DNA of 64,000 nucleotides, taken from positions 1,120,001-1,184,000 of the forward strand of contig OZ244742.1 in the NCBI GenBank assembly GCA_965219415.1, given 5' to 3'. Both the position numbers and the translations under genes were made by a program. This DNA comes from Candidatus Marinacidobacterales bacterium. Its GTDB lineage: Bacteria > Acidobacteriota > Vicinamibacteria > Marinacidobacterales > DATDRI01. The first letter of the stretch is position 1, and the number at the start of each line of letters is the position of its first letter. Positions 1 through 64,000 of this stretch are shown in pieces. The notes under the pieces were generated by a model. It made no database searches. It was not told the origin of the DNA and saw nothing but the letters and a program-made list of their open reading frames with translations.

Positions 1-1489
1 CGTCTTCGGTGGCAATCTGCTCATAGGTTTTGCCTGCTTTGATTCGGTCGAGCCAGGAGAGGGCGTTGGCGATATTGCGCAGGAGTGTGCGGTCGACGGA
101 TTTCGTGGGGTTGCCCAGAACGAGCTTGGTCTCGACGCCGCGTCGACGCAAGCGGAACGGTGCGTGGATGCGGAGTGCGTCCTCGCGAATGCGGTCGGGT
201 CCCATAGACAGGCAATCAGCGAACGTATTGCGGTCGAGCAGGATGGACACAGAGCCTGGGCTGATATCGACCCGCCGGATGAAACGGAGCAGGCAGGCTG
301 CCGAGGTACTATCATCATTACTACCGGAACACAGCCCGTCTAAAAAGCGACGCACCGAGGCGAGCTCTTGCATCGTCGGAGTGTGGATCAACGAGGCCGA
401 GAAGGTCGTGGCATCCACATGCTGTCGGATGAGATGCACGACGGTCTGTTCGAGCATCGGGGCGGGCAGTCGCCAGCCGGAGAAGTCCTTTTGGCCACTG
501 TGCTGGATGAGGCGCCGGGAGACGTAGTAGCGGAGCCGTTGCCCGTTTTTCTTTTTGGTGTGGCTCGGCGTCAGCCGGTCCCCGGTCTCATCGAAGAGCT
601 TGCCTGCCAGTGGGGAACGGGTTGCACGGCCCTTCGTCGTGCGTCTCCTTGGTTTGGCAGCCCCTGCCTGCAGCTGCGTTTGGACCGCGTCCCAGAGCTC
701 CGGAGCAATGATCGATGGATGCTGGCCCTCGTAGACACGCCTCTGGTGCCGGATGCGGCCGGCGTAGAGAGGATTGGTCAGCAGGCAGTGGAGGTGTCCG
801 CGACGAAACGGCAGCCCGCCCGTTAGGGTTCCATCCGCGGCGAAGCGTCGCTTGGTGCGCAGTCCCAGACGGTCCGCGTCGGCCTTCACCTGCCGGAGCG
901 TTCCGTGCTTTCGGTACAGCGCATAGAGCGTCCGGACCGTTTCGGCCTCAGCCTCGTTGATGCGCAGCGTGCGCTCGTCCTTCTCATAGCCGAGCGGTAC
1001 GCGGCCGCCCATCCATAGTCCCTTGCGCTTGGAGGCAGCGACCTTATCGCGGATCCGCTCGGCCGTGACTTCTCGCTCGAATTGTGCGAAGGACAGCAGC
1101 ATATGCAGCGTCAGTCGTCCCATGCTGGTCGCGGTGTTGAAGGACTGAGTCACCGAGACGAAAACCGCGCCGGCCGCCTCGAGTCGCTCGACGAGCTTTG
1201 CAAAGTCGGAGAGGGAACGGGTCAGCCGGTCGACCTTGTAGACCACAATCTGCTCGACGAGACCGGCATCGATGTCGGCGAGCAAGCGCTGTAGGCCCGG
1301 GCGCTCCAGGGTTCCTCCCGAGATCCCCGCGTCCTCGTAGACGGTTGGCAGCAGCACCCAGCCCTCCGCTTTCTGGCTTGCGACATACGCGGCGCAGGCC
1401 TCTCGCTGCGCATCGAGGGAGTTGAAATCCTGTTCGAGACCCTCTTCAGCGCTCTTTCGGGTATAGATGGCGCAGCGGATTTTTGTCAT
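1..1489 (-). CDS. Large serine recombinase (resolvase + recombinase domains), runs off the left edge
   Basis: Manual translation from ATG 1489: MTKIRCAIYTRKS..NSLDAQRE..YEDAGISG..RPGLQRLL..VYKVDRLTRS..SFAQFERE..GLWMGG. Open to position 1, so absent from the ORF track. Confidence 0.92.
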   Translation of the reverse strand, partial: MTKIRCAIYTRKSAEEGLEQDFNSLDAQREACAAYVASQKAEGWVLLPTVYEDAGISGGTLERPGLQRLLADIDAGLVEQIVVYKVDRLTRSLSDFAKLVERLEAAGAVFVSVTQSFNTATSMGRLTLHMLLSFAQFEREVTAERIRDKVAASKRKGLWMGGRVPLGYEKDERTLRINEAEAETVRTLYALYRKHGTLRQVKADADRLGLRTKRRFAADGTLTGGLPFRRGHLHCLLTNPLYAGRIRHQRRVYEGQHPSIIAPELWDAVQTQLQAGAAKPRRRTTKGRATRSPLAGKLFDETGDRLTPSHTKKKNGQRLRYYVSRRLIQHSGQKDFSGWRLPAPMLEQTVVHLIRQHVDATTFSASLIHTPTMQELASVRRFLDGLCSGSNDDSTSAACLLRFIRRVDISPGSVSILLDRNTFADCLSMGPDRIREDALRIHAPFRLRRRGVETKLVLGNPTKSVDRTLLRNIANALSWLDRIKAGKTYEQIATED

Positions 1490-1490
1490 G

Positions 1491-1925
1491 TCAGGCCTTG
1501 CGCTTGGGCGTCAGACCGAAAAAGCGTGGTCCTGACCAGTGTGTGCCGGTGATTCGCTTTGTGATGGTGGTGAGGGACGGGTAGGTTTTGCCGTCGAACC
1601 GATAGCCGTTATCGAGTACCTCGACCTGGTAGGTGCGGCCATTCCACTTGCGGACGAGATAGGTGCCGGCAGAAACGGACCCTGCGGGAGCAGAGTGTTT
1701 TGGTGTGCCGTTCGCCATGGCGGCCAGAGCGCGTCGGGTTGCAGCCGAATGCCCCCCATGGGTCCGGCATTGGCGTTCGTACGCAAGAACGCGGCGCAGG
1801 AGAGCGCGTGAGAGCGAGCTTGGTGGAGCGGACCCAAAGGTCTGCTCCCAGGCCCGCCGCAGGCTGGCGAGGTCCAAACCGTCCAGAACGACCCTCCGGC
1901 CAGCTCTTGTATCCTGCGGCATCAC
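1491..1925 (-). CDS. DUF2924 domain protein
   Basis: GTYLVRKWNGRTYQVEV..YPSLTTITKRITGTHWSGPRFFGL; directly upstream of the recombinase, the usual pairing. Confidence 0.85.
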   Translation of the reverse strand: MMPQDTRAGRRVVLDGLDLASLRRAWEQTFGSAPPSSLSRALLRRVLAYERQCRTHGGHSAATRRALAAMANGTPKHSAPAGSVSAGTYLVRKWNGRTYQVEVLDNGYRFDGKTYPSLTTITKRITGTHWSGPRFFGLTPKRKA

Positions 1926-2190
1926 CGGACGTTCGCTCTTTTGCGCCGTAAAGTCCAGTCCAATGGGCGCTTCCGCGGGTGCGCAGTTCGCGGCCTGCAG
2001 CTCGTCCTGCAGCCGATTTGAGCCAGCCAGCCGTGCGTACCCCAGTGGGCCTGTCGCCCGCCACCCGCAGCCCAGGGGTCGGAAGCCAGCCTTGGCGCGA
2101 AATACCCCGGATTCTGCGCGGATTCCAAGGGCGTCTAAGCTGCTGATTTGTGGTCTATTTCAAAAGAGTCGAGTCTTGGCACAGGACGGG

Positions 2191-2313
2191 ATGGCGGAGA
2201 ATTCCTACCAACGGCGCGATATGAGCCTTCCTCAGCTCATGGTCGATCCGGCCCTGAAATCACTAGCCGAGGAGCTGGGGATGGTCGAACTCCAAGGCAA
2301 AATGAGGCTCTAG
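2191..2313 (+). pseudogene. Orphan C-terminal fragment of a TPR-type protein
   Basis: AENSYQRRDMSLPQLMVDPALKSL resembles the AY..RD..L..LKVDP..D.LR tail of TPR/kinase proteins. Confidence 0.35.
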
Positions 2314-2511
2314 ACCTACTCGTAGCGAAGCGCGGTGACCGGAGCGACACTGGCCGCCCGGCGTGCCGAGAGGTAGCTCGCCAACATCGTGGTTCCACCA
2401 TCCGCATCGTTGGCTGCGGACGCCGGTGTCAAACCGTAGACTTTGCAAAGAGTTATCCATCTGTAGCTCTTTTTTACAATGGCGGCCGGAAAACGTTCCT
2501 ATAATGACGGT

Positions 2512-2989
2512 ATGGGAAAGCTTCTTTTGCTGTTCGTCATCGTCCCCGCCGCGGAGCTCGCTCTTCTCATCCAAGCGGGAATCTATCTCGGTACGTGGCT
2601 GACGCTCGCCTTGATCGTCTTCACCGGCATCGTGGGTGCGTATCTGGCACGGCGGCAAGGTCTCTCGGTTTTGACCCGCGCTCAGAAGCAGATGGCCCGT
2701 GGCGAGGTCCCCGCGGGCTCGCTTGCGGACGGCGTCATGATCCTCGTCGCGGGCGCACTGCTGATGACACCGGGGATCTTCACCGACGCATTCGGCTTCT
2801 CGTTGCTCGTGCCCGGCTTCCGCAACCCTCATCAAAGACACCTTGCTGGCGCGCTTCCGTAAAGCGGTCGAAGAAAATCGATTGCACGTGCACGTCTCCG
2901 GGATGGGATTCGAGGCCGACTCGGGCCCGGTGGTGGACAGCCGACCCGAGAGCTTCGAGCCCAATCCGCCGAAATACAAAGTGCATTGA
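2512..2989 (+). pseudogene. fxsA: FxsA family membrane protein, frameshifted near 2826
   Basis: LLFVIVPAAELALLIQAG..GALLMTPGIFTDAFG; removing one C in AACCCTC gives LIKDTLLARFRKAV..KYKVH*. Confidence 0.8.
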
Positions 2990-3129
2990 CCGCGTCGTGT
3001 CCAAAAATACAAACGAACTCTAAGACCCGCGCGACGGGCCGTCGCCGAGTTCATCTATCATTATCATGGAGAGCACAACCATCAAGGGCTGGGTGCTTCC
3101 GCCATTAAGTGTTGGTGAGATGACGCTAA

Positions 3130-3246
3130 CTGCTTTAAACTCGTCATCAAACTCCCGGCAGGGTCGCCGGGGCTGCGTTGTCTTTGCCATTGTGGACATC
3201 GTATCCACCTTTCAGAAAGTGTGTCCACGAAACTGGATCAAGCCCA
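3130..3246 (-). mobile_element. IS3-family left-end remnant
   Basis: TGGGCTTGATCCAGTTTCGTGGACAC terminus followed by an orfA-like start MAKTTQPRRPCREFDDEFKA; truncates the adjacent IS256 transposase. Confidence 0.55.
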
Positions 3247-4346
3247 TTGAGATTCTCAATGGCGTTCGTCGTGGCAAGAGACTGGCGAAGTAAGGCGGGC
3301 AGCGCGAGCTTCACGACCGTGAGTGTCTCTTCCATCCCTTCACGAAGGCTTCCGGCAGCTTCGTCGTAGCCGTTTCGCTCGAGCCACGACACCAATGCCT
3401 GAAGTCGCTTGCGCGCCTTGTCGGCACTCTTGCACTTGTAGGCTTCCTTCATCGTCTGGAGCACGTAGGCGTGACGAGACTTGGGAAGGTACGAGCGAAG
3501 ATTCCGGAGTTTATGGATCTGGCACCTTTGGATGACCGCGAGGTCCCCCAAAACGTCGACGAGTGCCTTGCGGATGCCTTTGCCTCCGTCCACTACGCAG
3601 AGAATCGACTCATCGACGCGCAAGCCCCGCTCGAGAAGGTCCTGCAACATCGCGGTGCACACCCGAGAGTTCTCCGTCGAGCCCAGCCATATACCCAGGG
3701 GCACCTTCGTTCCATCTATTGTGATACCTAGAGTTACGACGACGGTCTGTCCGGCCACCTCAAGGCCATCCAGCATCAGTGCCGCAAGCTCGAACTCCTC
3801 TAGCCGCCGAGACAGGTATTCCTCGAGCTTCTTAGTCGTCTGGCTCACGAGGTGACGGCTGGCGGCACTCTTACTCGTGCCACGAGACTTCAACTTGGCC
3901 GCGGGTTTGTCCAGACTCGATTCGTAATTTCGGGTCGATACCCCCACCAAGATCTGATTCAACGCTCGCTCTGGAAGCGGGTCTTCTTCGCGGAAGGCTT
4001 CGAAGTGTGGAAGCGACGCCTCCTCGCCCGACTTCGAGCGAACTCGAGGTCGCGACACTTGGATGCGACGACCACCGAAGCTCAGCTCTCCGTTCGTGCT
4101 CCCCCAGTGGTTATGAGTTCGCTCCTTCTCGTGCTTGCCCTTGAGCCCCGCGATCTCCTCGGCGTCCTCTCTGAGCAGTAGGTGCAGAGCTGTCAGTCTT
4201 TGCTCGTACACCCATTCCGTCAGTTCCGCCTTCGTGGCCGCGATCCCAGCTATCATCGGTAGCAGTATCTGACCGACTTGGCCAACTACCTTGCCCGTAG
4301 GCGAGTGCGTTTGCTTTCTTACTGGCTTCTTTGATTTCCTAGGCAT
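3147..4346 (-). pseudogene. IS256 transposase, C-terminally truncated
   Basis: GVSTRNY, LMLDG, VVDGGKG, QRCQIHK, TTNAIENLN (Mutator-type DDE); the ORF tail is IS3-derived. Confidence 0.85.
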
Positions 4347-4451
4347 TGGTGGCTCCTTGTCCCCCTCTGGAGACGGTTGTTTGGCAGACCTATTCTTAGG
4401 CCGGCCAAGGAGCCGCCGCTACCCCAAATTCAACGTCCGGCGGGACATCCC
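3247..4451 (-). mobile_element. IS256-family element, 3' truncated
   Basis: GGGATGTCCC terminus near 4451 plus an IS256 transposase cut off after TTNAIENLN. Confidence 0.8.
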
Positions 4452-4878
4452 CATAATCAAGGTCTCAAAGCTTTAGCCGCCGCAGAGCGATTTTCGTCGA
4501 AGTCGACGAAAACCAGAAGACTCGAAGAGTACTGGTCCGAGTATCTGAAACTAATCGAAGACATCGCAAACGAACGGGACTACACAGCTTCGCTCAAGAG
4601 AGCGCTGGAGGGGTTTGCACGTCGAAATGCAGACAAAAGACTAACCGACGACGGTCTAGTTGTTGAGGGTACTGGAGGCGAACCGGTGAACTGGGACTTC
4701 AGGTTGGCTTCTATCACTTTTTTTTGTCAGCGTCACCGGGGATTGGACCTAACCCAACGGCGTCGATGAAAGGCCTTTGCAAGTGGAACTAACGACCGAA
4801 GAGATCGCTATCGACAGACTTGCTGAAGTATTGGACAAGGTAGTCGACGAGGTGTGTTCTGGGGTCCGAGGCCCTTAC

Positions 4879-6191
<1,313 letters not shown>

Positions 6192-6592
6192 TACTGTCTC
6201 GGACTAGAAAAGTTGTCGCGCCAACTCAAGCAAGCTTCTCAGTCCGGCGATAAGGAAGCGCTTCGGCAACACCTGGGGGGTTTGTACCAAAATGCGACGT
6301 CACACAGAGGACTACAGGACGTCATGGTGAAAATCGACTCAAAAGAGTGGTATCGATTACTCGACGAGTTATCCGAGGAAGCTAAGAGGATTATGAAGGG
6401 CCTTGGTTAGGTAGGAAAACGATCGCATGGGAGAAGCCGGCGAGGCGAGGACACGCCGGGGGACCAGCGAAGAAAAGCAAAGGGTTTAGAGAGGAAGCCC
6501 GCCGCTACCTGCACCGAGTAATAGAGGAGTTGTATCGCGAAGTCTAAGGAAAAAAGCCCTCAATTGCCGTCTCGAAGGGGGCGCGTGATATT

Positions 6593-6616
6593 GGAACTCG
6601 GTCCGGACCGAGTTCC
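6593..6616. terminator. Perfect 24-bp palindrome downstream of glpK
   Basis: GGAACTCGGTCCGGACCGAGTTCC; no long U-tract. Confidence 0.4.
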
Positions 6617-6630
6617 CCTGCTCCTGGTCC

Positions 6631-8133
6631 CTACTCAACCCAATCAAAAGTGCGTTCCACGGCTTTGAGCCATCCCTTGTAGAGCTTTTCTCGCTTGTCT
6701 GAGTCCATCTCTGGCTGCCAGGCCTTGTCCATCGCCCAGTTAGTACGGAGCTCGGACTCATCCTTCCAAAATCCCACCGCTAATCCTGCTGCGTAGGCGG
6801 CGCCGAGGGCCGTCGTTTCATTCACCTTGGGGCGGACGACGGGGACGCCGAGGATGTCGGCTTGGAACTGCATGAGCATCTCGTTAACGACCATGCCACC
6901 GTCCACCTTGAGTTCCTTGAGGTCGACTCCGGAATCCTTGTGCATGGCTTCCAGCACTTCTCTGGTTTGGTAGGCGCTGGCTTCGAGGGCGGCGCGGGCA
7001 AAGTGACCCATGTTGACATAGCGGGTGAGGCCGACGATGGCGCCGCGGGCGTCGGTCTTCCAATAGGGTGCGAAGAGTCCAGAAAATGCGGGGACGAAGT
7101 AGATGCCACCGCTGTCTTCGACGGTCGCGGCCAGGGGTTCGATATCGGCTGAGTCTTGGATGAGTCCGAGGTTGTCGCGGAGCCACTGAATCAAAGCCCC
7201 GGTAATGGCGACCGATCCTTCGAGGGCATAGTGGGCGGGTTGTTGGTCGATTTGATAACCGACCGTCGTGAGGAGGCCGCTCTTCGAGGGAACGATGTCA
7301 GTGCCGGTGTTGAGGAGCATGAAGCAACCGGTTCCGTAGGTATTTTTGGCCTCTCCGATGTCGTAGCAAGTCTGGCCGTAGAGCGCAGCTTGTTGGTCAC
7401 CGAGATTGCCGCAAACGGGGACCTCGCCACCGACCGGGCCGTCGGCAGACGTCTTTCCGTAGAAGTTGGGATCGCTGGAGGGGCGGATCTCGGGAAGCAT
7501 CTGGCGAGGTATCCCCAAGACTTCGAGAATGTCGTCGTCCCAGTCGAGCGCCTTCAGGTCCATGAGCAACGTGCGGCTGGCGTTGGTGACATCGGTGATG
7601 TGAGCTCCGCCGGTGAGCTGCCAGATGATCCAAGTATCGATGGTGCCGAAGATCGCGTCTCCTTCTTCGGCGGCGACCCGGAGACCATCGACGTGCTCGA
7701 GAAGCCACTTGAGCTTCGGCCCGGAGAAGTACGTACTGAGGGGGAGGCCGGTCTTTTCGCGGAAGCGATCCTGGCCACCTTCGTCTAAGGCTAGCTCGTG
7801 GCAGATGCGGCTGGTGCGTGTGTCTTGCCAGACGACGGCAGGGTGGTAAGGCTTGCCGGTTGTCTTGTTCCAGACGAGAGTGGTTTCGCGTTGGTTGGTG
7901 ATGCCTATCGCCACCAAGTCCTTGGCTTCGACATTTCCCTTTTCCATGGCGCCACGGATGACGTCTTGGGTGCGTTCCCAGATCTCCATCGGATCGTGCT
8001 CGACCCAACCAGGCTTCGGAAAGATCTGCTGGTGCTCGAGCTGATGGGAAGCGAGGATATTGGCTTGACGGTCGAAGATCATGAAGCGGGTGCTGGTCGT
8101 GCCTTGGTCGATGGCTCCCACGTATTTGGGCAT
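6631..8133 (-). CDS. glpK: Glycerol kinase
   Basis: [56 protein letters not shown]. Confidence 0.96.
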
Positions 8134-8203
8134 CGGTTCTTTACTCAGGCTATTGCGGCCCGCATAGTGGCCGCGTAATATCCAGCGTGAAAAAGGAGGA
8201 ATC

Positions 8204-10204
8204 GTGAGAAGAACCCTCTTGCTCCTATGTCTCGCACCCTGTCTCCTCGCTGCCGCGAAACGCCCGTTGACGATTGACGATACGCTCGAGATGGTCCGCT
8301 TGGATGACGTGCTGATATCGCCGGATGGTGACCGGGTATTCTACTCCGAGCAGCACCTGGACTGGGACGAGAACAAGTTCGTGAAGAAGTTCTTCATGAT
8401 TCCCGCGAGAGGCGGTGACGCGGTCGAGTTCGTCAAGGAGGATGGTGGAGAGAGCTTTCAGTTTTCGCCAGACGGGAGTTATTTGTCCTTCTTGCGTGAA
8501 GTGAAAAAAGAGATGCAAGTCTTTCTGATCTTCCTTGCAGGAGGCGAAGCTATGCAGCTCACCAAGCATAAGGGCGGTATCGAGGACTACCGGTGGGCAC
8601 GCGGGGGGCATCGTATCTTCTTCCTTGCCGAAGAGACTCTGAGCGATGAGAAACAAAAGGAGTGAGACAAAGGAGCCGATCCGGTGTTCGTTGACGAAGG
8701 GCCGAACGGTAAGTCGGCCGGGAGGTGGAAGAACCTCTGGATGTTCGATGTCGCGGCGAAGGAAGATGTCCGCCTAACAGATGAGTCTTTCATCGTTAAT
8801 GACTTCGACGTCTCACCCGATGGAAATCGCGTCGTCTTCAACGCACGTCCCGACAACCGTCGGAATTACCCTTTTCTCTCAGAGCTTTACCTAATCGACA
8901 CGCGGCAGCCCGGGTTGCGGAGGCTAACGGAGAACGAAGCCCCCGAACAAAAGCCGGCATGGGCACCGGACGGGAAGACAATTGCTTACCACGCTCCCGA
9001 CGACAAAGTCTTCGAGCTCACCAATGGTTTCGTTTGGATCATGAACCCAGACACCGGTGATGAAAAAAGGCTCCAGGGGCAAAATCTAGGGGAGATCGAC
9101 GACTTGGTGTGGATGCCGGATGGGAAGTCTCTGATCTTCAACGAGTCGCGGCGTACCAACGCGAATCTCTACCGGATCGATTTAGGAACGGATGAAGTGA
9201 CTCCATTGACGAATGCGGCCGGGACGCTACGCACGCGTGGGTTCTCGGCGGATCGCACCCGCATGGTGTATACGTTTGCGGATTTCGACACGCCGCCCGA
9301 TCTATACGCATCCGGCTTGGCGGGTGCCGATCCGGTGCGTCTCACGCGAGCGAATCCTTGGATCGAAGAGGAAATTCAACTCGGGAGAGGACAAGTGCTG
9401 CGATGGAAGAGTAAAGACGGCACCGAGATGGAAGGAGTTTTGCTCTTACCGGACGGCTACGAGGAAGGCGCGAGGATTCCGCTCATGCTCCAGATCCACG
9501 GGGGTCCGTCCGGGTATTGGGCCAATGATTTCGAGCTCGCTTTTCATCTGTTTGCGGGGCTCGGTTACGCATCGCTCGGCCCCAACGTCAGGGGCAGCAG
9601 CGGGTACGGGATTCTGCGGGGTCTGATGGGTGACGTGGGCGGCGGAGAGTTCGACGACCTGATGAGCGGTGTGGATCACGTGATCCAATCGGGGTTCGCG
9701 GATCCGGATCGCATGGGAGCACGCGGATGGAGTTGGGGAGGTGTGCTCGGCGGTTGGGTCGTAACGCATACCGATCGCTTCAAGGCCGCGTCGCTCGGCG
9801 CGATGGTTTGCGATTGGATCGCGGAGTCCGGCCCGGGGTTCAACTTCGACGTCACGCTTTGGTATATCGGCGGGACGCATTGGGACAATCCGGAAGAATG
9901 GCGTAGGCGTTCGGCTCTGACCTACGTCAAAAACGTCACGACACCGACTCTGCTCCTGCACGGTGGAGCCGATACGACGAGTAGCACCAATCAAAGCTTG
10001 ATTTTCTTCACCGCGCTCCGCGACCAAGGGATTCCTACCCGATTCATCAAGTTCCCTCGCCAGAAGCACGGCATTGAGGAGCCTCGGCTAAGACGTATCC
10101 GCGGCGTCGAGGAGGTCCGGTGGATGCAGAAGTATGTCCTCGGCGAAGAGTGGACGCCGTGGGTGCGCGACGAACCGGAGACAGCCGGCGAGGCGTCCCA
10201 CTGA
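8204..10204 (+). pseudogene. Secreted S9-family peptidase (beta-propeller + alpha/beta hydrolase) with in-frame TGA at 8663-8665
   Basis: Signal peptide, SPDG repeats, IHGGP, GWSWGG nucleophile, LLHG..D and catalytic His region; the two ORFs share a frame across KQKE*DKGAD. Confidence 0.85.
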
Positions 10205-10270
10205 AGATCCGGACGAAGCTGGTACCATGGTCGAGGGAGTCTTCCAAAGATTCTCCGACATGAGCCAGCT

Positions 10271-12236
10271 TTGCCGTCCATAAACCAATCCGTATCAACT
10301 AGATACGTCCTATCTCCCCAACGCGGATTCTCGCTGGTCGAGGTTCTGGTCAGCCTCCTTATTACTCTCATCGTGCTCGGGATGGTTTTCCGCACCGCGC
10401 AGATGTTGGTCGCGATCTACCGCACGGAGTCGGAAACCGCCGAAAAAAGTGCCGCCGCCGTCCGGGCGTTCGATGACATCGCGATGGAGTTGGCACGAGC
10501 CGGATACGGTTTGGGCGATGGGGTTCAAGCGGTGTTGCCGTTCGTCATCGGCGGAGGCGGCTCACCCGATGAGATTACGCTGCGCTCGAATGCTGCGGGC
10601 ATCGCGACGAAGCTCGAGGGCGAGCTCGTCTCGGCCGGTGAAGCCGTGGCGGTGAGCCATGCGGAGCTTTTTCAAGAAGGCGACAAGGTCTTACTGATTC
10701 AGACGGGTGGTTTCGCAGAACGCGCGGAGGTCACCGACGTGGGCGGAGGTTACGTTGGCCTTTCGCTCGCTCGAGGGTGACGACGGCGAGTTGGTGTACG
10801 AGTACTTGCCGGAGCACGGAGCCCGGGTGGTGCGACTCCAAGAGATTGGCTATTCACTCGAGCCCGCACCCGAAGGACACGGCAATCTGCTCACCAAGAC
10901 GGCTTTCGATCGATCGCCCCGGGTCCTTGCCCGCAACGTGGAAGAGCTCCATTTCGAGTACCTAGACGATCAGGGGGGGCCTCTCTCGGATGACAGTCTC
11001 GAGCGGACCAGCTTGTTGGCGACGGTCCGAATCACGATGACGTACTCGTTCGGCGACACCGCACTCGATGAGCGAACACTGGCGACGGCGATTACGCTCG
11101 ACCAGCAATCCGCGGGCGTGGACTTCGCTGAGCCGGGATACGGCGTGAGACTGACTCGGTTCTTCTCTCCCATCTCGAAACCAGCCGGCGTTGCGAAGCG
11201 AGCGACGGCGGACTGGAAGGTGATCCTGTCTTCCGGGAACGATCCTTCGCTGGACAGGTCCTATCTCTATTCTTTCCTGTCCGAGACGCGTTATCTCGAA
11301 GCTCGGCAGGACACGGTGACTTGGCTCGAAGACGTTCGAAGCCCGGTGGCGATGTGCTTCGGCCCGGAGAGAACTTCTTTCGCCGGGTCTTTGTTCGTCG
11401 CCGCTTCGGGACTTCGAATCGGGCACTTGGCTCGGGTTCATCCTGATGAGAACGGAGTGTTCTCGGCAGATTCCAAAGTCGATACGTTCGAGGGCACGGA
11501 GGCGCTAGCGCAGATCGGGGGGATCGCATTCGGGCTGGACGGCGCACTCTACGTCACGAGCCAGGAAAAAGGCGCCATCTTCCGCTTTCGTTTCGGATCA
11601 GACGGAAAACCTTTGGCGCCCAAGAAAGTTACCGATGTCGAGGGAAGCCCACGGGCGATGGTAGCGGGATTCGACGGGGAGCTGTACTTCTTGCTGGATC
11701 AGGCGAACGAAACATCTTTGTGGAGATTTCCGTTCGATGAGTCCGGTGATCCGGAGTCTCCGACCGCGATTGGCAACCTAGATGGACAAGCGGTCTCTTT
11801 AGCGGCGGACTCACTCTCGGGCAGTCTTTTCGCCCTGGTCCGCGAGCGACGGGGAGACACCGTCGTGGTGGAGCTCGACTCGGCTTGGATCGCAGGCTCG
11901 TCGGAGGAGCCGATTCGCGTTTTCAGCCTCGACGATCTCAGAGAGGAAAGCATGGAAGGGCGATCGCAAGACCGCGAGATCGAGACGAAACGCGCCGCGA
12001 CCAGCCTCACGTCGACACGCCTCGCGACGAGCCTCGTGCCCGAGACGTTGGACTTCCTCGCCTTCGACAACCTCGGGTTCCTCTATCTCGGGGCACGAGA
12101 AAAGGACTTGGTCTTGAAGTTCGATCTGGATCGCCTAGGAGGCTCTCGGCACATCGTGAACATCGCCGCGGCGACAGAAGCAGGGTCACGGAAGGCAAGG
12201 CTGCACGCATGGCGAAAGAATCGGCTCGGAATCTGA
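10271..12236 (+). pseudogene. Type IV pilin-like (PilW-like) protein with C-terminal beta-propeller-like region, frameshift near 10743
   Basis: Prepilin motif QRGFSLVEVLVSL; RVLARNVEELHFEYLD..VRITM; then GIAFGLDGALYVT-type repeats. Confidence 0.7.
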
Positions 12237-12595
12237 ACGCGAGCGAGCGGGGCAGCGCGATGGTCGTGGTGCTGCTGATGTTGCTCGTGCTCTTGCCGCT
12301 GAGTCTCATTCTTGCGCGGCTCGTGATGCAGTGGAGCAGGAGTACGCGGCGCGGGCGGGCTTCGAAGATGCGCTCAGGCAATTGGGCATGAACGAGCTGA
12401 AGCTAGGCCTCGATGAGTCGACGGAGTTTCAACTGGAGGGATTCGAAGGGCACGGCGCTCGAGTGAAAGTCAGCCGGGAGGCCGACGCCGTCTTGAGCCT
12501 CGAGGGGCGCATCCTAGAGGGAGTCGAAGCGACCAAAGCGGATCTCGATCAGATAGGCGTGGATCCGGACCTCCGCCGCGTCTACAAGTTCCGCG
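12210..12595 (+). pseudogene. PilX-like minor pilin, frameshifted and truncated by an IS256 end
   Basis: ERGSAMVVVLLMLLVL N-terminus then YAARAGFEDAL; breaks at the IS end GAAAGTGTGCC. Confidence 0.6.
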
Positions 12596-12690
12596 AAAGT
12601 GTGCCAATCTTAGTTGGGAATTGAAACGGCTCCAAACCCCGTGGTTCCCCCTTGGTCTAATGCACGTTCACGAGTTGCTCGACGACGAAG
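12595..12690 (+). mobile_element. Internally deleted left end of the IS256 found at 45404-46837
   Basis: GAAAGTGTGCCAATCTTAGTTGGGAATTGAAACGGCTCCAAACCCCGTGGT joined to CCCCCTTGGTCTAATGCACGTTCACGAGTTGCTCGACGACGAAGT; both match the reverse complement of the 46.6-46.8 kb region. Confidence 0.9.
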
Positions 12691-13667
12691 TCAGGGTTCA
12701 GGATGGAAGGCGCTCGACCGCCGGGAGGGCAACCGTTCGGCCGTGGCCGACAAGGGCGCACGCCTTTTCCCGACACCGAGCTGGAGGAGACCGGTGCGTG
12801 GCAGCTAGTCGTCCGCCATCGGGCCGGATCTCTCGAGGCCGCAGTCTCCGAAGCTCGCCGCCGCAATCTCGCTGTCAGTCTCGGTGTCCTCGCGCTTCTG
12901 GCCGTCAGTGTCGCCATGATCGTTCTCTCGACCCAGCGCGCCCAGCGACTCGCGAGACAACAAGTGGAGTTCGTGGCCGGCGTGACTCACGAGCTCCAAA
13001 CCCCGCTCGCGGTCATTCGCTCGGCCGGCCAGAATCTCGCCGATGGAGTCGTGGATGGACCGAAACAAATTAGAGAGTACGGTTCTCTGGTCGAGAAGGA
13101 GGGGCGCCGCCTCTCCGGCATGGTGGATCAAGTATTGGAGTTCGCCGGGCTGCAATCGCAAAGAAGCAACCTCACGATCGAGGTTGTTCCGATCGATCCG
13201 GTCATCGAGTCTGCCCTCTCCGATTGCGGAGCAGCCATCGACGAATCCGGGGTCCGAGTGGACAAAGAGATCGAGCCCCAACTCTCCGTTATGGCCGATG
13301 CGTCTGCCTTGCGCCGGGCGATTCAAAACCTAGTCGATAACGCGATCAAGTATGGCGGAGATGAAAAATGGGTCGGCGTTGGCGCGAAGGTCGGCAAAGA
13401 AGGCAGGAAAGGTGAGATCCTGAGATCCTGATCACCATAGCCGACAAAGGGCCCGGCATCCCCGCCGACGATCTTCCTCACCTTTTCGAGCCCTTCTATC
13501 GCGGAAAAAAGGCACAGGCCGGACGAGCGCGTGGGAGTGGCCTAGGGCTCGCGCTGGTTCGCCAAATCATCGAGGGACATGGCGGGAGAATCACCGTCAA
13601 GAGCGCCAAGGGACAAGGCACGACTTTCAACATTCACGTCCCGGCGAGTACCGGGCCAAAGAAATAA
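12691..13667 (+). pseudogene. Sensor histidine kinase, N-terminus lost, frameshifted by an 8-bp duplication
   Basis: TM helix, VTHELQTPL (H box), QNLVDNAIKY (N box); after TGAGATCC x2 (13413-13428) it continues IADKGPGI..FEPFYR..GSGLGL. Confidence 0.85.
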
Positions 13668-14353
13668 TGAAATCCAGAGTCTTACTGGTCGAGGACGAGC
13701 CCGGTCTCGTACTGACATTGAGTGATCGACTCGCCAAAGAGGGATACGCGGTGGCCGCGGCCGGCGACGGGGAGGAAGGCCTGAAGCAGGCGACTTCGGA
13801 GTCTTTTGATCTCGTTATCTTGGACGTGATGCTTCCAGGTAAGAGTGGTTTCGATGTGTGTCGTGATCTACGCCAAAAGGGTTTTCAGAAGCCGATCCTC
13901 ATGTTGACGGCCAAGGGGCAGGTCACCGACAAGGTGGTGGGCCTGAAGCTTGGGGCGGACGACTACCTAACGAAACCCTTCGAAATGATGGAGCTCTTGG
14001 CGCGTATCGAGGCCTTGCTACGCCGCTCCCCTACCGGAGAAACCGCTCCCACCGGAACGTATCGATTCGGCAACGTCGAGATCGACTTCCGCCGCGCCGA
14101 AGTCTCCCGCGAAGGCGAGCCGGTAGAGCTTTCGGCACTCGAGCTCAAGCTCCTTCGATACTTCATCGAGCACCGCGGGGCGACCATCTCGAGGGACGAG
14201 CTTCTCAATGAGGTCTGGGGCTACGACTCGATGCCGCACTCACGGACGGTGGACGTCCACGTCTCTTGGCTGCGCCAAAAAATAGAAACGAATCCCTCCC
14301 ATCCCGAGTTCATAGTGACGATTCACCGACTGGGATATAAGTTCGTGGGATAA
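13667..14353 (+). CDS. OmpR/PhoB-family response regulator
   Basis: LLVEDE, LDVMLP, GADDYLTKPF, RTVDVHVSWLRQKIE. Confidence 0.95.
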   Translation: MKSRVLLVEDEPGLVLTLSDRLAKEGYAVAAAGDGEEGLKQATSESFDLVILDVMLPGKSGFDVCRDLRQKGFQKPILMLTAKGQVTDKVVGLKLGADDYLTKPFEMMELLARIEALLRRSPTGETAPTGTYRFGNVEIDFRRAEVSREGEPVELSALELKLLRYFIEHRGATISRDELLNEVWGYDSMPHSRTVDVHVSWLRQKIETNPSHPEFIVTIHRLGYKFVG

Positions 14354-14356
14354 AAC

Positions 14357-15745
14357 TCAAAGCGCCAGTGCGGTGCCGGGCTCGCGGGGGATGAACTTCC
14401 CTTGTCCCACTCTGCCGGTGAACTTCTGATCATCGACGACCACTTGGCCACGGAGCAGGACCTGGGCCGGTACCCCAGTCACTTCCCTTCCTTCGTAGGG
14501 GTTGTAGTCGACGTTCATGCGGTGGGTCTTGGCGCTGATGGTCCATTTGGCATTCGGATCCCAAATCAATATGTCGGCGTCGGCACCCACGGTGATGGAA
14601 CCCTTGCGCGGATAGAGTCCGAAGATCTTCGCCGGCCGCGTACTCACGAGCTCGACGAAACGGTTGAGAGAAATCCGACCCTTTCGCACGCCCCCATCGT
14701 GCAAGAGCATGAGTCGAGTCTCGATACCGGGCGCTCCGTTGGGAATCTTGGAAAAATCGTCCTTGCCGATCTCCTTCTGCTCCTTCATGCAAAAGCTACA
14801 ATGATCGGTGGAGACGGCCTGCAGGGCGTCCGTCTTGATGCCGTTCCACAGTCGTTCCTCGTTGCCCTTAGGACGAAGCGGAGGGGACATCACGAATTTG
14901 GCGCCCTCGAACCCCGGTCGCTCGTAATCTTCGTACGAAAGAAACAAATACTGGGGGCAGGTCTCCGCGTAGGCGGGGAATCCGCGCTCGCGGGCGCGCC
15001 GCACCTCTTCCATCGCGTCACCCGCGGACAGGTGGACGATATAGATAGGTACGTCGGCCATTTCCGCGAGTGCAATGGCGCGGCGCGTCGCTTCGGCCTC
15101 GGCACTCATCGGACGAGTCAACGCGTGCCACTTCGGCTCGGTATGCCCCTCGGCCAGGGCGCGTTCCACGAGCGTATCGATGACTCCGCCGTTCTCGGCG
15201 TGCATACAGACCAACCCGCCATTGTCCTTGGTGCGAAGCAGGGCGCGAAAGATCGTCGCGTCGTCCACCATGAAGACGCCGGGGTAAGCCATGAAGAGCT
15301 TGAAGCTGGTGACGCCTTCGCGAACCAACTCATCCATTTCCTTGAGATGAGATTCCTTTAGCTCCCGCACGATGGTATGAAAGGAATAGTCCATGGCCGC
15401 CTTTCCGTCGGCGCGACCAAACCAGGCGTCCACTCCGGCGCGCAGAGACTTTCCAAAGTCCTGAATAGCGAAATCGATGATCGTCGTCGTACCACCGCAC
15501 ACCGCCGCCGTCGTTCCACTCTCCCAATCATCCGCGGTCACCGTACCGCCAAAGGGCATCTCGAGGTGAGTGTGCACGTCGATGCCGCCCGGCATCACGT
15601 ACTTGCCGCTAGCGTCGATCGTCTCGTGCGCTTCCAGATCCGTTCCTATCGTGGCGATCTTCTCGCCGCGGATACCGACGTCGGCAGCGTAGGTGTCGTC
15701 TACGGTAACCACAGTGCCACCCTGGATGACTTTGTCGAGTGTCAT
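14357..15745 (-). CDS. hydA: Dihydropyrimidinase / D-hydantoinase
   Basis: PGGIDVHTH, SFKLFMAY, HAENG, VMSPPLR, STDHC, IPNGAPGIE. Confidence 0.93.
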   Translation of the reverse strand: MTLDKVIQGGTVVTVDDTYAADVGIRGEKIATIGTDLEAHETIDASGKYVMPGGIDVHTHLEMPFGGTVTADDWESGTTAAVCGGTTTIIDFAIQDFGKSLRAGVDAWFGRADGKAAMDYSFHTIVRELKESHLKEMDELVREGVTSFKLFMAYPGVFMVDDATIFRALLRTKDNGGLVCMHAENGGVIDTLVERALAEGHTEPKWHALTRPMSAEAEATRRAIALAEMADVPIYIVHLSAGDAMEEVRRARERGFPAYAETCPQYLFLSYEDYERPGFEGAKFVMSPPLRPKGNEERLWNGIKTDALQAVSTDHCSFCMKEQKEIGKDDFSKIPNGAPGIETRLMLLHDGGVRKGRISLNRFVELVSTRPAKIFGLYPRKGSITVGADADILIWDPNAKWTISAKTHRMNVDYNPYEGREVTGVPAQVLLRGQVVVDDQKFTGRVGQGKFIPREPGTALAL

Positions 15746-15759
15746 GGGATCCCCCCCTT

Positions 15760-15793
15760 TAGGAAGCTGAGTCTAGTAGGAAGCTGAGTCTAG
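15760..15793. repeat. 17-bp tandem duplication upstream of hydA
   Basis: TAGGAAGCTGAGTCTAG x2. Confidence 0.85.
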
Positions 15794-15844
15794 AGAAAGT
15801 GAGAATACTGAGCTAGCTGCGCGAAAGCAAGACCCCCGTGGCGT

Positions 15845-17733
15845 TTACACCCACGTTCTTAGCCCGATAATTCTCCAATAGGACAAATAGAACAGCACCG
15901 TGAGGTTGGCGAGTGAGACTAGCAAGGAGTGAACGCGGACGCTCTTGCGCGCCGAGCCGGTTCGAAACGCCTGCACCAATCCCGAAACGGCGAAGATGGT
16001 GAAGAGCCAAGTCAGTACGACCCAGGACCACGACCAAACGGTCGGCCTTCCGAAGTCCCAGATCATGTCGTCGCCCGAGGCCATGATGAGTCCGAAGGCT
16101 CCTGCCAATGAGAGCACGGAAAGAAGCGGCAAGATCCGGACGTTCAGGTGATCGACACCACGCAGTCGCTCCAGCAACTTCCGCGGCACCCAAACGAGGG
16201 CAAACAGAATCGAGCTCGCCATCAGAACGAGTGCAAGCGCGGCGAGACCGAGCTCCAGCCAAACGTACCACGCCGGAACAGCGCGGAACGCACCGAAGAG
16301 CCCGAGGGCAATGTTCTCCCTTTCCTCTCCCTGGAGCAAGATTACGCTGGCGATCGGATCGCCCTCTTTGACGAACTTCCCATCGCCGGCCGGCAGGTAC
16401 ACTTGCTCGTCGTCGAAGAGCGGCTTCATGACCAGTCCCCGGTCCTTGGTGTATACGCGTTGGATATCGGTGAGACGAACCAGAAATCGTGTGAGCTCCG
16501 TCCGTGGTGCCACCGGTTCGTAGTATCCGGCCCATCTCTCAAGCTCTTCCCGGGCAACGTCGGCAGTAGCGGGAGTCGGTTTTTCCAGGTTGCGAGTGAC
16601 GTACCGCCGAAGCAGTTCTTGGATCCTCACGAAGACGTCCCCGTCGCCCGAACTGATCATGAACGCATAGCCAATGCCATGCTCCGGAAGGTATCCGTAA
16701 TCGGCAAGATAAGCGTTGACACCTCCGGAATGCCCGTGGAACACGAAGCCGTTGTCGAGATCCGTGTAGTTCCCCAGTGCGTATCCAGTTGGGAGACCGT
16801 GTCGTCTGCTCAAAGCGGTCGCCGGAGTCTCCATGCGCTCGATGGATTCCGACTGGAGAAGTGACCGACCGTCAACGGCGCCGCGGTTCAACAACAACGC
16901 CTCGGCACGGGAGATGGCCTCCTTCGTCCAGCTGTTGGCACCCGAGGGTCTGTCGAGGATGTGCCAGTATGGTGCTACGGTCACGCCATCGCTTTCATGA
17001 CCGATGGCGAGATTCTCCTCGACGGTTTCGGTCAGAAAGTAGCTCGCCGTCCTCATTCCGATCGGATCGAATAGGTGCTCCTGAACGAAATCTTCGAAGC
17101 GTTTCCCGGCAATTTTTTCGACGACGTAGGCGGCTGCTGCTGGCCCAGAATTGCAGTACGAGACATAGGTGCCGGGCTTCCACCGTGATGTCCTAGACTT
17201 GGGATCGTACGCGAGACCATCACGCAGGCTTATGGGATCGGGATCGTTGTGCGCGTACTCCCGCAAATGAATGTCGTCGAAACCCGTGGTGTGCTCGAGG
17301 AGGGGACGAGACGGACGGGATCCGTTTCCTCCCACGGATTGTCGAACTCGATCTCAGGCGCGAGCTCGCTGAGTTTGTCATTCAAATCGAGCTTGCCCTG
17401 CTCTTGCAGCATCAAGACGGCAAGCCCCACGAAGCTCTTCGAGATGGAACCGACTCTGAAGAGCGTGTCCGGAGTTACCCTTCGACCTGTTGCGAGGTCG
17501 GCCCTGCCGATCCCTCCCAGCCATAGCACTTCGTTGCGCGACACCAGCGCAACCCCCGCTCCCGCCGTGTTGCTCTCGTCCAAGACCTTTTGCAAGGCTT
17601 GCTCGAGCTCTGCAAGATCTTTCGGAGTCACCGGCTCGTCTTCCTGCAACGCCATGCAGGGCCGAGACCAGATACCGAGAGTTAGGGTCAGGACGATCGC
17701 GCCCCAGAACGCGCGGGCGGCCATGCGGCTCAT
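15845..17733 (-). pseudogene. Serine hydrolase (beta-lactamase family) with C-terminal TM helices; frameshift near 17303 and internal micro-inversion
   Basis: FRVGSISK (SxxK), LLEHTTG, YCN, HSGG; two ORFs joined by a 1-nt loss. Confidence 0.85.
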
Positions 17734-17827
17734 GCGCCCTACCCTACCATGAGGGTCCGTCCTTCGTTCGAGCCCCTCCCGTCCGCGGTGTTAGCCCCTC
17801 CGCTTGCGGTGTTAGTATGAACGACCC

Positions 17828-18617
17828 ATGGGCGACCAAAGAGAGACGGCGCTCGTTTACTGGAGCGTCGTCGGGAATCGGACGGGCTCTCGCCGAGCTT
17901 CTGGCAAAGGACGGGTATGACTTGGTCTTGGTGGCGCGAAGAGAAGACCGCTTGCAAGCCCTTCAGAACGAGTGGAGTGAGCACTACTCGATAGCCGTTC
18001 GCGTCGTAGCAATGGATCTGGCGGCGCACACCGCACCCCAGAAGCTTTTCGACGCGCTCGAAGGCGACAGCATCGACGTGCTCGTCAACAACGCCGGCTT
18101 CGCATCCTATGGGCCGTTCGCGGAAAGCAACACCGCGAACGACCTGGAGATGATTCAGGTGAACATCACAACGCTGACGCACCTCACCCGGTTGTTCCTT
18201 CCCAAAATGATCGAACGCGGACAGGGCCGCATCATGAACATCGCCTCCACCGCGGCGTTTGTCCCAGGGCCGCTGATGGCGGTGTACTACGCCACCAAGG
18301 CGTACGTGTTGTCCTTCTCCCAGGCACTCGCCGAAGAGTTACGCGGCAGCGGTGTGACCGTCACAACGTACTGCCCAGGTCCGGTGGCGACGGAGTTTCA
18401 GGGAAGGGCCAAGCTCGAGCGATCCGGGCTCCTTCGCTACGGGCTCGTCGAGGTCGAACCTATCGCCGCGGAAGGCTATCGCGCCATGATGTCCGGAAAC
18501 GTTGTCGCCATCCCCGGATTGCCGAGCAAGCTGGTTGCCCTGGCCGCTCGCCTGACGCCTCGGTCGATCCTGCGACGAGCCATGAAGAAGGTTCAGTCCC
18601 AAGTGGTGGAGCCCTAG
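17828..18617 (+). pseudogene. SDR-family oxidoreductase, +1 frameshift near 17857
   Basis: MGDQRETALV(+T)TGASSGIG, NNAG, YYATK. Confidence 0.85.
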
Positions 18618-18631
18618 GGTATGGAGGATAG

Positions 18632-21330
18632 ATGAATCAAAGAAACCGCCGTCTCGTCTGCATGCTTCCCTTCTTGGTCGGCATCGCCTCGATGGGCTAC
18701 GCGGCGCCCCCCGGAGAGGACTTCGATTTCTGGACCGGCGCTCAGTACGACCCCGCCGTCCCCACGATGGAGTCGGTGTTGGGCCACGCCCCCGGCGAGC
18801 GCATCGCCTCTCATGCCGAGCTCATCGAATACCTCCGCGCGCTCGAGACCGCTCAGCCCGATCGTATCAAGGTCGTCGAGTACGCCCGAAGCTGGGAGGG
18901 TCGCGAGCTAGTCAATGTTTTCATCGGTTCGGCGGAGAACATCGCGAGAATGGATGAAATCGGTGACCAGATGAAACGCCTGGCGGACCCACGCAAGACC
19001 CCCGAAGGCGAGGCACGTCAACTCATCGACTCACTACCGGCGATCACCTGGTTGGCCTATGGAGTTCACGGCAACGAGATCTCCTCACCCGACGCCAGTC
19101 TCCTGACCGCCTACCACCTTCTCGCGAGCCGCGGCGACGAGGTCGTGGACACCATCCTCGCGAACTCGCTGGTGGTCCTCGATCCCACCCAAAATCCGGA
19201 CGGCCGGGACCGCTTCGTTCACAACTTCCGCATCGCCGAGGGACTCCTCCTCCAGGCACATCCCTTGGCAGCTGAGCACAACGAGCCCTGGCCTGGCGGA
19301 CGGACCAATCATTACTATTTCGATTTGAACCGCGACTGGTTGGCCCTTACCCAACCGGAAACCCGGGGTCGGGTGCGCACCCTACTGGAATGGTTTCCAG
19401 CAATCTTCGTCGACCTCCACGAGATGGGCGGGAACTCCACCTACTACTTCGCTCCGGAGGCACTCCCCTACAGCCCGCACATCACATCGCCGCAACGAGA
19501 CAAACTGGAACTCTACGGCCGAAACAACGCCAAGTGGTTCGACCGCTTTGGATTCGACTACTTCACACGCGAAGTCTTCGATGCCTTTTATCCGGGCTAC
19601 GGCGCGAGCTGGCCGCTCTACCACGGGAGCATCGCAACAACCTATGAGCAAGCCTCGGCGAGCGGGCTGGTGTGGCGGCGAGCCGACGGCATCGATCTCT
19701 CGTTCCGGGAAACCGTGCGCCACCACTTCGTGAGCTCCATCTCGACGGCGGAGACCACGGCGCGCCATCGTTCTGAGCTCCTGACCGATTTCTATCGCTA
19801 CCGTGCCAGCGCCATCGAGGAAGGCCAGAGCGAGGGGATCCGCGAGTATATCCTCCCCAATCGCGGCGACCGTTCGACCGTTCTCAAGCTCGCTAGTCTA
19901 ATGGCCGAGCATGGAGTCGATGTACGCCGCTCCAACTCCACGGTTCGGGCCTGCGGCAACGAGTATCCCGCGGGAAGCTATGCGATCTCGATGGCGCAGC
20001 CGACGAAACGGCTCATCCGAATGCTCCTCGATCCGGAAGTTCCCATGGAAGCGGGCTTTATTGAAGAACAGGAGCGACGGCGACGGAGGAGGAAACGCGA
20101 CGAGATCTACGACGTCACCGGTTGGTCCTTACCCTTGATGTTCAACGTGGAATGCGTCCCCTGCGACGAAGAGGCTCAAGGGGACTTCGAGAACGTGAAG
20201 CCTCTCCGCATCGGCCCCGGAAAGCTAGAGGGCGACAAGGCGACGGTGGCGTACCTCGCACCCTGGGGAACCGCAGCCGCTGCCAGGCTTCTGTCGGCGG
20301 CACTGCGCGCCGATCTCAGAGTCTCAGCAGCGACAAAACCTTCACTCAAAACGGTAGGCGTTTTCCGTCCGGGACACTCATTTTCAAAGTGAGCCAGAAT
20401 CTGGCGAACCTGCACGACACTCTCTCGTCGCTCGCGTCTTCCACCGGTGCGGAGATCTACAGCACCGATACCGGCTGGGTCGACTAAGGAGTCAACTTCG
20501 GCAGCCGCAACGTCCTGCACGTCCGACGACCGAGAGTGGCTCTGGCTTGGGATCGTCCCACCCGCGCCTACTCGGCCGGAGCGACGCGCTTCGTCCTCGA
20601 GCGTCAGTTCGACTACCCGGTGACACCGATCCGCGTTCGGCAGCTCGCCGGCGACCTGAGCAGGTTCGACGTTTTGATCCTTCCCGATGGAACATACGAC
20701 TCGGCCTTCGACTCCGCTGCCGCCGAGCAACTCGAAGCATGGGTTCGAGCCGGTGGCACGCTCATCGGTCTTGCCGGCGCCGTCGATTACTTGGCGGACA
20801 AAGACGTAGGACTTTTGAATATCCAGCTAGAGGAAAGAGCGGGCAAGGCCGCCGAGGAAGAGAGCAAGCAGAACCATTCCAGCGGCGGCACCGAGGGAAC
20901 TCTCTTGGTTAGCAAAAGTGACTACCTCGAGGCCATCGAGCCGGAGTCCGAACAACCCGACAGCGTCGCGGGCGTGTTGGTGAGAGCAGGACTCGATGAC
21001 GACAACTGGGTGACCGCCGGACTCCAAGGCTCCGTCAACGCCCTAGTCAACGGGCGACGGATCTTTTCGCCCATGACTCTCGACGATGGCGTGAACGCCG
21101 CGACGTTTGCGGGAGCGGACGAGCTCGTTGCGAGCGGCTACATGTGGGACGAGAATCGACGACAGCTTGCCTATAAGCCTTTTGTCGTCGTCGAGAATCA
21201 CGGGCGCGGCATCGTCGTGGGATTCACCACCGACCCAACGTTTCGCGCCTATCTCGATGGCTTGAATGTCTTGTTTCTGAACGCCGTCTTCCGCGCTCCG
21301 GCGCGAGCTCGCCCAGCGGTCGCTCCGTAG
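18632..21330 (+). pseudogene. M14-family zinc carboxypeptidase with GATase-like C-terminal domain; frameshift near 20325 and TAA at 20485
   Basis: GVHGNE, NPDGR, DLNRDW, DLHEM; later FDVLILPDG..WVRAGGTLI. Confidence 0.85.
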
Positions 21331-21353
21331 TTTTGGTGCCGTCCCTCCTTTAT

Positions 21354-21390
21354 TCCCTCTCCCCCTTGGGGGAGAGGGTAGGGTGAGGGT
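21354..21390. repeat. REP-like palindromic element, copy 1
   Basis: CCCTCTCCCCC-TT-GGGGGAGAGGG TAGGGTGAGGG between convergent genes; related copy at 54727. Confidence 0.65.
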
Positions 21391-21392
21391 GA

Positions 21393-22173
21393 TCAGCGCT
21401 CCGCCCAAAAAAGGATTCGCTTGAAGGTGAAAAGGAACGGGCGACCGTCGCCTAGACGAGGCAGCAGCCGATCCCGATACCCCTCGAGGAAGTCCCGGAA
21501 CATTTCATCGGATAACCGGCGCTCGTAAACCGTCAGAAAGCGAGCCCCTCAGCCACTCAACGACCTCGTCCTTCGACGCGAGTTGGTGCGGGTACACCTG
21601 AAGGCGAACGTGCTGCTCTCGATAGCCCAATTCCTGGAGAAGCGAGGCATAGTCTTCGGGCTCGAGGACGAAGAGCGGGTGGGAATAGCCGCCGAGTGCT
21701 TCCCGGAAAGGTGATTCCTCTGCAATTTCACTGGCCGCCTCGTGGGAGATGTGATCGAAGTTCGCGGGAACCTGAATCGCGAGCTGCCCGCTGTCGGCGA
21801 GTGTGGCGGTGAGCCTCGTAACAAACCGTCGATGATCCGGAATCCAGTGCAAGGCGGCGTTCGAGAACACCAAGTCGTAAGCGGCGTCGGCTTCAGAGAC
21901 GAAATCGGCAATGTCTTGTCGACGAAAGCTCAGCCCCTCCCCCGCGTGGGTCTCCGCCTCTTCGAGCATCGCTTCCGAGCTATCGATGCCAACGGTCTCC
22001 TGCGCCCCCAGACGGCAATGGAGCTCATCGGTAAGCTCTCCCGGTCCACATCCCAGATCCACGACTCGCATCCGCGGCTTCGGACGGACCAGTGCCAAGA
22101 GATCGAAGAAGGGTTGTCTGCGCTCCATGCGAAAGCGCCTGTACTTCTCCGGGTCCCAAGGATCTGTTTTCAT
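21393..22173 (-). pseudogene. tam: Trans-aconitate 2-methyltransferase-like, +1 frameshift near 21538
   Basis: WDPEKY..R.QPFFDLL, VVDLGCGPG, FSNAALHW, QVPANF; restored tail ends FTFKRILFWAER*. Confidence 0.75.
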
Positions 22174-22515
22174 CTCTCTACTTATACAACTCTACGCCAA
22201 AGAAAAGCCGGCGAGCGCAGAAAACACACATTCTTTCCAACTGTTGTCTCACAAATTTTTTCATTACCTATTCCCACCTCCGTCCGGTTGTGATACGAGT
22301 CCCCTTATCTACACCGTGCGCTAGGGTCGGCCTGCCAGGTTCGACCCAACTCAGTTCCAAGATTATGGACGAGAGGGTCACTATTGTGGGCATCTGTCTC
22401 CCTGATGAGGGTAAATCCACTCGGCCCGCGGTCCGCATCCGCGCCAAACGGTCTCTATCCACCCAAGCTGAGGGGGGTTTCCCATTACGCTCCAAGGAGT
22501 TGGCGCCGAAACGCC

Positions 22516-22531
22516 TGGCCCGCTTATTGCT
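22516..22531 (+). promoter_or_regulatory. Putative sigma-54 promoter upstream of the diguanylate cyclase
   Basis: TGGCCCGCTTATTGCT matches TGGCACG-N4-TTGCW with correct GG-to-GC spacing. Confidence 0.5.
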
Positions 22532-22629
22532 CTTAACGAGGTGGTGTGCCGAATTGCAACTAGCACCATTCTTTGATCTTCGAAGCGAGAACCGACCAAT
22601 CAGACTTCTCGATCTGAAAAAGTAGGAAG

Positions 22630-24303
22630 ATGGCCACCCAACGGAACGACGAAACCGGCAACAACATCTTTACGTCGGCGTTCACCTTGAAGCGCCCGGC
22701 GATGGGCATCCGCGCTAAGGTGCTTTCCGTCGTGGTCCTGTCGGCGCTCGCGCCGGCCATGCTGGTAGGAGCCGCCTCCTACTTGACGTCGCGGGAAGAT
22801 CCTTATCGAGAAGGTCAACGATCAGCTCACCGGCCGCGCTACTTCCTCGTCGGAACAGGTGAGCCGGTGGTTCAAGGAACGCTCCCTCGACACCGAGATA
22901 TTCGCCAATTCGTTCATCGTCTCAGAGAACCTAAGACGTTGGGAAGTAGCGAAGGGAACGAAGGACAAGTTAGCCGCGGAAGAATCCAGGAGGCGACTCC
23001 AGGCGTATTTGGCGCAAGTTCAGAATCGCTACCCGCTCTACCGTGAGCTTTTCATCATCGACGGACGAGGGACTCTGGTGGCGAAAACGCGGCCATTCAT
23101 GGAGGACGTGGAAACGGAGCTTGCACCGGAGCTGCTCGGTTCGGAAGGAGACACCGCGCTGCAGCGGCTCGGAAGTGAGCTCGTCTTCCACGCGCGACGA
23201 GAGGTGCGGGACAGCACCGACCAGACGGTGGGGACGCTTGTCACCGTCAGTGGTTTGTCAGAAATGTGGCAACGGCTTGGAGGCGAACTGCATTCCGATT
23301 TCGGATCGCTCCGGATCATCGATGAGAACGGAAGGCCGCTGTTTGATGGTCGCGCGAATCCTCCCGATCTGGCGAGTGACTTCGCGTCCGAGGGAGTTCA
23401 GCGTGCCCTTCGGGGCGAGAACGGCATTGCCGAGTACCAGGACGGTCGAGGGCTGGGGTGCTCGGAGCCTATCGATTCATTCTGCCGCACCGGTTGGGCC
23501 TCATCGTGGAGAGGGACAGCGAGAAGGCGTTTGCCGCCGTTCATCGCCTCCGAGACATGAACCTGGTCATCAGCGCTCTTGCGGTGTTCCTGGTCACGGG
23601 AATCGGATACGGACTCGTGGTGAGCCTCACCCGACCGATTGAAGCCCTTATCGAAGGCGCCAAGGCCGTGGCCAAGGGAGACCTCAGCCGTGAGATTCCT
23701 ATCGTCACCACCGACGAAATTGGCTACCTCACAAAGGTCTTCAATCGAATGACCCGTGCCCTCAAGGAAACCCATACCGATCTGCAGCAAAAATCCAGCA
23801 CCGACGAGCTCACCGGGCTCTTCAACCGTCGTTTCCTGGCAAAGGCGTTCGGCATGGAGTTGAGTCGAGCGGAACGAAGCAGTAAGCCGCTATCGGTGCT
23901 CATGATCGACATTAATCACTTCAAAGCCTTCAACGATCGCTACGGCCACCCCGAGGGAGACACCGTGCTGCGTAACACCAGCGCGTTCCTCACCAAGCAC
24001 TTGCGCTCGACCGACGTTGCGGCGCGCTACGGTGGCGAAGAGTTCATCGTTCTGCTCCCATCTACCGGGAAACGCTAGGCGGGGAAGAAGGCCGACAACC
24101 TGCGAAGGGCTTTTGCCGAGGCGGGCCTCAGCGGCGAAAGCAAGACCAAGGTTACCGTCAGCATCGGTGTGGCCTCGATGCCGGACGACGGACTCACCGA
24201 ACATGAGTTGGTGGGTGCCGCCGACGCGGCGCTTTACGTGGCGAAGCGCCAAGGTCGCAATCGAGTAGCGATCTTCGAAGTAGCGCAGCCGGCCGCCGGC
24301 TAG
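22630..24303 (+). pseudogene. Membrane diguanylate cyclase (Cache-like + HAMP + GGDEF), two frameshifts and an in-frame TAG
   Basis: DEIGYL..FNRM, DELTGLFNRR, ARYGGEEF, VTVSIGVA, ADAALYVAKRQGRNRV; breaks near 22795, 23457 and 24076. Confidence 0.85.
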
Positions 24304-24306
24304 GCA

Positions 24307-25122
24307 CTAACGAACGACGCTGGCGTGAATCCACGCCCTGAGACCGTCGCCGGTCTCGACTCGAAACCAATCCCCCCAACGCGCGACGGCGAGGATCTGC
24401 TTGCCCTTGTCGACTTGGCCGACGAGACTCTTGTCCTTGCCAGGCCCTTCGCGGAGATTGGCCTTCACCACAGTTTCTACGCTACGCGCGGGCACGATCG
24501 GAATGATCTCGTTCGACGGGCCGAGCGAGGACGTGCGCACGTCGGCGACCATGCGTGCTTGACGCACCAATTCCCCCGCGCGTTCGCTAAGATAGGACGA
24601 GCCTCCGAAGTTCCCTTCCGCGAGAGCCTTGTCGGCTCGGGCTAGGAATTCGTTCGCACGCTTCAGTCGAACCGCGACCTCCGGATCGTTGGCCTGAGGA
24701 ACGGTTTGGAGCTCAACACGTACTTCGGCAATCCGAGAGATCGCCAGGGCACGGTTGTGGACGCTTCTCAGGCTCGCCTTGGAGCGAAGTACTTCCTCGA
24801 CGGAGCTCGCGAGCTCGATTTCGAGTGCCGCGTGGCGTTCTTCAAGGGAGGCCCGAGCCGCCTCTTGATCTTCCAGCCGCCGCCGGAGCCTTCGGTTCTC
24901 ACTCTTGGCCTCCGCCAGCTCGAGCTCGAGGCGTTTCATCGGGTCAACCCTTGCTGGCTTGGCTGGCTCAACTGGCTTGGCCGGTGGTTTGGCTTCCGTC
25001 GCGGCCGGGGTACCTGATTTGGACGCGGGCTGGGTAGCGGGTGTCACAGTCCTCTTGAGTCCACAGCCAATGGCAAGAATGCCGGCGATGGCAAGGAGGA
25101 GCGCCGTCAGTTTCGTCGCCAC
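24307..25122 (-). CDS. Lipoprotein with coiled coil and C-terminal SH3-like domain
   Basis: LAIGC lipobox; ANLREGPG..GDWFRV..AWIHAS. Confidence 0.75.
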   Translation of the reverse strand: MATKLTALLLAIAGILAIGCGLKRTVTPATQPASKSGTPAATEAKPPAKPVEPAKPARVDPMKRLELELAEAKSENRRLRRRLEDQEAARASLEERHAALEIELASSVEEVLRSKASLRSVHNRALAISRIAEVRVELQTVPQANDPEVAVRLKRANEFLARADKALAEGNFGGSSYLSERAGELVRQARMVADVRTSSLGPSNEIIPIVPARSVETVVKANLREGPGKDKSLVGQVDKGKQILAVARWGDWFRVETGDGLRAWIHASVVR

Positions 25123-25332
25123 GATAATCTCCCCTTTCGAGGCGGTTCTTGTTTTTTTAGTGGAGTTCCGAAGACCGGATGCTCACTATTCTAACGTAGC
25201 CATGTCGTTAAAAGCAAACGCCTTGTGACCGCGGGCCGCTCCCCCCCGCTCTCATGTTCATCGGTGAAGGTGTACCATTGGGCAGGTTCGACAAATGTCA
25301 AAGAATCGCCGGGCTAAAACTGGTCATAAGAG

Positions 25333-26175
25333 ATGAAGGGTTTGAGCGGGCTTCGGGTCGTCAGTTTCGAGAGCCGCCGTTCGGACGAGATGGCGAACCT
25401 CATCCGGAACCACGGAGGCGAGCCCATCCAAACCCCGTCGATGCAAGAGATACCGCTCACCGAGCAGAGAGAAGCGCTCGGGTTCGGAGAGGCGCTCGCA
25501 GGTGGCGACTGTGACGTGCTGATCCTTCTGACCGGTGTCGGCACCCGCATGTTGGTGGACACGCTCGCCACCCGGCGGCCACGTGAGGTTGTCCTGGAGG
25601 CGCTAGGAAAAACCGCTCTCGTCTGTCGGGGACCTAAACCCGTTGGCGTACTCAAGAAAATGGGCCTCCGGCCTACGATTACCGTGGGTGAGCCCAACAC
25701 CTGGCGCGATTTGTTGAGGGCACTCGATGACGAGCTGCCCGTTTCCGGGAAACGAGTCGCAGTCCAAGAATACGGAGCTCGTAATCAGGAGCTCCTCGAC
25801 GGCCTCAGAGAGAGAGACGCTGTCGTCACGCCCGTCCCGGTCTACGGATGGGCACTCCCCGACGACACCACGCCTCTTAGGAACGCCATCGAGCGCGCTG
25901 TGGCCGGCGAGATCGACGCTGCGGTGTTTACCAGCGCCACCCAGGCGGATCACCTTTTTCAAGTAGCGGAACAGCAGGCCCGAGCAGACGAGCTTGGGGA
26001 TGCCCTTCGCACCCGAATCCTGGTCGCTTCCATCGGCCCGATGACGAGCGAAGCCCTTGCGCGTTTGGGGATCGAGGCGGATATCGTTCCCGAGCATCCC
26101 AAGATGGGACACTTGGTGGCGGCGTTGGCGGAAGGCGCGGCACCGGGGCTCGAGAAAAAGCGCGGCAGGGGCTAG
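25333..26175 (+). CDS. hemD: Uroporphyrinogen-III synthase
   Basis: SFESRR, LTGVGT, RGPKP, PVYGW, FTSATQ, SIGPMT. Confidence 0.88.
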   Translation: MKGLSGLRVVSFESRRSDEMANLIRNHGGEPIQTPSMQEIPLTEQREALGFGEALAGGDCDVLILLTGVGTRMLVDTLATRRPREVVLEALGKTALVCRGPKPVGVLKKMGLRPTITVGEPNTWRDLLRALDDELPVSGKRVAVQEYGARNQELLDGLRERDAVVTPVPVYGWALPDDTTPLRNAIERAVAGEIDAAVFTSATQADHLFQVAEQQARADELGDALRTRILVASIGPMTSEALARLGIEADIVPEHPKMGHLVAALAEGAAPGLEKKRGRG

Positions 26176-26819
26176 TGCGGGAGTCGGGACAGCAGCTCGC
26201 CCACGTCGCCGATGTCATCCATGTCGCGGCTTGCTGAGCCTCCCGACACCGCGATGCTGACTGCCAGCGGATCGTTCGGCTCCCCCGCTGCCTCGACTTG
26301 GATGTACTCCGCCTCGGGATAAAGCTCACCGAGGAACGACCGCAGCCCATCTTTTACCGCGTCGAATGCCTCTGGCGTTCGCGGTGCCAAAAGACGGTTT
26401 TGGATCTTGAAGAGTGCCTCGTCGTAGCGAAAGTGGAGCCTTCCTTCGAGCGCCGGTTCCGCCTGGAGCCGCTGGCAAGCCTTCAGCGCGGCTCCGAAGG
26501 CGCGACTGAGCCGCGACCGCACATCGCCTTCTGTCCGCCGCCTGCGAGAGTATAGAAGGCCCAGCCGTCCCCCGGATTGGTCCAGGCTGTACTGGCCTTC
26601 ATGACACATGAGCAAGACGCCCGGACCATGATAGACGTGGGAATAATCGGCCACGTCGATCATCACTTCATCTTCCAAACGGCGGGACTGTATCCATTCA
26701 TGGAAGATCGGGATGAAGTCTCTGGGTCCCAAATCGGTGGAGTCCACCGCGTAGAACTTGATCGCGAGCTCGTGCGCTTCGAGCGGACTCACAACCCTGG
26801 CACTAGACGACTGCGACAT
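26172..26819 (-). CDS. Hypothetical protein, last gene of the cys/siroheme operon
   Basis: FIPIFHEWIQ..IDVADYSHVYHGPGVLL; overlaps the sulfite reductase stop. Confidence 0.7.
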   Translation of the reverse strand: MSQSSSARVVSPLEAHELAIKFYAVDSTDLGPRDFIPIFHEWIQSRRLEDEVMIDVADYSHVYHGPGVLLMCHEGQYSLDQSGGRLGLLYSRRRRTEGDVRSRLSRAFGAALKACQRLQAEPALEGRLHFRYDEALFKIQNRLLAPRTPEAFDAVKDGLRSFLGELYPEAEYIQVEAAGEPNDPLAVSIAVSGGSASRDMDDIGDVGELLSRLPH

Positions 26820-29190
26820 CCAACTGCTCCAATAAACGCCCGTGGCAGGCGTAGACCGCCTCGATAAACAATTGAGCTTCTTCGATCCGATGGTGAGCGG
26901 CGTCTGTCGTGAAGTTCCCGTTGGCGCTTAACTCTTCGCAGTGAATGCGGAAAAGATAGTTGCCGAATTTTCCTCCCGCATACGGATCGAAGAAGAGTTT
27001 GGTGTCGTAGAAGCGGGTCCGGAATTCATGGATAATCTTGTCAGCACTGTCAGGCCCGTCAGGCCTGAGAGGATCGTCTGGCGGGCCGACCGCTAAATCG
27101 ATCTCACCGTTTTGGGAGCGTACCAGCGCCGCGGCCGCATCGAGCATTGCCCGAAAGGCGGTCTTCGCCGAATCGCGCGGGTTCCCGGCGTCCAACTGCA
27201 CTTGTGCCTCGAAGACTTGACGCTCGCTGGCGGCAAGTGAGAAATCGAAACGCGAGACCACCTCGCCGGCGCACTCGCCCTGCCCCATGTCCCCTAGTGT
27301 GAACTCGCGCGGATCCCCCCAATCGGAGTACAGGATCCGGTCTTGGTCGTAACTCGGAATCGCGGTCAGGTCGTCGATCCTCGAGCGCACCTTGACCTTA
27401 CCCATTCGGCCGATGAAGTCCTGAAACTTCTCGTTCGGCTTTCCATCACGCCGAAACCACTCGGTGATTCGGGTTACCACGTCGGGAATTCGTTTCGATG
27501 GTACCGCACCCACTGCCAACCCAAAAGATTTCCCATTCTCGGTCCACTGCCCACCCAGAACGACCTGAAAGTGTGGGACGGTGCGGCCGCCACTCTTGCG
27601 ACTCACTCCATAGAAACCGAGGTCGGCCACAGAGTGTTGACCACAAGAATTGAAGCACCCGCTGACTTTGATGCGCAGACCGTTGAGCGAAGCATCGAAG
27701 GCGAGGTTCTTCTCCAAGAGACGCGTCCGAAGCTCCTCGGCAAGGCCCCGCGAAGATGCGATCCCCAACTTGCAGGTGTCGGTGCCCGGGCACGCGGTGA
27801 CATCGACGATAGAGCCTGCGCCTGGCTCGCCCAGCCCCAATTCCTTGAGCGCGGAGTAGAGCTCGGGCAAATCGGCTTCGGCAACCCACCGAAGAACGAT
27901 GTTCTGATCGACGGTCGTGCGAACCGAATCGCCGCTGAACCGCCGTGCCAACTCGGCGAGTCGTCGCATCTGATGAGAAGACAGATCCCCCAGGGGGAGC
28001 GTGATAGCTGCCACCGAGTAGCCGGGCTGGCTTTGCTGGTAGACGTTGGTTGCCGTCCACGCTGCAAAGCCCTTGGGGTAGGGGCCCGGTCCCAGACGTG
28101 CCGAACGACGAGCCGGCTGGTCGGTTGCGGCCGTCAGAAAGACCTCCGGCACCGACCGACCGGCTTCGAGCGCGGAGACAAGCCCAGTCCATCGCGCATC
28201 CGTCGGAAGCTTTTGTCGTTCCTCCAGCACCAGGCGCCGAAACTCGTCGACCCCTAGGCTCGCGACCAAGAACTTGAGACGGGCGCGGGCCCGATTCTTC
28301 TTCTCGCCCAGTCGCGCGAAGACACGGCACACGGCTTGCACGGTGGGCAACATCTCTTCTACCGGCAAGAACGAATCGAAAAGCTTGGCCTGGTAGGGTA
28401 CGGCACCCAGACCGCCCCCCACGTAAAGCTCGAACCCCGGACGGCTGCGACCGTTTACGGTCTCGGTCTTCGCGATGAAACCGAGGTCATGAAAAGCGGT
28501 CAGCCCACAGGACTCTTCCTTGCACCCAGAGAACGCGATCTTGAACTTTCTACCGAAGTCCTGGGCGTCGGGGTGACCGAGCAGGAAGTAGGTCAAAGCC
28601 TTGGCATAAGGCGTGACGTCGAAGGTTTCCCCGCGACACACGCCCGACAAGGGGCAAGCGGTGACGTTCCGCACCGAATTGCCGCACGCTTCTTGCGTGG
28701 TGATGCCGACCGCGCCGAGACGTCTCATCATGTCCGGGGTGTCGTCGATATGGACGAAATGTAGCTGGAAATCCTGCCGGGTCGTGACGTGGACGATACC
28801 GTCGGAATAGTCGTCGGCGAGCTCGGCAAGAACACCCATCTGCTCCGGCGTCACGCTACCGAACGGGATCTTGATGCGTTGCATGCCGGGAGCATCCCAG
28901 AGCGTGTTGGGGCCCTTCACCACCGAGCCGGAGGGGTACTCGAGCTTCTGGCTTCGCCGACCGTCGTGTCGTTGACCGTTGTCGTACCGCTGTCCGTAGA
29001 CGCCCCGGCGGAGCCGCGTCTCGTTGAAAAGCTTCTCGTCCAGTTTGCCCTGACGGCGAAGCTCGACCTCTGTCTCGAAGATGCCGATCTCGCGCGCCAG
29101 CTCCACCGGCAATTTGTGGGTGAGCTCATGTTTCCAACTGTGCTCCGAAGATGAGGTGGTCGAAACCCGAGGCACGGTAGGAGTGCTCAT
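26803..29190 (-). CDS. Siroheme/[4Fe-4S] sulfite (nitrite) reductase with extra C-terminal helical domain
   Basis: HVTTRQDFQLH, GRKFKIAFSGC, ACPGTDTCKLG, KVSGCFNSCGQH; cys context. Confidence 0.9.
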   Translation of the reverse strand: MSTPTVPRVSTTSSSEHSWKHELTHKLPVELAREIGIFETEVELRRQGKLDEKLFNETRLRRGVYGQRYDNGQRHDGRRSQKLEYPSGSVVKGPNTLWDAPGMQRIKIPFGSVTPEQMGVLAELADDYSDGIVHVTTRQDFQLHFVHIDDTPDMMRRLGAVGITTQEACGNSVRNVTACPLSGVCRGETFDVTPYAKALTYFLLGHPDAQDFGRKFKIAFSGCKEESCGLTAFHDLGFIAKTETVNGRSRPGFELYVGGGLGAVPYQAKLFDSFLPVEEMLPTVQAVCRVFARLGEKKNRARARLKFLVASLGVDEFRRLVLEERQKLPTDARWTGLVSALEAGRSVPEVFLTAATDQPARRSARLGPGPYPKGFAAWTATNVYQQSQPGYSVAAITLPLGDLSSHQMRRLAELARRFSGDSVRTTVDQNIVLRWVAEADLPELYSALKELGLGEPGAGSIVDVTACPGTDTCKLGIASSRGLAEELRTRLLEKNLAFDASLNGLRIKVSGCFNSCGQHSVADLGFYGVSRKSGGRTVPHFQVVLGGQWTENGKSFGLAVGAVPSKRIPDVVTRITEWFRRDGKPNEKFQDFIGRMGKVKVRSRIDDLTAIPSYDQDRILYSDWGDPREFTLGDMGQGECAGEVVSRFDFSLAASERQVFEAQVQLDAGNPRDSAKTAFRAMLDAAAALVRSQNGEIDLAVGPPDDPLRPDGPDSADKIIHEFRTRFYDTKLFFDPYAGGKFGNYLFRIHCEELSANGNFTTDAAHHRIEEAQLFIEAVYACHGRLLEQLDVAVV

Positions 29191-29963
29191 GCCGAGACTC
29201 CTTTCTCTAAAGCAAGGAAAAGGGGATCTTCGATACCAATGCGATCGGCGAGCGAAACGACCTCGCCGATGACCAGCGTGCCGGGAACGTTGCCGGGAAC
29301 GTTGGATGCCGGGAGCGGAATCTGATCCAACTCGGAGAGAGGGCTCACCCAGGTCGCAGCCTGTGGTGTCGACGCTCCCAGGATGAGAGCCGCCGGCGTA
29401 TCCGGCCTCCAGCCTCGAAGCATCAGGAACTCCGAAAGGTCGCGGCGATTGGCGACTCCCATCAGCACCACCAGTGTGATCGAATTGGGTGTGACGGCCT
29501 CGAGCAGGGGTCGGTAGGATGCCGCGTCGTGTCCCGACACCACCATGAACCCGGCCGTCAGACCACGGTGCGTCACCGGGATACCGGCGAGAGCGGGAGC
29601 TGCCACCGCGGAGCTGATTCCCGGAACGACCTCGAAGGGGATTCCTGCCGCGGCGAGAGCGAGAGCTTCCTCCCCGCCCCGACCCAAAACAAAGGGATCG
29701 CCGCCCTTGAGACGCACTACACGTTGTCCTCGGCGCGCGGCGTGGATCATGATGCGATGGATCGTCTCCTGCGGAGTCGATTTTCGGCGCGCCCGCTTAC
29801 CGACATCGAAGGTGCGCGCCTCGCGTGCGAGGGCCAAGATTTCCGGTGACACCAAGGCATCGTGCAAAATGAGATCGGCCTCGCTCAAACGCCGCGACGC
29901 CTTCATCGTCAGGAGCTCCGGATCGCCGGGCCCGGCGCCGACCAACGAAACAAACCCAGTCAT
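29187..29963 (-). CDS. cobA: Uroporphyrinogen-III C-methyltransferase
   Basis: LVGAGPGDPELLT, RLKGGDPFVLGRGGEE, GIPVTHR. Confidence 0.93.
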   Translation of the reverse strand: MTGFVSLVGAGPGDPELLTMKASRRLSEADLILHDALVSPEILALAREARTFDVGKRARRKSTPQETIHRIMIHAARRGQRVVRLKGGDPFVLGRGGEEALALAAAGIPFEVVPGISSAVAAPALAGIPVTHRGLTAGFMVVSGHDAASYRPLLEAVTPNSITLVVLMGVANRRDLSEFLMLRGWRPDTPAALILGASTPQAATWVSPLSELDQIPLPASNVPGNVPGTLVIGEVVSLADRIGIEDPLFLALEKGVSA

Positions 29964-30529
29964 CGCTCACGCTCCTCGTAAATCTCGTTCAGGGCCTTCA
30001 GTAGACGCGGGCGACGCTCGGCCATGGGAACACCTTCTTGACGCCATAGGCTACGCGCCTCGTGGGCGACGCTCGTCCACCGGTCCAAATCGCTGGGTAG
30101 CAGATGATCGAGGGCCTCCCGTATCAGGCCGGACAAGGCGGGGGCCGCCCCGTTGGTGGAAATACCCAACGTAACTCCCGAGCGACGCACGACTCCCGCC
30201 CCGTAGGCGGTCGCACTCGCAATATCGTCCACCGCGATGACGAAGATGCGACGCTCCGTTGCGGCCTCGGACACTTCTCGGTTCACTTCTGGGGGCGCCG
30301 CCGACACCACGAACCAGCAACCGTCGAGATCGCTCGGTCGAAAACGGCGAACGTGAAGACCCAGGTTCGGGTGAGCGATCTCGAACGTGATCTCGGGCGC
30401 CACCAGTGCGACGCGAGCACCCGCCTCCAAGAGGCTCTTGGTCTTTGCTTCTGCGACCGGGCCGCCTCCTACGACGAGGACGCGGCGACCGTCGAGCTTG
30501 AGGAAGATCGGAAAAAGAGGCGTGGACAT
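29960..30529 (-). CDS. Precorrin-2 dehydrogenase / sirohydrochlorin ferrochelatase (CysG N-terminal-like)
   Basis: Start at MSTPLFPIFLKL; VVGGGPVA, ISTNGAAPAL. Confidence 0.88.
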   Translation of the reverse strand: MSTPLFPIFLKLDGRRVLVVGGGPVAEAKTKSLLEAGARVALVAPEITFEIAHPNLGLHVRRFRPSDLDGCWFVVSAAPPEVNREVSEAATERRIFVIAVDDIASATAYGAGVVRRSGVTLGISTNGAAPALSGLIREALDHLLPSDLDRWTSVAHEARSLWRQEGVPMAERRPRLLKALNEIYEERER

Positions 30530-30531
30530 GA

Positions 30532-31275
30532 CTATGACCCCGTCGGCTGCAACACCGGCACCAGCACGAGTCCCGATGCCCGGTTGTGAATTCCGCATTC
30601 GGTCTTGGCGCTGCCACGCCATCGGCCGGCGCGAGGATCTTCTCCGGGTCGTACCGGGCTCGTACACGGCATGCAACCGATGCTTGGATAGCTCCGTTCG
30701 TGGAGCGGGTTAAAGGGAACGTCGTGCTCTCGTACATATTCCCAGACGTCGCGTGTCGTCCACTCCACCAGCGGGTTGACCTTCACGAGCCCGAACTTCT
30801 CGTCGAGCCCGACGAGCGGTGCTTTGGCCCTTTCGGGAGTCTGGTCACGCCGCAGAGCGCTGATCCAAGCCTCCGCCCCTTCCAATGCCGCTCGTAGCGG
30901 CAGGACTTTTCTCACTTCGCAGCACCGGTCCGGATCTCGTTCCCACAAGGCCTCGCCGAAACGATTCGCTTGCTCGGAGATGGAAAGCTCCGGTCGTACG
31001 GCGCGACCGCGGAGGTCGTAGCGTTTTTCGAGCTTGCTCCAAAGGGCATAGGTCTCTTCGAAGAACAAACCGGTGTCGAGAGTGAAAATGTCCACCGGCA
31101 ACTGATTCCTGCCAATGATGTCGATGAGCACACACCCTTCCACCCCGAAGGCGGTTGCCATGACGAGCCGGGGCGCGAAACGCTCCGACGCCACGCGGAG
31201 AATGTCGGTGGTCGCACGGACTTTGAGAAGACGGTCCAAGTCACGGATCTGCTGTTCTCGCTCTAGCTGCTGCAT
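30532..31275 (-). CDS. cysH: APS/PAPS reductase, Fe-S type
   Basis: LDTG, DRCCEVRK, SIGCMPCT, RAGRW, ECGIH. Confidence 0.92.
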   Translation of the reverse strand: MQQLEREQQIRDLDRLLKVRATTDILRVASERFAPRLVMATAFGVEGCVLIDIIGRNQLPVDIFTLDTGLFFEETYALWSKLEKRYDLRGRAVRPELSISEQANRFGEALWERDPDRCCEVRKVLPLRAALEGAEAWISALRRDQTPERAKAPLVGLDEKFGLVKVNPLVEWTTRDVWEYVREHDVPFNPLHERSYPSIGCMPCTSPVRPGEDPRAGRWRGSAKTECGIHNRASGLVLVPVLQPTGS

Positions 31276-31313
31276 CTTTACCTCGACCCCAGTGCCCTCA
31301 CGGTCCCGGCCCC

Positions 31314-31349
31314 AAAAAGCAAAAGGCCCAGGTCCTTTGGACCTGGGCC
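31314..31349 (-). terminator. Intrinsic terminator in the cysH 5' leader
   Basis: GGCCCAGGTCC-AAA-GGACCTGGGCC followed by TTTTGCTTTTT, about 40 nt before the cysH ATG. Confidence 0.85.
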
Positions 31350-31378
31350 ATGAGCCGCTTGGTTGCGGTTAATCTTGT

Positions 31379-31525
31379 CTACATAAAGCTAAGCCGCGGA
31401 GAATCCGAATCCTTCAATCGGCGGCCGACAGACATACCGAGTGCTGTTCCAAGTGGCACATGGCCCGGTCCCCCGGGCCGGCTACACTTGCAGGACCTCC
31501 GCATCAGCATGTCGCCAAATCTCAT
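31379..31525 (-). CDS. Putative attenuator leader peptide (MRFGDMLMRRSCKCSRPGG..., 48 aa)
   Basis: ATG about 4 nt after the predicted TSS; Cys-Lys-Cys codons immediately precede a GC hairpin; stop lies just before the terminator. Confidence 0.5.
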   Translation of the reverse strand: MRFGDMLMRRSCKCSRPGGPGHVPLGTALGMSVGRRLKDSDSPRLSFM

Positions 31526-31535
31526 CTCTTGAACC

Positions 31536-31592
31536 ATTCTGACCTGCCGGTCGGCTGGTGTCAAATTAAAATATGACTTTTTTGGTCGGAAT
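31536..31592 (-). promoter_or_regulatory. Sigma-70 promoter plus Rrf2-like operator for the cys operon
   Basis: TTGACA (31564-31559)-17 bp-CAGAAT (31541-31536); upstream ATTCCGAC-CAAAAAA-GTCATAT. Confidence 0.6.
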
Positions 31593-31779
31593 CTAATATC
31601 CTTATAATCAGTTGTTTACGTGGCCACACCCTGTATACGGTCGGCATTCAACCATGGGCTATTCCGCGGCCCGTCAGGCGCGGTGAATGTCCGGAGGGTG
31701 GGTTATCGGCGTCTGACGGTGCTCACTCTTGGCTCCCAGGGTCAATTTGACGCCCTCATGAGTTATCATAAAGATATCC

Positions 31780-32013
31780 ATGGATAAGAAAGAGCGCACT
31801 CGACTCATCGAGCGGTTCGCCTCTGGACTCAAGTATCCCTACCTCTTCCTGCTCATCGCCGCCGTCTTCTTCCTGGATCTCATCGTGCCCGACGCGATCC
31901 CCTTCGTCGACGAGATTCTCCTGGGGCTGGCGGCCGTTCTTCTGGGTACATGGAAAGAGCGCAAGGGGGTGGAGTCGAAACCGCCGATGAAAAACGTCAC
32001 TCCGGAGCGCTAG
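31780..32013 (+). CDS. Small membrane protein (DUF6116-like)
   Basis: LKYPYLFLL..DLIVPDAIPFVDEILLGL..WK. Confidence 0.75.
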   Translation: MDKKERTRLIERFASGLKYPYLFLLIAAVFFLDLIVPDAIPFVDEILLGLAAVLLGTWKERKGVESKPPMKNVTPER

Positions 32014-32015
32014 AT

Positions 32016-32466
32016 TTACTTCCCGTTCGGCTTACTAAAAGCATTCGCGTTCTTTCCGACCCACTTCCCGATCGCCTCCACGACTTCTGCACTCGCCTGG
32101 TACAGATCGCCTTCTCCGACGAAGGTCTTAAGGGTATCCCCAACGGTAAGAACCGCCTCCACCCGAATCCGCCGTTGCTCCGGGCTCCATTCCTCCTTAG
32201 GTCAAGAAGGTCGTTTCCCCGAAGGGAGCGAAGGAATCGACCCCCACTAGCTCGATCTGAGCGTGCGCTGGCTCGGGCTCGGTGACGACGTCGAACCGGT
32301 TCTGCTCGCGACCTTCGGCCGCTAGTCTCCGGCAAAAAAACGCCGTCAGATTGTCCGGGGTCTCGCTTCCGCTGAAACAGTAAAGGAGGGGTCGCCGGGA
32401 TTCTTGGAGAGGGGGTGGACCCAGCGAGAATGCGACTGAGAGTATGATGCCCAAGACGATGCTCAT
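32016..32466 (-). pseudogene. Secreted hypothetical protein, frameshift near 32205
   Basis: Signal-like N-terminus; an alternate frame continues PKEEWSPEQRRIRVEAV..KPNGK*. Confidence 0.45.
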
Positions 32467-32598
32467 TGGCAGCCTCCCAGGCTACATTATACCCTCCTAG
32501 CCGGCCACCGCTCCCCTTTTGACTTTTCGGAGACTACGGGGCTATTTTCGCTCCCGTGGTTCGGTGCCACAACCTCTCTTAAACGGAGCTTTGTCACG

Positions 32599-34587
32599 GT
32601 GACTCGAAAAGATTCGTCGGCGCCCCGGAGCCCCTCCGCGCTCAGCCGATGGCTTTCGAAATACCCGCTGCTCACTCTGGCCACCCTCGGCTTCGGAGCG
32701 GCGGGTGTTCTACTCTGGCACTTCTCACGGCTGTCTTCCGAGCTGAGAGAGGCAGCGACGATAGAAAGTGCCGCCCGGTACTCCGAAGTGCTCGCCGAGT
32801 TTCGAACGATCTACACGTCGGAGGTGGTGTCTCGGCTACGACCTCAGGGCATCGAAGTCACTCACGACTACCGATCGAAAGAACGTGCCATCCCACTCCC
32901 CGCCACGCTGGCCTGATTCTTGGCGAACGAATCGGCAGAAATGGGTCCTCCGTCCGGGTGAGGCTCTATAGCGAATACCCTTTTCCGTGGCGTGAAGACG
33001 GGGGTCCGAGAAACGAGTTCGAACGGGCTGCCCTCGGCCATTTGAGGCGAACGCCGAACCGACCCTTCTTTCAATTCGCCGAGCTCCAGGGTCGACCCAC
33101 GCTGCAGTACGCAACGGCAGATCTCATGAGATCCCAGTGCATAGGTTGTCACAACTCCCACCCCGACAGTCCCAAAAGGGACTGGGCAGTGGGAGACGTG
33201 CGAGGCGTCCTCGAGGTCATCTTACCGATGGACAACGTGGAAGCGGTGGCTCGAACTGGGCTCAGAGGCACGTTGCTCCTGACATTGACCCTCATTCTGA
33301 CGGGCCTTGGTCTACTGGCCGTCGTAATCACCGGGCTCCGGCGCTCCTGGAAGATGGAGGAAAGACTGCAGGCACAACTGCGCCATTCTCAGAAGATGGA
33401 AACTATCGGAACGTTGGCGGGCGGCATCGCTCACGATTTCAATAACGTTCTGACTCCCATCCTCGGCTACGCGAACATGGCCCTTCGAGACACCCCTCCC
33501 GAAAGCCGCACCTATTCCGACATTCAGCACGTCGTCAGCGCCGGCAAACGCGCCAAAGAGCTCGTGAATCAGATTCTGACATTTAGTCGACGGACGGAGT
33601 GAGCCGGAGCGCAAACCGATCCAGATCGCACTCATCGTCACCGAGGCGCTGAAACTTCTCCGCTCTTCCCTGCCGTCCACGATCGAGTTCCGCCAAAACA
33701 TCGACCCGGATTGCGGTACTGTGCTTGCCGATGCGACCCAGATTCACCAGGTCCTTATGAATCTGTGCACTAACGCCTTTTTCGCCATGAGCGAGAACGG
33801 AGGGATGCTCGAAGTGAATCTGGATGTCGTGGAGTTCGACGACGAACTCGCGCGACCCCATCCCAAACTCGCTCTCGGACCTTATGTGAGGCTGACCGTC
33901 AGCGATTCCGGCCATGGAATGGATCCCGAGACCAGGGACCGCATCTTCGAACCGTTCTTTACGACCAAGGGCGTCGGCAAAGGGACCGGCCTCGGCCTTT
34001 CTGTAGTCCATGGAATCGTCGTGAACCACGGCGGCCAGATCACTGTATACAGCGAGCCCGGCTTGGGAACTACTTTCCACGTCTACTTGCCGCGCTCGGA
34101 GGCCCCGGCAGAGGAGCGAAAGGCGGCCCGCGTCCACCCGGAGGTCGTCATCACCGGCAGCGAACAGGTGTTGGTCGTGGATGATGACGAAGAGGTCGCT
34201 CGAATGGCGGAACAAATGCTGAAAAGGCTCGGTTACCGCGTAACGGCGTTCACCAACAGCGCCGAAGCCCGGGATACGTTCCTCGCCCACCCCGAGCGAT
34301 TCGACATCGTCATCACGGATCAGACGATGCCCCAGCTAACCGGCGTCGAACTGGCCAAGGAGCTGCTCGCCGCCCGGCCCGACCTACCCATCATTCTGAT
34401 TAGCGGTTTTAGCGAGCTCATCACTGGGGCGAAGATCAAGAAACTCGGGATTCGGCACTACCTCATGAAGCCCCTGGTCGGCGGCGAGCTTGCGGCTACG
34501 ATCAGACAAGTCCTAGATAAGGATGATGAAAGGGAAAAAACGAGACGCAAGAGGAGGGATGAGCGATGGCCCAAATTCTTGTTGTAG
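32599..34587 (+). pseudogene. Hybrid sensor kinase (heme c-binding DUF3365-like + HisKA + HATPase + REC), two frameshifts
   Basis: CIGCH heme motif, IAHDFNN, MNLCTNA, FEPFFTTK..GTGLGL, VVDDD..TDQTMP; breaks near 32910 and at ACGG x2 near 33590. Confidence 0.85.
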
Positions 34588-34922
34588 ACGACAACGACGA
34601 TATACGGGAAATGCTCCGGCAACTACTGGAACGCGCCGGCCATGATGTCTCCGACACCCACAACGCGGACGAGGCGTTACAGAGCTACCGAGACAAGCCG
34701 GCGGATCTCCTCATCGTCGATCTACTGATGCCAGATAAACAGGGCATGACCAGCATCCCGGAGTTCCTGCGGGAGTTCCCAGACGTTAAGATCATTGCGA
34801 TTTCGGGGGCCGGCCGGGAGTTTCTCGCCATCGTCAAGAAGCTCGGCGCCCAACGCGCATACACCAAGCCTTTGGAGCTCGATGAGCTGATGCAAGGCGT
34901 CCAAGAGCTCCTTGGCGATTGA
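34566..34922 (+). CDS. Single-domain response regulator
   Basis: ILVVDDN, VDLLMP, IIAISG, TKP. Confidence 0.9.
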   Translation: MAQILVVDDNDDIREMLRQLLERAGHDVSDTHNADEALQSYRDKPADLLIVDLLMPDKQGMTSIPEFLREFPDVKIIAISGAGREFLAIVKKLGAQRAYTKPLELDELMQGVQELLGD

Positions 34923-34932
34923 GGAGGAAGGA

Positions 34933-35391
34933 ATGCAACGAATGATTATACTCGTTTCGCTCATAGTCTTCGCAGCTTCCGCGGTCATCGCGCAGGAAGC
35001 CGATCAACAAGTCGCCGAAGAGATCATCGCCATCACGAAGGCGCAGTGGGCGGCCGAAAAGGAAAAGAACGTAGCGGAAGCGATGAAGAACGTCGCCGAC
35101 GAGTACACCGAGTTCAACCCCAACTCCCCGTTCCGCGTCGATGGGAAGGCGTTGGCTGTCCAAATCCAAGAGGTCCTCTCCACCGGAAACGGCAGATCGG
35201 TCTTGGCCGAGATGGCCAATGAGAAGGTCCAGGTCTATGGGGACGTCGCGATCCTCACCTACAACTATTTCGGCGCGGTCAAGGACGAGAACGGCAACAT
35301 TCAGCAAACACCCGCCAAGTCGACTCGTGTCTACGCGAAGAAGAACGGAAAGTGGATGCTCGTCCACGCCAACTTTGCGGTCGCAAATTGA
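34933..35391 (+). CDS. Secreted NTF2-like (DUF4440/SnoaL) protein
   Basis: RBS GAGGAAGG, signal peptide, VQVYGDVAILTY, TRVYAKKNGKWMLVH. Confidence 0.8.
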   Translation: MQRMIILVSLIVFAASAVIAQEADQQVAEEIIAITKAQWAAEKEKNVAEAMKNVADEYTEFNPNSPFRVDGKALAVQIQEVLSTGNGRSVLAEMANEKVQVYGDVAILTYNYFGAVKDENGNIQQTPAKSTRVYAKKNGKWMLVHANFAVAN

Positions 35392-35402
35392 GAGGACAAC
35401 TT

Positions 35403-35912
35403 CTACGAGCAGGACCGGTAAACAAGCATTCCCAAAACCCCGGCCACCACCCCCAGAAGGAGCGTGATCACAGTCTTGGTCCTCGACGTTCCCCCTTGCG
35501 CCTGGGTTGAGATCATCTCGCCGAAGGATGCGGCTTTGACTTGCTCATCCAATTGTTCGACAACGGCGATGGCCTGCTCGGTGGGTTTGACGTACCTCTT
35601 CACTCCGCTCTGAACGTCCCACATCTGGACCATGACGTACTGCAGACGAGCTAGTGAAGACAAAATGTCGTGAAACTCTGTCCCCAGCACCTTGCCGGCT
35701 GCAACGTCGTAACCGACATCCGCCGCTAATTGCGGCTCTTGGACCCACCCGTGTTTTTCGATCTTCCTCCCCCCGGGACTCTCGAGGCGAGAGCCATCCG
35801 CGCCTCTTGGGCTTGTGTCGGTGGGGCGGTGAAAGTTGACGAGAATCGTCAGGACTCTTTTCTCGTCCGGAGTTAGTTTGTCCGTCACGACATGCTCTCG
35901 AGGAATCCTCAC
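35403..35912 (-). CDS. Hypothetical protein with C-terminal membrane anchor
   Basis: 169-aa ORF with hydrophobic tail; its GTG overlaps the stop of the read-through rhodanese gene. Confidence 0.6.
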   Translation of the reverse strand: MRIPREHVVTDKLTPDEKRVLTILVNFHRPTDTSPRGADGSRLESPGGRKIEKHGWVQEPQLAADVGYDVAAGKVLGTEFHDILSSLARLQYVMVQMWDVQSGVKRYVKPTEQAIAVVEQLDEQVKAASFGEMISTQAQGGTSRTKTVITLLLGVVAGVLGMLVYRSCS

Positions 35913-36406
35913 GGATTCATTTTAATGGGCACCCCGAGCCCCGTCTCCACCGGATGGCCCCCTAGATCCCATGCACCGAAACCACCTTTCAGCGCCGAAA
36001 CATTCGCGAATCCTGCCGTCTTGAGCACAAGCGCCGCACGGGCGCTAATCTCTTCGGCCTGTCACGTGCAGTAGGTGACAATCGAAGCATCGCGACTGAT
36101 CTCTGGAACGCGTTTGCCGAGATCGTTAAGGGGAATGGAGATAGCTCCGGGAATGTGTCCTCGCAGGAAGCTGTCTCGGTTCCGCACATCGATGACTATA
36201 ACGTTGGGCTCTTTTGGCCTTTCGAGGAGGGACAGGAAATCTTCGAGCGAGATTCGTGCAATGTCCGTCTTGCCGAACTCCTTGTTGCGCTCGACCGATC
36301 GCGGTTCTTCAGAAACAGCGGGGACGCGAGCATCGGAGGGCGGCCCCTCGCAAGCCGCGGCCAGCAGAAGCGACGCAAGAATCACAAGCGATCCGTAGGC
36401 CTTCAC
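35909..36406 (-). CDS. Rhodanese-domain lipoprotein, putative selenoprotein (in-frame TGA 36064-36062)
   Basis: LAAAC lipobox, IDVR..GHIPGA, IVTYCT-TGA-QAEEISARAA..GFANVSALKGGFGAW. Confidence 0.8.
36023..36052 (-). promoter_or_regulatory. SECIS-like stem-loop
   Basis: AGCGCC-CGTGC-GGCGCT with loop about 21 nt after the UGA. Confidence 0.55.
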
Positions 36407-36519
36407 ATTGTCCTTCCTTGTCCTTCCTTCGGTTTGTGGAGTTGGTCGGGAAACGGGTAGCTCCCCCTCAAGAAATTATACGCGAATCTGGCCTTTCGAG
36501 CGATCGGGAGCCCTGTGGA

Positions 36520-36554
36520 TTGACATTGGAAGGCGGTGGGTCTAGCCTACCGCC
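36520..36554 (+). promoter_or_regulatory. Sigma-70-like promoter overlapped by an inverted repeat
   Basis: TTGACA-17 bp-TAGCCT; GGCGGTGGG-TCTAG-CCTACCGCC. Confidence 0.4.
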
Positions 36555-36637
36555 CAGCGTTCTAAAAGCCTCCCTCATTCCAGCCGGTTACAAGGAGGCA
36601 TCTAATAAGAAAATACCCTTTCATGCGGGGGAAATCA

Positions 36638-37140
36638 TGACGAAATGTGAATTCTTATTGACCGCGGGGGCGCTGCTCGCCGTTATTGCCTGCGGCCCCC
36701 CGCCCGTCCCGCCACCCGAAGCGACACCCGAGATCGACATCGAAGCAGAAAGAGCCGCGCTGACCGAAGCCGCCAACCGCTATAACGAGAGCGGCCATTC
36801 GATGGACATCGACGCTATGGCATCCCTTTACGCAAGCGACGCTTTGGTGATGCCTCCCAACATGGAGACGCAGGAAGGGGCGGAAGGAGTCCGCGAGTTC
36901 CTGACCGCCTTCAAGGAGCTCCCCGGTTTCGAGGTCAGCTTCGGAACGCCGACCGTCGTGGTATCCAAGGGAGCCGACATGGGCTACACGCTCGCCGATA
37001 TCGAGCTCTCGTTCGACGGCCCGGATGGAAAGCCGGTGAGCTCGCGGGAACGTGATTTCCATCTTTGGAGAAAACAGGCAGACGGTTCTTGGAAGATTGT
37101 CGTTGACATTTGGAACTCGCCGGTTCCCGCAGGCGAGTAG
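36638..37140 (+). CDS. NTF2-like (DUF4440/YybH) lipoprotein
   Basis: VIAC lipobox, MASLYASDA..PPN, WRKQADGSWKIVVDIWNS. Confidence 0.85.
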
Positions 37141-37170
37141 CAGAAGTTGCGAACTGATAAAAGGAGGGGC

Positions 37171-37445
37171 ATGAGGAGCTCCTCTTCGTTGCTGTCTTCC
37201 CTTGTGCTGTTCTTGGTGTGTTCGTCTGCAGTGCCGCCCGTTCCTTCCATCGACCTCGAAGCCGAGAACGGGCGGCGCTCCACGAAGCGGCCGACGCGTT
37301 CCAGGAGGCTGCCCCGTCGATGGATGTCGAGACGTTTCAACGCGTCAGAGAATTCCACCTCTGGAAGAAACAGGACGACGACTCCTGGAAGATCGCTATC
37401 GATATCTGGAACTCGGGGACTCCCCCACTAACACAGGGCCAATGA
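37171..37445 (+). pseudogene. Internally deleted paralog of the preceding lipoprotein gene
   Basis: IDLEAE(R)AALHEAA..SMDVET joined directly to REFHLWKKQDDDSWKIAIDIWNS. Confidence 0.75.
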
Positions 37446-37457
37446 AAATCACAGAGC

Positions 37458-39128
37458 ATGGGAGATGTCGTGTCTATGACAAGCAAAGTGGGAAGCCTGA
37501 TCATGCTGGCGGCGGTCTTCGCCGCAGGAGCGAGCAGGGCGGAGGAAAGCCCAATGGCCGGCGGCTACGATGACCTGGTAGCGCTGTTTGAAGACTGGCG
37601 GCAGTTCGAAGAACCGCCCTTGCTCGACGGGGCGCCTGACTACACGGCGGAACGATTCGCCGCGGCCTATGCAAAACTTGCGGATTACCAGGGTCGCCTG
37701 AAGGCGATCGACGCAAGTGGTTGGCCCATCGAGCAACAGGTCGACTGGCACATCGTGCGCGCCGAAATGAACGGATTCGACTTCAACCACCGCGTGCTCA
37801 AACCGTGGGTGCGTGATCCGGCGTTTTACCAATCAGTGTGGACCGAGAAGAGTGACGTCCCGGCGCACGAAGGACCGACTCACCACGCGGTGCTGGAACT
37901 GTGGACCTACGAATTTCCGCTGTCCGCCGGCGAAGAGCAGCGCCTGATCGGTGATCTGCGGGTGATTCCGCCACTCATGACACAGGCACGTGGCAATCTG
38001 ACCGGCAATGCGCGCGATCTTTGGGTAGCCGGCATCCGAAACATCGAGGGACAGCGAGCGAATCTCGATCTGATCGTCGGGAAAGTAGGGCCGGATGCGA
38101 GCGCCGAGCTAGAAAAGGCGCTAAAGGCCGCCAAAACGGCGACCGACGAGCTCGTCGCCTGGCTCGAAGAGCAGGCACCGTCCAAGACCGGGCCCTCCGG
38201 CATCGGCAAAGACAATTACACTTGGTACCAGCAGAACGTCCATCTCGTCCCGATGACTTGGGAAGATGAAGTTCGTTTGCTGAAACGAGAACTAGACCGT
38301 GCCTGGTCGTCCCTGCGCCTCGAAGAGCAGCGCAACCGTGACTTGCCGCAGCTGGTCGCCGCTTCGACGCCGGAGGAATACGATCGCCGCGCCGATGAAG
38401 CGGCGACGAAGTTCATCAAGTTCCTGCGAGAACAAGAAATTCTAACGGTGAAAGACTATATGGATCCGGCTCTGCGGGAACACCTCGGTCATTTTGTTCC
38501 CGAGGAAGAACGGAATTTCTTTCGGATCGCGATGCACTACGATCCCCTGTCCCTCTATACACATTTCTATCACTGGTTCGATCTGGCACAAATGCGCGAT
38601 GAACCGCACAAGAGCCTGATTCGACGAGCCCCTCTGCTTTACAATATTTTCGACAGCCGAAACGAGGGCACCGCGACCGGAGTCGAGGAAATGTTCATGC
38701 ACGCCGGGCTCTACGACGATAACCTGCGTTCGCGCGAGATCGTCTGGATCCTGCTCGCACAACGTGCCGCCCGTGGTCTCGGTTCACTCTACGCGCACGC
38801 CAACGAGATGACCATGGCGGAAGCGGGGACGGTCCATGTCGAATGGACGCCGCGGGGTTGGATGAGCGCCGAGCTCGACCTCCTCAAGTTCGAACAGCAG
38901 CTCTATTTACGCCAGCCTGGTTACGGCACGAGCTATGTCACCGGGAAATACTTGCTCGAGCGACTCATGGGCGAGTACAGCAAGGAACTCGAAGCGCGCG
39001 GCGAAGAGTTTGTCATGGCTGATTTCTTCGATGAGCTCAACGACGCTGGCAGTGTCCCCATCTCACTGGTTCGCTGGCAAATGACCGGTCGCGACGACGA
39101 GATCAAGATGATGATGGGTGAGGACTAG
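37458..39128 (+). CDS. Secreted DUF885-like protein
   Basis: Signal peptide, [34 protein letters not shown]. Confidence 0.7.
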
Positions 39129-39152
39129 CTCGAGAGAAAGCTCGACACTCTG

Positions 39153-40133
39153 GTGCGCGATTTTCCGGTCATCGATATCTCCACACTCCATGGCGCCGGA
39201 CCGGCCCGGACCGCGCTGGCCCGACAGATCGATACCGTCTGTCGCGACATCGGCTTCGTTGCGGTGACCGGACACGCCGTGCCCGGCGATATCCTTGACG
39301 ACATGCGGGCGGTGACGCGAGCCTTCTTCGATTCGCCTGTGGAGAAGAAGCTCGAGGTCAAAATGCCGTATGCGGGATACCCCTACGGTTACGCACCCTT
39401 CCAAGCCGAGGCTCTGGCAAAGTCGCGAGGGCACGAAACGCCGCCGGACCTCAAGGAAACGTTCAGTATCGGCCCGATTCATCTACCAGAAGGAGATATC
39501 CGCAACGAGGAAGACGCATTCCGCTTCGCGCGCACGCAATGGCCCCGCGAGCCCGAGGCATTTCGTGCGATTTGGACCCGCTACTTCGACGCGTTGGCGG
39601 AGTTGTCCCGTGTCGTGATGAGGGCGTTCGCACTAGCGCTGGATCTCCCCGAGGATTTCTTCGAGGACAAGATCGACCGCCACGGTAGCGCCCTCCGGGC
39701 CCTCGACTACCCGCAGCTTCGCGCGACGCCTTTGCCAGGCCAGTTCCGTGCCGGTCCACATTCTGACTACGGGAGCCTGACCATCTTGCTGCCCGAGGAC
39801 GGCTCCAGCGGACTCGAGATTCAAACCGCGGATGGCAGCTGGCGCGAGGTGCCTCCGGTTCCCGGCGCGTTCATCGTAAACATCGGCGACTTGATGGCGC
39901 GATGGACCAACGACCGCTGGGTATCGACGATGCATCGGGTGGTCGGCTCGGCCGACGGAGGTTGGCGCCGCCGTCGGTCGATCGCTTTCTTCCACCTCCC
40001 GAACTGGGACGCGTCGATCACTTGCCTGCCCAGCTGCGTGGCCGATGGCGACGAGCCTAAGTATCCGCCCGTTGTCTCGGGCCCGTATTTGATGCAGAAG
40101 TTTCGGAGTACCCTGCTCAGCCGCAATGGTTGA
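39153..40133 (+). CDS. 2OG-Fe(II) dioxygenase, isopenicillin N synthase family
   Basis: FPVIDIS, HSDYGSLT, NIGDLMARWTND..HRV, RRSIAFF. Confidence 0.92.
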   Translation: MRDFPVIDISTLHGAGPARTALARQIDTVCRDIGFVAVTGHAVPGDILDDMRAVTRAFFDSPVEKKLEVKMPYAGYPYGYAPFQAEALAKSRGHETPPDLKETFSIGPIHLPEGDIRNEEDAFRFARTQWPREPEAFRAIWTRYFDALAELSRVVMRAFALALDLPEDFFEDKIDRHGSALRALDYPQLRATPLPGQFRAGPHSDYGSLTILLPEDGSSGLEIQTADGSWREVPPVPGAFIVNIGDLMARWTNDRWVSTMHRVVGSADGGWRRRRSIAFFHLPNWDASITCLPSCVADGDEPKYPPVVSGPYLMQKFRSTLLSRNG

Positions 40134-40205
40134 GCTCGCCGCCAGCCCTTGGTCGTGTGAAGAATCGCCAACCTCGTGCGACAATGAGGTATAGCGCTCA
40201 AATCC

Positions 40206-40724
40206 ATGGCCTTCAAAGGACGACTCGAGACCACGCCGCTGTTGGAGCTCATCCAGCTCCTCGCCTATTCGCGAAAGAGCGGCATCTTGATGGTGGAGGC
40301 CAAAGAAACGAGAAGACTGGTGATCTTCCAAGAGGGAAACGTCGTTTGTACCTACAGCCCGACTACCCATTCGTTGCTGCTCAAGGCCTCCAAGGAAACG
40401 GACCCGGACCGTCGCTTGTCGCTGCGGCGGATCCAAGCCTTGATTTCACTGGGGGAGCTCTTCGACCAGGCAGAGGGAGACTATCACTTTGTCAGGGGGT
40501 CGAAGCCGGTGGCCAAATTGCAAGACCTCAGCATCAAAGTTTTCTACGACGACGGGGCTTTGGATTCCGGTGACTTGCTGGTGGCGTTGGAGAGGACGAT
40601 GTCGGCCGAAGATCCACAAGTGGCCCGGGCCGCACCGTTGCCCGAGCAGGATTATTCCGATCAACGGCGCCACCCTCGCTACGCCCCGATCATCATCAAA
40701 GGTGAGCTCGTGGTGTCGGGTAGG
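40206..40724 (+). pseudogene. DUF4388-domain protein truncated by an IS256 end
   Basis: MAFKGRLETTPLLELIQLL..KSGIL; QRRHPR (PilZ-like start) just before the break. Confidence 0.75.
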
Positions 40725-40973
40725 TGCATTAGACCAAGGGGGACCAACGAACGGATCATCTCTACCTTGGCGTCCAGCGCGAGTTCCCCGTAATCCTCGT
40801 GCCTCACCATCTCGACCTCACCCAAACGACGCGACTTCTTGCGTTTCTTGACCGAACGTAGCAGACTTCCCATCTCGGCTCCTTTCTTCGCGGCTTGATT
40901 TTGTTTTGTCCAACGCCATCAAACCACGGGGTTTGGAGCCGTTTCAATTCCCAACTAAGATTGGCACACTTTC
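40725..40973 (-). mobile_element. Left-end fragment of the IS256 found at 45404-46837
   Basis: About 250 bp nearly identical to 46589-46837. Confidence 0.92.
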
Positions 40974-41224
40974 CTGCTTTCTGGCGGGTAAGTCCGTGTT
41001 TAGAATATGAACGCTTGGCTTTGTGTTGGTGTTTTGCAGGTTGGAGCGGGGACAGTTCGGGGACAGTCATGAATCCATGGTAGCGCAATCAATAAGTTAC
41101 CGCAGCACTTTGGATTGGAAATCCTCGGCGTCGGTTAGGCGCGTAGGAGTGAGAGCGAGACTCATGAGGTAGAATCCAAGAGCGAGAGTCTCTGGTGGGG
41201 GGAATGAATGTCGAGGCAACAGGG

Positions 41225-42593
41225 GGATGTGTGCCGAGGTCCGTGGAAAAAGAACGGTGCCCTCCACTCCGTCATCAGAGTATCATATCAGGCGGCAACC
41301 TCTGCGTGTTCGAGAACCTCGCTCAGACGTTGGTAGCCGTCGATGCGTCGTAGTTGAATCTGGCCAGAGGCGATAAGCCCAAACAGCAAAGCGACCGCGG
41401 ACTCCTCGCTGGAGAACGACGCTTGGGTTTTCGTCCGGCGTCGAAACTCGCGGTTGAGATTCTCCAGAGCTTTGGTCGTTCGAAACGATTTCCACATGGC
41501 ACGAGGGAATTCGTAGAAGGTCAGCAGCTGATTACCGGCCTCCTCTAGGCTTCGGACGACGGCCGGCGCGAGAGGCGTCCACTTGGCGACGAGCTCGTCA
41601 TAGGCTTTGCGAGCATCGAACCCGTTCTTGGCGTAGACGATCCGGTTGTAGTCACGCCGGAGCTCACGGCGTGCGTGCGCCGGGCAATGTTGGAGCAAGT
41701 TGGCGTGCTTGTGCTCGGTACATCGCTGCAACCGGCACCCCGGCCACTTCTCCAGCGCTTTCGTCAGCCCCTTGTGGCCGTCGCTGATCACTAGCTTGGG
41801 AGCCCGGAGTCCTCGAGCCTGGAGTCCCTCCAGCACGGAGCCCCAATGCGTCGAGGCTTCGCTCACCGCCAGACGCAATGACAACAGACGTTTGTGCCCG
41901 TCTGGCGCGACCCCGAGCGCGGCCAGTACGGGTACGCTGATCACACGTTTCGCCATCCGCACTTTCAGGTGGAAGCCGTCCAGGTAAACGATCGCGTAGA
42001 CCTCCTCGCTGAGAGCACGGTTCTGCCATTCCTCGAAGCGCTCCTTCAGCCGGCTAACCACGCGAGACACCGCGCTCTTCGATAGGTGCTCCTCACCGAG
42101 CAGTGGTTTCAGCGCTTTGCGGACCCGGCGGGCTATTCGCGCCCGACAAGTACGTCCCCAAGATCGCCTCGTCGACCTCACGAGTCCGGCGCGGCGTACC
42201 GGGGCAACAGCTCGCTCCTGAACTCTGTCGTCTCTCCCGTTTCCTCGTCTCGCACGCGGGCTCGTGGCACCCGGAGCTCGCGAGTTCCCACCGACGTCGT
42301 CACGCGACGGGTTTCGGCTCCGTTGCGATATCCACGGCGGTCTTCCGCACGCTCGTAGCTACCACACCCCAGCGCTTGGTTGACTTCTTCCTCGAGCACG
42401 ACCTCGATCGCCTCCAGTACCCGCTTACGCAGCCGAAGTTGGACGAACTCCCGGTACTCGCTTACAGACTCCTTCGATATGGTGGTAGGCTTTTTCATGG
42501 CGTAATCCTCCTCCTCGCCTTTCCAGGCGCGGTTTCGTTTTGCTTAACCGGAGGTTACGCCATTCTTATTTCCACGGGAAGCGGGACGGATCC
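41225..42593 (-). mobile_element. IS256-family element, transposase (41288-42498) doubly frameshifted
   Basis: Imperfect IRs GGAT..CCGTGGAAA; 8-bp target duplication CAACAGGG (41217-41224 and 42594-42601); GYRNG, YLDG, ISDGHKG, QRCTEHK, LENLNREFRRR. Confidence 0.9.
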
Positions 42594-42937
42594 CAACAGG
42601 GCTACCGCTGGCAACCCTTTATCCTCTTATAAAGCCGCCCTCCGCCCGATAACAGCTCCGGCCATCACTCACCCCACGCTACAATCCATTGCAAACAAGT
42701 CACCTGGAGTCACTTGAAAACCTCCCACCGACCCGATTAGAAAGTCGCACCCGCTTTGTACACGTGCTATAAGGCAAGTGATCGATGGAACCTTCCAATA
42801 ACTGTTGAACTAAACCGCTTCGCGGTAGTCTTTTACGCCACCAACCGAGTCGTTTGCGTAAGGACATGCAAAAGGCTCCCCTCGTGAACTAGGGTGTTCG
42901 AGCCAATGAATCAACCCGTTCACGAAAGGAGCCAAGT

Positions 42938-43801
42938 ATGTCTAGCATACTACGAACCCGGATGATCGAGGATCTCCGGATCCGCAACTATTCCCAGCGA
43001 ACGATTGAGTGCTACGTGAGCCACGTAGCGCGATTCGCGGATTACTTTCGCCTCTCGCAGGAGAAGTTGAGCGCCGAGCACATTCGAAGATACCAGCTTT
43101 TCCTGGTGGAGGAGAGGAAAGCGTCCTGGTCGATGTTCAACCAGGCGGTCTGTGCATTGCGCTTTTTGTACTGTGTGACCTTGGGAGGAGCGGTCACAGT
43201 GGAGCAGATACCTTACGCGAAAAGGGAGCAGAGGTTGCCCGAGGTATTGAGCGCGAAAGAGCTGGGACGTTTTTTCTGCAAGGTAAAGAATCTAAAGTAC
43301 CGGACCATCCTGAAGACCATGTACTCGTCAGGGCTTCGTCTGTCAGAGGCATTGCACCTGAGGGCGGGCGACATCGACAGCGAGCGGATGGTGATCCGTG
43401 TGAAGCAGGGAAAGGGTCGTAAGGATCGCTATGTAGAGCTGACGCCAACGCTTGTAGAGCAGCAGCGTGATTACTGGCGGGAGTATCGTCCAAAGAGGTG
43501 GTTGTTTGAAGCGGAGAGCCAGGAGACTCCCGTGACGCCGTCGCCTGTCCAGAAGACTTGTCGTTTAGCGGCCTTGAAGGCGGGACTGAGAAAACGGGTG
43601 ACGACGCAGACGATGCGTCATTGCTACGCGACGCATCAGTTGGAAGCGGGCACGAATCTACGGACGCTCCAACTACGGTTGGGTCACAGCAGTCTGAACA
43701 CGACAGCGATCTACCTTCACGTGGCGGCGGGGGCATCTCAGATGAAGCGTGAAGTGGTGGATCTGCTCGAGAACGTTTCGGAGGCCGACGAGCTCAAGTG
43801 A
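42938..43801 (+). CDS. Tyrosine recombinase paired with an IS91-type transposase
   Basis: SAM-like N-terminus LRIRNYSQRT, GLRLSE, QTMRHCYATH, LGHSSLNTTAIY. Confidence 0.92.
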   Translation: MSSILRTRMIEDLRIRNYSQRTIECYVSHVARFADYFRLSQEKLSAEHIRRYQLFLVEERKASWSMFNQAVCALRFLYCVTLGGAVTVEQIPYAKREQRLPEVLSAKELGRFFCKVKNLKYRTILKTMYSSGLRLSEALHLRAGDIDSERMVIRVKQGKGRKDRYVELTPTLVEQQRDYWREYRPKRWLFEAESQETPVTPSPVQKTCRLAALKAGLRKRVTTQTMRHCYATHQLEAGTNLRTLQLRLGHSSLNTTAIYLHVAAGASQMKREVVDLLENVSEADELK

Positions 43802-44931
43802 GCGGACATCGGCCGGAAGTGGCCGATGTCATCCGCGAGTGCGGGGCAGCGTATCTGAAGCGCTACCGGCCTTCGCGAGAACAATGGCAAGTTCTCAATG
43901 CGGTGGTTCAGTGCCGGACGGCCGCTCTGGGAGGCCATCTGAATCGGTGTGACCGATGCGCTCACGAGGTACCGGTCTACAACTCGTGCCGTAACCGGCA
44001 TTGCCCGAAGTGTCAGGGGGCGGCTCGAGCGGATTGGCTGGAGCAACGCGAGCAGGAGCTACTCGACGTCGAGTACTTTCACGTCGTCTTCACGCTTCCA
44101 AGCGAGCTGGCTCCGATGGCGCTTCAGAATCGTCGCGCCGTTTACGGGATGTTGTTCCGTGCCGCTTCCGAGACACTACTGACGCTCGCTCGAGACCCGA
44201 AGCATCTGGGTGCCGAGATCGGCTGCATGGCGGTTCTACACACCTGGGGGCAGAACCTACACGCGCATCCGCATCTGCACTGCATTGTTCCGGGCGGCGG
44301 CATCGGCCTCGACGCCGAGCGGTGGGTGAGCTGCCGAGACGGTTTTTTTCTGCCCGTCCGGGTCTTGAGCCGGCTCTTCCGGGGCAAGTTCACAGCTCAA
44401 CTCCAACGGGGTTGGGAGCAGCAACAGCTCGCTTTCCACGGAGGCCTTCGCGATTTAGAGTATCCCCAGCGCTGGGAAGCTTGGCTCCAGCCACTTCGAG
44501 ACAAAGACTGGGTGGTCTATGCCAAGCCTCCATTCGGCGGTCCCAAGCAAGTGCTCAAATACCTCGCCCGCTATACCCACCGCGTCGCGATCTCCAACCA
44601 CAGGCTCGTGTCTGTGGAAGACGGAAAGGTCGCCTTTCGTTGGAAAGACTACGCCCACGGTAATCGCCAACGCACGATGAGCTTGGACGCCGTGGAGTTT
44701 CTGAGACGGTTTCTGCTCCATGTGCTTCCCAAAGGTTTCGTCCGCGTTCGCTACTACGGTTTTCTCGCCAACCGCCATCGAGCAGAAAAACTTGCGCGGG
44801 CACGAAAGTTCCTGGACGGAGCAAAGTCCAGTTCCGTCAACGACGACGTTTCCGAGCTCAAACAAACGGATGGGACGCTGCAGCAGCAGGTAAGGTCCAG
44901 ACTTGGGAAACCTCTCACCCTCCGTCAATGA
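43798..44931 (+). CDS. IS91-family (Y2/HUH) transposase, probably C-terminally truncated
   Basis: CRTAALGG, NSCRNRHCPKC, HPHLH, YLARY, FLLHVLPKGF..YYG. Confidence 0.9.
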   Translation: MSGHRPEVADVIRECGAAYLKRYRPSREQWQVLNAVVQCRTAALGGHLNRCDRCAHEVPVYNSCRNRHCPKCQGAARADWLEQREQELLDVEYFHVVFTLPSELAPMALQNRRAVYGMLFRAASETLLTLARDPKHLGAEIGCMAVLHTWGQNLHAHPHLHCIVPGGGIGLDAERWVSCRDGFFLPVRVLSRLFRGKFTAQLQRGWEQQQLAFHGGLRDLEYPQRWEAWLQPLRDKDWVVYAKPPFGGPKQVLKYLARYTHRVAISNHRLVSVEDGKVAFRWKDYAHGNRQRTMSLDAVEFLRRFLLHVLPKGFVRVRYYGFLANRHRAEKLARARKFLDGAKSSSVNDDVSELKQTDGTLQQQVRSRLGKPLTLRQ

Positions 44932-45403
44932 CCGAACCCTTCGCTCCTTGAGAAGCGACCTAACTTCGTCGACGAACGTGCAACGCCAATCCACTTGGTC
45001 CATTCGAGCGGTACTGTGCTCAAGTTTTGCGTCACAGTAGGCCTTTACTATTACCGCAGCTTGCTCCAGGCCGATCATTCCTCCGGGTTGTGGCTTCAAC
45101 GATTGCTCAATCGCCAATCGGATCAGAGTCTTTTCGATATAGAGGTCGTTGTGCCGGTACGATACCGGGCTGACTTCTAATTGCAACGTGTTCATTTTTC
45201 TTCCACCCTATTCACGGTCTCCCCGGTATCGAGCCTTGCCGTGATTGGCGAGGTTACGAGTCGGAGGCTTTGCCTCTGTACCTGCGCCAGATGAATTTCC
45301 GTTTGAACGGCGCTCGCTGTGAGTTTCTGTTGTGTCCTGTAGATCCATGTTCGGAATGTAGATGCGATCTGTCAAGGAAAATCTTTCGGGTCAGTCTTCG
45401 GCG

Positions 45404-46837
45404 GAGTCAAGCCCATTCTTAGTTGAAACTCTCCACGGCTCACGTTTAAGCGACCTTCTTCTTCGATACGGTTGATGTCTTCGCCTCGATCTTCAGTTCC
45501 CGCTTGAGAGCTTCGCGAAGCTTGGGAAGATGGCGGTAGCCCACCACCTTCCTCAAGCGCGGTTCGATGTCTACGAGCGCCGTTGCCAACCAGCGCTGGC
45601 GTTGGCTCGAGTTCTTCCAGTGGTCGACCTTCGCGCAGCGTTCCTCGACGAGAGCATTGACGGACTCAAGGCAGTTCGTCGTCTTGAACGAACGGCCCAG
45701 CACCGCGTGCACGCCGAGTCGATGCAACGTCAGCGTCTCCTCGAGGCCTTCCTCCAGGCTGCCAGCTGCGGATTGGTTCCGCTCTTCTAACTCACCGTGG
45801 AGTTGCTCAAGCGCAGTGAGGGCCTCTTCGTACTCCGGCCTGTTGTAGGCCCACTGGAGCCGCTTGCGCCATGACGCCTGCTCGCCCTTGGACAGGTAGC
45901 TCACTACGTTTTCACGTTTGTGCCACTGGCAGCGTTGTATCAGGGCCCGCTTACGGAATGCCTTCTTGACTGCCGCTTGGAGACCCTTGCCGCCGTCGAT
46001 GATCACCAGCAGACCCTGGGAGATATCGAGTCCCCGCTCGAGCAGTGAACGCAGGAACGGCGTCAACACCTGCGCGTTCTCCGTGTCCGTCTCCACGAAG
46101 CCCAAGAAGCGTTTTTCCCCGCAAAGCGTGATGCCCAGAGCCACGACCATCGTTGCCTCGGCGAATGTCTTCCCATCCAGAAACAGCGCCACCACATCCT
46201 CGCCGGTCAGATCCCGTTCCTGCATCTCCCGCAGCTTCGCAGCGCTCGCTTGCACGAACCCTCGGGACACCGTTGAGCTCGACAGCCCGATGGCGCCCGG
46301 AATCGCTTCCGCTGCCGCCTCGTAGTTGCGACAAGAGATTCCGTAGAGAACTCGTTTCAGCAGAAGATCATTCACCTCACCGCCGTGGCTCACCGCCTCG
46401 TAGCAGCGAAGCGGAATCTCTCCTCCCTCGATGCTCCGAACCCGTGGCACACGGATCGGTACCCGCTGGCCGCCAAGCCCTACCGTGCCCGGGTTGCTTC
46501 CGGGACGGCGACCGCGCTCCAGCTCGTCCTTGCGAGAGTATCGCTCTCCCGCCAACGCCTTCACTTCGTCGTCGAGCAACTCGTGAACGTGCATTAGACC
46601 AAGGGGGACCAACCAACGGATCATCTCTACCTTGGCGTCCAGCACGAGTTCCCCGTAATCCTCGTGCCTCACCATCTCGACCTCACCCAAACGACGCGAC
46701 TTCTTGCGTTTCTGACCGAACGTAGCAGACTTCCCATCTCGGCTCCTTTCTTCGCGGCTTGATTTTGTTTTGTCCAACGCCATCAAACCACGGGGTTTGG
46801 AGCCGTTTCAATTCCCAACTAAGATTGGCACACTTTC
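45404..46837 (-). mobile_element. IS256-family element, full length
   Basis: Imperfect IRs sharing CCA.TCTTAGTTG; 8-bp target duplication CTTCGGCG (45396-45403 and 46838-46845). Confidence 0.92.
45446..46786 (-). CDS. IS256 transposase
   Basis: FLDGK, IIDGGKG, QRCQWHK, TTNCLESVN; one base shorter than the 40.8 kb copy near 46712, so the true start may be frameshifted. Confidence 0.88.
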   Translation of the reverse strand: MMALDKTKSSREERSRDGKSATFGQKRKKSRRLGEVEMVRHEDYGELVLDAKVEMIRWLVPLGLMHVHELLDDEVKALAGERYSRKDELERGRRPGSNPGTVGLGGQRVPIRVPRVRSIEGGEIPLRCYEAVSHGGEVNDLLLKRVLYGISCRNYEAAAEAIPGAIGLSSSTVSRGFVQASAAKLREMQERDLTGEDVVALFLDGKTFAEATMVVALGITLCGEKRFLGFVETDTENAQVLTPFLRSLLERGLDISQGLLVIIDGGKGLQAAVKKAFRKRALIQRCQWHKRENVVSYLSKGEQASWRKRLQWAYNRPEYEEALTALEQLHGELEERNQSAAGSLEEGLEETLTLHRLGVHAVLGRSFKTTNCLESVNALVEERCAKVDHWKNSSQRQRWLATALVDIEPRLRKVVGYRHLPKLREALKRELKIEAKTSTVSKKKVA

Positions 46838-47725
46838 CTTCGGCGTAACGTCAGTTCGTTGTCCCATACAATCTGCCTGACAATTCTCGGCGAAGCCGCT
46901 TGCCGGGTGTGTCGCCCATGGTGTCTGTAAACCAATTCTCTGGCGCTCACTCAAACCGCACAGACCAACTGTTCCTGCTGTTTGGTTACAACTTCTGTCA
47001 TTCCTCGATCTTGTATCCGACCCAGGATCCGCCCATTCTCGTACGCACCCCTCTTCATGACCGAGGAGTAACCTCCCGCTTCAATCCCACGGACCGTCTC
47101 TTTCGTGATCCAATGCTGGTTTTGAGTAAGATCGTCTTGAATTTTCTTGGCCAGACGCCGTAGCGACTTCTCGTCCTTCAAAGGGCTGCTCTCTGGCTTC
47201 TCGTCCGATGAGCCCTTCATGGTCACTTTTATCTCTTGGGATTCTTTCGAGACGCGCCCAGATTCTGGTGTCTCGTAGCTTGTTGCCACCCGCCTGAATG
47301 TTTCGAGGTGCTTTCTTCAAAGCGTCTCCGAACAAGGTTTGATTCTTGTAATACGCTGGGCTGTCCGCATTGGACCAACCATCGACTAGCTGCCGCGCCG
47401 CCACTAGCTCAGGACTCACCTGATGCTTCACCGGCTTGGGTTCCTCCTTGGCCTCGTGAGGGGACGCAGGGGGGGCTCTTCAAGAGTTGGTGAACCCTCC
47501 AGCGGGAGATATCAGTCCGCGAAGCAATGGCCCTGATACTGTGCGCGTCCTCGCGTAGCTTTCTGACCTCGGCCTCGGTCTCGGGCGACAGCTCCAGACG
47601 GGGACGACGGCTGTCTGGAAACTTGTCCGGAAGCCACTTGTCCGGAAACCTCTCCAGGCTTCAATTCCACACTTAACCCGTTGAGGCCAACCGCTGGCCG
47701 GCACTTGACGCCGTTTCGGTTGGCT

Positions 47726-49125
47726 GAGTTATAACCAGAAGTTGTGGATCGCCTGAATGAGAAAGGCGGCGTATCCTTCCATGTAAGACAAAGGCCAAAC
47801 CGGTTTTAGCGAACCGGAGGAAGGAAACGCCACCGATGCTGAGGATACAAGATCCACCGAAGGAAACGAAACATGAGGAAGTCGGGACTGCGCTCGATGA
47901 GCTGGCTCGTGAGGGGGCGCGTCGAATGTTGATGACGGCGCTGGAGGAGGAAGTCGGAGACTACATCGAAAGCCACTCTCCGGAACGAGACGAGAACGGA
48001 CACGCGAGCGTAGTCCGCAACGGTCGAGCTCGAGCCCGCAAAGTGACGATGGGCTGCGGAACGATGGAAGTCGAGGCGCCGCGAGTCAACGACAAGCGGG
48101 TGATCGATGGAGAACGTCAGCGCTTCACGAGCAGCATCTTACCTCCGTATATGCGTCGCTCCCCGAAGGTGAGTGAGGTTTTGCCGTTGCTGTACTTGCG
48201 CGGATTGTCGACGAACGATTTCGGGCCTGCGCTGAAGGAGCTGCTGGGCGAGGAGGCTTCGGGGCTTTCGTCGACGGCGATCACGAGGCTGACGGCGAAA
48301 TGGCAGTCGGAGTACGAAGAGTTTCGGAAACGAGACTTGAGCCGCGAGGATTACGCGTACATCTGGGTCGACGGCGTTCACTTCAATGTTCGTCTCGAAG
48401 ACGACAGGCTTTGCACCCTTGTCGTTCTTGGTGTTCGGGCGGATGGGACGAAGGAGCTGCTCGCGGTGGAGGACGGTTATCGAGAGAGCGAGGAGAGCTG
48501 GGCGTACGTGCTGAGGGAACTAGATCGCCGCGGGATGAAACCTCCTCTTCTCGCCATCGGAGACGGCGCCTTGGGATTCTGGGCTGCGGTTCGAAACGTA
48601 TGGCCGGAAACCCGTCACCAGTTGTGCTGCGTTCACAAGACAAAAAACGTCCTCGACAAGCTACCGAGGCGTCTTCATGGCCGTGTGAAGAGCGCCCTGA
48701 ACGAGATCGTCAAGGCTGAGACCAGGGAGCAGGCGGAAGAAGCTCTTGAGCGGTTCGAATCGGACTACGGGGCCAAGTACCCCAAGGCTGTCGCATCCCT
48801 GACCAAGCACCAGGACAAACTCCTGACGTTCTACGATTTCCCCGCCGAGCACTGGGAGCACATCCGAACCGCCAACCCCATCGAGTCGGCGTTCGCCACG
48901 GTGCGACTCCGGCAGAGAGTTACCAAGGGAGCAGGCTCCCGTTCGAAAACCCTCCTCATGGCCTACAAGTTACTCGACATGGCGAGCCAACGATGGCGCC
49001 GGGTGAACGCCCCCGCACTTGTCGCTCGGATACTTGAGGGAGAGAAGTTCGTCGACGGATTAAACGAAGAAGCGAGGAACGCCGCTTGACTCAGAAAGTT
49101 GATCCACAACTCTTGACAATATCTC
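47726..49125 (+). mobile_element. IS256-family element, intact
   Basis: IRs GAG.TAT...AGTTGTGGATC; 9-bp target duplication CGGTTGGCT (47717-47725 and 49126-49134). Confidence 0.93.
47836..49089 (+). CDS. IS256 transposase
   Basis: VVRNG, YIWVDGV, IGDGALGFW, CCVHK, TANPIESAF. Confidence 0.93.
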   Translation: MLRIQDPPKETKHEEVGTALDELAREGARRMLMTALEEEVGDYIESHSPERDENGHASVVRNGRARARKVTMGCGTMEVEAPRVNDKRVIDGERQRFTSSILPPYMRRSPKVSEVLPLLYLRGLSTNDFGPALKELLGEEASGLSSTAITRLTAKWQSEYEEFRKRDLSREDYAYIWVDGVHFNVRLEDDRLCTLVVLGVRADGTKELLAVEDGYRESEESWAYVLRELDRRGMKPPLLAIGDGALGFWAAVRNVWPETRHQLCCVHKTKNVLDKLPRRLHGRVKSALNEIVKAETREQAEEALERFESDYGAKYPKAVASLTKHQDKLLTFYDFPAEHWEHIRTANPIESAFATVRLRQRVTKGAGSRSKTLLMAYKLLDMASQRWRRVNAPALVARILEGEKFVDGLNEEARNAA

Positions 49126-49146
49126 CGGTTGGCTTCAAATGGACCT

Positions 49147-49689
49147 CTATCCGGCTGAGGGCTGAAGGTTTTCGGAGCTGACGAAACAATCTAGATCTGC
49201 TTGTACTCTTACAGTGTCAGCAGTCACGTCACGGTTTCTCGAACTCCATCCCCTGCGTCTCATTGTCTGGGCTACAACCTTCCACTTGAACCCGTACCTA
49301 GACGCGCGCTTCTTCAGGGACTTTATTTCTGAACGTGAAGGCTGGCGGGTGAACCTGGAGAGCAACGCCGACACAGTTCCCCAGGGAACCCTCTGCGACT
49401 CGATTACCAGCAAGGCGGAGGTGAGGCTGATACCCCTCTTCCAGAAAGCCTTGACGAGTTGGGCGTGAGTCGCCTTCCTGGAGCACCCAAACATGAGCTG
49501 CTTGAAGGCGGCACTCTTTCGAGTGGGAACGAAAAAGTTGGCCTTGCACCGGGAGTGCCTGTGGAGCGGACAGTCGCCAAGGAACCGCGGCCCTTTCTTG
49601 GAGAAGCCTACGACCTGGGCTAGCTGCTGAGTCTTGGGGCGTTTGAGGATTTCCTCAATCCTGTCCCGTTCGACTTGGTTGAGTTGCAT
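49147..49689 (-). CDS. Basic hypothetical protein with a primase-like Zn-finger remnant
   Basis: GDCPLH..FGC; island context. Confidence 0.45.
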   Translation of the reverse strand: MQLNQVERDRIEEILKRPKTQQLAQVVGFSKKGPRFLGDCPLHRHSRCKANFFVPTRKSAAFKQLMFGCSRKATHAQLVKAFWKRGISLTSALLVIESQRVPWGTVSALLSRFTRQPSRSEIKSLKKRASRYGFKWKVVAQTMRRRGWSSRNRDVTADTVRVQADLDCFVSSENLQPSAG

Positions 49690-49833
49690 GCCCAAATTCC
49701 TTCTTGACAGTCGGAGTCGGTACACGGTGGAACAGATGTTCTGAGCTCAACGCGTATTCGCTCCTATGAAAGGAAAGGGCCGCTTGGAGAGAGCAGCCTT
49801 TTCGGATCTTGGCGGTCACTTCAAATGTCATTA

Positions 49834-50019
49834 CTACCCGGCGGCCTCTGCTTTCTGCTTCTTGCGACGTATCCAGTCTAGGACGCGCTTGGATTCTTCC
49901 TTAGCAACCACCCTCGTGGCGCGCGTGGCGAGCTGCTTGTCTATGCCCAGCTCTCGCTGTAAGCGTCTGGCCATAGCCGTCTGACGTGGTGTCAGCAGCT
50001 TCTGTTTCTTGCTAGTCAT
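49834..50019 (-). CDS. Small basic hypothetical protein
   Basis: 61 aa, RBS AAGGAAGG, Lys/Arg-rich. Confidence 0.45.
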   Translation of the reverse strand: MTSKKQKLLTPRQTAMARRLQRELGIDKQLATRATRVVAKEESKRVLDWIRRKKQKAEAAG

Positions 50020-50293
50020 GTCGTGAATCCTTCCTTACCTAAAAGCGTAGCACGCCTCGTCCGACCTTTGCCTCGTTTGGCTTAACCGACCCCCTAACGT
50101 CTGGTAAGCCTGATATTTGCGTTAGGGGCTTTGTGCGCACCGAAGACTGGAAAACGATCCTCAGCCCCCCCCTGGATGTAACACGGGCCATTCCTCCACG
50201 ATGAAATCGGGGCTCCGTCTACCAACCGATTACTAGTTCTTGCGGTATCGCTTCAGGCCGTGCGATCATGTCCACCTTCCAGTTAGGAACACC

Positions 50294-50626
50294 ATGGATT
50301 TAGCCATTGCCGAGAGAAACCCAGAGGAAGTAGCCCCAGAGGAAATCCCCAGTGTTATTGGCCGATTGGAGGCGCTCAAGACGCGACTCAAGGCGAGGTT
50401 GTTTCGCTTCAATGACAATTCACCTGGCGAACAGAAACCATCGAATGGGGACGACCGTTGGCTCACTGCAGAACAAGTGGCCGAGCTACTCCACGTAGAC
50501 ATTCGCTGGGTCTACCGACAAACCGGGAAGTGGACTTTCGCTCGAAGATTGTCCCCACGAAAGATCCTTTTCAGTGAGGCTGGACTAAGGAAGTGGATGG
50601 AGAGTCGGCCTAATGCGGCGACGTAG
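50294..50626 (+). CDS. Excisionase / AlpA-like HTH protein
   Basis: RWLTAEQVAELLHVDIRWVY..FSEAGLRKWM; overlaps the integrase start. Confidence 0.8.
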   Translation: MDLAIAERNPEEVAPEEIPSVIGRLEALKTRLKARLFRFNDNSPGEQKPSNGDDRWLTAEQVAELLHVDIRWVYRQTGKWTFARRLSPRKILFSEAGLRKWMESRPNAAT

Positions 50627-52067
50627 AGATCGCGGTTCGGGAACTATTTACAAGCCCAACAAGAACTCCTCTATTTGGTGGTTCTCCTATTGGGTTCGTG
50701 GTGAGCGAATTGCAGAAAGTTCTAAGTCCAAGAACCGGACAGACGCTGTAAAGCTCCTTCAGAAGCGGCTCGCAGAGATCGCATCGGGCAAACCTACTGG
50801 GCCACAGGTGGACAAGACTTCGTTCGAGGACCTCGCCAAGATACTCATTGCCGACTACGAGAAGAACAGGAGACGTTCGACAAAGCGGGTCCAACGAGCA
50901 ATAGAGAACCTGCGAGAGTTCTTTGGCGACTACCAGGCCACGCAGATTACATCGGACCGCATCTCGGCGTACGAAGTCTCTCGTCAAAGAGAGGGAGCTG
51001 CGAACGCCACGATCAACCGAGAGTTGTCCGCACTGAAGCGGATGTTTCGTCTTGGGCGCACGGCTCGAAGAGTTGCCGAGGCTCCAGAGATTTCGATGCT
51101 CCAGGAGGACAATGCTCGGAAGGGCTTCTTTGATCGAGACCAATTCGAGGCGGTAACCGCAAACCTACCCGAGGACATTAAGCCGGTCGTTGAAGTTGCA
51201 TACATAACCGGATGGCGAGTCGCCAGCGAGATACTGACTCGGGAGTGGAAGCACGTTGACTTCGGGTCCCGTTTCCTCCGTCTGGAGCCGGGAGAAACCA
51301 AGAACCGTAAAGGTCGAATGTTCGCCATGACTCCGAGGTTGAAAGGGGTCCTAGAGCGTCAGCGAGAGCGGACGACAGCTATCGAGAAGGCGACGGGTCA
51401 GATTATTCCCTGGGTCTTCCATCGAGAGGGTAAGCCGATCAGGCGGTTTGATAGGTCGTGGAAGACAGCGTGCCGCAAAGCAGGCGTTCCGGGGAAGCTC
51501 AGGCATGACTTCCGACGCACTGCCGTCAGGAACCTAGAGCGGGCAGGCGTTGCGCGATCAGCGGCGAAGGCCATGGTGGGCCATCTTACGGATTCGATTT
51601 ACAACCGCTACGCTATCGCGGATGAAGCCATGCTCCACGAGGGGGCAGAAAAACTCTCAGTTCTCCACGAGAGAGAGAGAGCAATCCCGAACGAAGGGTC
51701 CTTCCTCTCAAGTCTCACCAGAAGCGCGGACGCTAAGCTCAAACTAAGCTCAAATCCTTCCGAACCTGTTCTTCGGCCAAGAAAAGAGATTGTTTGTTTT
51801 GAAGGGATTAACTGGTGCCGAGGGACGGAATCGAACCGCCGACGCAAGGATTTTCAGTCCTTCGCTCTACCGACTGAGCTACCTCGGCACCCAAGGGAAG
51901 CGCCAATTCTAGCGGAGGGCGTCAAAAAGTCAAGGCGAACGCACGCCCCGGCCAGTATCCTGCCTCGTCCGGACGAGATCAGTGGGTGGTGGGCTGCCGC
52001 TCCGAGACCTTGGCCTTCTCGCGCTTGCCCTTGCCGTCGCTCGCGACATTCTCGGCGGGCTCGGTAG
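50613..52067 (+). CDS. Tyrosine integrase; ORF reads through the antisense tRNA-Phe
   Basis: RGSGTIY arm-binding region, [31 protein letters not shown]. Confidence 0.9.
51813..51888 (-). tRNA. tRNA-Phe(GAA)
   Basis: GCCGAGG acceptor stem, AAGGA-CTGAAAA-TCCTT anticodon arm, GGTTCGATT, encoded CCA. Confidence 0.97.
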
Positions 52068-53076
52068 GAGCTGCCTCCGGGTCAGGGATCAGCCCCAACT
52101 CTTGGCGAAGCTTGGTCTCGATCTTGTTGACGATGTCGGTGTTCTTAATGAGGAACTGGCGGACGTTTTCTCTTCCCTGCCCGATGCGCTCGCCCTTGTA
52201 GGAATACCAAGCGCCACTCTTGTCGACGATGTTCCGGGCGACCGCGAGATCGAGGAGATCTCCTTCCTTGGAAATGCCTTTGCCGTACAGGATGTCGAAC
52301 TCCGCGTTCTGGAACGGTGCCGCCACCTTGTTCTTCACAACCTTGACGCGCGTACGATTGCCGACAATGGCGTCTCCGTCTTTGAGAGCTGCAATGCGAC
52401 GGATATCGAGTCGCACCGAGGAGTAGAACTTTAGAGCCCGGCCGCCAGTGGTGGTTTCCGGATTCCCGAACATGACACCGATCTTCTCCCGGATCTGGTT
52501 GATGAAGATGAGACACGTATTGGACTTCGAAACGATCGCGGTGAGCTTACGCATGGCCTGCGACATCAAGCGCGCCTGGAGACCCATTTGAGCATCGCCC
52601 ATTTCTCCGTCGAGCTCGGCGCGTGGCACCAGGGCAGCGACCGAGTCGATCACCAAAACGTCCACCGCGCCGCTGCGGATGAGGACTTCGGTGATCTCCA
52701 GTGCTTGTTCCCCACTGTCGGGCTGACTGACCAACAGATTGTCGGTGTCGACGCCGAGAGCGTTGGCGTAGACGGCGTCCAAGGCGTGCTCGGCATCGAC
52801 GAAGGCCGCCATACCGCCCACCTTCTGTGCCTGCGCGATTGCGTGAAGCGCGAGCGTAGTTTTACCCGAGGACTCTGGTCCAAAGATCTCGATCACCCTT
52901 CCTCTGGGTAGGCCGCCGACTCCTAGCGCGGCATCGAGCGAGATCGAGCCTGTCGAGATGGCAGGGACGTCCAACGTCTCACGCGATCCGAGCCGTATGA
53001 TGGCCCCTTTGCCGAACTGCTTTTCGATCTGGCTGACCGCTATGTCGATGGCCTTCTCCCGTCCGTTCTCAGCCAT
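51979..53076 (-). CDS. recA: Recombinase A
   Basis: [32 protein letters not shown]. Confidence 0.98.
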
Positions 53077-53341
53077 GGGTCTCCTTTCAGGAAGCTATCC
53101 TCGTAGCTCCTGGCATTGAATTCCGTTGGGAATTCCGGCCAAATCCACCAATCACCTGGCCGTGGGTTTCCTATATGAGGCTCGCGCCAGTCTAGGGCTC
53201 TGGCCTCTTCATAGTCAAGACGAAATCCGCGTGGAAAAGACTCCCTCGGAAGGGCCACAATACCACATCTCGGGCCGCGTGTTCAATTCACCACCCGATA
53301 TGGGGGTTCACCAGGTGCCACCCACTTGGTACCCTGGAAGC

Positions 53342-53869
53342 GTGCCTACTCCGGTTGGTCATTCCTTAGGTGGACTGGCGGTTTACCTCGCGGCGCGGTG
53401 GCCTCAGAAAGACTGGTTCCTCGTTGGCGGGGTTGCGGTCTCGGCGGTACTCCCCGATCTCGACTTCGCCATCCAGCCCTTCGCCGGCCGAAGCTACCAC
53501 CGTTACTTCTCGCACAGCCTCGGTTTCTCGGTACTCTTTGCCGTGGCCGCCTACCTGATCTTGAAATGGCTCGGAAGGACGTCTCCACGACGAGACGCCG
53601 TGCTCATGGGAGCGGGATACGTTTCCCACATCGTCTTGGACCTTTTCTCGCACGACACGCATCCGCCGTTCGGCATCCAACTCTTTTGGCCCTTTTCGGA
53701 TGGGTTCGTCATCACGCCGGTCCAAATCTTTCCCGAGGTTTGGAGAGGGAGCGTGGCCGTTCTCTTCGGCCTCCACAACTGGTTGGCGGCAGGGATCGAA
53801 TTCCTTGTGCTGCTGCCGTTCGTGGTTTCGTTATGGTGGCTTCGCGGTCGCCGCGGTCAATCCGAGTAG
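53342..53869 (+). CDS. Membrane-bound metal-dependent hydrolase (YdjM-like)
   Basis: Start MPTPVGH; [25 protein letters not shown]. Confidence 0.85.
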
Positions 53870-54711
53870 GTGTAAAAGCCGCGCCCGCTCTTCCGACCTA
53901 GGTAGCCCGCATCCACCATCTTCTTGAGCAGTGGGCAGGGGCGATATTTCGGATCGCCGAAACCGTCATGGAGCACGTTCATGATGCTCAGGCAGACGTC
54001 GAGTCCGATGAAGTCGGCGAGCGTCAGCGGTCCCATCGGATGGTTCATCCCTAACTCCATGACCGTGTCGATCGCTTCCGGCGTGCCCACACCCTCCATC
54101 AGCGTGAAGATCGCTTCATTGATAAGCGGCATCAGCACGCGATTGGAAACGAAGCCGGGCGCATCGTTGACCTCGACCGAGGTCTTTCCGAGTTTTTCCG
54201 AGAGGCCGCGGGTGAGCTCGTACGTTTCGTCCGAAGTTGCAATGCCGCGAATGATCTCGACCAGCTTCATCACCGGCACCGGATTCATGAAATGCATGCC
54301 GATGAAGCGATCGGCGCGCGATGTCGTTGCGGCGAGCTTGGTGATCGAGATGGAGGACGTGTTCGAAGCGAGCACCACCTCCGGGCGGACGAGCTTATCG
54401 AGCTCACGGAAGAGCTCCTGTTTGATCGCAAGGTCCTCGATGATGGCCTCCACAACGAAATCGGCGTCCTTGAGACCGTCTAGCTCTAACCCCGAACTGA
54501 TTCGCTTCTTGGCGCCGTCCGCCACTTCGGCGGGAAGCTTTCCCTTGTCCACCATTCGCTTGAGGTTGCGCTCGATGTTGGCGATTCCGCGCTCGACGAA
54601 CTCAATCTTGACGTCCCTCAAGTAGACGTCGAACCCGGATTGCGCGAAGACCTGGGCGATGCCGTTGCCCATAGTGCCGGCGCCGATGACTCCGATTTTG
54701 CGTATGTTCAC
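53857..54711 (-). CDS. hbd: 3-hydroxybutyryl-CoA dehydrogenase
   Basis: [28 protein letters not shown]. Confidence 0.92.
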
Positions 54712-54726
54712 GAAAGTGCTCCTGCA

Positions 54727-54758
54727 CCCTCACCCTACCCTCTCCCACTGGGAGAGGG
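54727..54758. repeat. REP-like palindromic element, copy 2
   Basis: CCCTCACCCTACCCTCTCCCA-C-TGGGAGAGGG, reverse-complement related to 21354-21390. Confidence 0.65.
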
Positions 54759-54804
54759 AAAAGAGGAATAAGAAACGCTCGCCGGCGGGCCTCCGGCCCG
54801 TTAG

Positions 54805-55986
54805 CTAAACCAGCTCCACGGCCAGCGCCACGCCGTTGCCGCCGCCCAAACACAAAGCGGCGACACCGCGCTTGGCGTTGCGATCCTTCAGCGCATAAAG
54901 CAGCGTCGTGAGAACGCGCGCACCGCTCGCACCGATGGGATGGCCGAGGGCCACCGCACCGCCGTTGACATTGACCCTTGCGGGATCGAGCTTCAACTCC
55001 TTCGTCACCGCACACCCTTGGACGGCGAAGGCCTCGTTGAGCTCGATGAGATCGACCTCATCCAACTTCCACCCTGTCTTTTGCATCAGCTTCTGGATGG
55101 CGGGGACCGGCGTCATCATGACCCACTCGGGCTCGAGGCCGGAGATCGCTTGTCCCACGATGCGAGCCATGGGCTTGAGATCCAGCCGTCGCACCTCGTC
55201 CGCCGAGGCGACCAATAGGGCCGCGGCCCCATCATTCATACCCGGGGCGTTGCCGGCGGTAACGGTTCCGTCTGACTTGAAAACCGGCTTCAACTTCCGG
55301 AGCGTCTCGATGGAGCTATCCGGTCGCACCGACTCGTCGTCTTCGAGCAAGACCGCCTTGCCCTTTCGCTGAGGAATCGAGACCGAAAGGATCTCGTCCT
55401 TGAACTTCCCGTCCTTAATCGCCTGCGCCGCTTTCTGATGACTCTTGAGAGCGTACTCGTCCATCTCCCCGCGCCCGACCTCGTACTTCTCCGAGACCAG
55501 CTCGCCGGTCATGCCCATATGGAAATCGTTATAGATGTCCCAGAGTCCATCGTGCACGGTGGCGTCGATGAGCTCCCCGTGCCCGAGCCGCAAGCCCTGG
55601 CGAGCCCCCGGAGACAAATAGGGCCCGTTGGACATGGACTCCATGCCTCCGGCAACAATGACGCCGGCGTCGCCCGCAGCAATCGCCTGCCGGGCCAACA
55701 TGACGGCCTTCAGACCGGAGCCGCACACCTTATTGATGGTCAACGCCCCGACCGCGGGTGGAAGCCCGGCGCCGAGAGCCGCCTGGCGGGCCGGATTTTG
55801 TCCCAACCCGGCTGAAACCACGTTGCCCATAATCACTTCCTCGACTTGCTCTGGCTTGACTCCCGCCCGTGCCGCTGCCTCCTTGACCACCTTCGCACCG
55901 AGCTCGGTGGCCTTGAAGCCTTTGAGAGCGCCGAGAAACTTCCCGATGGGTGTGCGAACTGCGCTAACGATAAAAGAGTCCTGCAT
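54805..55986 (-). CDS. Acetyl-CoA C-acetyltransferase (thiolase)
   Basis: Start [15 protein letters not shown]; [25 protein letters not shown]. Confidence 0.93.
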
Positions 55987-56462
55987 CAATTCTTCTCCTT
56001 GCCGGCCTGAATTTGAGCCGCCAGATAGCGCGTCGCGGTGCGAACCATCGATTCGCGAAGCCCGGAATCGCCGATGCTTTCGGCAGCCTCGATGATCGCG
56101 GACGAGGGCTCGACCGGCTCGGGGGCGAACGTAGACGGCGCCTCTGGCACGGTTTGCGAAATCGGTTTGCCGTCGATCACGAAACGAATCCGTTTGACGG
56201 CGCGGAATCCCATAGCCGCATTCAAGCGCGGGCGAATCTCGTTCTGGAGTTTCATGATCATACGCCCCCAAGCGACATCCTCGACCCGGACGGTCAGAAT
56301 CCCGTCCTGCAAGGAAGCCGGTTCCGAGCGCGCCGCGAGCTCAGAACCCACCGCCGCGGCCCACTTGAGGCCGATGAGCTCGACCGAGAAGACGCGGTCA
56401 CGGCTCTGAGGCGGTAGCGCCCGCCGAATCAGCTCGCCAACGGAACGTGGACGACTCTTCAT
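55986..56462 (-). CDS. dciA: DUF721/DciA-family protein
   Basis: [29 protein letters not shown]. Confidence 0.75.
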
Positions 56463-56653
56463 TACCTCTATTATAAGCATGCCCAACCGAGCCACAGTAT
56501 CTATCGCTCTTGTTCCGGTTTCCTGATATAGTGTGCCCGCTTTCCAGAGGGGGGAGCGCAGGATTGCAGCCCGGAGCCTTGAAATACTTCCCTTTCTCAA
56601 ACCCATCTTGGAACACCATACTTCTCCCCAGTTCTGGAACCTAAGGAGGACTC

Positions 56654-57316
56654 ATGGCACCTGATAAGGCTGACAAGGCAGATAAGAAAGAAATCCCTCC
56701 CGGAAACGGCGTGTCTCGCCGGGACTTCCTAAGGGGCGGCACCGCCGGAGCACTCAGCGCCGGGCTTCTTTCGGGTGGCCTGGCCGAAGCTGCGACGCAG
56801 ACGGAAACCGCCGAGGAAGCTCTCGGCATAGCCGGTCCCGGTGCCATTCCCATGGCCTTCCGCATCAACGGAGACCGGTACACCGCCAACCTGGAGCCGC
56901 GCGTCACGCTCCTCGACGCTCTTCGGAACCATCTGGATCTGACCGGAGCCAAAAAAGTCTGTGACCGGGCGACCTGCGGAGCGTGTACGGTGCTTCTGAA
57001 TGAAAAACCCGTGTACGCCTGCTCGGTCCTGGCCATCGAGGCACAGGGCAAAGAGATTATGACGATCGAAGGACTAGGCACGCCGGATAACATGCACCCG
57101 CTCCAGTCCGCCTTCGTCGAGAACGACGCGCAGCAATGCGGCTTCTGTACCCCGGGCTTCGTCCTAGCATGCAAAGCCTTCATGGACAGAAACAGCGATC
57201 CCACCATGGAGCAGATCGAAAAAAGCCTAGGAGGCAACGTGTGTCGCTGTGGAACCTACGTTGGGATCCGCCAAGCCATCCTAGATGTGGCTGGGAAAGG
57301 AGCGACCAATGGCTGA
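56654..57316 (+). CDS. Mo-hydroxylase [2Fe-2S] subunit with Tat signal
   Basis: SRRDFL, CDRATCGAC, QCGFCTPG, CRCG. Confidence 0.93.
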   Translation: MAPDKADKADKKEIPPGNGVSRRDFLRGGTAGALSAGLLSGGLAEAATQTETAEEALGIAGPGAIPMAFRINGDRYTANLEPRVTLLDALRNHLDLTGAKKVCDRATCGACTVLLNEKPVYACSVLAIEAQGKEIMTIEGLGTPDNMHPLQSAFVENDAQQCGFCTPGFVLACKAFMDRNSDPTMEQIEKSLGGNVCRCGTYVGIRQAILDVAGKGATNG

Positions 57317-59435
57317 GTACAAATGGCCAGAAGCCGAGGATCGATCGCTCATCGGAAAGAGGCTCACCAGGCTGGACGGGCCCCTCAAAACGACCGGAAC
57401 GGCCAAGTATTCCTTCGACGTCAAACGACCCGGCATGCTCTATGCCAAGGTCCTCCGATGCCCGCACGCCCACGCGCGCGTCACCAGCATCGATGTCTCG
57501 CAGGCGAAGGCGATGCCCGGTGTCAAGGCGGTAAGAGTGATTCAAGATGCAGGTGCGGAAGTCCAATGGTCTCTCGATGAGGTCGCCATCGTGGCCGCCA
57601 CCACCGAAGACACCGCTAGAGACGCCGTCGCAGCCATAAAAGTGGAGTATGAAGTGCTGGCGCACTTCGTCAACGAGGAAAACCTGTCGGCCGCGCCGGA
57701 GACGAAACCGGCCCAAGAGGAAACGACGGGCGATCCCGCGACGGCGATGGGGGCCGCGGAAGTCAAGCACAAGGGTAACTACGGCAACGCCATGATCGCT
57801 CACTGCTGCCTCGAATCGCACGGTCAAGTGAGCGAGTGGACCGATGCGGAGCACGTAACGGTCTGGGCCTCGACCCAAAACGTCTCTGGGATACCGGGCC
57901 AGATTGCCGAGAAAGTCGGCATCCCCGCCTCGAACGTACGCTGCATCACGCCGTTCATGGGCGGCGGGTTCGGCAGCAAGTTCAGCCCCGATCGTTGGGG
58001 CATCGAAGGCGTCGAGCTGGCGAGAGAGACCGGCGCCCCGGTGAAGCTGATGCTCGAGCGAAACGCGGAGATCGCGGTGGCGGGAGGCCGACCCTCGGCG
58101 TTTGCAGAAGTCGAAGTCGGAGCCTCCCGAGATGGAAGGGTCACCGCGTGGTCGTCCAAGTCTTGGGGCACCGGCGGCGTGGGAGGCTCGGGCACTCCTC
58201 CGCTTCCCTACATCTTCAAGTTCGAGAACCAATCTCACGAACACACTTCGGTACCCACCAACGTCGGGGGATCCCGGGCGTGGCGGGCACCCAACCATCC
58301 CCAGGGCTGTCTCATCACGATGTCGGCCCTCGAAGACATGGCCGCCAAGCTGGACATGGATCCGCTCGACCTCTTCAAGAAGAACATTTCCACGGCCGGC
58401 GAGAGGGCCTCGGTATACGAAGAGGAGCTAGGGAAAGCGGCCGAGCTGATCGACTGGAAGCGAAACTGGCACCCCCGTGGAGAGGGAAGCGGTCCGGTGC
58501 GAAGAGGCCTGGGCCTTGCGCTTCACACCTGGGGCGGACGAGCGCACCGCAGCAACTGCGAGGTCATCGTCTACCCGGATGGTCTCGTCGAAGCGAAGCT
58601 CGGAAGCCAGGACCTGGGTACGGGGACGATCACGGTGATCTCGATCGTACTGGCCGAGACGTTCGGCATTCCGCTCGAGTGGACGAAGGTCGCTCTCGGC
58701 GACAGCCGGCATCCGGCCTCGGGGCCTTCCGGAGGCAGCACCACCGTGGGCGGCGTGAGCTCGTCGACCCGTCGGGGAGCCATGGACGCACGACAACAAC
58801 TCTTCGAGCGCATCGCCCCACATCTCGAGGCGACCACCGAGGAACTCGAAGCGAAGGACGGATCGGTCCGGGTCAAGGGCGCTCCTCACCGAAGCATGAC
58901 ATGGAAAGAAGCCACGGCTAAGCTCGGCGTCAACCCCATCACCGCATCCGGCAGCAATCCTGGTCCGGGAAAACTCAACGACAGCGGTGTGGGCGGTGTC
59001 CAAATGGCGGATGTCTCGGTAGACATGGAAACCGGCGTGGTGAAGATCAACAAGATGGTGGCGGTTCAAGACTGCGGCCTCATCATCAATATAAAGACCG
59101 CGGAGAGCCAAGTCTACGGCGCGCTCATCATGGGAGTCACTTATGCGCTGACCGAAGAGAAAATCTTCGATCCGGTGACCGGCCGGCTGCTGAACGCCGA
59201 CATGGAGTTCTACAAGCTGGCGGGGATCGGCGACATCGGTGAGCTGGTCGTTCACATGATGACCGGCCCCGGTTACGATGAGCGAGGTGTCATCGGTCTC
59301 GGTGAGCCCCCGGTCATTTCTCCGGGGGCGGCCATCTCGAATGCGGTCGCCAACGCCATCGGCGTCCGCGTTCCGAACCTGCCCTTGACGGCCAATCGAG
59401 TCATTGCCGCCTTGGAAAAAGGGAGGGTGAGCTAA
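57309..59435 (+). CDS. Mo-hydroxylase molybdopterin-binding subunit (xanthine dehydrogenase family)
   Basis: GGGFGSK, WRAP, GSQDLGTG, SGGSTT, GLGEPP. Confidence 0.93.
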   Translation: MAEYKWPEAEDRSLIGKRLTRLDGPLKTTGTAKYSFDVKRPGMLYAKVLRCPHAHARVTSIDVSQAKAMPGVKAVRVIQDAGAEVQWSLDEVAIVAATTEDTARDAVAAIKVEYEVLAHFVNEENLSAAPETKPAQEETTGDPATAMGAAEVKHKGNYGNAMIAHCCLESHGQVSEWTDAEHVTVWASTQNVSGIPGQIAEKVGIPASNVRCITPFMGGGFGSKFSPDRWGIEGVELARETGAPVKLMLERNAEIAVAGGRPSAFAEVEVGASRDGRVTAWSSKSWGTGGVGGSGTPPLPYIFKFENQSHEHTSVPTNVGGSRAWRAPNHPQGCLITMSALEDMAAKLDMDPLDLFKKNISTAGERASVYEEELGKAAELIDWKRNWHPRGEGSGPVRRGLGLALHTWGGRAHRSNCEVIVYPDGLVEAKLGSQDLGTGTITVISIVLAETFGIPLEWTKVALGDSRHPASGPSGGSTTVGGVSSSTRRGAMDARQQLFERIAPHLEATTEELEAKDGSVRVKGAPHRSMTWKEATAKLGVNPITASGSNPGPGKLNDSGVGGVQMADVSVDMETGVVKINKMVAVQDCGLIINIKTAESQVYGALIMGVTYALTEEKIFDPVTGRLLNADMEFYKLAGIGDIGELVVHMMTGPGYDERGVIGLGEPPVISPGAAISNAVANAIGVRVPNLPLTANRVIAALEKGRVS

Positions 59436-60421
59436 TGAACGCCTTCGAATATGCGAGTCCCTCGACCAAGAAGGACGCGGTAAAGATCCTTTCCGAGACA
59501 CCCGACAAAGCGGTGGTGCTGGCCGGCGGCACCGATCTGCTGAGCCTGATGAAGGACAACGTGGCTGCGCCGGAGCGCGTGGTGAGCATCAAGTCGATCG
59601 GCGAGCTCGGTGGAATCAGCTACGACGGTAATCACGGGCTGCGCATCGGAGCGTTGGTCACGTTGGACGAGCTCATCGGGAACGCGAAAGTGCAACAAGA
59701 CTACCCGTCCCTGGTTCACGCGATCGACGGAATCCGAAGCCCACAACTGCAGAGTATGGGCACGGTGGCCGGCGAGCTCTGTCAACGTCCCCGCTGCTGG
59801 TATTACCGGGGCGGCTTTGGACTGCTCGCAAAACACGACGGCAAGTCCATGGTGCTGGAAGGAGACAACCGCTATCACGCCATCCTGGGTAACGCCGGCC
59901 CGGCGTATTTCGTCAGCCCCTCGAGCATGGCGCCGGCGCTCATTGCCCTCGGAGCCTATCTCAAGATCTACGGGCCCAATGGTGAACGCGACCTGCCGCT
60001 CGAGAAGTTCTATCGGGTCCCGAAAGCGGATGGCCAGAAGGAATACAACCTAGCGTCGAACGAAATCGTGACCGACATCCTCGTTCCACCGGTTCAAGGC
60101 CACGCCAACGCAACCTACGAGGTTCGCCAGAAGGAGGCGCTCGATTGGCCGCTCGCCGCGGCCGCGGTGTCACTCGAGATGAAGGGTGGCAAGGTGCGAT
60201 CGGCGCGGGTGGTCCTCGGGCATGTCGCGCCCACACCATGGGCTTCCCCCGCGGCCGAGAAGGCTATCAAGGGTAAGACGCCCGACGAGGCCAACGCCGA
60301 AAAGGCCGGCCAAGCGGCCGTCCAGGGGGCGAAACCGCTCAGCATGAATAGCTATAAGATTCGACTGGCCCGGGTGGCGGTGAAACGAGCCATCCTGCGT
60401 GCCGCCGGGAAGGAGGTTTAA
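59435..60421 (+). CDS. Mo-hydroxylase FAD-binding subunit (PaoB/YagS-like)
   Basis: LAGGTDL, LRIGALVTL, SPQLQSMGTVAG, LGHVAPTPW, NSYKI. Confidence 0.92.
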   Translation: MNAFEYASPSTKKDAVKILSETPDKAVVLAGGTDLLSLMKDNVAAPERVVSIKSIGELGGISYDGNHGLRIGALVTLDELIGNAKVQQDYPSLVHAIDGIRSPQLQSMGTVAGELCQRPRCWYYRGGFGLLAKHDGKSMVLEGDNRYHAILGNAGPAYFVSPSSMAPALIALGAYLKIYGPNGERDLPLEKFYRVPKADGQKEYNLASNEIVTDILVPPVQGHANATYEVRQKEALDWPLAAAAVSLEMKGGKVRSARVVLGHVAPTPWASPAAEKAIKGKTPDEANAEKAGQAAVQGAKPLSMNSYKIRLARVAVKRAILRAAGKEV

Positions 60422-60422
60422 G

Positions 60423-60641
60423 ATGGCTTTGGACTTCGTCCCGACCGCCCGACAATCTCAGGAGTGCCAGCGTCTTCGCTCGAAGGGCATGTTCATCGAA
60501 GTAGAGCCCGATCCGACGGTGACCCACACCAGCGACGGATTCTTCTGGTGTACTCACACCATGAACTGCCTCGGCCCGGACGGGCGTGCGGCGGATCGTG
60601 ACTCCTGCCAACCCGGTCGGAGGTGCTTCGAGCAACGCTAG
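60423..60641 (+). CDS. Cys-rich microprotein (72 aa)
   Basis: RBS AGGAGG; CQRLRSKGMF..FWCTHTMNCLGPDG..CQPGRRCF; starts 1 nt after the FAD-subunit stop. Confidence 0.75.
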   Translation: MALDFVPTARQSQECQRLRSKGMFIEVEPDPTVTHTSDGFFWCTHTMNCLGPDGRAADRDSCQPGRRCFEQR

Positions 60642-60689
60642 ATTTTGCTAAGATAGGTTCAAGTAATCCTGGCTGAAGGGAGTGGCTCA

Positions 60690-61352
60690 ATGAATAAGAC
60701 GTTCTTGGCTTTCGCGCTGGCCGCGCTTTTGGTGCCGGTCGCCGTCAGCGCAAACGGCGGCATTCGCGGCGACTATCTCGAGATCCGGACCTCGGATGTC
60801 TACACCGGACCGTGCTTCGCCAACGCCGAGGTGAATCTGACCGGCCGAGAGGCCGTTATCGCTTGGAAGGTACGAGAGGGTAGCTGGCAGGGCGTGAACC
60901 TCACCGGGCTGACCGTGGTCGCTGTGGTAAAGGCCCAGTCGACCCTGGGCGATCCGTACGAGAATCCTTACCCGGCGCGCTCGGTGATTATCGTCGACGG
61001 GAGGGCTGAGCCGGAGCAAGAGAGGGCGCTTGTCGACTTCGCTCGCACCGCCGGTGGAGAGCTCCTCGCGGACGTCGTCAAAGTCCGCAAGGAGACGATT
61101 GAAACGGACTTCGGCGGCGACAAGGGACATGCGAGTGTCAAAGCCGGCGAGCTCGTCGATCTGAAGACCCGCGCGTTGAACGACAAGGACCACCTTTGTG
61201 GAAACGAAATTGTTTATTACCCGCCGCTGACTGAGGTTTCGAATGCGATCCCGGCGTACACGCTCGCTCATGCCTTCCGGGGCGACGAGCTGAACTCCAC
61301 CTGGAGCTGTCCTCTCAAGAGGAGCGCTTTCGTAGCCGAGTTCTACCGGTAG
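60690..61352 (+). CDS. Secreted DUF1326-like protein
   Basis: Signal peptide, GDYLEIRTSDVYTGPCFANAE, WQGVNLTGL, CGNE..YPPL. Confidence 0.7.
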   Translation: MNKTFLAFALAALLVPVAVSANGGIRGDYLEIRTSDVYTGPCFANAEVNLTGREAVIAWKVREGSWQGVNLTGLTVVAVVKAQSTLGDPYENPYPARSVIIVDGRAEPEQERALVDFARTAGGELLADVVKVRKETIETDFGGDKGHASVKAGELVDLKTRALNDKDHLCGNEIVYYPPLTEVSNAIPAYTLAHAFRGDELNSTWSCPLKRSAFVAEFYR

Positions 61353-61379
61353 ACAGGACGTCTTTAGGAACACCAGTTC

Positions 61380-61409
61380 AGGCTCACCCTTTGGGTGAGC
61401 CTTTTTTTT
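61380..61409 (+). terminator. Intrinsic terminator
   Basis: AGGCTCACCC-TTT-GGGTGAGCCT followed by a T run. Confidence 0.85.
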
Positions 61410-61422
61410 CGAAGAGGAACTC

Positions 61423-62079
61423 ATGCGACTAAACTCTCTCGTCGGCATCATTTTGTTGGCGTCCACCACGACCGCGCTCGCAACCGATCCAAGTCTGGAA
61501 CCCATCGAAGAAGCTCCGCCCGAAGAGGTCTCTGCCGCGGTTCGCGGATCCCTCGGGAGCCAAGGGTTCCGGATCCTATCGGGAGAAAAGGTCGTCATGG
61601 AGCTCTGGTTACGGAGCGAGATCCCGGTTAAACAGGGGGGCGGCAGCGGTAGCCTCGGCGTCAGCTTCGGGAATCTCGAGAAAGGGACGCTGATCGGAGT
61701 GGTTCGCTTCCCGGAGGAGTGGGAGGATTACAAGGACAATGCGATCGGCGCCGGCGTTTATACGTTGAGATACGGCATCCAACCTGCGGACGGCAATCAC
61801 ATGGGAGTCTCACAGTATCGCGACTTTGTTTTGTTGCTGCCGGCGAGCTCGGACACGGAAGTCGCAACCTCGCTCGAGTTCGATGCGTTGGTGATGCAGA
61901 GCTTCGCGTCCACCGGCGAACCACACCCGGGAATCATGGGGCTCTTTCCGCTCTATGAAGACGCTCCGGAGCCCAAGCTGATGCGGAACGAAATGGATCA
62001 ATGGGAGCTAGCCATCGACCGCGGCGTTCTGAAGATGGGCCTCGTCGTCGAAGGCCACGGCGAGCTCGAAGGCTACTGA
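61423..62079 (+). CDS. Secreted hypothetical protein
   Basis: Signal peptide, GVYTLRYGIQPADGNHMGVS..RDF, HP. Confidence 0.75.
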   Translation: MRLNSLVGIILLASTTTALATDPSLEPIEEAPPEEVSAAVRGSLGSQGFRILSGEKVVMELWLRSEIPVKQGGGSGSLGVSFGNLEKGTLIGVVRFPEEWEDYKDNAIGAGVYTLRYGIQPADGNHMGVSQYRDFVLLLPASSDTEVATSLEFDALVMQSFASTGEPHPGIMGLFPLYEDAPEPKLMRNEMDQWELAIDRGVLKMGLVVEGHGELEGY

Positions 62080-62106
62080 ACATACTGAAACGGGCTAGGC
62101 AATCGA

Positions 62107-62690
62107 TGGTCGCAGCCTTAATCCTCGCGGCTGGTGAGTCCCGCCGCATGGGCTCTCCGAAACCCTTGCTGCCTTTCGGCGAGACCACCTTTCTCGGTCA
62201 CCTGCTCGAACAATTTCTCGCCTCCCGAGCGCGTCCGGTGGTGGTCATTCTCGGCCACGAAGCGGATGCGGTTCTCGCCCAAGTGCCGCTTGGGAATGCG
62301 AGGGCGGTCGTGAACCCGGATTACCGGCAAGGCATGCTATCCTCGATCCGTGTGGGGTTGCGCGAGCTTCAGAGCGAGTCGGTTTCGGGCGCGCTCATAT
62401 GCCCCGTCGACCATCCGCAGGTCAGCGCGGCTTTGGTGGATTTGCTCATCGACCGATTCGAAGAAACCGAGGCGCCCATTGTGATTCCCGTACATCACGG
62501 ACGCCGCGGCCACCCGGTGTTTTTTTCTCAAACACTGTTCGAAGAAGTCCAGGAAGCGCCGGATACGGTGGGGGCCCGACGGGTGGTCTGGGACCACGCA
62601 TCCGAAGTACTAGAGATCCCCACCGAGGATCGGGGTATCATCGAGGATATCGACACCCCCGAGCAGTACAAGGATCTCATGGGCTCTTGA
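62107..62690 (+). CDS. mocA: Molybdenum cofactor cytidylyltransferase-like NTP transferase
   Basis: ILAAGESRRMGSPK, NPDYRQGMLSS, GRRGHPV, DIDTP; Mo-hydroxylase context. Confidence 0.8.
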
Positions 62691-62712
62691 CGACAGCCCC
62701 CTAGGAGGACAT

Positions 62713-63485
62713 GTGGCACGCACTCTCGCCGACTTAACCCTCAAGCTGACGCGGGAGCTCTCCACGCTCGAAGCTCGTTGCGCCAAGGAGGTCGAACAAG
62801 TGGAGCTAACGCGCGACGTCGCGCTCGCGAAGATCGGTTCTCTCGAGGGCGCCCTCAAACGCTATGATGCCGAGCTCGCCAAGGCAAAAGAGACGCAACG
62901 GAAGGCGATGCAGAAAGCCAATGAGATCCGCGACAGGGCGATCCGCGCCGCCGAGACAACCCGTCGCCCTAAGATGTCAAAGGGGGAACGCCGCTACCGC
63001 CAAGCGAAGACCGTGGCGCTCCGAGACCGAGACATCGCCTTGAGGAACGCGGAAGCGATCCGCCAGACCGCCCGCCGGAAGACGCGCGGGCGGCCCCTGT
63101 CGCAGCATCGCGCCATTCGAAGGGCCGCCGACCGCGCTTTCGAGCAAGCGGTTCAAAAAGCCCGCGAGATATACCAAACGACCCTCGAGAAGGCACGCTT
63201 TGTTTATCAATCAGCGTCGAGGAAATCCTGGAACAGGAACGACACACCATCGAGGAGGCGACGCGCAAGGCCGACCGCGCGGTATCGAACGGGGCCATTG
63301 CCTACGAGCGGGCCGTGGCCCGCGAAGAGGCCAGGTTGAAGCGTCAAACGAGCAAGAACGGCCATGCCCGCCGTGTTCAGGAGCAGTTCGATCATCGACT
63401 CTCGCAAATCCTGAGGGGCTGCGACCGAAGAAAGGAAGCGCTCTTCAGGAAATTCTCTCAGGACCGCAAGAAACTCAAGGCCTGA
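62713..63485 (+). pseudogene. Basic coiled-coil hypothetical protein, frameshift near 63212
   Basis: RBS AGGAGG; an alternate frame continues VEEILEQERHTIEEA..RKKLKA*. Confidence 0.55.
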
Positions 63486-63506
63486 CGACTTGACGACGAC
63501 CAGGGC

Positions 63507-64000
63507 GTGAAAAACTCCTTCTTGGTCCTGGCCTCGACCTCTCCGCGCCGGAGCTTCTACCTCAAGCAACTCGGCGTCTCGTTCCGGAAAGCCGCTCCCG
63601 ATGTGGACGAGCGTCCCCTCCGCGGTGAAGCGCCGCGCGTCTTCGTCCGGCGCATGGCTCTCGAGAAAGCCCGCGACGTCGCCGAGCGTCGGCCGCGCGA
63701 CTGGGTGCTGGCTGCGGACACGGCTGTCGTCTTGGACGGACACATTTTAGGAAAGCCGAAAGACGAACCACACGCCCGGCGAATGCTGCGAAGACTCTCC
63801 GGTCGCGCACATCAAGTCTTGAGCGGGATGGCGTTGGTGTCACAGTCGGCGGGTCGCGAGCTTTCGAGAGTTTCCCTCACGCGAGTCCGATTGCGAGAGA
63901 TCGGACCGGCCGAGATCCGTTGGTATGTACAAACCGGTGAGCCGGCCGACAAGGCTGGGGCCTATGCAATTCAAGGCAAGGGTGGGATCTTCGTCAAGAG
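63507..64000 (+). CDS. maf: Maf-family nucleotide pyrophosphatase, runs off the right edge
   Basis: Manual translation from GTG 63507: [41 protein letters not shown]. Confidence 0.92.

Follow-up and report, generated by a model that had tools for sequence, protein, structure and literature searches.

Leader-peptide attenuators of the classical kind are known from the trp, his, phe, thr, leu and ilv operons, and to our knowledge cysteine has long been the amino acid without such an attenuator. In Mycobacterium smegmatis, polycysteine leaderless ORFs attenuate translation (Canestrari et al., 10.1101/834739); a preliminary description of the locus studied here had remarked that such leader ORFs occur in mycobacteria. 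According to the accessible text of that 2020 preprint, the Cys tract pairs with the Shine-Dalgarno sequence of the next gene, control is translational and involves no terminator, and attenuation mediated by a cysteine uORF was undescribed to the authors' knowledge (10.1101/834739). Candidate Cys leader peptides have also been listed upstream of cys and cbs operons in Actinobacteria, where the authors, in the available part of the article, report no conserved terminator hairpins and suggest Rho (Seliverstov et al. 2005, PMC1262725). A terminator-type attenuator, uORFC-8-2 of cysS in Rhodobacterales, is predicted in the portion of a 2021 survey open to us (PMC8632094). In its accessible sections, a 2026 paper on M. 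tuberculosis treats regulatory Cys codons in the translational sense only (PMC13236596), and those of two papers dealing with attenuators or leader genes in Acidobacteria do not treat cysteine (PMC4833913, PMC2965389). Within the main texts outside subscription journals that our literature search covered, no Cys attenuator is described in Acidobacteriota or before cysH. The preliminary description knew of no terminator-type Cys attenuator on such an operon in this kind of organism; this stands for Acidobacteriota, where we found none, but a terminator-type uORF with two Cys codons had already been predicted before cysS (PMC8632094, as far as its text is available).

The window (the whole stretch of DNA analysed here, 64,000 nucleotides long) belongs to a Vicinamibacteria-class acidobacterium and carries on its minus strand a cysH-sirC-cobA-sulfite reductase operon, directly upstream of which lie the elements of a leader. 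The promoter and terminator were found by consensus scan, helix P0 by a single-sequence fold and RNAalifold, and the functions of the sirC-like, cobA-like and sulfite reductase genes by Pfam/NCBIfam. The features are as follows, in the order in which they would be transcribed.

31536..31564, minus strand: sigma-70-type promoter, with the -35 box TTGACA at 31564-31559, a 17-nt spacer and the -10 box CAGAAT at 31541-31536.
31379..31525, minus strand: leader ORF of 48 codons, with ATG at 31525-31523 and stop TAG at 31381-31379, beginning MRFGDMLMRRSCKCSRPGGPGH.
31504..31513, minus strand: 5' arm of helix P0, GACATGCTGA, codons 5-8, partner 31440-31431.
31484..31492, minus strand: sensor codons, namely Cys12 TGC at 31492-31490, Lys13 AAG and Cys14 TGT at 31486-31484.
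31462..31479, minus strand: hairpin P1 (segments 1:2), GGCCCGG, loop GGGA, CCGGGCC.
31449..31471, minus strand: antiterminator strand (extended segment 2), GGACCGGGCCATGTGCCACTTGG, partner 31362-31339.
31431..31440, minus strand: 3' arm of helix P0, TCGGTATGTC.
31339..31362, minus strand: segment 3, CCAAGCGGCTCATGGCCCAGGTCC, the last 11 nt of which are the terminator 5' arm.
31314..31349, minus strand: intrinsic terminator (segments 3:4), with an 11-bp GC-rich stem at 31349-31325, loop AAA and a U-tract at 31324-31314.
30532..31275, minus strand: cysH, ATG at 31275, first gene under the proposed control, encoding a CysH-family (P)APS reductase.
29960-30676, minus strand: sirC-like gene, siroheme synthase N-terminal domain.
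29187-29963, minus strand: cobA-like gene, tetrapyrrole methylase of the uroporphyrinogen methylase type.
26803-29190, minus strand: sulfite reductase gene, 795 aa, NirA/Sir-type.
26172-26819, minus strand: ORF of 215 aa with no assigned function, last after the sulfite reductase gene.

The assignment of cysH rests on matches to Pfam PAPS_reduct (2.1e-48) and NCBIfam NF002537 (259.6 bits versus a cut-off of 154). The preliminary description had read from this strand a TTGACA-17-CAGAAT promoter followed by a near-leaderless ORF from ATG 31525, Cys codons at 31492-31484, a hairpin GGCCCGG/CCGGGCC at 31479-31462, and an 11-bp terminator with a U-tract upstream of cysH whose 5' arm overlaps segment 3. 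Each of these elements is found at its place, and orthologous leaders retain the Cys codons. It had also noted that GGGCCATG (31466-31459) is complementary to CATGGCCC (31352-31345), which is correct but understates the 2:3 pairing: the helix measures 18 bp (31466-31449 with 31362-31345) and reaches 23 bp (31471-31449 with 31362-31339) after P1 opens.

Comparison with the systems described above places the locus closest to the classical attenuators in its logic. Like them, the cysH leader has an ORF that carries codons for the final product of the pathway, a terminator before the first structural gene, and mutually exclusive 1:2, 2:3 and 3:4 pairings in which a stalled ribosome is proposed to mask segment 1. 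Unlike them, it would sense cysteine, it stands before a sulfate assimilation/siroheme operon in an acidobacterial host, its ORF runs 34 codons beyond the sensor, and an extra helix, P0, closes the 5' domain. Moreover, the start codon lies only 9-10 nt past the -10 box, which leaves no room for the Shine-Dalgarno leader of the classical systems.

The likeness to uORFC-8-2, as far as the survey's description reaches, consists in a conserved AUG and two conserved Cys codons inside a first stem that is followed by a terminator, whereas that leader belongs to cysS in alphaproteobacteria and has tandem Cys codons 14-15, and ours belongs to cysH and has Cys codons 12 and 14 (PMC8632094). With the mycobacterial leaders, as they are described in the preprint's accessible text, the locus shares a Cys-codon sORF (in the window, probably leaderless or near-leaderless) upstream of sulfur genes, at which stalling relieves attenuation (in the window, by proposal); unlike them, it has a terminator/antiterminator pair, and its Cys codons form C-K-C and are not consecutive (10.1101/834739). 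In predicted folds the Cys codons of the window pair with segment 2 and not with the ribosome-binding region of cysH, and the cysH leader falls outside the translational class of the mycobacteria. The Actinobacteria candidates, going by the available part of that article, resemble the present family in being short ORFs with Cys-codon runs recognized by comparative genomics, whereas a strong, conserved intrinsic terminator is found here (PMC1262725). The cysH leader is best filed as an attenuator of the classical leader-peptide transcription kind, within a family spread through Acidobacteriota.

The leader is likely, in our view, to act as a transcription attenuator of the ribosome-mediated, leader-peptide kind, sensing cysteine via charged tRNA-Cys and gating the cysH-sirC-cobA-sulfite reductase operon. 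The trp/his-type reading offered in the preliminary description thus gains support, which comes from the conservation of the Cys codons, the pairings that are kept, the negative outcome of the Rfam scan and the predicted folds of the nascent RNA. In the proposed mechanism, transcription would begin at or just before the leader AUG, and a ribosome would translate the 48-codon leader. When Cys-tRNA is ample, the ribosome would pass codons 12 and 14, and the 5' domain would refold behind it, forming P0, the inner helix that includes the Cys codons, and P1. Segment 2 would thereby be locked away, the 3:4 terminator would form, and transcription would stop at 31324-31314. If Cys-tRNA runs short, the ribosome would wait with the UGU of Cys14 in its A site, such that its footprint covers segment 1, which begins 4 nt downstream. 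The freed strand 31471-31449 could then pair with 31362-31339 as the latter emerges from the polymerase, and this antiterminator would bury 10 of the 11 nt of the terminator 5' arm to give read-through into cysH.

TTGACA is exact in 9/9 orthologous leaders, and the distance from the -10 box to the ATG is 9-10 nt in all nine. In the window it is 10 nt (4-14 nt in relatives), so that a 5' UTR of roughly 0-4 nt is expected. From this promoter geometry we infer that the transcript starts at the leader AUG or a few nucleotides before it, and the leader is probably both specific for cysteine and leaderless. The peptide reads MRFGDMLMRRSCKCS... from ATG 31525. Its start codon is conserved in 10/10 copies, as is an open candidate ORF of 40-53 codons, and the stop codon falls at or beside a conserved TA(A/T)GTAG motif in 9/10.

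The same leader recurs throughout the order. A search of 41 genomes for cysH gave 10 positives, of which nine full-length loci were used and one partial locus (L010, 73 aa) was left out. All nine, from 6 genera, carry the leader, with Vicinamibacteria and 'Candidatus Marinacidobacterales' MAGs of the Acidobacteriota named among the records that bear the motif. Common to the nine are TTGACA, the ATG, TGC-NNN-TGT, a hairpin 4 nt further on, GCCACTTGGA, the TA(A/T)GTAG stop, CCAAGCGG and the terminator. Because the whole arrangement recurs in 9/9 loci, it is not a chance pattern. One genome, L009, has a second and divergent copy on the other strand, upstream of its sirC-cobA operon. This copy has C-E-C as its sensor, an ORF that ends at ATGTAG and a GGCCCAG/CTGGGCC hairpin. 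Relative to GGCCCGG/CCGGGCC, both sides of this P1 have changed and the pair is kept. Across the 10 copies TGC-NNN-TGT is without exception, the middle codon being AAG, GCG, GCA or GAG.

Other candidates that turned up were set aside. A pattern scan of genome contigs returned 24 stretches, five of which are the known relatives; the other 19 have no profile match and were taken as chance. A search of the window's own genome for other Cys-codon leaders with terminators gave 99 raw regex hits, only two of them plausible by form, and these were rejected as chance because they sit before nuoA-like and ABC-F-like genes.

The RNA structure of the leader is unusually stable and is maintained among relatives. 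The 219-nt leader folds at -92.8 kcal/mol, versus -76.2 +/- 5.1 for dinucleotide shuffles (z = -3.2; 2/200 shuffles as good). RNAalifold on eight leaders recovers, unaided, a long 5' hairpin followed by the terminator. The parts of the hairpin are P0, an inner helix that pairs nucleotides of the Cys codons with segment 2, and P1, whose segment 1 begins 4 nt 3' of the Cys14 codon. In the eight aligned leaders P1 is paired in 100% of cases and invariant (8/8), the terminator, which is found in all 10 copies, is 96.6% paired, and the outer helix P0 has 88.8% of its cells paired. P0, P1 and the terminator are jointly 94.6% paired, versus 15-45% with slid partners. The antiterminator shares CCGGGCC with P1 and covers 10/11 nt of the terminator 5' arm; its 18-bp form is 86.7% paired, and its 23-bp form 88% versus 19-48% slid. 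Thus the 1:2, 2:3 and 3:4 pairings described at the outset are kept among relatives, at 87-100% paired versus 15-50% slid.

Compensatory change is a different matter. Pairing in 2:3 and 3:4 is conserved, but covariation is sparse and does not rise convincingly above shuffles: both-sided changes affect one pair of the off state and two pairs of the antiterminator, most pairs are invariant, and the observed covariation scores are matched by 65, 19 and 18 of 500 shuffles. With most pairs invariant and the scores within reach of shuffles, the structures are conserved and not proven by covariation.

The effect of a ribosome was modelled by masking a 28-nt footprint, from -15 to +12 relative to the first base of the A-site codon, at every codon. 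In nascent RNA ending in segment 3 and free of a ribosome, P1 forms with probability 1.00 and the antiterminator core with 0.00. When the A site is placed at Cys14 to Arg16, these values are exchanged (P1 0.00, antiterminator core 1.00). With the A site at Cys12 the core reaches 0.29; at codons 18-50 it is at most 0.02, and P1 is back from codon 27 on. The antiterminator also forms with the ribosome at codons 2-7, through removal of P0, so the structure does not respond at the Cys codons alone. In this model the structure sets a span of about 17 codons over which sensing is possible, the Cys codons lying at the 3' edge of that span.

Folding the RNA with the Cys14 footprint held unpaired, much as the preliminary description had proposed for 31495-31470, gives a divided answer: the nascent RNA flips from P1 to the antiterminator, but at full-length equilibrium the terminator is retained. 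Specifically, the full-length fold with the A site at Cys14 no longer contains P1, and its terminator probability is still 0.99. The masked full-length RNA folds at -65.0 kcal/mol versus -61.3 with the antiterminator forced, a cost of 3.7 kcal/mol. Since the terminator wins at equilibrium, the model needs kinetic trapping, and we infer a dependence on the order in which the RNA would fold during transcription. The trp attenuator likewise relies on folding order during transcription.

The wider class places the C-K-C sensor within a larger family. Of 401 genomes surveyed, 135 contain cysH at E <= 1e-40, and upstream DNA was taken from 110 (the 25 omitted are among the lowest-scoring matches); 106/110 regions measure at least 500 nt. 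A leader filter that demands a run of 3 or more Cys codons, a stop no more than 45 codons away and a terminator no more than 120 nt away is passed by 41/106 regions in the sense direction and by 0/106 in antisense (reverse complement). A looser CC/CxC criterion gives 57 sense versus 6 antisense regions, one of the 57 (G106) looking spurious. Five more leaders, lost at the terminator filter, were recognized by eye (L036, L037, L040, G056 and G067). Typical peptides in the class are M..MCCCCTSARG, MHARCMCCCSQARV and VTGCARTVCCCCCCPEAHWAPELTV. Outside the class, 9/20 cysH upstream regions from other Acidobacteriota families have a run or cluster of Cys codons with a terminator behind it, and the antisense strands of these 20 regions contain no Cys run of at least 3. 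Among the 49 regions with no detected leader, 46 were classed as internal to an operon, an over-count because GC-rich DNA gives long open frames by chance; indeed, L036, L037 and L040 fell among those 46 despite carrying leaders. In most regions where no leader was found, cysH seems to lie behind another gene inside an operon, with the reservation that the classifier over-counts.

The 41 poly-Cys leaders share a common geometry. A hairpin lies 0-7 nt (median 1) past the last Cys codon in 41/41, the stop follows 11-24 codons after the run, and the terminator lies 25-69 nt (median 30) past the stop. Promoter-like sites are present in 22/41. Start codons 3-14 nt past a -10 box are distributed 21:1:1 over the three frames in favour of the frame of the Cys run, with an in-frame start in 19/41, which points to translation of transcripts with a very short 5' UTR or none. 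TGT makes up 139/169 codons of the Cys runs and, in the long open frames of the genome to which the window belongs, 33% of Cys codons, a comparison that is indicative only because it is made between different genomes. When these leaders are folded at full-length equilibrium, the terminator probability rises, not falls, with the ribosome at or after the Cys run. A scan of truncated RNAs shows a small effect, with 0.69 at the Cys run, 0.63 when free and 0.50 with the ribosome 5-7 codons on. Duplexes between segment 2 and the terminator arm are weakly better than shuffles (median z = -1.4; 7/41 below -2).

How the window's sensor relates to these runs bears on what the leader does now. Its two Cys codons are non-adjacent, and the consecutive Cys codons (at least 2) seen in many relatives are absent from it; other families have runs of 3-7 Cys codons in the sensor position. 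Six Cys codons, CCCCCC, followed by a terminator near-identical to that of the window, occur in G153, a member of the window's own order, and this ties the C-K-C form to the poly-Cys forms. Within the order the 80-nt 5' hairpin shows very high nucleotide conservation, and TGC and TGT are never exchanged at either Cys codon. Such invariance at the nucleotide level could mean a second input besides ribosome stalling. Accordingly, a poly-Cys attenuator may have become a C-x-C sensor set in a conserved 80-nt hairpin with a possible second input, for which a sulfur metabolite, a protein or contact with a tRNA could be candidates, although we regard this as unlikely. If true, the leader would be part leader-peptide attenuator and part riboswitch-like element.

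The same history permits another reading, in which the leader is a poly-Cys descendant that has ceased to respond to cysteine, its terminator serving as a constitutive damper or being controlled in some other way. The reduction from 3-7 consecutive Cys codons to C-K-C and the preference of equilibrium folds for the terminator would fit such a loss, but a decayed sensor is hard to reconcile with the retention of C-x-C and its 4-nt spacing to P1 in 10/10 copies, covering 6 genera and the paralogous copy, or with the C-S-C, C-L-C and CCGC variants found in other lineages. Nor need two codons be too few, as trpL works with two Trp codons. Two Cys codons also sufficed in mycobacterial leaders, according to the authors in the accessible text of their preprint (10.1101/834739). 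We therefore think that loss of cysteine responsiveness is quite unlikely.

Alternatively, the 5' domain formed by P0, the inner helix and P1 might be an aptamer, or a binding site for a protein or tRNA, to which the ORF is incidental. The conservation of the 80-nt hairpin and the fixed choice of TGC and TGT would be natural for such an element. However, the sequence of the 5' domain is not kept in distant relatives, although these do retain the Cys codons, the in-frame start (21:1:1) and the spacing of the hairpin, and indels between the ATG and the Cys codons preserve the frame, as does the 9-nt indel in L009. Furthermore, a check for a SAM riboswitch or any other Rfam family gave no match at this locus or in relatives: an Rfam 15 scan of 30800-32400 found no riboswitch or leader family, only two microRNA-model matches (E = 0.51 and 5.6) far under gathering scores, and 11 related loci gave 0 matches at E <= 0.1. 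Hence a binding element with an incidental ORF appears very unlikely to us.

The stretch from promoter to terminator could also be a free-standing gene of about 215 nt for an sRNA or small protein, with cysH served by its own promoter; the leader does have its own promoter and a strong terminator, and an attenuated transcript would exist anyway. In 1.8 kb the consensus scan finds two promoter-like sites, that of the cysH leader among them, versus 0.5 expected from shuffles, and there is no such site in the 38 nt between the end of the U-tract, TTTTGCTTTTT (31324-31314), and the cysH ATG. Every copy of the unit stands with cysH or, in L009, with sirC-cobA, and the leader profile (nhmmer) finds it only once in the window's own 8-Mb genome. 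The peptide C-terminal to the hairpin is not conserved, and L007 and L008 differ in frame over about 55 nt, by a 1-nt deletion and a 1-nt insertion, before reaching the same TAA stop. This frameshift relies on an unpublished genome (G007, the source of L007), of which the other conclusions are independent. Together these observations make a free-standing gene extremely unlikely. Finally, control through translation or Rho in place of the intrinsic terminator, modelled on the mycobacterial polycysteine leaders, which by the accessible text are the sole experimentally studied Cys leaders and sequester a ribosome-binding site (10.1101/834739), is scarcely credible here, since predicted folds show no pairing of the ribosome-binding region GGGGTCGAGG of cysH (about 31293-31284) with the Cys tract, and all copies conserve a canonical terminator and its U-tract.

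If the attenuator reading is right, the locus extends what is known of Cys leaders. Those that have been studied, in mycobacteria, are translational, and for the terminator type there is so far only a prediction, that of cysS in Rhodobacterales; in the present case the Cys leader predicted to guard an operon for sulfate reduction and siroheme is of the terminator type. With sensors that range from C-x-C to seven Cys codons, the family is a natural series in which to study the number of hungry codons that an attenuator needs. Its members are also likely cases in which a ribosome that loads on a 5'-terminal AUG would have to keep pace with the polymerase. For sulfur regulation in soil and marine bacteria, which are abundant but little studied, this leader family would provide an entry point that is simple and testable.

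In one genome of the order (G034), the sulfate-assimilation operon is broken into two divergent units, one with cysH and the other with sirC-cobA, and each unit carries a Cys leader copy of its own. The promoters of these two leaders lie back to back, within approximately 100 nt of each other. The leader copies occupy the following positions in the G034 locus (L009):

970-1181, minus strand, Cys leader copy
1279-1477, plus strand, Cys leader copy

Codon choice within the Cys runs is strongly biased. Among the 41 poly-Cys leaders from the wider class Vicinamibacteria (loci L036-L123), each with three or more Cys codons in a row, TGT accounts for 139 of the 169 codons in these runs, and it is the last Cys codon of the run in all but four leaders (37/41). 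Such a strong preference for TGT is not expected of GC-rich genomes, and could reflect either slower decoding through G-U wobble or a role for these nucleotides in RNA pairing. In many Vicinamibacteria, cysH directly follows a gene for a membrane protein, with no leader between the two (loci L035, L038, L039, L043, L045, L047-L049, L053 and L054). This protein may be a sulfite exporter of the TauE/SafE type.

The operon in the window ends with an ORF whose 215-residue product had no match when searched against Pfam and NCBIfam:

26172-26819, minus strand, final ORF of the cysH operon, overlapping the sulfite reductase gene by 17 nt at that gene's end

Elsewhere in the window, one sensor kinase appears to be divided between two ORFs separated by a gap of about 118 nt:

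32649-33602, plus strand, Tll0287-like and HisKA domains
33721-34587, plus strand, HATPase_c and receiver domains

A frameshift or an error of assembly could account for this arrangement, or the gene could truly be split.

Beyond the window, contig C3 of the same genome holds about 18 copies of a dispersed repeat (examples lie near 1861821, 2594567, 3075109 and 4543359). Every copy reads ...GACAVCCW-stop, followed by the hairpin-like GCGCGCGGCGAAGGTCGTGAGCGC and then a T-run; the repeat is possibly an element of the REP or MITE type.

A small hydrophobic ORF of about 75 aa, divergent to the leader, lies upstream of that leader's promoter and falls under the cut-off of 80 aa used to list ORFs in the window:

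about 31785-32010, plus strand, small ORF reading MDKKERTRLIERF...

This ORF is kept at the same position in six of the nine full-length cysH loci of the order (L001-L003 and L006-L008).

Closer to the promoter, an AT-rich block adjoins the -35 box on its upstream side:

31565-31640, minus strand, AT-rich block reading ...GATTATAAGGATATTAGATT...AAAAAAGTCATATTTT

This block is mostly kept among the orthologous leaders of the order. It could serve as an UP element or be bound by a transcription factor, in which case it would add control at the level of the promoter.
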